DNA of 36,971 nt from Elusimicrobiota bacterium (GCA_041694815.1 JBGFSC010000022.1:1-36971); one strand, 5' to 3'; positions 1 through 36,971 are shown, numbered from the stretch's first letter. Notes: generated by a model from the sequence alone, not told the origin. A program made the numbers and translations.

Positions 1-173
1 TGGCCGAACAACGTGTTATAATGGGACATAAGAATCCTCCGTCGGTAAGATGGTTCCTGAACAAAACCATTCTACCAATCAGACGGGGGATTCTCTATTT
101 TTCTTGGGACACTACTGCTTTAGGCCCTTCCGCCTTCACGGTGCTTCAATTAACCTTGAGCCGAGGCCAGAAG

Positions 174-977
174 ATGAAAGCGGTCTTGCTATTCAAGATT
201 TCCATGGCAACGGCATTGGCCTCCATATTGACCTGCGGGCCTGCCCTCAATCAAGCCATCGCGTCCGACTTGACGCTTTTCGGGACCCTCGATGACCATC
301 GAGTGATCCAGGCCTCCGTTAGATGGACGGTGGTCCATCGTTTTAGTCCTGACGGCCGCAAACTCGTCACAACCGGGATGGGCCCAGATGGCTTTTTGGT
401 CGCCACCGCATGGGATGTCGAGAGGTGGCAACGCCTAGGATCAGAGCGGCTCCCTGAAGGACACTGTCCCGATGTGAAACCGGATGGCTCCATCATCTGG
501 CTCGACAACGCCTCCGTCAAAAAATGGCATTGGACTCAAAAAAGAACGTTCACCAATTTCACTTCTTTCCCGTACCTCTCGATGGACGATCCGAACCGCG
601 GCGTTGAGGTCTATGAAATTGGGAATCGCATTGCCGTGCTAGACGGCCATGCCGGCGTCGTAAATTCCGTCATCTTTAACCACGATCAGACCAAGGCGAT
701 CACGGCCGGCAGCGATAAGAAGGTGATCGTCTGGGATCTATCCAATGGCAGACCGCTAAAAACCGTTCTCCATGACTGCATCCCTTATTCCGCTCTTCTG
801 AGCCCCGATGAAAGGGAGCTTGTGGCCGGATGCGACGACGGTACGATGCATTTATGGCGGCTTGCTTATTCCCCCGAAGAGCTCCGGGAGCTCGGCCAAC
901 GCTTAGAACGCAAAATCTCAGCGCCAACGCTAGAAGCCGCCGCAGAAACCGCCGAGCTGCGCTTCAAGCTCCACTAA
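174..977 (+). CDS. WD40-repeat protein, probable N-terminal signal sequence
   Basis: WD40-type repeats (GHAGVVNSVIFNHDQTKAITAGSDKKVIVWD; LSPDERELVAGCDDGTMHLW). ORF is open from 21; ATG 174 (MKAVLLF...) preferred because of the hydrophobic N-terminus. Confidence 0.7.
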   Translation: MKAVLLFKISMATALASILTCGPALNQAIASDLTLFGTLDDHRVIQASVRWTVVHRFSPDGRKLVTTGMGPDGFLVATAWDVERWQRLGSERLPEGHCPDVKPDGSIIWLDNASVKKWHWTQKRTFTNFTSFPYLSMDDPNRGVEVYEIGNRIAVLDGHAGVVNSVIFNHDQTKAITAGSDKKVIVWDLSNGRPLKTVLHDCIPYSALLSPDERELVAGCDDGTMHLWRLAYSPEELRELGQRLERKISAPTLEAAAETAELRFKLH

Positions 978-1127
978 AGTTTGCCTCCAAGGACGGCTAA
1001 CGACCGTCAAAGTTTACCGTTCTTCTGGACGTGGAGGATATGACTCGTCAAAAAGCCGCCGCAGGAAGGCAAGCTTGGCGCGGAACTGGCTGGATTTCAA
1101 GCGGGCTCCGCCTGGCCAGCAACTTCA

Positions 1128-1913
1128 TCATTTTTGTCCTCGGATCACGAAAATCCGATGCGGGACATGAAGGGGCTCTGAACTAAATCCCTCCTTTAGC
1201 AGCACCCTAAGATCCGAATCGAAGGCCTCGATCTTGCTCGGATCCTTGAGCGCAATCACCCCGTTACAGGCGCGGAATCTGCCCCGCCATTGCTCGTGTG
1301 TGTATGGCACGTCCTCATCGTAAAAGTAAGAATGAATAGAGCGAAAGGCAGCCACTTCCATAGGCCCTTTCCATTGTTCATACCGCCCATCAAGGCCGGC
1401 CAAATTCCATGCCGGGTTGTGACGCAAAATAAGTTCTTCGGTCGCCGCGGCGACATTCCCCTTCTCCGGCAGGTAAGAAAAATGGGCGATGAGCAAATCC
1501 CCCCCTGGCGCGAGCACCCGGCGGCATTCCATGGCCGCGGCGATGCCGTCGAACCAATGCCAGCACTGGCCCGCGCTGACGACATCGAATTGCTCCACAG
1601 GAAACGGCAAGGATTCGGCTCGGCCATGAACATAGTCGACGCGAAGGCCCTCTCTTTCGCCGATTTCAGCCGCCTGCTCCATGAGTTCCCGGGAAATGTC
1701 GAGGCCGGTAACCTGAGCGCCTTGCTTGGCGAAGCCGCGGGCCAATGTCCCCGTCCCGGTGCCGACGTCGAGAATGCGTTGACCCGGCTTGCCGATCCCC
1801 TCATGGAGCAGGCGATCGAAGAACGATTGAGGAAAGCCCTTCCGGTACTGGGCGTAATCGCGCGCCGTCTTCCCAAAATCGCCGGGAGAAAAAAATGGAA
1901 CCTGGGTAGTCAT
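1128..1913 (-). CDS. Class I SAM-dependent methyltransferase
   Basis: Motif I ILDVGTGTG, VTGLDIS, AESLPF..FDVVSAGQCWHWFD, RVLAPGG. Confidence 0.92.
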   Translation of the reverse strand: MTTQVPFFSPGDFGKTARDYAQYRKGFPQSFFDRLLHEGIGKPGQRILDVGTGTGTLARGFAKQGAQVTGLDISRELMEQAAEIGEREGLRVDYVHGRAESLPFPVEQFDVVSAGQCWHWFDGIAAAMECRRVLAPGGDLLIAHFSYLPEKGNVAAATEELILRHNPAWNLAGLDGRYEQWKGPMEVAAFRSIHSYFYDEDVPYTHEQWRGRFRACNGVIALKDPSKIEAFDSDLRVLLKEGFSSEPLHVPHRIFVIRGQK

Positions 1914-1930
1914 GTCATGGAGGACGCTTG

Positions 1931-2221
1931 TTAAGCCCTCGGCTGTCGATGCTTAAACTCTTGCTCGATTCGTTCTGATAGGTATATTTTCATTAGAGAC
2001 TGGTAGGGGATATCTCTCTTATTGGCGAGCGATCGAAGCTCTTCTAGCATCGATTCCGGAAGGCGCAGGGAAATCGAACGGACGGACGGACGCAGATTCG
2101 GAAAGATAACCCTCTTGCCCCTCTTCCAGTTGAGGTAATCGGCAGAATCATGGGTCGCCCAAAATGCCCTTTCCTCATCCTCGCTCCTAAACCTAGGCAC
2201 TCGGTTCTTCATGGCTGGCAT
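1931..2221 (-). CDS. brnA: BrnA/CopG-like antitoxin of a type II TA pair
   Basis: F.SEDEERAFWATHDS..Y N-terminus, RHH-type ISLRLPESML...IPYQSLMK C-terminus; overlaps the end of the BrnT gene. Confidence 0.85.
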   Translation of the reverse strand: MPAMKNRVPRFRSEDEERAFWATHDSADYLNWKRGKRVIFPNLRPSVRSISLRLPESMLEELRSLANKRDIPYQSLMKIYLSERIEQEFKHRQPRA

Positions 2222-2510
2222 AAACCTCCCTTTCCTTGCGACTCATGTCCCGCGCTGAAACTATCCGGATCAACCTTCTGCGCATCGTAAAGACTGCAAA
2301 CAGTTTTCGCCTAGCATCCGTCTGGCCCAAAACGTAGAAACGAGCTTCATTTCGTGAATGCGCATCGTCCAAGTCAACGATGAGCGGCTCATTGAAGAAT
2401 ATCTGTTCACATTCGAAAGGCGATACCTTGTGCTTTTGCCATATCCTTTCAACATTTCCCTTGTCCCAGTCGAATCCGGCGCACTTGAGAGGCTCTAGGC
2501 GCACAACCAC
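2193..2510 (-). CDS. brnT: BrnT family ribonuclease toxin
   Basis: FDWDKGN...KHKVS..ECEQIF, HSRNEARFYVLGQT, RIVSARDMSRKER. True start may be GTG 2504. Confidence 0.9.
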   Translation of the reverse strand: MVVRLEPLKCAGFDWDKGNVERIWQKHKVSPFECEQIFFNEPLIVDLDDAHSRNEARFYVLGQTDARRKLFAVFTMRRRLIRIVSARDMSRKEREVYASHEEPSA

Positions 2511-2511
2511 G

Positions 2512-2541
2512 AGTATATATCTATAATATACATGTCGTCAA
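2512..2541 (-). promoter_or_regulatory. Sigma70-like promoter of brnTA
   Basis: Minus strand TTGACG (2541-2536), 18-nt spacer, TATACT (2517-2512), in a local AT-rich patch. Confidence 0.55.
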
Positions 2542-2598
2542 GGGGCGTAATCATGCTGCGCAACGCGAACGCAATAGGCTAAACTACATCGCCCTGTT

Positions 2599-3372
2599 AT
2601 GACCCATCTAGTTTCCATTTTGGCCTTCGGGTTTTGGCTGGGGATGCGCCATGCCACTGACGCCGATCATGTCGTGGCCGTGTCGACCCTCGTCTCGCAG
2701 CGGAGAAAATTCGGCCGGGCGTGGCTGCTCGGCGCGTTCTGGGGAATCGGCCACGCCGTGACGATAGCCCTGGGGGGCATCGCCATTATCTTGCTGAAAT
2801 TGGAGATCCCGGCGCGCCTGGGCCTATCGATGGAGTTTGCCGTCGGCTTAATCCTTATCCTCCTCGGGCTCATGAATATCGCGGGCTACCGCCTGGCCGC
2901 CGCGGACGCGGAGATTCATTCCCATGCGCATGATCACGACGATCTCGAGCATCGCCACGACGCGGACCATCCCGTCGGCACCTCCCACTCGCACCCGCAC
3001 GTTCATGGGCCGCTCCATGAGCGATGGAGGGCCTTGCTGCTGGATGTCGGCCGTCCTCAAATCCTCCGATCCCTCTTCGTCGGCCTGGTCCATGGGCTCG
3101 CCGGAAGCGCCGCGCTCTCGCTGCTGGTCTTGGCCTCGATCGATAGCCCGCGAGAGGCGGCGTTCTTCATCCTCACTTTTTGCACCGGAACCCTGGCCGG
3201 GATGCTCGTCCTTAGCGTGTTCATGGAATTTTCGATGACCCGTTTGGCCAAATGGTGGCGCCCCGCGGATCGCGCGTTGTCCATCGGCACCGGAGTGCTG
3301 AGCCTGCTCGTCGGGCTATACGTGGCTTATGAGACCGGCTGGGTCCACGGACTGTTTCGAGCCGTCAAGTGA
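2599..3372 (+). CDS. Nickel/cobalt transporter (NiCoT/UreH-like)
   Basis: RHATDADH signature, GIGH, His-rich loop (HSHAHDHDD...HSHPHVH), GLVHGLAGS, several TM helices. Confidence 0.88.
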   Translation: MTHLVSILAFGFWLGMRHATDADHVVAVSTLVSQRRKFGRAWLLGAFWGIGHAVTIALGGIAIILLKLEIPARLGLSMEFAVGLILILLGLMNIAGYRLAAADAEIHSHAHDHDDLEHRHDADHPVGTSHSHPHVHGPLHERWRALLLDVGRPQILRSLFVGLVHGLAGSAALSLLVLASIDSPREAAFFILTFCTGTLAGMLVLSVFMEFSMTRLAKWWRPADRALSIGTGVLSLLVGLYVAYETGWVHGLFRAVK

Positions 3373-3413
3373 ATACCATTGCAATTTTCAGGCACATCTG
3401 TTAAAAAGTAATC

Positions 3414-3791
3414 GTGCGAGTCTCTTCGCTACTGACGGCATTCTCCCTGCTCTTTGCGGCTCTATGCCCCCTGGGCCCGCACGCTCTCGTCCACGCCTTT
3501 AATTTCCAACACGTTCACCAGCATGACGACGGCCAGGCCCATGAGCACGAACATGACTCCGACGGCCATCACCATGAAATAGAGGTTTCGGCCGACAACG
3601 CGAGGATTTTTGTCGCCGGGACCCGCTTCCTTCGCCCGCATATCCTGGAATGGCCCGCCCCATCGGCCGCATCGATCTCCGGGGTCGCGGCCCCACCGCG
3701 GACGCGCGCTCCGTCCCTAGCCCCCCCCTCACGGGGCATGCCACAGTCCCTCGTCGCCTCGCATCTCGGCCAACGAGCTCCCCCCGCCTAA
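3414..3791 (+). CDS. Small His-rich exported protein (CzcI-like position upstream of the RND pump)
   Basis: Signal-like N-terminus, HVHQHDDGQAHEHEHDSDGHHH, C-terminal RAPP motif. Confidence 0.55.
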   Translation: MRVSSLLTAFSLLFAALCPLGPHALVHAFNFQHVHQHDDGQAHEHEHDSDGHHHEIEVSADNARIFVAGTRFLRPHILEWPAPSAASISGVAAPPRTRAPSLAPPSRGMPQSLVASHLGQRAPPA

Positions 3792-3856
3792 TCCCGGCCC
3801 GTTAGACATCCGTAGTATTTTCAACCTCGTTTCGTATATTGGATTCTCGGAGCTAT

Positions 3857-6800
3857 ATGCTCAACGCCATCATTCGCCTCTCTTTGCGCAACCGCCTTGC
3901 CGTGCTGGCTGCGGCGGCGGCGCTCAGCGTCTACGGGGCCTGGATCGCCGTTAGGCTGCCGATAGATGTGTTCCCAGATTTGAACCGGCCCACGGTCACC
4001 ATCTTGACGGAAGCCCACGGCTTGGCTCCCGAAGAAGTAGAAACCCTGGTGACCCTCCCCATCGAATCCGCGCTCAACGGGACTCCCGGCGTCATCCGGG
4101 TGCGCTCCTCCAGCGGCATCGGGATATCCATCGTCTACGTGGAGTTCGACTGGGGCACCGAGATATTCCGCAACCGGCAGCTCGTCTCCGAGCGACTCGG
4201 GCTCCTCAGAGACCGCCTACCGACGGGCATAGCGCCGGTCATGGGGCCAGTGAGCTCCATCATGGGCGAGATCCAGTTCGCCGGGCTGACCAGTACCGAC
4301 GTAGGCGTGGGGCCCATGGAGCTGCGCACCTTGGCGGACTGGGTCGTGCGGCCCAGGCTCATGACCCTCTCGGGGATCAGCCAAGTAATCGTCATGGGCG
4401 GGCAGGTCAAGCAGTATCAGATTCTCGTCTCGAGCGATAAGCTCCAGCGCAAGGGCATCTCCCTGGAAGACCTCAAACACGCCCTCTCCGAGATCAGCGA
4501 GAACACCACCGGCGGCTTCATCGACTTGGACGGCAAGGAATTCCTGATCCGCCCCCTGGGCCGCGTGGAGTCTATTGAGGAGATCGAGAACTCCCCCGTG
4601 GGCCTGCACCTGGGACGACCGGTGCTCGTCAAGGATATCGCCGAGGTCCGCGTCGGTGCCAGGCCCAAACGCGGCGACGCCAGCGTCAACGGCAAGCACG
4701 CCGTCGTGATGACGATCCAGAAGCAGCCAGGGGCGAGCACGATCGAACTCACGCGGAAGATCGACGCCATGCTGGCCGAACTCCAGAAGGGCCTGCCTCG
4801 AGGGGTGCGCCTGGAAGCGGATCTGTTCAAACAGTCGCGCTTCATCGAGGCGGCCATCTCGAACGTCGAGGAGGCCCTGCGCGACGGTGCGATCATGGTG
4901 GCCGTCATTCTCTTCCTTTTCCTCGTCAACCTGCGCACCACCGCCATCACCCTCGTCACCATCCCGCTTTCGCTTTTGATCACGGCTATCGTCTTTAAGC
5001 TAATGGGCCTGGGGATCAACACCATGACCCTGGGGGGCCTGGCGGTTGCCATCGGCGAGCTGGTCGATGACGCCATCGTGGACGTCGAGAATGTCTTCCG
5101 GAGGCTCCGCGAGAACCGGGCCGCAGGGAACCCGAAGAACCCCTTGCGCGTCGTCTATGACGCCTCCTCCGAGGTGCGCAACTCCATCGTGTTCTCGACC
5201 ATTGTCGTCGTTCTGGTCTTCATCCCGCTATTCGCCCTGGGCGGAATCGAGGGGCGCCTGTTCGCGCCGTTGGGAGTGGCCTACATCGTCTCGCTGACCG
5301 CCTCCCTGGCGGTTTCCCTCACGGTAACACCGACTCTCTGCTCCTATCTCCTCCCCAACGCAACGGCCATAACCCGCCATGAGGATGGGGCTTTCGTCCG
5401 CTGGCTCAAAGGCCTCGACCGCAAGGTGCTCGCGCATACGATCCGCCGGCCCGGCGAGGTCCTTGGCGGCTGCGCTCTCCTGCTGGCCGGGGCCCTGGCC
5501 CTTCTGCCCTTGATGGGGCGCAACTTCCTTCCCGCCTTCAACGAGGGCACGGCCACCATCGGGGTGGCTGCCGCTCCCGGCATATCCCTGGAGGCCTCCG
5601 ACGCGCTGGGGACGAAGATAGAGGAGGCGATGCTCTCCATCCCCGAGGTCAAGTCCACGATTCGCCGCACGGGCCGCGCCGAGATGGACGAGCATGCGGA
5701 GGGGGTGCACTGGAGCGAGATCGACGTGGACTTCAAGGAGGGCGGACGACCGCGCGCCGTCGTGCTTGAGCAGCTCCGCGAGAAGGTTGAGAGGGTGGGA
5801 GACGTCTACGTCAATATTGGCCAGCCCATCAGTCATCGGCTCGACCATCTGCTCTCCGGGGTGCGGGCCCAGATCGCGGTCAAGGTATCGGGTCCCGAGA
5901 TGAGCGAGCTGCGGCGGCTGGGTGCCCAGGTCGAAAAGCTCCTTAAGGGCGTCCCCGGGATCGTGGATCTGTCCCTGGAACCCCTGGTCTTAATCCCGCA
6001 GCTCAAGATCGCCATCGACCGCGAGGAGGCAAGCCGCTACGGCGTCCGTCCTGGAACATTGGCCCAGGACCTGGAGATCGCCTTAAACGGCGAAGCCGTG
6101 GGCTCGGTGCTCGAGAAGCAGCGGATCTTCGACATATTCATGCGCTTAGATGAGCGCTCGCGGGCCGATCCCGAGTCCATCAAGTCCACATTGGTCAAGA
6201 CCCTACCCACGGGGCAGCTCATCCGCGTCGGCGATCTGGCCGAGGTCTACAAGGGGACCGGCCCCAACATGATCAACCGCGAGCAGCTGCAGAGGCGCAT
6301 CGTTGTCTCCGCCAACTCGCATGGCCGGGACCTGGGAAGCCTCATCGAGGAGATCCAGGCCAAGGTGGCCGAGGGCGTCAAGCTGCCGGAGGGCTACTTC
6401 GTCAGCTACGGCGGCCAGTTCGAAAGCCAGCAGAAGGCCTCGCGCCTGCTGTTATGGCTCGCCGTCGCCTCCATGATCGGGATATTCCTGGTGCTCTACG
6501 CCCACTTCCGCTCGACGGTCCTGACGCTGCAGGTCATGCTCAACGTTCCGCTGGCCTTGATCGGCAGCATCCTCGCCATCTACCTCACCGAGCGGGTACT
6601 CTCGGTGGCCACCTTGATCGCCTTCATCACGCTTTGCGGCATCGCCACGCGAAACGGGATCATGATGATCAGCCATTACATCCATCTCATGAAGGAGGAG
6701 GGCGAGGAGTTCAGCGAGAAGATGGTGGTCCGGGGCTCCTTGGAGCGATTGGTCCCGGTGCTCATGACGGCCCTGACCGCCGCCCTGGCCCTCGTGCCCT

Positions 6801-7003
6801 TGCTGCTTTCTCGAGGCGAGCCGGGCAAGGAGATCCTCTATCCCGTGGCCGTCGTGATCGTGGGCGGGCTATTCTCCTCGACGCTCTTGGACATCGTCGT
6901 CACGCCCGCCGTGTTCTACCGGTTTGGAAGGAAATCGGCCGAAAAATTGATCGAGCTGGAAAAATCAGAAGCCGAAAAAGCCGCGAAAGGAGAGCTGCTA
7001 TGA
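3857..7003 (+). CDS. czcA: CusA/CzcA family heavy-metal efflux RND transporter
   Basis: About 1048 aa; LPIDVFPDL, GLAPEEVE, AIGELVDDAIVDVEN, RNGIMMI, ERLVPVLMTAL. ATG 3857 preferred over TTG 3839. Confidence 0.93.
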   Translation: MLNAIIRLSLRNRLAVLAAAAALSVYGAWIAVRLPIDVFPDLNRPTVTILTEAHGLAPEEVETLVTLPIESALNGTPGVIRVRSSSGIGISIVYVEFDWGTEIFRNRQLVSERLGLLRDRLPTGIAPVMGPVSSIMGEIQFAGLTSTDVGVGPMELRTLADWVVRPRLMTLSGISQVIVMGGQVKQYQILVSSDKLQRKGISLEDLKHALSEISENTTGGFIDLDGKEFLIRPLGRVESIEEIENSPVGLHLGRPVLVKDIAEVRVGARPKRGDASVNGKHAVVMTIQKQPGASTIELTRKIDAMLAELQKGLPRGVRLEADLFKQSRFIEAAISNVEEALRDGAIMVAVILFLFLVNLRTTAITLVTIPLSLLITAIVFKLMGLGINTMTLGGLAVAIGELVDDAIVDVENVFRRLRENRAAGNPKNPLRVVYDASSEVRNSIVFSTIVVVLVFIPLFALGGIEGRLFAPLGVAYIVSLTASLAVSLTVTPTLCSYLLPNATAITRHEDGAFVRWLKGLDRKVLAHTIRRPGEVLGGCALLLAGALALLPLMGRNFLPAFNEGTATIGVAAAPGISLEASDALGTKIEEAMLSIPEVKSTIRRTGRAEMDEHAEGVHWSEIDVDFKEGGRPRAVVLEQLREKVERVGDVYVNIGQPISHRLDHLLSGVRAQIAVKVSGPEMSELRRLGAQVEKLLKGVPGIVDLSLEPLVLIPQLKIAIDREEASRYGVRPGTLAQDLEIALNGEAVGSVLEKQRIFDIFMRLDERSRADPESIKSTLVKTLPTGQLIRVGDLAEVYKGTGPNMINREQLQRRIVVSANSHGRDLGSLIEEIQAKVAEGVKLPEGYFVSYGGQFESQQKASRLLLWLAVASMIGIFLVLYAHFRSTVLTLQVMLNVPLALIGSILAIYLTERVLSVATLIAFITLCGIATRNGIMMISHYIHLMKEEGEEFSEKMVVRGSLERLVPVLMTALTAALALVPLLLSRGEPGKEILYPVAVVIVGGLFSSTLLDIVVTPAVFYRFGRKSAEKLIELEKSEAEKAAKGELL

Positions 7004-7446
7004 GATACCTGGGGATATTGCTTGCCGCGGCGTTGCCCGCGACCGCCCTTGCCCACGAGGAGGGGCATGGGCCGAGGCTGGGAGATGTCGGAAAAATGGG
7101 CGGCGTCGTCACCGCGGTGGTGCTGGCCAAGCAGGCGAGGCTCGGACCGAAGGCCGCGCTGGTCTATAAGGCGGAGCTTGTGCGCTCCGAGGATGGCACC
7201 GCGCGCGTCTACCTCTACGACAAGGACATGCGGCCGTTGGACCTGGCCAGGTTCGGCAAGAACGCCAGGGCCGTTCTGGAGACGGTCAAAAAGAAGAAAG
7301 TGACCAGAATTCCCTTTGCCTTAAAGGCGGAGGGCGACGCTTTCGTCGGCAGGGCTCCGAAGGCCAGATCCAAGCCCTTCAACATCGACGTCGCCTTCGA
7401 GGAAGGGGACAGGGAACTCCTGGCGGCCTTCGACAATCTAGATTAA
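7000..7446 (+). CDS. Periplasmic hypothetical protein (148 aa) between the RND pump and TolC
   Basis: ATGA overlap with the RND stop codon; signal peptide MRYLGILLAAALPATALA followed by HEEGHG. Confidence 0.75.
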   Translation: MRYLGILLAAALPATALAHEEGHGPRLGDVGKMGGVVTAVVLAKQARLGPKAALVYKAELVRSEDGTARVYLYDKDMRPLDLARFGKNARAVLETVKKKKVTRIPFALKAEGDAFVGRAPKARSKPFNIDVAFEEGDRELLAAFDNLD

Positions 7447-7448
7447 AA

Positions 7449-8696
7449 ATGCAGTGTCTGGCGATTCTTTGGCTCCTGTGTAACCCGAGCACTGGCCTTG
7501 CTCAGGAGCTGGAGCTGCGCTTCGAGGACCTGCCTAGGCTGATCTCGGAGAAAAACCAAGCAGCCGCGGGGACGGGCTTGCTCGTCGAATCCGCCCGCGC
7601 CCGGACGGGATATCTGCGGCGCTCGTATCTGCCGACGATCGGCGCCGGGGCCGGCGGAGAAAGGTTCCAGACCGGCCCCTACGGCTTCGAGACCCAGCCC
7701 TACGGCCAGCTCGAGGCCAGGCTCAATCTCTACCAGGGCGGTCGAGACCGGCTCGAGGACGAGCTGCGAGAGCGGCAGATCGCATGGTTTAACGCCGAGG
7801 CGCGTCGCACCCATGCGGCCGAGCTGCTCTTGGCGCGCAGGACGTACTGGGAGCTCGTGTCGAATGAGGAAACCGCGAAGATCATGGAGGAGGCTCTCTC
7901 TCAAAACGAGAAGCTGATGGAGACGGCCGACCGACGCATCCGCCGCGGCCTGGCGACCGAGGCCGATCGGCTGGAGTTCGAGATCAACCGCTCGCAGCTC
8001 AAGGAGGATCTCGAGAGCCTCAATCACGCCGCCATCCTGCTTCGAATCCGCCTGGCGGCCGTTCTCGGCATGGCGCCTGGGACTCGCATTAAAACGCCCC
8101 AGAGGATAGAGCACCTGCACGACGACGCCCTGCTGGCCGCCGCCTTCGATCCAGCCGCGCACCCGGACGTCGAGGGCTTAAAAGCCAGATCGCGAAGCCT
8201 GAGCGTCGAGCGCGGCAGGGCGCTGAGATGGTGGGGCCCCTCCTTGGATCTCTACGGCGGCTATTATCTCTACACGCTGCGCGACCGTGACTTCCGGAGC
8301 CAGAGCCGGCGCGACGACCAGGTGGCCGGACTGCGGCTGAGCGTAGGGCTATTCGACGGCCTCCAGTCCCGGACCGAGGCGGGGGCGCTGGCCCTCCAAG
8401 CGGAAGGGCTTGCCCGGCAAAGGGCGCAGCGGGAAAACGCGGTGGAGGCCGAGGTCCGCGTCGCCAAAGAAGACTTGAGGCATGACCACGAGCTGATCCA
8501 TTACTCCGAGGAGCGCATCGAGCAGGCCAGGAGGTACCTTGCCCGCACCCTTGAGGAGTACGAGCGCGGGGTGAAGAATTCGCCGGACGCGCTGGCCGCC
8601 GCGCAGAGATACTTGGCGTACCGGCGGCAGTACGCCGAACGGCGCCGGAATTACCAGCTGACGAAGGCGGCCTTGTCGGCGCTTTTAGGCCAGTGA
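7449..8696 (+). CDS. TolC/outer membrane efflux protein
   Basis: Signal peptide and two OEP-like halves (RSYLPTIG...; RRGLATEADRL; EEYERGVKNSPDAL); same operon as the RND pump. Confidence 0.85.
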   Translation: MQCLAILWLLCNPSTGLAQELELRFEDLPRLISEKNQAAAGTGLLVESARARTGYLRRSYLPTIGAGAGGERFQTGPYGFETQPYGQLEARLNLYQGGRDRLEDELRERQIAWFNAEARRTHAAELLLARRTYWELVSNEETAKIMEEALSQNEKLMETADRRIRRGLATEADRLEFEINRSQLKEDLESLNHAAILLRIRLAAVLGMAPGTRIKTPQRIEHLHDDALLAAAFDPAAHPDVEGLKARSRSLSVERGRALRWWGPSLDLYGGYYLYTLRDRDFRSQSRRDDQVAGLRLSVGLFDGLQSRTEAGALALQAEGLARQRAQRENAVEAEVRVAKEDLRHDHELIHYSEERIEQARRYLARTLEEYERGVKNSPDALAAAQRYLAYRRQYAERRRNYQLTKAALSALLGQ

Positions 8697-8934
8697 CTCC
8701 GGGCCCCGGCTACTTGCAGAAGGCAGGCCTAGGAACGTTCGAACGGAGCGTCGAGCGCGCGGCGATCATTCCGCCTCCCAAGGTTGGATTGTTTTTTAAA
8801 GATTACGCTTGAGGACGTCGGGCACATCGTTACCAGCTAACGAACGCTGAAGCAGGCTAAAGTCGAAGGGATAGTGATCTAAAAGCACGGGAGGGAATTA
8901 GCGAACGATATTGGGGCCTGCGGACGCTCGATGA

Positions 8935-9100
8935 CTCTGCTTGCCGATCGAAGCTTGCTAAGCCGCTCGATTCTTGGCGAGCAGAAACTTGTTAAAAAAA
9001 TCCTGGACCGACTTGAAAGGCTCTTTCTTGAGCCGACACTTGGCCAGGAATTCAGCCAGTCTAGAGTCTACACCAGACATGTGCGAAGCGCTCCGGCAAG
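8935..9100 (-). pseudogene. Internally deleted abiEii relic with premature stop
   Basis: Translates CRSASHMSGVDSRLAEF-LAKCRLKKEPFKSVQDFFNKFLLAKNRAA*QASIGKQ, matching two segments about 340 bp apart in the intact AbiEii gene (14921-15748); TGG changed to TAG at 8960-8958. Confidence 0.85.
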
Positions 9101-9149
9101 GCGCGGAATGAGTCACGAGTCATTTCCGTCCGAGAGGACCGGTCAGTCT

Positions 9150-9980
9150 TCATTTTCCGACGTAATCGATGACGACTCCATCCGGCTTGACCGCTCGAAC
9201 CACGCAGACGAGCCATTCGGGATGGCCTCCCTTGCCGTTTTCCGGCATCGGAGGAATCCTCTCTTCCCAAAAAACGGGTAAAGCGCCGCGATACCGATAC
9301 GTCTTAGGCGCCGGATGGGTGATCGGCCAGTAGACGGGCTTGCCGATCGCCTGCTCGGGGCGGCTGAGCACGTCCTCATAGCTCAACGCCAGGCGCTTGG
9401 CTTGAATTCGCAACAATCTTGCCGGCCGCTGTGCGAGCCAGTATCGATAGCCCTCGGGAGCTCTGATTGCCAGATAAGCGGAGAAGGCCGCGATCAACGC
9501 GGCGCAGGCGTATCGCTCCAGCCGCGTCAAAGAAATTCTGGGGAGTCGTACGGGCGCCAATTCGGCCTCCAACGAGGCGATTCCAACACCAATGAAAAGG
9601 CATTTGGGAAGGCCGAAGAGTAGATTCACGGCGGCTAGCGAAGCCGGAATGTCGAGCCAAATAAACGCCGACAACGTGCCCGACACGACCCAGAATCCCC
9701 AGACCAGCAGGCCGAAGATCGATCCGTTCGCAAGCACCGTTCCGGTCAACGCCGGCCGGATTCGACGGAATGCCCAAAGGGCTATCGCGCCATTGACGAG
9801 TTCGGCGGCAAACCCAAGCTCGAACAGAGGCGCCAAACGAAAAGCCGGCAAGTGACGAACAGCAAAGTAGGGGCCGGCGGCGACGGGATTCCATGAGAAA
9901 ATGAAATCGGCGACCGCAAAGAGCAGGCTCACGAAAAGCCAGCGCGCGAACGTCCGGAGCCTATGCTGACTTATAGGCAT
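9150..9980 (-). CDS. Hypothetical membrane protein
   Basis: About five hydrophobic segments plus a soluble C-terminus; ORF is open from 10058, start uncertain. Confidence 0.5.
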   Translation of the reverse strand: MPISQHRLRTFARWLFVSLLFAVADFIFSWNPVAAGPYFAVRHLPAFRLAPLFELGFAAELVNGAIALWAFRRIRPALTGTVLANGSIFGLLVWGFWVVSGTLSAFIWLDIPASLAAVNLLFGLPKCLFIGVGIASLEAELAPVRLPRISLTRLERYACAALIAAFSAYLAIRAPEGYRYWLAQRPARLLRIQAKRLALSYEDVLSRPEQAIGKPVYWPITHPAPKTYRYRGALPVFWEERIPPMPENGKGGHPEWLVCVVRAVKPDGVVIDYVGK

Positions 9981-10416
9981 CGGGAAAGTGTCTCTCCATA
10001 AATTTTCCGGGGTCTTTGAGGTGAGACCAGCCGGTCTTACCATAGAGTCCGTGGGCATCGCGAGTCGCCAATACCCATCGTCGGAGTCCCTGCAATCCGG
10101 GATGGCTAGTCACGCATTCGCTCAGCCATTTACCCAAGCCTTGTCCACGCTCCTCTCTTTTTACGATGACATCGCATAGATAGGCGAACGTGGCGGTGTC
10201 GGTGACAAGACGCGCGAAGCCGATTTGATCGCCATCATCCCGATATAGTCCGAAGACGATGGAGTTGGCGATAGCCTTCTCAACGACAGAGCGCGGAATC
10301 CCGGACGACCAATAGCTTTGGCTGAGTTCGCGGTGAACGAAGTCCAGGTCAAGGCGGCTCGCATCGGTGGAGATTTCATAGCCGGGGCGCCACCATACAT
10401 GCGTTTTGAGACGCAT
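9961..10416 (-). CDS. GNAT family N-acetyltransferase
   Basis: YEISTD..RLDLDFVH, QIGFARLVTD, YLCDVIV..EERGQGLGKWL, LATRDAHGLY. ORF is open from 10488; start uncertain. Confidence 0.88.
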   Translation of the reverse strand: MRLKTHVWWRPGYEISTDASRLDLDFVHRELSQSYWSSGIPRSVVEKAIANSIVFGLYRDDGDQIGFARLVTDTATFAYLCDVIVKREERGQGLGKWLSECVTSHPGLQGLRRWVLATRDAHGLYGKTGWSHLKDPGKFMERHFPDAYKSA

Positions 10417-10486
10417 CGATGATGCGACTGCCTTCACGGCGCGATTATACCTATTACAATCGGAAATATGATAGAAACTGGTTTCC

Positions 10487-11047
10487 ATGAAAAATCTCTA
10501 CGAGTTGCCAAAAAACCTGCCGGTCCCGACGGACGATGGAGCCTGCGATCATCTCTCCGGCGCGGCGATGCCATCCATAACTCTATCTTCGACCAGCGGC
10601 CGCCTGGTCGATCTGGAAAAAGCGACCAGGCCGCCGTGCGTACTCTTTTTTTATCCTCGCACCGGCGATCCCCAATCTCCGACCTCGGCGGACTGGGACA
10701 GGATTCCCGGCGCCCGAGGCTGCACGCCGCAAAACTGCGGTTTTCGAGATCACCATTCCGAGTTCCGACGGCTCGGTATCTCCGTTTATGGGATCAGCAG
10801 CCAGACAACGGAGTACCAACGGGAGTTCGTTGAGCGGAATAAGATTCCCTATGAACTCTTAAGCGATTCCGGATTCGCCTTAACGAAGGCGCTTAAACTG
10901 CCAACTTTCGACTACAACGGCTTGCGCCTTATCAGACGGCTGGCGCTATTCTTGGAGAATTCTACAATCCAAAAAGTCTTCTACCCGGTTTTCCCGCCTG
11001 ACAAAAACGCCGAGCAAGTTCTCGAATGGGCAGCTAGGGGCAGATAG
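10487..11047 (+). CDS. Peroxiredoxin (BCP/redoxin-like)
   Basis: LP.P.DDGACDHL N-terminus, FFYPRTG, PGARGCTPQNC, KVFYPVFPPDKNA. Confidence 0.9.
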   Translation: MKNLYELPKNLPVPTDDGACDHLSGAAMPSITLSSTSGRLVDLEKATRPPCVLFFYPRTGDPQSPTSADWDRIPGARGCTPQNCGFRDHHSEFRRLGISVYGISSQTTEYQREFVERNKIPYELLSDSGFALTKALKLPTFDYNGLRLIRRLALFLENSTIQKVFYPVFPPDKNAEQVLEWAARGR

Positions 11048-11107
11048 CGAGAAAAATAAAACGCCTTCTTGCCCCTCCGGGCGATTAAAGACTAACCGGG
11101 CTTTGAT

Positions 11108-11442
11108 ATGAGATTGCTAATGCTGGGCGGTACCGTTTTCTTGGGCCGGCATATCGTAGAGGCCGCCGCGAGGCCGGTCATCAGATCACGCTCTTCAATC
11201 GAAACAAGAGCGGCCCAGGATTATTTCCGGACCTAAAGCATATTGTTGGGGATAGAGAAAGCGGGCTCGAAGCGCTCCACGGCCATCGCTGGGACGCTGC
11301 CGAGTTTACCTGGGTCGATGATGCTTTTCTGACGAAGGAAAAAGTCGCGCCGTACACGGAGCGAGAAAGGGACTTGCTGGAATTATGGAAACGTCGAAGG
11401 CAGACCCGGCCTTTGGGCTCAAGGCCGTCGACGAGGAAGTGA
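11108..11442 (+). pseudogene. Degraded NAD-dependent epimerase/extended SDR gene
   Basis: MRLLMLGGTVFLGRHIVEAA, frameshift near 11170, then AGHQITLFNR...GDR...HRWDA fused to AEFTWVDDAFL..VAPYTE and RERDLLELW. Far shorter than an intact enzyme. Confidence 0.75.
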
Positions 11443-11630
11443 TGTAGGAGTAAGACCTAGCTATTTGGCTTTTTTACAGTCGGCCTGCGGAGGTGCAGTT
11501 TTGGGAATCCTCATCGCACACCGCGCAGCAATAACGGGGTTTTTCCAAAACCCCCTCTGGGCGGAATCGTCTTTCCGATTTCTCATCGGAAGGGCTGTAC
11601 AACGACACGCTAAATTCTGGGTCCTCACAA

Positions 11631-12680
11631 TTAACCGAGCATCCAGTGCCGGCAGTCCCGAAGAATTTTCTCGAGGCGGTCTTTCAGGCGTGGCTCGAAC
11701 TCCGACTCAGAGATTTCTCCTTTAAAGTGGATCTCCAAAGAAGAATCTTCTAATCGCAGCCACGCGAAGGTCAGGTGCAATCCTCTTTCCAATGAGCGGA
11801 CCCATTCCTCGAAGCCTAATCGAATCCACCGATTGAGCGTCTCGCGCGCCTCCTCTGTCGGCGACCCGTAGAGCTTAAACGCACCCAGCGCTATCGCATC
11901 CGTGAGCACAAGCCCGGACCACCAGTCTCCAAGGTCGCGCCTGAGCCAGGAGTCATCCGTTTCGCGCAGGGCAAGCTTCGCCGTCGCCGGGACCGGCAAT
12001 CTAAAGCGAAAAGTCGTCTGAGGAGGCGTAGTCTTGCCGTGCTCGCCGGTAATTTCGTCCTGCATCGTGATCGATACGGGAAGCCCGTCCGTCTCCCGCT
12101 CGAGCCTCGATGAACCCGCAAGGCGCCAACCGCTGTCCGGCTCCAAAAGGCTCGCGATACGAGCGCGGCGTCCCTTCCGTTCGCCGAGAGCGAGGACGCC
12201 CAGCATCACAAGCACCCCGGCGCAGCACGCGCCCACAAAAGGCATCAGAGGCCAGTCGCGGCCCAAAAAGCGCGCCGCGTCGCGCTCAAAATTCAATTGA
12301 GCAAGCTCCAAGAATAAAATGCACAGCAGCAGACCGCCAAAGGCGGCCAGCCTCCACGCTATTTGACGATCGCGAGGGGCAACCCCTACAGGCCTCGCCA
12401 AACGCGAGATTATCTCCAACAGGCCGGGGCGCCGTCGAATGATTTGCCGCGTTACGGCGATCTTAAGGTCCTTAACATCATGGGGGCAACCCTTGGAGCA
12501 CAGGACCCGCCCGCTACCATCGATCTGCAACGCCTCGAGGCGCACTTCGCCCCCGCAGGACATCCGCAGATTTATATTTTCCATTCCCATCCGGTTATCG
12601 AGCACGTGACCACCATCATCACCGCTTTCATTCATCCTCATCTTAGAAGTGAGCATAACCCTCGCACCGTCAAATTTCAA
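11631..12680 (-). CDS. Hypothetical membrane protein (two TM segments)
   Basis: 349-aa ORF with two hydrophobic segments; no recognisable motif; start uncertain. Confidence 0.5.
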   Translation of the reverse strand: MKFDGARVMLTSKMRMNESGDDGGHVLDNRMGMENINLRMSCGGEVRLEALQIDGSGRVLCSKGCPHDVKDLKIAVTRQIIRRRPGLLEIISRLARPVGVAPRDRQIAWRLAAFGGLLLCILFLELAQLNFERDAARFLGRDWPLMPFVGACCAGVLVMLGVLALGERKGRRARIASLLEPDSGWRLAGSSRLERETDGLPVSITMQDEITGEHGKTTPPQTTFRFRLPVPATAKLALRETDDSWLRRDLGDWWSGLVLTDAIALGAFKLYGSPTEEARETLNRWIRLGFEEWVRSLERGLHLTFAWLRLEDSSLEIHFKGEISESEFEPRLKDRLEKILRDCRHWMLG

Positions 12681-12754
12681 TACTGCCAGTAAGATTCTCT
12701 AAGCTTACAGCATGCGCGCGATCAAAGGCTGCGACTCTTCTAGGAACTGATCGA

Positions 12755-12871
12755 GAAGACCGGCACATCCTTGACCCGTTTGCCGATTGAAACCTGCCAG
12801 GCCGCTCGATTCTTGGCGAGCAAAAACTTGTTGAAAAAATTCTGGACCGACTTGAACGGCTCCTTCTTGAG
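12755..12871 (-). pseudogene. Second abiEii C-terminal relic
   Basis: LKKEPFKSVQNFFNKFLLAKNRAAWQVSIGKRVKDVPVF matches the intact AbiEii C-terminus at 32 of 39 residues. Confidence 0.85.
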
Positions 12872-12997
12872 CATTGCCCTTTGCGAATATTCTAAACTAT
12901 ATTCCCCTATCGTGTCTGGGCTGTCGTGATGGATTCGACTCGAACAGCGATTCGCCAAAGGGCCAATCGAATGGCCAAAATGAGTTAAGGAGCCATT

Positions 12998-13267
12998 ATG
13001 CCGACAAGCGTCAAAAACAAGCCGTTAGTGTATGCCGAAGTTCTCGAGGAAATTAAAAAATATAAGGGACCGCTCGGCCTTATTACAGGCTGCCTTCTCA
13101 AAGGTCTTCACCAATCAGGCGCCTCCCAAGGGCAGATCGACGCCTATCTCGAGCCGCTGAAGGCCCAATTTCCCAAGTTGACTAACGAGGATTGTCGAGT
13201 ATTGGCGGATGTCATTTACGATCTATTGACCAAGGAAAAGCAGGCCACGAAAGGAAAGTGGTATTAA
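12998..13267 (+). CDS. Hypothetical protein (89 aa)
   Basis: ATG preceded by a TAAGGAG ribosome-binding site; plausible helical composition. Confidence 0.6.
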   Translation: MPTSVKNKPLVYAEVLEEIKKYKGPLGLITGCLLKGLHQSGASQGQIDAYLEPLKAQFPKLTNEDCRVLADVIYDLLTKEKQATKGKWY

Positions 13268-13467
13268 AGAACGCTCAGGCCGTGATGTAGAAGCTGATTA
13301 AGAATAAAACGCCAAATATCCAAACCTGACGATCGTTAATTTAGAAAGATAAAAGAATCACGCTCGCCTTTCCAGCGATCGCCTACCTGCGAGCTTCCAA
13401 ATCCGGATGGCTTACCTCGGGAATGGGATGTCCTGGACACCAATGCCCTCAAAAACGCAAAGTTACT

Positions 13468-13495
13468 TTTGATGACAAGCATTATGTCATATAAT
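13468..13495 (+). promoter_or_regulatory. Putative promoter/operator of the histone gene
   Basis: TATAAT at 13490-13495 abutting the palindrome ATGACA-N7-TGTCAT (13472-13490); -35 element weak. Confidence 0.4.
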
Positions 13496-13534
13496 AAAGT
13501 GAACGCTAGTTAAGCAAGCATAGAAGGAGGGTCC

Positions 13535-13735
13535 GTGGCTAAGAAAGAAAAGGGCGAACTTTTGGTCGTCGTCAGCAAGGTGAAGGCAGCGCTCAAGAAG
13601 TCAGGCTGCAACAGCGCCTCGGATGCGACGGATGGCCTCAATACTTGGATTCATTGGCTGATTGATCAGGCCGCCAGGCGCGCAAAGGCTAATGGACGCA
13701 AAACCGTCCGAGCCCACGATTTTTGCGCTAATTAG
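13535..13735 (+). CDS. Bacterial histone-fold protein (Bdellovibrio Bd0055/HBb-like)
   Basis: 66 aa: LLVVVSKVKAALKKSGCNSASDATDGL...ARRAKANGRKTVRAHD, with the RKTVxxxD histone L2-loop motif and LVV.SKVK N-terminus; AGGAGG ribosome-binding site. Confidence 0.85.
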   Translation: MAKKEKGELLVVVSKVKAALKKSGCNSASDATDGLNTWIHWLIDQAARRAKANGRKTVRAHDFCAN

Positions 13736-13856
13736 CTATCGACAGCTCTCGAGTAGAGCGGCTTTTGGGTTATCTCGACAAAAAATCTAGGATAATTCAT
13801 TAGCGTCGAATTGGGCCAGAAAAAAAGTAAAAAGAATATAAGCAGTTTTTTATATC

Positions 13857-13896
13857 CGGTTGGGTGGCAGAGCGGTCAAATGCACTGGTCTGTAAA
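13857..13896 (+). repeat. 40-bp direct repeat equal to the 5' half of tRNA-Tyr (att-like site)
   Basis: cggttgggtggcagagcggtcaaatgcactggtctgtaaa is identical to 16652-16691; identity ends in the anticodon loop. Confidence 0.95.
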
Positions 13897-14294
13897 TATC
13901 GCCGGAGACCCTTCCATCGTCCTCGTCGAAGACCCCGAAAAATCCCACTCCTCCGACGATAAATAGCCGAAATACCGTTTGCGGCGCTTTGCGACCGTTG
14001 GGCCCGTTTTGTTTGCTATTTGGACACCCAGATGGACACTGGAATATGCTGCCGACGCCCCGTTCCCCTGTCTTTCAGAAGACGGCGCTTCGTGATCTCT
14101 TCCTATCACAGCGTAGACGATGTCTACACCCACTTACGCGGGCGAAAATAGGACCTTCGGGCAATTTTCCTGGGTCTAAAGCCTAAAGAGATCTTTCCCT
14201 TTCGGCTCAAGTGTCTTTTCCTTGGCTGTGGTACACTCCGGTCGTAGGAGATGAGAGAAATTTTCAACACTCTCATTCTAACGGAGGAAGGGCA

Positions 14295-14729
14295 ATGCGA
14301 AAGCTGATGCTCGTAGCGATGCTGGCCCTCGTGCCGGCAATATTGTTTGCCGAATCGGACCAACCGGCCGCGGAACCGCAGTCCATGGTGTTTCCTTATG
14401 AAATCGCCACGCTGCTTTCGAGCACGCAATACGTCGACGCCCTTAATGCGGCAAGGGCGAAGGCGCCGGAATGGATACGACTGAAGGTTTATTCCGCGAA
14501 CGTCGTACGTATTGGCTCCAAGAAGTATGCCTATATCGGCTTACGCGCGGAAAACGTTTCCATGTGGCCGTCGACCTATTACAAGTTCGGCTCCATCGTA
14601 GGTGAGATCCAAGGGGGAGTAGTTTCGGATGGTGATCAGGGAAAGGTTATCGCAGCTTACTTCAAACCCACTGAGGGGCTTCCTAAGAGCCTTCCCGGCC
14701 CATGGCGGTTCCTGAGCGGTAAGGAATGA
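14295..14729 (+). CDS. Secreted hypothetical protein
   Basis: GGAGG ribosome-binding site; signal peptide MRKLMLVAMLALVPAILFA. Confidence 0.75.
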   Translation: MRKLMLVAMLALVPAILFAESDQPAAEPQSMVFPYEIATLLSSTQYVDALNAARAKAPEWIRLKVYSANVVRIGSKKYAYIGLRAENVSMWPSTYYKFGSIVGEIQGGVVSDGDQGKVIAAYFKPTEGLPKSLPGPWRFLSGKE

Positions 14730-14920
14730 ACCGGCGGATTATTGCCTTTAGCTTGGTATCCGGGACCGCCTTGGGACTCGAGAAGGAATTCTAGGAGGAG
14801 CCGTCCTCCGTCTCCGATCGGGCTGACGCCGCCTGACCGAGTGGCCCCGGGGCCAAAATCCGGAACGAGAGCGCATCAGCCCGCATACTGGGGAACCCGG
14901 TTCGCACCCCTGAACACAAC

Positions 14921-15748
14921 CTAGAAGATTTTTTGAATCATCGGCGCAAGTTCACTTACTACTGCGTCAAATGCGGGCACGTCCTTAATCTGTTTGTCGA
15001 TCGAAGCCTGCCAAGCCGCTCGATTCTTGGCAAGCAGAAACTTATTGAAAAAGTCCTGTGTCGACTTGAACGGCTCCTTCTTGAGCCGACACTTGGCCTC
15101 GAAGGCCTCCCGGACCTGATTCTTATCGCATTTGCGCTTCTTGAGCACCCACCAAAGATCGTAGAAGTCTCTTGGCCGCGGAACTCTTTTGCGCTGCTGA
15201 AGAATGGCCCGCAGCTTTTCGGCCAGGATTTCCTCCAGGCTGTAGCACCAGGCCTTGGCGCCACGAAGATGATCGCTATAGCGATGGAGAATGAACCGGT
15301 CCTGCGGCTCGAGCACGACGTCCTCGTAATAAGTTAGATCCAGTTGGATGCGGGGCAGCATGGTCTTGGGATTGCTGGGGCCGCGGTATTCGATCTTGGC
15401 GACGAAGGCCTCTTCCCCCTCCACCGACCTGGATTTATGGAACTCGGCCAGTCTATAGTCCACGCCGGACATGTGGGAAGCGTTCCGGCAGGCATTCTCG
15501 ATAAGCGGCTTAAGCTCTTCGGCCGGCAGTCTCTTGCGACAGGTGTAATCTAAGTCCTGCGAGAACCGGAACTCGTCGAAGTAGCACTTCTTGAGCGCGG
15601 TTCCCCCTTTGAAAACGATCCCGTGGTAGAGCTTGCGCTCCCTGGAGATGCCGTAAAGCATCCAGCCGAGACAATAGTCCCGCTCCAGGACCCCATAATG
15701 GATGCCGGAATGCCCCGCCGCCCTTTTAAGCTCAGCGGCGCTGATCAA
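14921..15748 (-). CDS. abiEii: AbiEii family nucleotidyltransferase toxin (type IV TA)
   Basis: LERDY, VFKGGTALKKCYF...RFSQDLDY, LEEILAEKLRA, RPRDFYDLW. Confidence 0.92.
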   Translation of the reverse strand: MISAAELKRAAGHSGIHYGVLERDYCLGWMLYGISRERKLYHGIVFKGGTALKKCYFDEFRFSQDLDYTCRKRLPAEELKPLIENACRNASHMSGVDYRLAEFHKSRSVEGEEAFVAKIEYRGPSNPKTMLPRIQLDLTYYEDVVLEPQDRFILHRYSDHLRGAKAWCYSLEEILAEKLRAILQQRKRVPRPRDFYDLWWVLKKRKCDKNQVREAFEAKCRLKKEPFKSTQDFFNKFLLAKNRAAWQASIDKQIKDVPAFDAVVSELAPMIQKIF

Positions 15749-16544
15749 GATAGCCTTCCAGGTTGTAGTTGAGCTGCAGGTTCCACTCCGAGATTTGCGG
15801 GCCGGAATCGCCGCCTCCCACGTCCAAACGGCTGATCCCCTTGCTGATCTTATGCCGCCAATGGTTCAGCCGCTCCCGGGGCCAGCCAAGCCATTCCCCC
15901 AGAACTCCAAGGCGCTTAAATAGCACCCCACGGTCCATCTTTCGGGCGTAGCTTTCCAGCTTTTCCAAGTCCACCTTGTTCTTGGCTTCCATGAAAGCCT
16001 TGCTGACTTCCGTGAACCCGCCGCAATGTTGTGGCCATAAAACCGCATCCAAAAGGGTCCTTTCTAAGTCCGTGATCCATATCTTTTCCTGGCCGACCCA
16101 GGTGAAGGTAGCGCCGAAAAATAGCTCCTTCGGCACGGTCAGGATGCGGTAGGAAACCCCCGCCATGGAGCCCTGGTAGCGATGCTTCATTCGGGGGCTG
16201 ATGACATAAACCCGGTCCGGGATTTGCTCGGTCAGGCCGTGGTGGCTTAAGGCCGACCACAGCCCGATCATGTAGGGCGAAACCAGCCTGGAAGCGATCA
16301 CGAACTCATGCTCGGTAAACTCTCCGGTGGGCCCGGCCTCGAAGGGCAGGATCATGTACTTGCCGCGCTCGAGCCGGGCGATCCAGCGGCGCTTGGCCAG
16401 GCGGGAGAGGAAGTTATTTAGTCCCCCGCGGCCGCCGCTCCAGTAGCGGGCGGCGTCCTTATGGGTGAAAAAAGCCTTTCCCGTGCCTGCCAACTGCCTA
16501 AGGAAGAGCCCGCCAGTAGCACCAAGACTGTAGTTATTATTCAT
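15732..16544 (-). CDS. abiEi: AbiEi family antitoxin/transcriptional regulator
   Basis: wHTH (LSRLAKRRWIARLERGKY), SALSHHGLTEQIP, TDLERTLLD, KRLG; overlaps the abiEii start. Confidence 0.92.
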   Translation of the reverse strand: MNNNYSLGATGGLFLRQLAGTGKAFFTHKDAARYWSGGRGGLNNFLSRLAKRRWIARLERGKYMILPFEAGPTGEFTEHEFVIASRLVSPYMIGLWSALSHHGLTEQIPDRVYVISPRMKHRYQGSMAGVSYRILTVPKELFFGATFTWVGQEKIWITDLERTLLDAVLWPQHCGGFTEVSKAFMEAKNKVDLEKLESYARKMDRGVLFKRLGVLGEWLGWPRERLNHWRHKISKGISRLDVGGGDSGPQISEWNLQLNYNLEGYLDQRR

Positions 16545-16545
16545 A

Positions 16546-16599
16546 ACGATAATAATCGTACTTGATTATTATCGTATAATATTATATTTTAAATGTCAA
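16546..16599 (-). promoter_or_regulatory. abiE promoter with inverted-repeat operator
   Basis: TTGACA (16599-16594), 17-nt spacer, TACGAT (16576-16571); perfect 12-bp inverted repeat ACGATAATAATC-N6-GATTATTATCGT (16546-16575) overlapping the -10. Confidence 0.75.
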
Positions 16600-16652
16600 T
16601 GCTTAAGCATGTCCCATGATTTGCTAAAATAAACATGGTAGGACTCCCTTAC

Positions 16653-16739
16653 GGTTGGGTGGCAGAGCGGTCAAATGCACTGGTCTGTAAAACCAGCGGG
16701 CTTCGCCCTACAGAGGTTCGAATCCTCTCCCAACCACCA
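16653..16739 (+). tRNA. tRNA-Tyr (GTA)
   Basis: Acceptor stem GGTTGGG/CCCAACC, anticodon arm CTGGT-CTGTAAA-ACCAG, long variable arm, GTTCGAATC T-loop, encoded CCA. Confidence 0.97.
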
Positions 16740-16741
16740 CT

Positions 16742-17965
16742 TTAAAACAGCGGTTTCTTGAGGATGTCGACGAGCGCCGCCAGGGTGAACAGGCCCTGAG
16801 CGCTGGGCTGCGGGATGCGCTGCATCGCGCGCAGCATCGACTGCCAGCGGGCGCTGGCCGCCTGGAATTCCGCCTTCGACTGGGCCAACCTCTCCCTCCA
16901 CTGCAGCCGCACCTCCGCGGACCAGGCGTCCTTCTGGCGGCGGTATTCCGCCCGCGCCTGCTGGTAGCGCAGCATCGCCTGCTCCAGGCGCTCGCGCCCG
17001 GCCTGCATGCGCGGCCGCAGCCTGGCCCACATGCGCTCCGTGACCGCCGCGGCGGCCAAGCGCCGCTCGACGGCGAGCAGCTCCACCTGCAACCGGGCCT
17101 TGAGTATCTCGTTGTCGGGCACGCGGCGGAGCTTGGTCACGAACCCCGTCCAATGCATCAGGTTGATCCACCACTTGGTGGCGTCGAATTGATACCAACG
17201 GAGCCCGTTGCGGTAGTCCGCCTGGAATCTATGGTGGAAATTGTGATAGCCCTCGCCGAAGGTCAGCGGCCCCAGCCACCAATTGTCGCGGGCGGTGTCC
17301 TGGAGCGAATAAGGGCGGCTCCCCCATAGATGGGCGAGAGAGTTGATGAACCAGGTCATGTGATGGACGATCACCGTGCGCAGGATGCCTCCCCACAGCA
17401 GCCCGCCCAAGGCGCGCCCCTCCAGGGCCCCGATCGCCGCAGGCAAGCCCAGCCCGAAGAGCAAAAACAACGGGAGGTAATAGCGGTGCTGGAACATGAC
17501 GAGCGGGTCCTTGAGAAGATCCGGAACGTTTCGAAACCGTTCTTCATTCGGACGGGTGTCCTTGTAGAAGATCCAGCCGATATGGGCGTAGAAGGCGCCC
17601 TTGAGGATGTTGTAGGGATCCTCATCGGTGTCGACATAGCGGTGATGGTAGCGGTGGTCGGAAGCCCAATTGAGAACCGAGTTCTGCGCCGCCGCGGCGC
17701 CGAAGAATAGATAAAGCAGCTGCAGGGGCTTGGAGCATTCGTAGGTCCGATGGGCGTAGAAGCGATGGTAGCCGCCGGTGATCGACAGGCCGGTCAACCA
17801 ATACATCGCCGCTAGCAGGCCCACGTCGATCCAGTGGATCCCGTAATGCCAGGCGTAAAGGGCGGTGCCGGCGATGCCGATTACGGGGGAAAGGGTGAGA
17901 AAAACGGCGTTGACGGCATCGATCTGCTGGTCTTGCTTCGAAAGAGCTGAAGCGGCCTGAGCCAT
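16742..17965 (-). CDS. Acyl-CoA/fatty acid delta-9-type desaturase
   Basis: His boxes HRFYAH, HRYHH, GEGYHNFHH; NSLAH; helical C-terminal extension. Confidence 0.93.
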   Translation of the reverse strand: MAQAASALSKQDQQIDAVNAVFLTLSPVIGIAGTALYAWHYGIHWIDVGLLAAMYWLTGLSITGGYHRFYAHRTYECSKPLQLLYLFFGAAAAQNSVLNWASDHRYHHRYVDTDEDPYNILKGAFYAHIGWIFYKDTRPNEERFRNVPDLLKDPLVMFQHRYYLPLFLLFGLGLPAAIGALEGRALGGLLWGGILRTVIVHHMTWFINSLAHLWGSRPYSLQDTARDNWWLGPLTFGEGYHNFHHRFQADYRNGLRWYQFDATKWWINLMHWTGFVTKLRRVPDNEILKARLQVELLAVERRLAAAAVTERMWARLRPRMQAGRERLEQAMLRYQQARAEYRRQKDAWSAEVRLQWRERLAQSKAEFQAASARWQSMLRAMQRIPQPSAQGLFTLAALVDILKKPLF

Positions 17966-18068
17966 GCGTCCTCCCGGCTGTGACGCCGATGTGACCTCCG
18001 CTCAGTATGCCCGTTTTCTCGTCGGGCGTCAATGCTTGCGGGCCGGAAAAAAGCTAGAATGGCGGTCG

Positions 18069-19244
18069 ATGCCGTACAACCGTCCCCTATCCCATTCCTC
18101 CATCTCCCTGTATCTGGAGTGCCCCCAAAAGTTCAAGTTCCGCTATATCGACAAGCTCCCCGAGGCCCCGAAATGGTTCTTTTCCTTCGGCCAGAGCCTG
18201 CACGCGGCGCTCGAGTTCTTCTATTCGGTCAAGGCGCTGCCGGCGCCGACGCTCGAGCAGCTGCTCGCCTTTTATAAGGACAACTGGCGCAAGGAGGGCT
18301 ACAAGAGTCCCCAGCAGGAGCTCGAATATTTCGCCGACGGGCGTAGGATACTCGAGGAGTTCTATCGCCTCCATATCGATTCCTACCGCATCCCCTACTT
18401 CGCCGAATATAAATTCGACCTCGAAGTCGACGGCGTCCCGGTCACCGGCTTCGTCGACCGGATCGACAAGCTGGGCAACGGCAACCTGGCCGTCATCGAT
18501 TACAAGACCGGCAAGGACATCAAGCTCGACAGGGTCGAAGGAGATCCCCAGTTGACCCTGTATCAGATGGCGGTCGAGCAGCTGCTCGGCGCCAAGGTGG
18601 AAACCCTTACTTTTTACCACCTGCCCTCGCAGCGCGCCCTGACCACGCGCCCCCGCGCGGCGGACAAGATCGAGGCCTTGCGCGAGCGCATCGTCGACGT
18701 GCACTCCCGCATCCAGGCCGAGCGCTTCGATCCGGACCCGGAGGAAAAGAAATGCCAGTGGTGCGACTATCGCCCGCATTGCCCCGTATTCCGCTCGATG
18801 TACGCGGCGCCGCCCCCGGCGGCTCCGGTGATCCGCAAGAAGGCGATCCTGGCGCCGGCCGCCGACTCCGACCAGGAAAGGCTCGCCGCCCTGGTGGACC
18901 GCTACGGGGATCTTAGGGGCCAGGAGCAGCAGATCCAATCGGAGATCGAGGAGCTCAAGGCGGAGATCGTCTCCCTGCTGCGCAAGAACGGCTATGTCCG
19001 GGCCTTCGGCAACCGCTTCGAGGTGTCGGCCCAGGCCGAGAAGCGCTGGGATTTCAGGGACCGCGGCAAGGTGCTCGAAGCCTTGCGCCGGCACGGGCTC
19101 TACGAGAAGGTGCTCAAGCCCTCGGCGCCGGAGGTCTACCGGCTGCTGGAAAGCCCGGAGCTGCCGGAGGCGGCGCGCGAGGAGATCGAGCGATTAGGCG
19201 AGCGGCGGGATACGGAATCCCTTGAGCTGCGGCGGCTGGATTAA
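18069..19244 (+). CDS. PD-(D/E)XK nuclease, RecB/AddB/Cas4-like with iron-staple cysteines
   Basis: LSHSSI..YLECP, GFVDRID, VIDYKTG, QLTLY, CQWCDYRPHCP; coiled-coil C-terminal extension. Confidence 0.88.
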   Translation: MPYNRPLSHSSISLYLECPQKFKFRYIDKLPEAPKWFFSFGQSLHAALEFFYSVKALPAPTLEQLLAFYKDNWRKEGYKSPQQELEYFADGRRILEEFYRLHIDSYRIPYFAEYKFDLEVDGVPVTGFVDRIDKLGNGNLAVIDYKTGKDIKLDRVEGDPQLTLYQMAVEQLLGAKVETLTFYHLPSQRALTTRPRAADKIEALRERIVDVHSRIQAERFDPDPEEKKCQWCDYRPHCPVFRSMYAAPPPAAPVIRKKAILAPAADSDQERLAALVDRYGDLRGQEQQIQSEIEELKAEIVSLLRKNGYVRAFGNRFEVSAQAEKRWDFRDRGKVLEALRRHGLYEKVLKPSAPEVYRLLESPELPEAAREEIERLGERRDTESLELRRLD

Positions 19245-19564
19245 GTGGAAAAAGAGCTGCCGCAGGAACAGCTGGTTTTGGCGTTCGGGTTCTCGATCAC
19301 GAAGCCGGATTTCATCAAGCTCGACTGGTAATCCACCGTGGAACCGAATAGGAAGAACTCGGACTTAGGGTCGACCACCAGTTTCGCGCCGTTGGACTCG
19401 TAGACCTTGTCGTCGGCCGTCCTTTGGTCGGTCAAATCGAACTCGAGATTCAGCCCCGAGCAGCCGCCGGAGCTGACCTTCAGGCGCAAAAAGCCCTCGG
19501 CCTTGCCCTTTTTCTCCAGCAAGGCCCGCACCTGATGGGCGGCTTTAGGAGTCAGCGCGATCAT
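19241..19564 (-). CDS. iscA: A-type Fe-S carrier (HesB/IscA family)
   Basis: LRLKVSSGGCSGL, NPNAKTSCSCGSSF. Confidence 0.92.
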   Translation of the reverse strand: MIALTPKAAHQVRALLEKKGKAEGFLRLKVSSGGCSGLNLEFDLTDQRTADDKVYESNGAKLVVDPKSEFFLFGSTVDYQSSLMKSGFVIENPNAKTSCSCGSSFST

Positions 19565-19600
19565 TTACGGTGCCAGGCACCGCCTCGCGGAGCCAAGCAC

Positions 19601-19924
19601 CTAAAACTGGTTCGAATTCCCGCAGCCGCAGGTTTTCTTCACGTTAGGGTTCTGTATCTTGAACCCCGATCCCGTGGCGTCCTCGACGAAATCGATCTTC
19701 GAATCCTTCAGGAAGCCGGCCGACTGGGAGTCGATGAGTATCGAGAAGCCGTTGCTGGGGATCTCGTTATCGCCGTCCTTCTTGACGTCGAAGCCGAAGG
19801 CGTACTCGTAACCCGAGCAGCCGCCGGGCTGAACGGCGATGCGCAAGGCTTTGCCCTGGGCCGAGGGCTCGGCCTTAAAAAACTCCTGTATCTTCGAAAC
19901 GGCGCTGTCGGTGAGCGTGATCAT
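19601..19924 (-). CDS. A-type Fe-S carrier (HesB/IscA/ErpA family)
   Basis: LRIAVQPGGCSGYEY, NPNVKKTCGCGNS. Confidence 0.92.
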   Translation of the reverse strand: MITLTDSAVSKIQEFFKAEPSAQGKALRIAVQPGGCSGYEYAFGFDVKKDGDNEIPSNGFSILIDSQSAGFLKDSKIDFVEDATGSGFKIQNPNVKKTCGCGNSNQF

Positions 19925-19970
19925 GTTTTACCTCGCGTACCATTTATTATAGCGGGCCCGCCCGTCGGAT

Positions 19971-20648
19971 TCAACAGGCGATCTTGCGGGCCTCGCAGAC
20001 GCCGTCGAGCAGTCCATTGAGCGCGTCGCAGGCCTCGGACACCGCCGAAACAATCCCGCGCCGCTGCTCATCCGTGGAGGCCGCCTCCAAAATTTCGCGT
20101 TCGCATCGGCTATGCCATTCGTCGACTTCTCGGTGGGTCTCGAAAAAGCCCAAGGCGTCGGCGCTCCTTAGCCCGTAGCGGTTCTTGAGCCCGTCGATTT
20201 TGGCCGCCGCGACCGCCGGCTGCTGGGCCTCGTAGGCGTACAGGGCGGCAAGCCCGCGTTTGAAGTCGCCGTCCCTGCTGAGCGTGGTGAATTTTTCCAC
20301 GCAGGCCGCCGTCGCGGGGTGCGGGGCGCAATCCCGGACGGATTCCCGGCTGGCACCCACCGACTCGGCAAAGCGCAGCCAGAGCTCCGGGTGATTATCC
20401 GGCCCCTGCTCCTCATGAGCCAGATTCTCGAGCAGCATCTGCCGGGTGCGAAGGTCCGGGCAATTGGAGTGGACTGCGCTCAAGTAACGCGCGAAGCGCG
20501 ATTCCTGCTGGTAATACTGGCGCGCGTATTCGGCCAGATCCTCGAGGCTCAGGCTTCCCCGGGTCCACGCCTGATAGAAAGGATGCTTGAGCAGCGATTT
20601 ATCCTCGATGATTTCCTCGACTTCCTGCCACCAGGTATTTTCGGACAT
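19971..20648 (-). CDS. CADD/CT610-family heme-oxygenase-like dimetal oxidase (putative pABA synthase)
   Basis: LLKHPFYQAW, YARQYY, ENLAHEE...NHPELW, ALYAYEAQ...KIDGL, FFETH..VDEWH. Confidence 0.88.
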   Translation of the reverse strand: MSENTWWQEVEEIIEDKSLLKHPFYQAWTRGSLSLEDLAEYARQYYQQESRFARYLSAVHSNCPDLRTRQMLLENLAHEEQGPDNHPELWLRFAESVGASRESVRDCAPHPATAACVEKFTTLSRDGDFKRGLAALYAYEAQQPAVAAAKIDGLKNRYGLRSADALGFFETHREVDEWHSRCEREILEAASTDEQRRGIVSAVSEACDALNGLLDGVCEARKIAC

Positions 20649-21012
20649 TGTATCTCCTCAATTAAAGAGTGGTGGAATTATAGCCATCGCGGGATAATCC
20701 GTCAACCCGTTTTTCAAGTCCGCTTCAAGGCCGGTTGTGGTGCGATGAAAAAGGTTGCATAAATAAGGGTTTTTCTCTGAATCTTTCTTTCCTGGGCAGC
20801 GGCGGCGATTTCCGGCATACTTTAAGCATGGCAAAGAATTGTGGCTGGCTTAAAAAGCGAGAGACCCAGGTCAAATTAATAAAGAATTATATATATATTT
20901 CTACAATAATCGTCAAATTTACCTATAAAATGCGACAGGCCAAAAGTCCCATGAGAATGGGCCCTTGGACCCTTCTCAGAACCCCTCCGGCGGTGGTATA
21001 GTGAGAACCTAT

Positions 21013-21816
21013 ATGATCAAGGATGGGAAACCTCAGGCGCTTGGCCTTGCCATTCTCTTGTGGACGGCCAGCCTCTCCAGCGACACGCCGATCCCTGCTG
21101 CCGAGATGGCGAGGCCGGTGGCGGCGCTTCATCTAGCCCCCGCCGAACGGCTGCGCGACGCACTGGGACCGGCTCTACGGGCCTCCGTGCCCGTATCCCC
21201 CCTGCGCCCCGGTTGGAAGCCGGGAAGCTCCGTCAAGAAGGTGGCCCATCCGATCTCCCGCACCCCTCTCTCGGCCAAGGATATCGCGAAGCTGGTCGTT
21301 CCCCTCCCCAAGGAGACGCAGGCTTACAAAAGGACTTTCCGCATCCTTTTATCGAACCTGGAGAAGACGGACCGCTACGATAAGCTCATCGCGAAATACG
21401 CGGCCGAATACCGATTGAACCCGCGCCTGCTTAAGGCCATCATCGCGGCGGAATCCGAATTCAACACGGACGCCGTCTCGCCGCGCGGGGCGCGGGGCCT
21501 CATGCAGCTCATCCCCGCCACCGCCGAGGAGATGGGGGTACCGGGCGAAAAACTGCACGACCCGGAAGCCAATATACGAGCCGGCGCCGCCTACCTGCAT
21601 TTTCTCTTCGTGCACGGCTCCAAGAAATTTAAGGTTGACAACAACCGACAATTCGCGCAAGCCCCACTTTGGTTGACCGAGCGGGTGATCGCCGCCTACA
21701 ACGCGGGCCCGCGTTTCCTCAATAAGTTGCCCCTGCATACCGAAACCCGGCTGTACGTCCGCAAGGTCGTCTTGTTCCTGCGCACCAGCGTGACGGACCT
21801 GCGCCGGCTCCACTAG
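21013..21816 (+). CDS. Lytic transglycosylase (SLT domain), exported
   Basis: AIIAAESEFN..AVSPRGARGLMQL, NIRAGAAYL, AAYNAGP; start uncertain (20965-21013). Confidence 0.88.
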   Translation: MIKDGKPQALGLAILLWTASLSSDTPIPAAEMARPVAALHLAPAERLRDALGPALRASVPVSPLRPGWKPGSSVKKVAHPISRTPLSAKDIAKLVVPLPKETQAYKRTFRILLSNLEKTDRYDKLIAKYAAEYRLNPRLLKAIIAAESEFNTDAVSPRGARGLMQLIPATAEEMGVPGEKLHDPEANIRAGAAYLHFLFVHGSKKFKVDNNRQFAQAPLWLTERVIAAYNAGPRFLNKLPLHTETRLYVRKVVLFLRTSVTDLRRLH

Positions 21817-21887
21817 GCCCATCGGCACCCGGCCGTAGGCCTTAAGGCCCTCCCGCGCTCCAGCCGGCGGCGCTACACTCCAACTGT

Positions 21888-23231
21888 ATGAAAAGGGCCC
21901 TGCTCGCGGCCTGCGCCGCCGGGATCGTTTCACTGTCTCCGAGCGCCGCCTTCTCCGGCCGCCTGCTGCGCGCCGAACGGCACCAGCTCGCCAACGGCCT
22001 TACGGTTATCCTCCACGAGGATCATTCGCTTCCGATCGTGGCGGTCAACGTCTGGTACAACGTGGGCTCCAAGAACGAGGAGAAGGGTAAGAGCGGATTC
22101 GCCCATCTCTTCGAGCACTACTACATGTTTGAGGGCAGCTCGCATGTCCCACGGGGGCAGTTCGACAAGATCGTCTACGCCGCGGGCGGCTACAGCCAGG
22201 CCTATACGGAGCGGGATTGGACCTCCTACGTCGACGTGGTCCCCTCCGAGAATCTCGAAGAGCTGCTCCGCCTGGAGTCCGACCGCATGGGATTCTTGAA
22301 CATCGGCGATCCCGCGCTCTTCGAAAAACAGCGGCGCATCGTCAAACAGGAGATGCATGAGGAACGCAACGTCGCCTTCGGGGACAACGGCGCGCGGCTC
22401 GCCGAGACGATATTCGAGAACGGCCATCCCTATCGTTCCGATTGGATCGGCTCGAGCGCCGACCTGGACAAGGCGTCCCTCGAGGACATCCGCCGCTTCC
22501 ACGCCGACTTCTACCGGCCCAACAACGCCATCCTGACCGTCTCCGGCGATCACGACCGCCGCTCGACCCTCGCGATGGTCCGAAAATGGTTCGAATCCAT
22601 ACCTGCCGGGCCGCCGCCGCCCGCGCCGCCGTTTCCCGGCGCCTCGCCGCCCTCCGCGGCCAGACGCCTCTTCGCCGATGACAAGGCGCAGTCGACCGAG
22701 CTGCTCATGGGCTTTCGAATACCCGGCAAAGGCTCTCCGGGCTGGCTGGAGCTCTCCGCCCTCGCCTCGATATTGGCCGAGGGACGGAGCTCTCGCCTCG
22801 TCCGCTCCCTTCGCGACGAGCGCGGACTCGTGCAAAAGATCGAGGCCGGGCTCTGGGGTCTTAAGGAGACCGACCTCTTCGTCATCACCGCCGTGCTCGC
22901 CGAGGGCGCGGCTCCCGCGGAGGTCGAGAACGCCGTCAACGCCGAGATCGAGCGCCTCGCCAAGGAGGGGGTGCGCCCGCCCGAGATGCGGCGGATGAAA
23001 GCCCAATGGCTAACGGGACAGCTCGACGCCTTGCAGAACGCGGAAAACGTCGCCGAGGCCCTGGCCCGAGGCCAACACTATGAAGGCGACCCGGCGGCGG
23101 TCGAAAGGCAAAAGGAGAGGATCCTCCGCATGAAGCCGTCAGCCCCGCAACAGGCGGCGCAACAACACCTTCGTCCCGAAAACGGCGCCGTCGTGGTCAT
23201 CGCCCCTGAAACCGGGAGGAAAGAGCCGTGA
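21888..23231 (+). CDS. M16 family zinc peptidase, catalytic subunit
   Basis: Signal peptide; GFAHLFEH (HxxEH); LESDRM; FYRPNNAIL. Confidence 0.92.
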   Translation: MKRALLAACAAGIVSLSPSAAFSGRLLRAERHQLANGLTVILHEDHSLPIVAVNVWYNVGSKNEEKGKSGFAHLFEHYYMFEGSSHVPRGQFDKIVYAAGGYSQAYTERDWTSYVDVVPSENLEELLRLESDRMGFLNIGDPALFEKQRRIVKQEMHEERNVAFGDNGARLAETIFENGHPYRSDWIGSSADLDKASLEDIRRFHADFYRPNNAILTVSGDHDRRSTLAMVRKWFESIPAGPPPPAPPFPGASPPSAARRLFADDKAQSTELLMGFRIPGKGSPGWLELSALASILAEGRSSRLVRSLRDERGLVQKIEAGLWGLKETDLFVITAVLAEGAAPAEVENAVNAEIERLAKEGVRPPEMRRMKAQWLTGQLDALQNAENVAEALARGQHYEGDPAAVERQKERILRMKPSAPQQAAQQHLRPENGAVVVIAPETGRKEP

Positions 23232-24682
23232 ACGCGGCCCTCGTATGGATCGCCCTGACGGGCGCGGCGTTCGCCGAACCCATCCCCAGGCCTCCGCAGA
23301 CGCCGTTGGACCGTTCCAAGCCCGTTCCTCCCGCCTCCCCGCTGCGCCTGCCCCACGTGGAGGAAGCCTCTCTGGAAAATGGGCTCAAGATCGCGCTGCT
23401 CGAAATGAGGCGGCTACCCCTCGTTTGCGTCCGGGTCATTTTTCCCTTCGCCGGCTCCAGCTTCGACCCCCAGGGAAAGGCCGGCCTGGCCGACCTGCTC
23501 GCCCTCATGCTCACGGATGGCACGCTCCGCGCGGACGGGCGGCGCTTCGCCGAGGCCGTGGAGAATCTCGGCGCGCGCTTGGAGATTTCGGCGGAGGCGG
23601 ACGCGCTCGTCGCGACCGTATTCGCGATGAGAAGCAACATCGATCCCGCGATGCGCCTGTTGGCCTCCGCGCTGCGCGGGCCGTCCCTGAAGGCGGACTC
23701 CCTCAAACGGAACCGGCGGAGCCTGATTTCGGGCCTGAAAGAAACGAAGGGGGATCCCGGAGCCCTCGCCGAAGACCGGCTCCTCCGCCGTGTGCACGAG
23801 GGATCCCTCTACGGGCATCGGCGCACGGAAGCCTCCCTTTCGGCCGTCTCGCTTAAGGATATCCGCGCCTTCCACGAGTCTCAAGTCCGGCCGGATGGAG
23901 CGATCGTCGCCGCCAGCGGGGATATCGACCTCGAGAAGCTCCAGGCGTTGGTTTTCGAGCATTTCGGCCATTGGTCGGCCAAGGCCTCCGTTCCGCGGAA
24001 GGACCCGGCCGCGCCCTCGCCGGGCGCACAGGCCCGCGGCATGACGATCGAAATATTTGATTTTCCCGGCGCCCTCCAATCCTCCGTCCGCGTCGGTCGG
24101 CCGGCGCTCCACAGGAGCCATCCGGATTACGCCGCGGCCGAATTGATGAACTTCATACTCGGAGACGAGAATAATTTCCTCAGCCGCCTCAATCAAAACC
24201 TGCGCGAGAGGCGCGGCTGGACCTACGGCGCCCTCTCCGAACTGCGATCGTTCAAGAACGGCGGGCGTCTGATCGTCAGCGCCGACGTGCAGACGGACGC
24301 GACGGCGGCCGCGCTTCGCGAGATACTGCGGGAGCTCTCCCTGCTGCGGGAGGAGGCGATCGGCGCCGAGGAGCTGGAGGCCATGAAGCGCTCGATGTGC
24401 GGGGCCTTCCTGATCAACCAGCAAACGGTTCAGCAGACCGCCGAGGAAGTGGGTGACATCGAACTGCACGGCCTGCCCGCCGACACCCTGGCGACGGCCC
24501 GCGAGCGGATCATGGCGGTCACCGCCGCCGACGTGCAGCGCGCGGCGAAGGCCTATTTGAGCGCCGAAAGCCTTCGCGTCGTGATCGCGGGCGACGCCTC
24601 GAAAATCCAAGGGGATTTAAGCCTGATCGCCCCGGTGCGGGTTTTAGACGCCGACAGCAAACCGAAAGGCCCCGCGGGTTAG
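23228..24682 (+). CDS. M16 family peptidase, non-catalytic partner subunit
   Basis: No HxxEH; SRLNQNLRERRGWTYG (R/Y pair); GTGA overlap with the upstream gene. Confidence 0.88.
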   Translation: MNAALVWIALTGAAFAEPIPRPPQTPLDRSKPVPPASPLRLPHVEEASLENGLKIALLEMRRLPLVCVRVIFPFAGSSFDPQGKAGLADLLALMLTDGTLRADGRRFAEAVENLGARLEISAEADALVATVFAMRSNIDPAMRLLASALRGPSLKADSLKRNRRSLISGLKETKGDPGALAEDRLLRRVHEGSLYGHRRTEASLSAVSLKDIRAFHESQVRPDGAIVAASGDIDLEKLQALVFEHFGHWSAKASVPRKDPAAPSPGAQARGMTIEIFDFPGALQSSVRVGRPALHRSHPDYAAAELMNFILGDENNFLSRLNQNLRERRGWTYGALSELRSFKNGGRLIVSADVQTDATAAALREILRELSLLREEAIGAEELEAMKRSMCGAFLINQQTVQQTAEEVGDIELHGLPADTLATARERIMAVTAADVQRAAKAYLSAESLRVVIAGDASKIQGDLSLIAPVRVLDADSKPKGPAG

Positions 24683-26562
24683 ATCTGTATCTGCCGCCCT
24701 ATCTCGATGACCCGGTTGTAGGGCAGCCGGAAATACTCGGTCGGCCGCAGCGCGTTCCGGTACAGGAAGGAGAACAGCCGCAGACGCCAGGGCAGCATCC
24801 GGCCGCGCTCGGTGGTCACCAGGGTGTTGTTGCTCAAGATATAGGTAACGAGCGCGGGATTCATCTGGAGGTCCTTGTGCTGCTCGAGCCGCTGGAGTAT
24901 ATCCGGGATATTGGGGTCCTCCATGAAGCCGTAACGCACCACGACCTGGTGGAAATCGGGCGCGAGCGACTCCACCGAGACCCGGTCACCGTCGACGACG
25001 CGAGGGACCTCCTCCGTCAGCACGGTGATGAAGAAATTGCGCTCATGGAGAACCTTATTATGCTTGAGGTTGTGGAGAAGGGCGCTGGGCGTCGCCCCCG
25101 CCGTGCTGTTAAGGAACACGGCGATGCCGGGCACGCGCGTGATCTGATCCCGGGAAATCTGCCGGACGAAATCGCCCAGGGGCAGGGAACCTTCCCGCTG
25201 CAGGGCGTTCAAGATGTCCTGGCCCTTCTGCCAGGTCGTGAACACGGTCGCCACCAATGCCGCGATCACCAACGGGAACCATCCTCCTTGTGCGATCTTG
25301 ACGCTATTGGCGCCGAAAAAGACGAGGTCGATCACCAAAAAGCCTCCGGTCACCGCCAAGGCCGTCGATCGCTTCCATCCCCATACATACCTCGAGACGA
25401 TATAGGCCAAAAGCGTCGTGATGATCATCGTCACCGAGATGGCGATGCCGTAGGCGGAGGCGAGATTCGTGGAGCGCTTGAAACCGATCACGAGGGCCGC
25501 CGTGGCGACGAGCAGGGCCCAGTTCACCGAAGGGATATAAATCTGCCCGATCTCATGGGAGGAGGTATGGATGATATGCGCGCGCGGCAGAAAGCGCAAT
25601 TGCACGGCCTGCCGGGTCAGGGAGAAGACCCCTGAGATGACGGCCTGAGAGGCGATGACGGTCGCCAGGGTCGCCAGCAACACCGTCGGATAGAGGGCGA
25701 ATTCCGGCACCAAGCGGTAGAACGGGTTATGCGCCGTGCCCGGATCCCGCAACAGGAGAGCCCCCTGGCCGAAATAGTTGAGCAGCAGCGCCGGCGCGGC
25801 GACCGTGAACCAATCGATCTGAATGGGCCTCTCGGAAAAATGGCCGAGGTCGGCGTAAAGGGCCTCCGCGCCGGTCGCCACCAGGAACACGGCCCCTAGG
25901 ACCAAATACCCCGAAAAGCCGTTCCTCCACAAGAAATCCGCCGCGTAGAGCGGATTAAACGCCGCCAAAACCGCCGGCTCGCGGGAGATGCTCCACGCCC
26001 CCAGTCCCGCCAGGCAAAAAAACCAAAGGATGATGATCGGGCCGAAAACTATCCCCACGCCGGTGGTACCCTTGCGCTGAAACAGGAACAGGACCGCCAG
26101 TATCGCGACGGTGATAGGGATCACGTAGGGCGACAGGAAAGGAGTGGCGACCTCCAGCCCTTCGACGGCGCTGAGCACCGAGATCGCCGGGGTGAGCATG
26201 CCGTCGCCATAGAGCAGGGCCGCCCCGAAAAGACCCAGCGCCAAGACGAATTTCTGGGTCCACGGGCCGATGGTGGGAGAGCGCGCCAACGCCATCATGG
26301 CCAGGATCCCTCCCTCTCCCTTGTTGTCCGCTCGGAGCACGTAGACGAGGTACTTGAGCGTGACCAAAATCAACAGGGTCCATACGATGAGCGATAAAAC
26401 GCCCAGGATATTATCGTGCGTGACGGGAACCGAATGGGGGCCGTAAAAGCACTCTCGAATGGCGTAAAGGGGACTGGTGCCTATGTCCCCGTACACTACG
26501 CCCAAGGCGGTCAGGCAGAGCAGCGCCAGGCGGGAACGCGAAGTAGTATGCTGTTCGGCCAA
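24679..26562 (-). CDS. kup: KUP/HAK/KT potassium uptake protein
   Basis: LGVVYGDIGTSPLYA, ADNKGEGG, LTPAISVLSAVEG, GAEALYADLGHF, GQIYIP. Confidence 0.96.
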   Translation of the reverse strand: MAEQHTTSRSRLALLCLTALGVVYGDIGTSPLYAIRECFYGPHSVPVTHDNILGVLSLIVWTLLILVTLKYLVYVLRADNKGEGGILAMMALARSPTIGPWTQKFVLALGLFGAALLYGDGMLTPAISVLSAVEGLEVATPFLSPYVIPITVAILAVLFLFQRKGTTGVGIVFGPIIILWFFCLAGLGAWSISREPAVLAAFNPLYAADFLWRNGFSGYLVLGAVFLVATGAEALYADLGHFSERPIQIDWFTVAAPALLLNYFGQGALLLRDPGTAHNPFYRLVPEFALYPTVLLATLATVIASQAVISGVFSLTRQAVQLRFLPRAHIIHTSSHEIGQIYIPSVNWALLVATAALVIGFKRSTNLASAYGIAISVTMIITTLLAYIVSRYVWGWKRSTALAVTGGFLVIDLVFFGANSVKIAQGGWFPLVIAALVATVFTTWQKGQDILNALQREGSLPLGDFVRQISRDQITRVPGIAVFLNSTAGATPSALLHNLKHNKVLHERNFFITVLTEEVPRVVDGDRVSVESLAPDFHQVVVRYGFMEDPNIPDILQRLEQHKDLQMNPALVTYILSNNTLVTTERGRMLPWRLRLFSFLYRNALRPTEYFRLPYNRVIEIGRQIQI

Positions 26563-26580
26563 CGGCTCTATACTAGCATT

Positions 26581-28422
26581 TTAGCGGGCGGGTGTCGGCG
26601 GGGGCCGGAGGGCCAAAACAGGCGCGTATAGGCCCTTGAGTTCCCGTTTCCACCAGTTCCCCGATTCCCGGCGTCCGGCCGGGGAATTGAAGCGGTATTC
26701 ATATAGCACGGCCCGGATCAATTTGGGCGGCTCGCCCTTAAACGGATCCTCGCCGAGTAAGGACAACACGGATTTTTCTCCTTGCAATATTCGCCCCATC
26801 AGATTCAAAAGCCATATATTTCCTTGATAATTTCCAAGCGCGGCGAACCACATCTGCCAGTCGAGGCGAGGCTGATGCGGGGCGACGAATCGCGGAGCCC
26901 TCTGCGGGTCTCCAGGCTTGTAACGAAACTCGTAAGGCAGCCATACCTTCCCCTCCCGGCTGCCCTCGATCACGATCTCGGGGCGCTTGACCGTCATCAC
27001 CGCGAATAGCCCGTAATTGTTGACCGATCGCCACGGCTCGAAGGCGTGATAGAAGACGGCCAGCCGCCGCGGAATGCTTCGGGTCCACATCGCCTGCGTC
27101 AGGATCAGGCTTAAGGCCAGCAAGGGAAGACCGGCAACCATGCGGAGCCGGTCGGGCAGCGGCGACAGAGCGCCGCCCTGGCCGGGCGAGGGCGGCGCGG
27201 GCAAAAAACGCCGCCAAAGCGAGTCGTCGAAGAGCGGCAGGCAGAGGGCGATGGAGAGCAGGTTGAAATAAGCGTAGTTTCCGGTTATTTCCAGCATAGC
27301 CTGAAACAGGATGAACGTGGCGCCCGCGGCGATTCGTGGGCGCCGCGGCATGAAAAGCAAGAACGGCAACGCCAATTCGACGAAAAAGACCAGGCCGGTC
27401 GATAGAATGTGGAACCGGGCGGGAAGATGGTGGACATACCAGGCGATCCAGTTCGGCAGAGGCTGTGTCTCGTAATGGAATTGCAGGGCCGTCCAATCCC
27501 GCCATACCAGATCTCCGCTGAGCAGCTTCACGCAGCCCGATTGGAACATCAGCCGGAACAGCAGCCATCGGAGCAGCAATAGGATGAACGCCGAGGGAGG
27601 CCTTTCCTTCGCCGGCCGCGGCCATATTCCCCAAGGGGCCAGAAGCATCGCCAGAAATCCGGCCTCCAGGAGCAGATTATCCCATTGGAAGGCCAAGAAC
27701 TCCTGGCCGATATTGACGAAGGACAAATAGAGCGCCCACAAGGCTAAAAACACCGGCCCTGGCCATATCCCGGCCATGCCCAGAAGCGAAAGGATCATCC
27801 CGGCGCCGCAGGCCCAATGGAGCGACGCGTCCAGAGGCAGGAACCAAAAAAGCGTCGGCAGCTTCCAGAAGGGCCGAGGCCCGAGCGGGACCGATACTCG
27901 CTGCAACAACTCCTTGGCCGGCAGCACGCCGGACTGTCCCCAAAGCCCGGCGATCTGCGGCCAGAGCGATGCGAAAGCGATCAAATAGACCGCCCCCATG
28001 GCGAACAAGAAAATCCGGCGCGAGAGAAAGAACGTTTCCGGCTCCTCTAGCGTACCCCAAAGCCATCGCGTAAGCCGGGAAAACGCCGTTCGATGCCGCG
28101 CGACGAACCGGTACGCCCTCTCCGATACCGGGGCGAAGCCGGGAATCCTGCGGTAGGCCCAAAGCGCCCAGCCGCCGCGCGGAGCCATGCTCAAGGCGGC
28201 GAACACGGCCTCGGCCCCCGAATACGCCTTCCCCTCGGAGTCGAAAAAATGGACGGCTTCGGCGAAGCGTTCGGTGGAAACGCCGCGGTAATCCCCGGTC
28301 TCCTGGTAGGGGCGAAATTCGACCCACGGACCCAATTTGTGCCGCCAGCGCTTCACCCAGCGTAGGCAAAAACCGCAATTGCCGTCGTAGATTAGCACGG
28401 AAGGCCTAGGCACAAAATTCAT
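26581..28422 (-). CDS. Lipase maturation factor family membrane protein with N-terminal DCC1-like thioredoxin-fold domain
   Basis: N-terminal YDGNCGFC; FQWDNLLLEAGFL, HYETQPLP, PHQPRLDWQMWFAA. Confidence 0.9.
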   Translation of the reverse strand: MNFVPRPSVLIYDGNCGFCLRWVKRWRHKLGPWVEFRPYQETGDYRGVSTERFAEAVHFFDSEGKAYSGAEAVFAALSMAPRGGWALWAYRRIPGFAPVSERAYRFVARHRTAFSRLTRWLWGTLEEPETFFLSRRIFLFAMGAVYLIAFASLWPQIAGLWGQSGVLPAKELLQRVSVPLGPRPFWKLPTLFWFLPLDASLHWACGAGMILSLLGMAGIWPGPVFLALWALYLSFVNIGQEFLAFQWDNLLLEAGFLAMLLAPWGIWPRPAKERPPSAFILLLLRWLLFRLMFQSGCVKLLSGDLVWRDWTALQFHYETQPLPNWIAWYVHHLPARFHILSTGLVFFVELALPFLLFMPRRPRIAAGATFILFQAMLEITGNYAYFNLLSIALCLPLFDDSLWRRFLPAPPSPGQGGALSPLPDRLRMVAGLPLLALSLILTQAMWTRSIPRRLAVFYHAFEPWRSVNNYGLFAVMTVKRPEIVIEGSREGKVWLPYEFRYKPGDPQRAPRFVAPHQPRLDWQMWFAALGNYQGNIWLLNLMGRILQGEKSVLSLLGEDPFKGEPPKLIRAVLYEYRFNSPAGRRESGNWWKRELKGLYAPVLALRPPPTPAR

Positions 28423-28579
28423 CGGGTCAAATGCAGCAGTACGATTGGGTCTTTCGGGTAAAAAATACTAGGCCCAAAGACTGGACATAGTTGGGTCTGA
28501 TGCTCCTTTCGATAATCCGCCTCACAGGCCATCCTACTTTGGCAGGAGAGGAGGCAACCTCTCCAGGAGGCTACATAAT

Positions 28580-29407
28580 ATGAAAAAGAATCTTATTGTG
28601 GCATTAGGATTCGCTTTAAACTGTTTTGGAACCGCCTACAACCACGCCGCAGACATGGAAGAGATGAGCCTCAGCATAGGGGATCCGTCGGTCTCAGCGG
28701 CGACCGGCCTAAGCGGGATACGAATGTCCATAAGTCAACTCGTAGATCGGTACCGAGGTTGCTCGAGTTCCTGCCACCAAGAGAAAGTTCTCCAGTTCGG
28801 CCAGAAGGCGGACATGCGCCTGACAGAAGAGCGGCAAATCGCTCATCTGGTAGGTGACGGTCGAGTAGAACCCTACATCGTTCAGGCCCTGGCCCTGCTT
28901 CCTAATTTCGAGCCTGAGAAGTTTATTGCCGACATCCAAGATCCACGTTTAGCGCAGCTTGTCAGAAGCGCAGACGTCGTCAACACGCTATTTGCCATCG
29001 GCAACGGCATGGATCGAGTCAATCTGCCCTGGGGCAAGCATTTAGCGATCACGGTCAATCGGAAGGCCGAACAAGTAAATTTCGGCGCACTGGTACATGT
29101 CGGCACCATGGCGCGGGACGAAGTCGTCATTCAGGATAAGGAACATGCCGGGCCCTGGGCGCCGTACCAGACCGTGAGGCTATTGCGAGCGAGCGGCTTC
29201 AGTCAGGGCGACCCGCGGGCAATGACCAACGGTTACGAAAAAATGGTGCGGAATGCGCTAAGTCCCGATCGCATCATCGTCGAGCTCAGCATTAACGCTG
29301 ACAAACATAAGCAACTAATCCGCGCGACGTTTGATACGGCCACGGGCGAAGTGTTTGAACGATCCATCCAGGAAAAGGTGGACTACTGGCCCGGAGGTAC
29401 CTGGTAA
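28580..29407 (+). CDS. Secreted hypothetical protein
   Basis: AGGAGG ribosome-binding site; signal-like MKKNLIVALGFALNCFGTA. Confidence 0.7.
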   Translation: MKKNLIVALGFALNCFGTAYNHAADMEEMSLSIGDPSVSAATGLSGIRMSISQLVDRYRGCSSSCHQEKVLQFGQKADMRLTEERQIAHLVGDGRVEPYIVQALALLPNFEPEKFIADIQDPRLAQLVRSADVVNTLFAIGNGMDRVNLPWGKHLAITVNRKAEQVNFGALVHVGTMARDEVVIQDKEHAGPWAPYQTVRLLRASGFSQGDPRAMTNGYEKMVRNALSPDRIIVELSINADKHKQLIRATFDTATGEVFERSIQEKVDYWPGGTW

Positions 29408-29410
29408 AAA

Positions 29411-30067
29411 TTAGTTACCATAACGTCTCGATTCGACGAACCGAAGCCTCCGAGCGATTTCCGGATAACCAAATTTTTCCGCCATAAGTACGGCGTTTCG
29501 GCCGCCCTTATCCATCGCGCCGACCCTCGCGCCGCGGGATAGGAGGATATCCACCGCCTCGCGGCGCCCTTGGCGAGCGGCCAGCATCAAGGGCCGGTTA
29601 CCGTCGGAGTCCTTGGCCTCGATATCGGCTCCATTGTCGATCAGGAGCGCGATGATCGACTCCTGTCCCTTCAAGCACGCCCACATCAGCGGGGTCCAGC
29701 CCAGGCGGTCGCGCGTCTCGGTCCTGGCCCCATGCTTGAGCAGAATTCGCACCGCCTCGACGCGGCCCCAGCGCGCCGCGCTCGACAAGGCGGTTTGCAG
29801 CTCCCGGTTCTGCGCTTCCGGATCGGCTCCGGCCTTAAGCAGCGCTTCCACGGCCTCGCCGTGCCCCCGCGTAGCGGCCCAGAGAAGCGGGGTCCATCCG
29901 CCCTCGTCGCGGTAGGCGGGCGAGGCGCCACGGGCCAGCAGCTTTTTCACGGCTTTGGCGTCTCCGTTTTTGGCAGCCAATAACAAACGCCTGTCGGCCT
30001 GCATCTGGCAGGCGGCCAGGGCCACGGCGGCGGCCAAAAGACAGCAGCGGCCAACCCGGAAGGCCAT
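29411..30067 (-). CDS. Ankyrin-repeat lipoprotein
   Basis: Five to six ankyrin repeats (GWTPLLWAA, GWTPLMWAC, GNRPLMLAA); lipobox LAAC after ATG 30067. Confidence 0.85.
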   Translation of the reverse strand: MAFRVGRCCLLAAAVALAACQMQADRRLLLAAKNGDAKAVKKLLARGASPAYRDEGGWTPLLWAATRGHGEAVEALLKAGADPEAQNRELQTALSSAARWGRVEAVRILLKHGARTETRDRLGWTPLMWACLKGQESIIALLIDNGADIEAKDSDGNRPLMLAARQGRREAVDILLSRGARVGAMDKGGRNAVLMAEKFGYPEIARRLRFVESRRYGN

Positions 30068-30269
30068 CGAACAGCATTGTAGTTTAAAATGCGATATAAT
30101 TCTCGTCACGGAAGGGTGCGTGAGCGGTTGAAACGGCACGACTGGAAATCTGAAAACGCCCCTTCGGGCTTCGGCGAGCCCTCCAGTTCTCGTCGGAAGA
30201 CGTTGGTTGCCGTTGGGTCTCATCCTGCCTTTTGGACCCCAAAACACTACGTTAACACTACGCTAAGTA

Positions 30270-30443
30270 TTGCGCCGCGCCGGCGTTCGAGACCCCTTGC
30301 GGAGCCCTACCAGCAGGCGCGACGCATTTTCCTCTTTGTCCGTCTGCGATCCTATGCGGACGACGCGGGTCCGGAGGCTTTGGTCATTGCCTGGGCGCTG
30401 GCCCCGCATCCGTGGACGCGGGGCATCCGGCCGTCGCCGTGAG
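30270..30443 (-). ncRNA. Structured DGR RNA segment 3' of the TR (spacer-like)
   Basis: Minus-strand hairpins GCCCCGCGTC-CACG-GATGCGGGGC (30424-30401) and GGGCTCC-GCAA-GGGGTCT (30307-30290); their G-U pairs form only on the minus strand. Boundaries approximate. Confidence 0.55.
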
Positions 30444-30568
30444 CTCACAAGGCGGAAGCCGAGATTGTCGTTGCGGTTGCCGGGGTCGTCGTTGTTGCGC
30501 TGCGCCGACCGCAGGTTCCTGGCGTTGTTGTTCCAGGAGCCGCCACGAATAACCCGGTTCGAGCCTGT
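30444..30568 (-). repeat. DGR template repeat (TR)
   Basis: 125 bp, AAC-rich ([41 protein letters not shown] in the target frame); 106/125 identical to the VR. Confidence 0.97.
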
Positions 30569-31581
30569 AACGCCCCCAAACCCATTATATCACCAAGCGA
30601 ACGCCGCAGGCTCATGGTATCGGCGTGGACCGCGTGGCCCAATCGGCTTCTTAAAGAATCGACGGCGTCATTTTCGGACAATAGGCCGCAGGCCAGGCCT
30701 TCCGCGCTCCGCCTCAGCTCTCGGACCAGTCGCCGCTTGCCCGCATTATCCAAACGGATGAGCTTCGACCATAGGCGCAGACCGAGGAACGGAACGCCTT
30801 CCGACACAGGCGCAAGGACGGTCGCCCGAGATTTCAGCTCCAATTTCAGCTCATGCGCCAAGAACTGCCGAATCTGATCATGCGCCTCGCGCAAGAATCG
30901 CTTCGAGTCCGCGAAGCCCAGCAAATCGTCCATATAACGGAGATAGGCCGGCGCACGCAGACGCTCCTTTATAAAATGGTCCAGGGGTGAAAGATAGTGA
31001 TTGGCAAAATGCTGGCTCGTCAGATTGCCGATGGGTAGTCCCTTTCCCGGAAACGATCCCGGCGCGCCGTGATCGATGATCCGGTCCGTCAGCTCCAATA
31101 GGCGCGCGTCTTTGACGATGCGCCGCAAGACGGCCTTGAGCACATCGTGATCCAAGGTCTCGAAGAATTTGTGGATATCGAGCTTTAGGAAACGGCCGAA
31201 GCGCCGAGCAAAGCTTTGCGCCCGCTTGACTGCCGCATGGGAACCCTTGCCGGGCCGGCAGGCGTAGCTGTCGAAGATCGCGGCGCGCTCGAACAACGGC
31301 TCCAAGGCCGCGCACAAGGCATGATGGGCTACCCGGTCCCTAAAATCAGCGGCCGAGATCGTCCTTGCCTTAGGGTCGGAGATGTAAAACGTCCGATAGG
31401 GTCTCGGTCGATAGCTCCCGTCCAAGAGCTCACGTTGAAGGTTCAGAATTTCCCCCTCCAGGTGAAACCGGAAGGAAGCCGCGGATTGCGTCGCGCCTTT
31501 GCCACGTCCGGCGCGCTTGGCGGCGGCGAGCAAGGCTCCGAAATCCGCGACCTGTTCGAACAGATGCCCGGTTCGCTTCAT
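30445..31581 (-). CDS. DGR reverse transcriptase
   Basis: [44 protein letters not shown] (DGR-type SQ motif), YLRYMDD, GVPFLG. Confidence 0.96.
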
Positions 31582-31921
31582 CGGGCGCTTCGGCTGCGCA
31601 TCCAGCCGCCGATCATGCGTCCGGCCTCGTCGACGTTGCGGATGATATACTCAAAACCCCGATGGTCCAGATGACGCTCCTCGTGGCTAATCCTTAGAAG
31701 AACCCGCAGCTTTTCCAGGGACAGGCTCGCCTGCGACAGGGCGGTCGTCTTCTCCTTGGCGTAGCGGGCTTCGACTATTTTCTCGAGAACGTCGAGCGCT
31801 AGATTATCGATGCGAGAGGAAAGGGTGAAGCGCACCCGCTTGGGAAATTTCTCAGTGCGGGATAAAAGGTCGCGAAGCGTTTTTTCCCAATGGACGAAGA
31901 GGGGAGCTCGACGGCTGCCAC
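31578..31921 (-). CDS. avd: DGR accessory variability determinant Avd (four-helix bundle), apparent 1-nt frameshift near the 5' end
   Basis: PLFVHWEKTLRDLLSRTEKFPKRVRFTLSSRIDNLALDVLE...LEKLRVLLRIS...EAGRMIGGW; ATGA overlap with RT. The natural-looking start GTG 31921 (MAAVELP) is one base out of frame. Confidence 0.85.
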
Positions 31922-31924
31922 GAA

Positions 31925-32428
31925 TTACCCCCCCCCCATTTTCGGCGACAAAGCGGAGTTTTCCGAAGCCTGCGCCTCGGCCAGCTTCGTTAAAGCGGCC
32001 AAGAGTTCTTCGCCCCAGCGCTTGGATTTGGCCTCGCCGATGCCATCGATTTCCTGCAATTGCGCCAGGCTCGCCGGCCGTTTCATCGCCAGCTCGGCCA
32101 ATTCCCGGTTATTCAAGATGAGATAAGGCGGAATGCCTTCCTGCTTGGCCTTGCGGCCGCGCCACAGGCGCAGCTCGTCGTAAATGCTTTTGGCGGCCGG
32201 GTCCAGCTCCGCGCGCCAGTCCTTGCGCGGGGCATCGGAGGAGGAGCGCGCGTCGCCCGCCAGCTCTCGATATCGAAGGACCAACACCAGGGTCGGCGTC
32301 TTTTCGTGGACGAGGAAATGTTCCGAGACTTCGAGCACGTCCTTGCCGATTTGAAAATCGGAAAGCTCCGCGTCGCTAAAGCTCCCGGTCGCCGAATTCA
32401 TACGCAGGGTGAAGACCTTGAGTTTCAT
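31925..32428 (-). CDS. HRDC-domain DGR accessory protein
   Basis: YDELRLWR..KAKQEGIPPYLILNNRELAELA..RPASLAQLQEIDGIGEAKSKRWG; GAGGGG ribosome-binding site. Confidence 0.9.
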   Translation of the reverse strand: MKLKVFTLRMNSATGSFSDAELSDFQIGKDVLEVSEHFLVHEKTPTLVLVLRYRELAGDARSSSDAPRKDWRAELDPAAKSIYDELRLWRGRKAKQEGIPPYLILNNRELAELAMKRPASLAQLQEIDGIGEAKSKRWGEELLAALTKLAEAQASENSALSPKMGGG

Positions 32429-32454
32429 TTCCCCTCAACCTGCTTCGGTCGCTC

Positions 32455-32483
32455 GCCGGGCGCGGCTTACGCACGCGCCCGGC
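32455..32483 (-). other. GC-rich hairpin/cruciform downstream of the VR
   Basis: Perfect 10-bp stem GCCGGGCGCG/CGCGCCCGGC with a 9-nt loop containing GC-GTAA-GC, 62 nt after the target stop codon. Confidence 0.6.
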
Positions 32484-32545
32484 TCGCTCCCTCTATGCTA
32501 CCTCAAACAACGCGGACCAAGTGCCAAGAGTCCAAAGTCCAAGGG

Positions 32546-33487
32546 CTAACGGCTTGACCTCACAAGGCGGAAGCCGAGATCGTCGGAGCGGCGGCCGGGG
32601 CCGCCGTAGCGGCGCTGCGCCGACCGCAGGCCCCTGGCGACGTTGCCCCAGGAGCCGCCACGAAAAACCCGGGACGAGCCTGTCTTCTCATGAGCGCTGC
32701 CATCGGTCGGAGTGTCCTTGTAGGAAGCGTACTTATCTTGCACCCACTCCCAGACGTTGCCGTGCATGTCGTAGAGACCCAACGGATTCGGCTGCTTCGA
32801 AGCGACCGCATGGGTGCGGCCGTTCGAGTTGTCATAGAACCAGGCATGAGCGTCCAGGCCGGAGGCGTCCGCGCCAAACGAATAGCTCGACAGCGTTCCG
32901 CCACGCGCCGCGTATTCCCGCTCGGCCTCGCTTGGAAGCCGGTAGGTATATTTGTCCTGGATTTGGTTCAAGCGCTTGATGAACTGCTGCGCGTCATCCC
33001 AGGAAACCATCTCAACGGGATTATTGACGCAGAGCTCCACACCGAGAACCAGCTTATGCTCCTTATCGCCGCAGGCCTCCTTGGTCTTAAAGCTAGAAGG
33101 ATTGGCACCCATCACCAGGGCGTATTGAAGCTGGGTCACCGCGGTCGCCTGCATCTCGAAGCCCTTGCTCAGCGTGACGGCATGCTGGGTTTCATCGTCG
33201 AAGCGGCCTGCCTCATTATTAGGACTGCCCATGAGGAAAGAGCCGGGTCCCACGGCAATGAATTTAGCCGCGATCCCGATCTTGGCCGGGTTCAGCGCGG
33301 CCAAGGCATCGGCCTTGCTGATTCCCTGAGGCGCGCCCTGCGGGCGATTGGCCTTGGCGGCGGCCAGGGCGTCACGGACGTCCTTAGAAAGCCCCGCAGC
33401 CGCTCCCTCGAAGCTACCATCGCCGTTCGCTTGTCCTTTCGGAACAGCCAAGCAAAGAAGCCCGAGTACGACCCATAATCTTTTCAT
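32546..33487 (-). CDS. DGR target: secreted protein with FGE-sulfatase-like (C-type lectin fold) domain
   Basis: Signal peptide MKRLWVVLGLLCLAVPKGQA; FLMGSP, PVEMVSWDDA, YRLPSEAE, PNPLGLYDMHGNVWEW, RGGSW, LGFRLV; VR at the C-terminus. Confidence 0.94.
   Translation of the reverse strand: MKRLWVVLGLLCLAVPKGQANGDGSFEGAAAGLSKDVRDALAAAKANRPQGAPQGISKADALAALNPAKIGIAAKFIAVGPGSFLMGSPNNEAGRFDDETQHAVTLSKGFEMQATAVTQLQYALVMGANPSSFKTKEACGDKEHKLVLGVELCVNNPVEMVSWDDAQQFIKRLNQIQDKYTYRLPSEAEREYAARGGTLSSYSFGADASGLDAHAWFYDNSNGRTHAVASKQPNPLGLYDMHGNVWEWVQDKYASYKDTPTDGSAHEKTGSSRVFRGGSWGNVARGLRSAQRRYGGPGRRSDDLGFRLVRSSR
32559..32683 (-). repeat. DGR variable repeat (VR)
   Basis: 3' end of the target gene; differs from the TR at 19 positions, each a TR adenine. 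Confidence 0.97.
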
Positions 33488-33740
33488 CCCTTTATTCCTC
33501 CTGTCCGACAACCTTGCGCCCATGATACCGTGCGGCACGGCGCGTTGCCTGAGGCTTTGTACCTATCTATCCTCGGTTTTAGGGCCTACCCGAACCTGGG
33601 CCCAAAGTCCTATTTGTAGCTTAGCGGGAAAAGCCGCAGAGCGCCGCGAAAGACGGTTTCAAGAAAAATCTCTTACGTTTCCATGGAATCTTGAATTACA
33701 GAGCGGGGAGCTTGATGGCAAGTTGAAGCAAAAATATCGC

Positions 33741-33770
33741 TTGACTTAAATACGCAGTCTTATGTATAAT
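33741..33770 (+). promoter_or_regulatory. Sigma70-like promoter, probably leaderless
   Basis: TTGACT, 18-nt spacer, TATAAT; ATG 33779 follows after 8 nt with no Shine-Dalgarno. Confidence 0.65.
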
Positions 33771-33778
33771 TAATCCTG

Positions 33779-34552
33779 ATGGAGCATATCACCCAGCCTC
33801 GCCCGGATCCCAAGCGCAAGGACTTCTTTGATTATCGGAAGATCCGGGACATGCGCAATCATTATTTCGAGCAGCGCGGCTACGACAAGGAGCCCGAGAA
33901 GTTCTGGGTCCGCAGCGATCACTTCCTGCGTCTCTTCAACGAGGACTTCAAGCTTAAAGGCGACAAGGCTGTCAGCCGCCGCACCCTACAGTTCTACAGT
34001 TCCCCCCAATGGCGGCTCTTCCCCTTGCCGAAATACCTCAACCGCCACACCGCGCATTACCTCTTTCCGGACCATTACGAGCTGCTCGGCGCGATCTGGA
34101 CGATGCGCAGCAAGCTCTTCATGCCCATTGACATGATCCGCGCCATCCTCAAGATCGCCAGCCGCGATCTCTATCCTATGATCATGGATTGGGACGAGTC
34201 ACCGGACGCGCTGATCGACGCCGTCATGATGGACAAGCACGAGGAAATCGAGCCCGAGGAGTTCCACCTGTACCGCGCCTCCAAGGACCTTTTGGATGAC
34301 GGCTACCTCTTTACCCTAAAGCGCGACCATTCCGAGGCCGACGCCAAACGCGCCATGCTCAAGGAATTGGACAAGCAGTATGCGGCCATCAAGGAATGGA
34401 TCCAATCTGGCCGCGCCGGCGAGTTCCTCAATGCGCTGGCCGAGGGCCGCCGGGAGTTCACTGACGTACGCGAGCGCCTCGAATACATGACGGCCAAGGA
34501 GCGGGCGAAGGACACGGAAGCGGAGAAAGCCGAGGCCGAGGAGGAGGCTTGA
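33779..34552 (+). CDS. Putative MerR-like HTH regulator of the mobile element
   Basis: VSRRTLQFYSS..WRLFPLP...HTAHY....YELLGAIWTMRSKLFMPIDMIRAIL resembles a MerR winged HTH. Confidence 0.6.
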   Translation: MEHITQPRPDPKRKDFFDYRKIRDMRNHYFEQRGYDKEPEKFWVRSDHFLRLFNEDFKLKGDKAVSRRTLQFYSSPQWRLFPLPKYLNRHTAHYLFPDHYELLGAIWTMRSKLFMPIDMIRAILKIASRDLYPMIMDWDESPDALIDAVMMDKHEEIEPEEFHLYRASKDLLDDGYLFTLKRDHSEADAKRAMLKELDKQYAAIKEWIQSGRAGEFLNALAEGRREFTDVRERLEYMTAKERAKDTEAEKAEAEEEA

Positions 34553-34749
34553 ATTTTTTTGACATGAACCATGCAGTTAGCTGTCTATATAAAGCAAAAC
34601 AGGGTCAGGGGCGCGTACGCCACTGGCGCAGAAACTGGCGGAAACGTTGGTGGATCAGTCCGCCGCTGCATTCCGCCACCCGGAGGCATTGGAGAGGGCC
34701 GAATGCGGGCGAATAGGGCATTTTATCGCGGATTGCCCCGTTTCTCACC

Positions 34750-34800
34750 GAGGGGGAGGGGTCAGCACGCCAGTGGCGCGCGTGCTGACCCCTCCCCCTC
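34750..34800. repeat. Perfect 21-bp inverted repeat (candidate origin/oriT hairpin)
   Basis: GAGGGGGAGGGGTCAGCACGC-cagtggcgc-GCGTGCTGACCCCTCCCCCTC. Confidence 0.85.
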
Positions 34801-34863
34801 TACGTAATTTTTGGAAGAGCAGATTGCGGGGGTTGGTTCGAAACGGGGCAAAGGGAGGAGAAA

Positions 34864-36306
34864 TTGAACAAGGAAGAAGGGAAGGAAGAGATCAAATCAG
34901 TGGATGACGGTAATGGCGGTGGTATTGGGGTGATGGAGAAGAGGGCAGAAACAATGGAACCCGGAACCGAGGGGCTGACCGATAAGATGCTCGGGCTGCT
35001 AGTTAAGCTCTCGGAGTACGGCTACCTGACGATCGAGGAGATACGGTTCATTTATGGAAACGAGAGCCATGGCTACCGGGTCCTAAAGAGCCTGGCGCGG
35101 CAGGAGTTGGTCGCGACCTTCACGACCGGCCTAAAGCCCCGTCGCGCCTACTGCCTGACGGCGCGTGGCTACCGGCTGCTCGAGCAATTCGGCCGGCTTC
35201 GGGCCGGCAAAAGGTTCCAGCCGGCCGATTATAAGCAGTTCATTTGCGGGCATCGGCTGGCCTGCGCTAAGGCCGGACTGATCCTGGAAACCCATCCTTT
35301 AATTCAGGCTTACGCTCCCGAAAGCGTCCTTTGGGGCAAGCGGGAAAGAAACGATGAAAAGGTCTGTGACGCCGAGTTTTTATATGGCGAGGAGGGAATC
35401 CGCGTGGGGCTGGAGGTGGAGCTGACGCTCAAAAACACCGAACGCCTGGCCGAGTCCTTCCGTGATCTCGGCCAGCGGGACTTGGACCAGGTTTGGTGGC
35501 TTTGCGGGAACGAAAACATCCGGGAAGCGCTGATCAAGGCGGCTCAAAGGCGGTCCTGGGAGCTCACGCCACGGCATTTCTTTGGGATGATGGATGAGCT
35601 TTTGGAGAGGCGCCTAAGCCTTACGCTGTCCGATATCGATGGAACGGCCTTTACGATCGATCCTGCGAGAGCGGACCTGCCGACGGCTCCGCGGCTGGAG
35701 GCTCCCCCTCCCCAGCCGCAGGCCGCGGAGCCGGAGAGAAGGGAGATTTATTCAGCGCCTGAAATCCCGCCTAACGCGATCGCCGTAAGGCCGCCAGAAG
35801 TGGCGAAAGAAGAAGTCCATGTTATTTACCTCCAGGAGTTGGCCTGGAAAGGCTTTTGGGTCGCCATACTGACGATCATGGCTTTTTTCTTGTTGAGAAT
35901 TCCAATCATGGCATTCCATGACCGATGGGGCTGGTTGTTCACTTCCACGTATTGGATGGACGACTGGGTACGGCGGCCCGTGGATCGCCGGAACTTCAGC
36001 ATGGGTCCTTTAAAATTCGACTTGCTCTCGCTGGAACGTACGCGGCAATGGCATCGCCTGAGACTGCGAATCCGAAACGAATCGGATTCCCACTGCATTG
36101 TCGAATCCCTGCAGATCGTGGGTAGTAGCACCGATGCGATGTTTAGGGACCAAGAGGTATCCGAAGAACTGACGGCGGCGTTTCCATGGACCGGCAACGT
36201 AGTATTTTTCAAGCCGGTGACGGTCGATCGGATGAAGCTGCGGCTCAAAATAGGCGGTCCTGGCGAAGTCTGCCGCAGCGTCTTGATTCCGATTGACTTC
36301 CAATAG
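34864..36306 (+). CDS. Replication-relaxation (Replic_Relax)-like wHTH/PD-(D/E)XK protein with TM helix and C-terminal beta-rich domain
   Basis: YGYLTIEEI...AYCLTARG, HRLAC, CDAEF....RVGLEVELTLKNTERL; Pro-rich linker; TM segment GFWVAILTIMAFFLL; GGAGGAG ribosome-binding site. Confidence 0.6.
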   Translation: MNKEEGKEEIKSVDDGNGGGIGVMEKRAETMEPGTEGLTDKMLGLLVKLSEYGYLTIEEIRFIYGNESHGYRVLKSLARQELVATFTTGLKPRRAYCLTARGYRLLEQFGRLRAGKRFQPADYKQFICGHRLACAKAGLILETHPLIQAYAPESVLWGKRERNDEKVCDAEFLYGEEGIRVGLEVELTLKNTERLAESFRDLGQRDLDQVWWLCGNENIREALIKAAQRRSWELTPRHFFGMMDELLERRLSLTLSDIDGTAFTIDPARADLPTAPRLEAPPPQPQAAEPERREIYSAPEIPPNAIAVRPPEVAKEEVHVIYLQELAWKGFWVAILTIMAFFLLRIPIMAFHDRWGWLFTSTYWMDDWVRRPVDRRNFSMGPLKFDLLSLERTRQWHRLRLRIRNESDSHCIVESLQIVGSSTDAMFRDQEVSEELTAAFPWTGNVVFFKPVTVDRMKLRLKIGGPGEVCRSVLIPIDFQ

Positions 36307-36356
36307 GAGGTGAGAGAAAACAAGCGACCCAAAAAATTCACGCCAAGGAGGCGAAC

Positions 36357-36590
36357 TTGAACGAAAAGCGGTACATGGACGTCGGGGAATTGTCGGACTA
36401 TCTGGGAATCTCGAAATGGCTGATCTACAAATACGTCAAGAACCGGGAGATTCCCTTCATCCCCTTCGGCCGGCTGGTCCGGTTCGATCGCGTCGTAGTC
36501 GAGAAGTGGGCGGAAAAGAAAATGGTGCGCGGCTGGTGCGGTTCGAGGACGCGCGAGAGCAGTTTTGTTGCCGCCGCCGACTCAAACTAG
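36357..36590 (+). CDS. Excisionase-type helix-turn-helix protein (HTH_17)
   Basis: YMDVGELSDYLGISKWLIYKYVKNREIPFIPFGRLVRFDR; AAGGAGG ribosome-binding site. Confidence 0.88.
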   Translation: MNEKRYMDVGELSDYLGISKWLIYKYVKNREIPFIPFGRLVRFDRVVVEKWAEKKMVRGWCGSRTRESSFVAAADSN

Positions 36591-36607
36591 TAAAATCGGA
36601 GGATTCC

Positions 36608-36883
36608 ATGGGAATATTCAAGCGCGAGGACTCGCCGTACTGGTGGTACCGTATTCAAATCGGAGGCCGGATGCTCACCGGCAGCACGAATACCCCGGAC
36701 AAGCGTCTGGCGTTGCGCATCTACACGGAAAAGCATCATCAGCTCACCGAGGAGCATCATCTTCCCGGTCAACGGGGAAAGCACACGACCTTCTTCTGGG
36801 CGTGCAGCCAGTACTTGGAAAAGCACGCCAAGGTCAATAAGCGGTCCTGGAACACTCCTGTCCGGTTAAAGTTGGAGGCATAG
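36608..36883 (+). pseudogene. N-terminal fragment of a phage-type tyrosine integrase
   Basis: MGIFKREDSPYWWYRIQIGGR...ST.TPDKRLA...TTF...SQYLEKHAKVNKRSW directly after the xis-like gene, with GGAGG ribosome-binding site; stops at 91 aa with no catalytic domain. Confidence 0.6.
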
Positions 36884-36971
36884 CTGGAGGTCTTGACGCC
36901 TGAGGCGGTCGAGCCTTTTGGGGTTGAGGTGGAGCAGATCGAAAAGCGAGGCTCGCTCAAGCAAGGTTTCT

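Follow-up and report, generated by a model that had tools for sequence, protein, structure and literature searches.

An HRDC-type diversity-generating retroelement with adenine-restricted variation in an uncultured groundwater Elusimicrobiota bacterium

The locus described here lies on a stretch of 36,971 nucleotides (GCA_041694815.1 JBGFSC010000022.1:1-36971; the whole stretch is referred to below as the window) of an uncultured groundwater Elusimicrobiota bacterium. A target gene, an HRDC gene, avd, a reverse transcriptase (RT) gene, a template repeat (TR) and a structured RNA follow one another in that order (Table 1). The cassette, hereafter DGR1, is a genuine diversity-generating retroelement (DGR) of an already catalogued kind (Architecture C of Wu et al.), and it is ordinary apart from a one-base deletion in avd as assembled and the possession of a sister element whose RT is split by an insertion sequence (IS). 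The neighbouring genes are cellular, and the absence of phage structural genes nearby, remarked upon in the sequence-only reading from which this analysis departs, was borne out.

Table 1. Features of DGR1, with positions counted from the first nucleotide of the window
Feature	Position	Strand	Remarks
HRDC-type DGR (DGR1)	30270..33487	minus	whole cassette
Target gene, 313 aa	32546..33487	minus	FGE-sulfatase (C-type-lectin-like) domain and Sec-type N-terminus (resemblance)
Variable repeat, VR (VR1)	32559..32683	minus	encodes target residues 269-309
Three to four tandem ~8-nt repeats (CCCTTGGA CTTTGGA CTCTTGGCA CTTGG)	32517..32545	minus	directly 3' of target stop codon
GC-rich inverted repeat	32455..32483	.	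10-bp arms, GC-GTAA-GC mini-hairpin cap; ~76 nt downstream of VR1, 26 nt upstream of HRDC start
HRDC gene, 167 aa	31925..32428	minus	N-terminal beta-alpha-beta-beta domain (1-55), linker, HRDC domain
G10 run	31928..31937	minus	encodes Gly tail of HRDC protein; at expected avd ribosome-binding site
avd (avd1)	31578..31921	minus	GTG start at 31921; stop 31578-31580 overlapping RT start codon (ATGA)
RT ORF (RT1), 378 aa	30445..31581	minus	conserved RT ends near 30568; last 41 codons cross TR in another frame
Duplex arm upstream of TR (GGGTTTGGGGGC)	30572..30583	minus	partner at 30367-30378; duplex brackets TR in RNA
Template repeat, TR (TR1)	30444..30568	minus	29 adenines among 125 sense-strand bases
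Structured non-coding RNA, spacer (Sp) equivalent, 177 nt	30270..30446	minus	directly 3' of TR

Ungapped alignment of TR1 with VR1 over 125 bp yields 19 mismatches, all of them at sense-strand adenines of TR1 (the plus-strand TR base being T at each) and comprising ten A>G, five A>T and four A>C substitutions, which reproduces exactly what had been read from the sequence earlier. Realignment disclosed no mismatch elsewhere, 19 of the 29 adenines and 0 of the 96 non-adenines being changed, and the probability that all 19 would land on the 29 A positions by chance is ~1.5e-15 (hypergeometric). In an extended alignment view the homology ends at both borders of the 125-bp span. The agreement at all 96 non-adenines indicates that VR1 last received a retrohoming copy recently. 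VR1 lies in phase 0 of the target ORF, of which it forms the last 41 codons, and the 19 changes hit 12 codons, all non-synonymously. TR1 carries ten AAY codons in the target frame (nine AAC and one AAT) and no adenine substitution can turn any of its 41 codons into a stop, both as previously claimed; the computed protein diversity of TR1, 7.1e15 variants, likewise accords with the earlier estimate of the order of 10^15 (range ~1e15-1e16), whereas the adenines between the first and last mismatch number 25 and not 26.

The target protein matches PF03781 (Pfam, E 3.6e-47) across residues 75-310 and, among solved structures in the PDB, PvdO (5hha, E 1.3e-28) and TvpA (2y3c, E 1.9e-25), the VR1-encoded residues aligning with TvpA residues 251-291, which are the TvpA VR. 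The Pfam match and the TvpA alignment together assign to the target a C-type-lectin-type fold with the VR at its C-terminal ligand-binding part. On inspection of the sequence, the catalytic cysteines of true FGE are absent from the target's aligned stretch. Read by eye, the N-terminus consists of MKR, a 12-residue hydrophobic run and then GQA/N, and thus looks like a Sec signal, in keeping with the signal peptide proposed earlier; the target is likely to be a secreted lectin-fold protein. An AGGAGG ribosome-binding site precedes the ATG by 9 nt and the stop codon is TAG, while a promoter scan of the minus strand detected no sigma-70-like promoter ahead of the target, which counts against the reading preferred below, and fewer terminator-like sites than the shuffled expectation.

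RT1 matches RVT_1 (Pfam, E 6.3e-16), and among solved structures it fits best to a reverse transcriptase of 328 aa (PDB 8ub7, E 4.1e-50, residues 2-325), group II RTs reaching 1.7e-23 or weaker; its identity to BPP-1 brt is 35.5%, with 99% of the query aligned. A small tree (23 rows) places RT1 with Bordetella phage Brt and 17 relatives in a 100/100 clade, apart from four RTs annotated as group-II or 'retron-type'. The motif IGxxxSQ is a mark of DGR RTs, and 17 RTs share without exception the residues I184, G185, S189, Q190 and Y216-M217-D218-D219 (IGNLTSQ and YMDD). The RT1 ORF reads through the TR because the usual stop is missing; four of six relatives do have it, at residue 345, where it lies 15-17 nt into the TR.

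The HRDC protein matches PF00570 (E 1.3e-18), with nothing further in Pfam for its N-terminal domain, and the HRDC part of its model (pLDDT 81) superposes on the E. coli RecQ HRDC domain 1wud with a TM of 0.92, so that the cassette contains an HRDC-domain gene, as in Architecture C, by both family and fold. For the N-terminal domain a protein atlas offered no usable match, and a separate model of it (pLDDT 89.7) gave a best Z of 5.0 against 48,161 chains, with generic small alpha/beta domains tied below and no fold assigned. This two-domain protein is present in 19 other loci and is predicted to be a nucleic-acid-binding helper; a complex prediction for RT and HRDC protein scored 0.00, gave no verdict and is evidence neither way. 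The sequence-only reading had called HRDC a recognised DGR accessory gene, and the available portions of PMC5758913 and PMC4891356 describe it as such. In the accessible text of PMC5758913, Wu et al. (2018) count HRDC in 14 of 372 DGRs, approximately half of which also have avd, and list cassettes devoid of accessory genes, avd being common in DGRs and not universal.

In 27 of 35 related loci an HRDC-like gene precedes the RT or avd, nine of the 35 having an Avd2-like match. The order HRDC-avd-RT recurs in eight of these relatives (L009-L011, L013-L016 and L018), with a target gene just upstream in seven, and in six of the ten loci scanned (L009-L018) a TR directly 3' of the RT is paired with an A-biased VR. 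The notion that the flanking genes might constitute a mobile island common to the relatives was rejected, as it found 0 matches in the 35 loci. A literature search found no paper on DGRs in Elusimicrobiota, and DGR1 adds one HRDC-type DGR in this group.

The structured RNA behind the TR, the repeats and hairpin on the target side and a second DGR with three VRs had all been missed in the earlier reading. The RNA comprises a tetraloop-capped stem of 10 bp (30401-30424), two more helices and the invariant single-stranded elements AUGACCAAA and GGACGAAGAG. Compensatory changes are seen at 17 of the 52 pairs in its alignment, and 95.0% of cells are paired as compared with 35-40% when partners are slid, the observed values being reached by 0 of 500 shuffles. 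In other phyla the covariance model finds matches right after the TR, at 60.5 bits in an Acidobacteriota locus and 22-26 bits in Accumulibacter loci, while Rfam gave no match at E<=1 over 29900-33700; the Sp RNA, being supported by covariation and present across phyla without an Rfam family, could be curated and used to find the TRs of this clade. The pairing that brackets the TR was chosen in six of eight cassettes (duplexfold), and three of its positions covary among ten sequences. This duplex and the Sp stem-loop have counterparts in the excerpted text of bioRxiv 10.1101/2023.10.23.563531, which describes, for 207 of 278 Avd-containing DGRs, a 'stop duplex' and a stem-loop immediately 3' of the TR.

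Downstream of the VR, the CTTGG repeats follow all four A-only VRs of the genome and also, more or less degenerate, the VRs of L009-L015, and they are lost or partial at three decayed VR-like copies. Clusters of CTTGG (three or more within 40 nt) occur 22 times genome-wide, such that the bare motif is not specific; of these clusters, the tight periodic arrays alone sit behind VRs. Between VR1 and the remote target of the second DGR (on contig C25) the flank is 82% conserved and the coding sequence 71%. The capped hairpin likewise lies downstream of every A-only VR (4/4 in the genome), and homologous hairpins after the VRs of relatives have GCGAAGC, GTGA or GCGGAGC caps and compensatory arm changes. 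By analogy with Guo et al. 2011 (PMC3240598, available portions), the hairpin or cruciform would be a candidate target-recognition element; the same text places phage DGR hairpins 4-34 bp from the VR, a range which the distance of ~76 nt exceeds, and this counts against our preferred reading as presented below. As for the CTTGG repeats, we only infer a role at the target. The status of a live VR is linked to this downstream module of repeats and capped hairpin, which provides a testable definition of a DGR target in the clade. A pairing of the invariant AUGACCAAA of the Sp RNA with the CTTGG repeats was dropped, as only ~6 bp match and as the repeats of L013 and L014 are degenerate while the Sp sequence is unchanged.

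The avd1 product, read in the frame of its body, matches Pfam bAvd (E 1.5e-13) and NCBIfam DivGenRetAVD (92 bits against a cut-off of 80). As assembled, avd1 is one nucleotide short after codon 7, within the C run 31901-31904, in comparison with DGR2 and seven relatives (8/8), so that the GTG start and the Avd body are in different frames; this also counts against the preferred reading, and the earlier description of the DGR as complete is not supported by the assembled sequence. The frame of the Avd body is open from upstream to the stop codon, through an ATT codon right after the G10 run. A metagenome scan with a pattern across the deletion site returned 0 matches.

A whole-genome search for further VRs revealed the second, paralogous element (DGR2; contigs C25 and C31), whose TR2 differs from its three VRs by 15, 19 and 17 mismatches, all at adenines. 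DGR2 resembles DGR1 in cassette order, target family, post-VR elements and Sp RNA, Sp1 and Sp2 being near-identical in all conserved columns, and it differs in that its avd is intact, two of its targets are adjacent and a third is remote, and its RT is interrupted after residue ~246 by a multicopy IS, which is bordered by a 9-bp target duplication. The genome (97.8% complete) holds only two RVT_1 matches, and because RT2 is split by the insertion sequence RT1 is its only intact DGR RT. The two elements share 81% identity in HRDC, ~82% in Avd, and 79% in the N-terminal and 62-66% in the C-terminal part of the RT. TR1 and TR2 differ at 15 positions, which are non-adenine at 14 on the TR1 side and 12 on the TR2 side, and therefore each VR can be assigned to one TR; each A-only VR agrees with its own TR alone at non-adenine positions. 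Elsewhere in the genome three gene ends are VR-like and depart from TR1 at 10-14 and from TR2 at 10-15 non-adenine positions, and an orphan Sp-like RNA occurs without a TR. One genome thus offers for comparison a pair of paralogous cassettes together with four VRs that are live and three that have decayed.

Based on these findings, we conclude with a probability of about 0.85 that DGR1 is an HRDC-type DGR in which the VR differs from the TR at adenines only, with predicted mutagenic retrohoming, the avd frameshift probably being an assembly error or else compensated by the intact avd of the sister element. That the locus might be no DGR, its repeats having arisen by duplication or gene conversion and diverged by chance, and its RT belonging to a group II intron or retron, could be proposed from the best NCBIfam name of RT1, group II intron RT/maturase, which is far under its cut-off (127 vs 300 bits) in a collection that holds no DGR-RT model. 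This proposal, of negligible probability, is already refuted: the mismatches are restricted to adenines, the A-only pattern is repeated in three more VRs of the genome and in relatives, RT1 clusters with BPP-1 Brt, avd and a TR-linked structured RNA are both present, and the Rfam search of 29900-33700 found neither intron RNA nor a retron msr/msd family. Concerning the avd1 deletion, it is possible, if tentatively and at somewhat less than even odds, that it represents an assembly or consensus error, or that an AUU start or a -1 slip within the C run gets round it, DGR1 then being complete, autonomous and active. The remainder of avd1 is intact, with no stop codon and ~82% identity to Avd2, its frame is open upstream via the ATT codon, the missing base belongs to a short homopolymer (C5 in L013, C4 in DGR1) and the absence of non-adenine differences in VR1 argues for recent activity; on the other hand, a run of four Cs is not of an error-prone length in short-read assemblies, and the genome harbours other real recent lesions, namely the IS in RT2 and an IS in an integrase-like ORF.

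Were the avd lesion real and uncomplemented, DGR1 would be recently dead and VR1 frozen in its last state, an outcome that we regard as unlikely even though the frameshift is accompanied by DGR decay elsewhere (the three VR-like gene ends with downstream elements lost or partial, the orphan Sp-like RNA and the split RT2), since TR1 and VR1 agree at every non-adenine position, RT1, HRDC1, TR1, Sp1 and the target-side elements are undamaged, and an intact Avd paralogue is present in the same cell. With avd1 frameshifted and RT2 split, DGR1 and DGR2 would need to share parts to keep working, and they may form an interdependent pair in which RT1 is the sole working RT, serving TR1 and TR2, and Avd2 (C25) the sole working Avd, serving both. 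The complementary lesions, the two RVT_1 matches in a nearly complete genome, the near-identical conserved columns of Sp1 and Sp2 and the three TR2 VRs, which differ at adenines only and so would have been refreshed recently, all point in this direction; we nevertheless deem it unlikely, as both lesions may be very recent or minority variants and that of avd1 an error, cross-use of the proteins is shown nowhere in the sequence, each VR fits its own TR alone at non-adenines, and at the identities between RT1 and RT2 and between Avd1 and Avd2 cross-recognition would be hypothetical. Equally speculative is the fuller picture of an interlocked system, each DGR minus one essential protein, in which RT1 would copy both templates and Avd2 chaperone both, four lectin-fold genes in three places would be hypervariable, and the CTTGG repeats with the capped hairpin would act as an address label picking the diversified genes among 11 paralogues. 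The lesions in avd1 and RT2 nonetheless constitute a natural test of DGR proteins acting in trans on a paralogous template RNA, and such trans action bears on the engineering of orthogonal DGR mutagenesis systems.

Under the preferred reading of an HRDC-type DGR with predicted mutagenic retrohoming, the Bordetella phage BPP-1 system suggests how variation would arise: the TR-Sp transcript would be bound by RT and Avd, cDNA synthesis would be primed from the Sp RNA and be error-prone opposite adenines only, and the cDNA would replace the VR, guided by the shared TR/VR 3' end and the downstream DNA hairpin. In this way 17 codons would vary on the face with which a lectin-fold protein, secreted or periplasmic, binds its ligand, allowing as many as 7e15 proteins. 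All of these steps are drawn by analogy from a single phage system, with which the RT shares only 35% identity.

The BPP-1 DGR (mtd-avd-TR-brt) resembles DGR1 in its RT clade, Avd family, adenine-only mutagenesis and AAY-rich TR codons, and in having, immediately 3' of the TR, a structured RNA whose stem-loop adjoins the TR, as well as a TR-bracketing duplex and a GC-rich hairpin downstream of the VR. Unlike BPP-1, DGR1 has its TR after the RT and overlapping the RT 3' end, an extra HRDC gene, an FGE-type cellular target instead of a phage tail-fibre protein, a hairpin ~76 nt from the VR with the tandem CTTGG repeats between (a few nt in BPP-1), and a 177-nt Sp RNA with no detectable likeness to a curated family. 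The Treponema denticola DGR (TvpA) is similarly chromosomal, with an HRDC gene within the cassette, an FGE-type C-type-lectin-fold target whose C-terminal VR aligns with that of DGR1, and non-adjacent targets, as seen here in DGR2. DGR1 differs from it in host phylum (Elusimicrobiota), in having avd too and the TR after the RT, the T. denticola HRDC gene lying between TR and RT and overlapping the RT in the available part of PMC4891356, and in a target with what reads as a Sec-type signal and no evident lipobox.

The G10 run at the HRDC/avd junction suggested an HRDC-Avd fusion through slippage, an idea that was dropped as the relatives keep separate genes, with an avd start of their own after the run. 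Runs of 10-13 G are found at this junction in six of nine cassettes.

The DGR in the window (DGR1) comprises a target gene, an HRDC gene, avd, an RT ORF, a TR (TR1) and a structured RNA directly 3' of the TR (Sp1), all of which lie on the minus strand. Realignment of TR1 (30444-30568) with the VR of the target (VR1, 32559-32683) confirmed the ungapped 125-bp match proposed by the sequence-only reading, together with its 19 mismatches (10 A>G, 5 A>T and 4 A>C), all at sense-strand TR adenines; on the coding (minus) strand, 19 of the 29 TR adenines and none of the 96 other bases are changed. The probability that 19 differences would all land on the 29 adenines is 1.5e-15, and extension of the alignment revealed that the TR/VR likeness stops at both edges of the 125-bp span. 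VR1 is in phase with the target ORF, the 19 changes falling in 12 codons and every one being non-synonymous. The ten AAY codons reported previously are nine AAC and one AAT, adenine substitution in TR1 indeed yields no stop codon, and the 7.1e15 proteins computed to be reachable from TR1 agree with the earlier estimate of about 10^15, while the recount of 25 adenines in the variable span, instead of 26, is an immaterial difference.

Features of DGR1 in the window and of related elements on other contigs (C8, C25, C31, C38, C40) of the same genome
Feature	Coordinates	Strand	Remarks
Target gene	33487-32546	-	AGGAGG ribosome-binding site; FGE-sulfatase domain, E 3.6e-47
Tandem repeats, CTTGG type	32545-32517	-	three to four of ~8 nt, after the target stop codon
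GC-rich inverted repeat	32483-32455		GC-GTAA-GC cap, after the CTTGG repeats
HRDC gene	32428-31925	-	domain match E 1.3e-18
avd	31921-31578	-	
RT ORF	31581-30445	-	
TR	30568-30444	-	
Conserved non-coding stretch	to 30270	-	3' of TR
DGR2 (sister element; loci L007, L008, L002, L044)	C25:58073-62080 and C31:9172-9875		two adjacent FGE-type targets, HRDC, intact avd, split RT, TR2, Sp2
Remote VR of DGR2	C25:11264-11388		differs from TR2 at TR adenines only
VR-like gene ends (loci L005, L006)	C8:7707-7831, C38:1180-1304, C40:1031-1155		FGE-type genes

The N-terminus of the target appears from its sequence to be of the Sec type, in keeping with the signal peptide noted earlier. Among solved structures, the target is related to PvdO and to TvpA, the variable protein of the Treponema denticola DGR, and the VR-encoded target residues 269-309 align with TvpA 251-291; the genome holds 11 full-length FGE-type paralogues. 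In the predicted model of the HRDC protein, a beta-alpha-beta-beta domain at the N-terminus is accompanied by an HRDC domain, the latter superposing on the RecQ HRDC domain with a TM score of 0.92. The view that HRDC is a recognised DGR accessory gene is borne out by Wu et al. (PMC5758913), who class HRDC cassettes as Architecture C and count 14 of them among 372 DGRs, roughly half of the 14 also containing avd, and by the HRDC-type DGR of T. denticola described by Nimkulrat et al. (PMC4891356). DGR1 belongs to these already known HRDC-type (Architecture C) DGRs. Among 35 related loci, which derive chiefly from Elusimicrobia MAGs, an HRDC-like gene stands upstream of the RT or avd in 27 and an Avd match is present in nine.

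Judged by its sequence, the reverse transcriptase (RT1) is a DGR RT. Its top solved match is 8ub7, a 328-aa reverse transcriptase (E 4.1e-50, residues 2-325) which we take to be the BPP-1 enzyme, as the equal length agrees; group II intron RTs match at 1.7e-23 or weaker in the same search of solved structures. A search of phage genomes gave 35.5% identity over 99% of the length with the gene annotated as brt in Bordetella phage BPP-1. The RT phylogeny suggested as a check by the sequence-only reading, a small tree of 23 rows with long branches, united RT1 with Brt and 17 relatives at 100/100 support; four RTs whose annotation is group II or 'retron-type' fell outside this clade. The motifs IGNLTSQ and YMDD are invariant across 17 aligned RTs. 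In four of six relatives the RT stop codon sits 15-17 nt inside the TR; the RT ORFs of the window and of the related loci L014 and L015 are without that stop and continue through the TR.

A whole-genome search with the TR, likewise proposed beforehand, uncovered a second template (TR2, C31:9345-9469) and further VRs on C25. TR2 and TR1 differ at 15 positions, of which 14 are non-adenine on the TR1 side and 12 on the TR2 side, and the three C25 VRs differ from TR2 at 15, 19 and 17 positions, all of them adenines. The two halves of the sister RT (RT2) close two contigs, each against one end of a multicopy insertion sequence (IS), with a 9-bp target duplication; the only RVT_1 matches in the genome are RT1 and the N-terminal part of RT2. 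Since RT2 is split by the IS, the assembly, which is 97.8% complete, contains no uninterrupted DGR RT other than RT1. The VR-like ends on C8, C38 and C40 carry 10-14 non-adenine mismatches to TR1 and 10-15 to TR2, in addition to adenine differences, and these FGE-type genes probably once served as DGR targets but do so no longer. On C38 and C40 they lie at the beginning of the contig, which on C40 adjoins an IS end.

Although DGR1 had been described as complete, its avd (avd1) appears not to be intact as assembled, being one base short of the sequence in eight other cassettes. Its longest ATG/GTG/TTG ORF is only 85 aa, and of the 107 positions in the bAvd profile it matches 26-106; the Avd1 body, whose frame continues open in the upstream direction, reaches 92 bits against the NCBIfam DivGenRetAVD model (cut-off 80). 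At this point all eight comparison cassettes, the sister one and those of seven relatives, read start-xxx-TCC-RTC-GAG-CTN-CCN-YTN-TTC-GTC-CAY-TGG. In avd1 a GTG start at 31921 is followed by the first seven codons as in the eight others, after which one base is missing in the C run 31901-31904, and it is because of this missing base that the body frame has no canonical start within it. The deletion may be a real lesion or a consensus error; a metagenome pattern scan across the site returned no matches. The frameshift might also be bypassed, either through tRNA-Pro slipping by -1 on CCCC or through an ATT codon that follows the G10 run. As assembled, the only avd in the genome with an in-frame start is that of the DGR2 cassette. 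Mutual dependence of the two damaged cassettes is a possible but improbable reading.

A run of 10-13 G residues just precedes the avd start in six of nine cassettes. This homopolymer (31928-31937 in the window) is kept at the HRDC stop/avd start, likewise in L009, L013, L015, L016 and DGR2; its length fixes the end of the HRDC protein, and the run could be slippage-prone.

On the target side, CTTGG repeats and a capped GC hairpin occur 3' of all four VRs in the genome that differ from their own TR at adenines only, and also 3' of the VRs of L009-L015, while more distant relatives possess one or several GC hairpins with the caps GCGGAGC, GCGAAGC or GCGTAAGC. The three other paralogues with VR-like ends lack the repeats and the hairpin, wholly or in part. 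Between VR1 and the remote C25 target, the first 60 nt 3' of the VR are 82% identical and the 300 nt of coding sequence 5' of it 71%; the three decayed copies and that remote target are 82-84% identical to one another in coding sequence but 47-75% in the flank. Guo et al. (PMC3240598) describe the requirement for a hairpin/cruciform at 4-34 bp from the VR; compared with their set, the hairpin here fits the requirement but lies ~76 nt away.

Conservation of the 177 nt 3' of the TR extends over 10 cassettes, and their fold has six helices (52 pairs), with compensatory changes at 17 pairs. In this fold 95.0% of cells are paired, as against 35-40% with the partners slid, a control biased in favour of the structure, which was built from the sequences tested; none of 500 shuffles attained the observed values. 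Directly 3' of the TR, a covariance model from the same cassettes scores 159 bits in L012, 60.5 bits in an Acidobacteriota locus, where pairs are compensated, and 22-26 bits in Accumulibacter loci; an Rfam search over 29900-33700 (E<=1) gave no match for this RNA. The first helix, a 10-bp stem with a tetraloop, lies immediately 3' of the TR, and a duplex between a 12-nt segment just before the TR (30583-30572) and Sp nucleotides 30378-30367 brackets the TR; duplex folding recovered it in six of eight cassettes, and three of its positions covary among ten sequences. Both the TR-adjacent stem and the duplex match the description of the BPP-1 RNA by Handa and co-workers (bioRxiv 10.1101/2023.10.23.563531), who describe both features for 207 of 278 Avd-containing DGRs. 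An orphan Sp-like RNA on C31 (7319-7480, minus strand, locus L046; 57.7 bits, E 1e-12), the third copy in the genome, has a near-identical third helix, no middle helix and no TR in front; its span runs into the 3' end of an AbiEii ORF, and the AbiEi/AbiEii pair stands between it and Sp2.

Beyond the inventory of parts, the adenine-only pattern of transfer and the conserved, covarying RNA and DNA cis elements observed here, analogy with BPP-1 suggests that the RT and Avd would bind the TR-Sp RNA, that cDNA would be primed from the Sp RNA with misincorporation specific to adenines, and that this cDNA would take the place of the VR, with the hairpin and the shared 3' end as guides.

As stated previously, no phage structural genes were found in the window, its other genes being cellular (AcrB-type efflux, Kup, M16 peptidases, an LMF1-like protein and an ankyrin protein). 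None of the genes flanking DGR1 was found beside related cassettes in 35 loci, those of the adjoining patch at 33779-36590 included. This patch encodes a 257-aa protein that belongs to no family, a 480-aa protein that weakly resembles PadR/MobC replication-relaxation proteins and an excisionase-type HTH, and may be the remnant of an integrative element. RT homologues of more than 70% identity occur in two of 40 relatives searched and in none of five same-family genomes (77-91% complete), the distribution being patchy. Cassettes L011 and L017, of near-identical type to those of Elusimicrobia (RT 75-78% identical), lie on short contigs from MAGs that carry the labels Bacillota and Bifidobacteriaceae, a placement which may reflect mis-binning or recent transfer.

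A short integrase-like ORF (36608-36883) is cut at 36853 by the same IS that splits RT2, and the right end of the window (36853-36971) is the left end of this multicopy IS, with terminal repeat CACTCCTGTCCGGTTAAA; identical IS ends terminate at least 13 contigs per side in the genome, the IS interior being unassembled. The left end of the window (13-79) holds an IS end 79% similar to that on the right. An AbiEii/AbiEi type IV toxin-antitoxin pair lies at 14921-16544 on the minus strand, and a second such pair is found directly behind TR2/Sp2 on C31. Directly downstream of the DGR1 RNA, an ankyrin-repeat protein with four or more repeats and a hydrophobic N-terminal segment is encoded at 29411-30247 on the minus strand.
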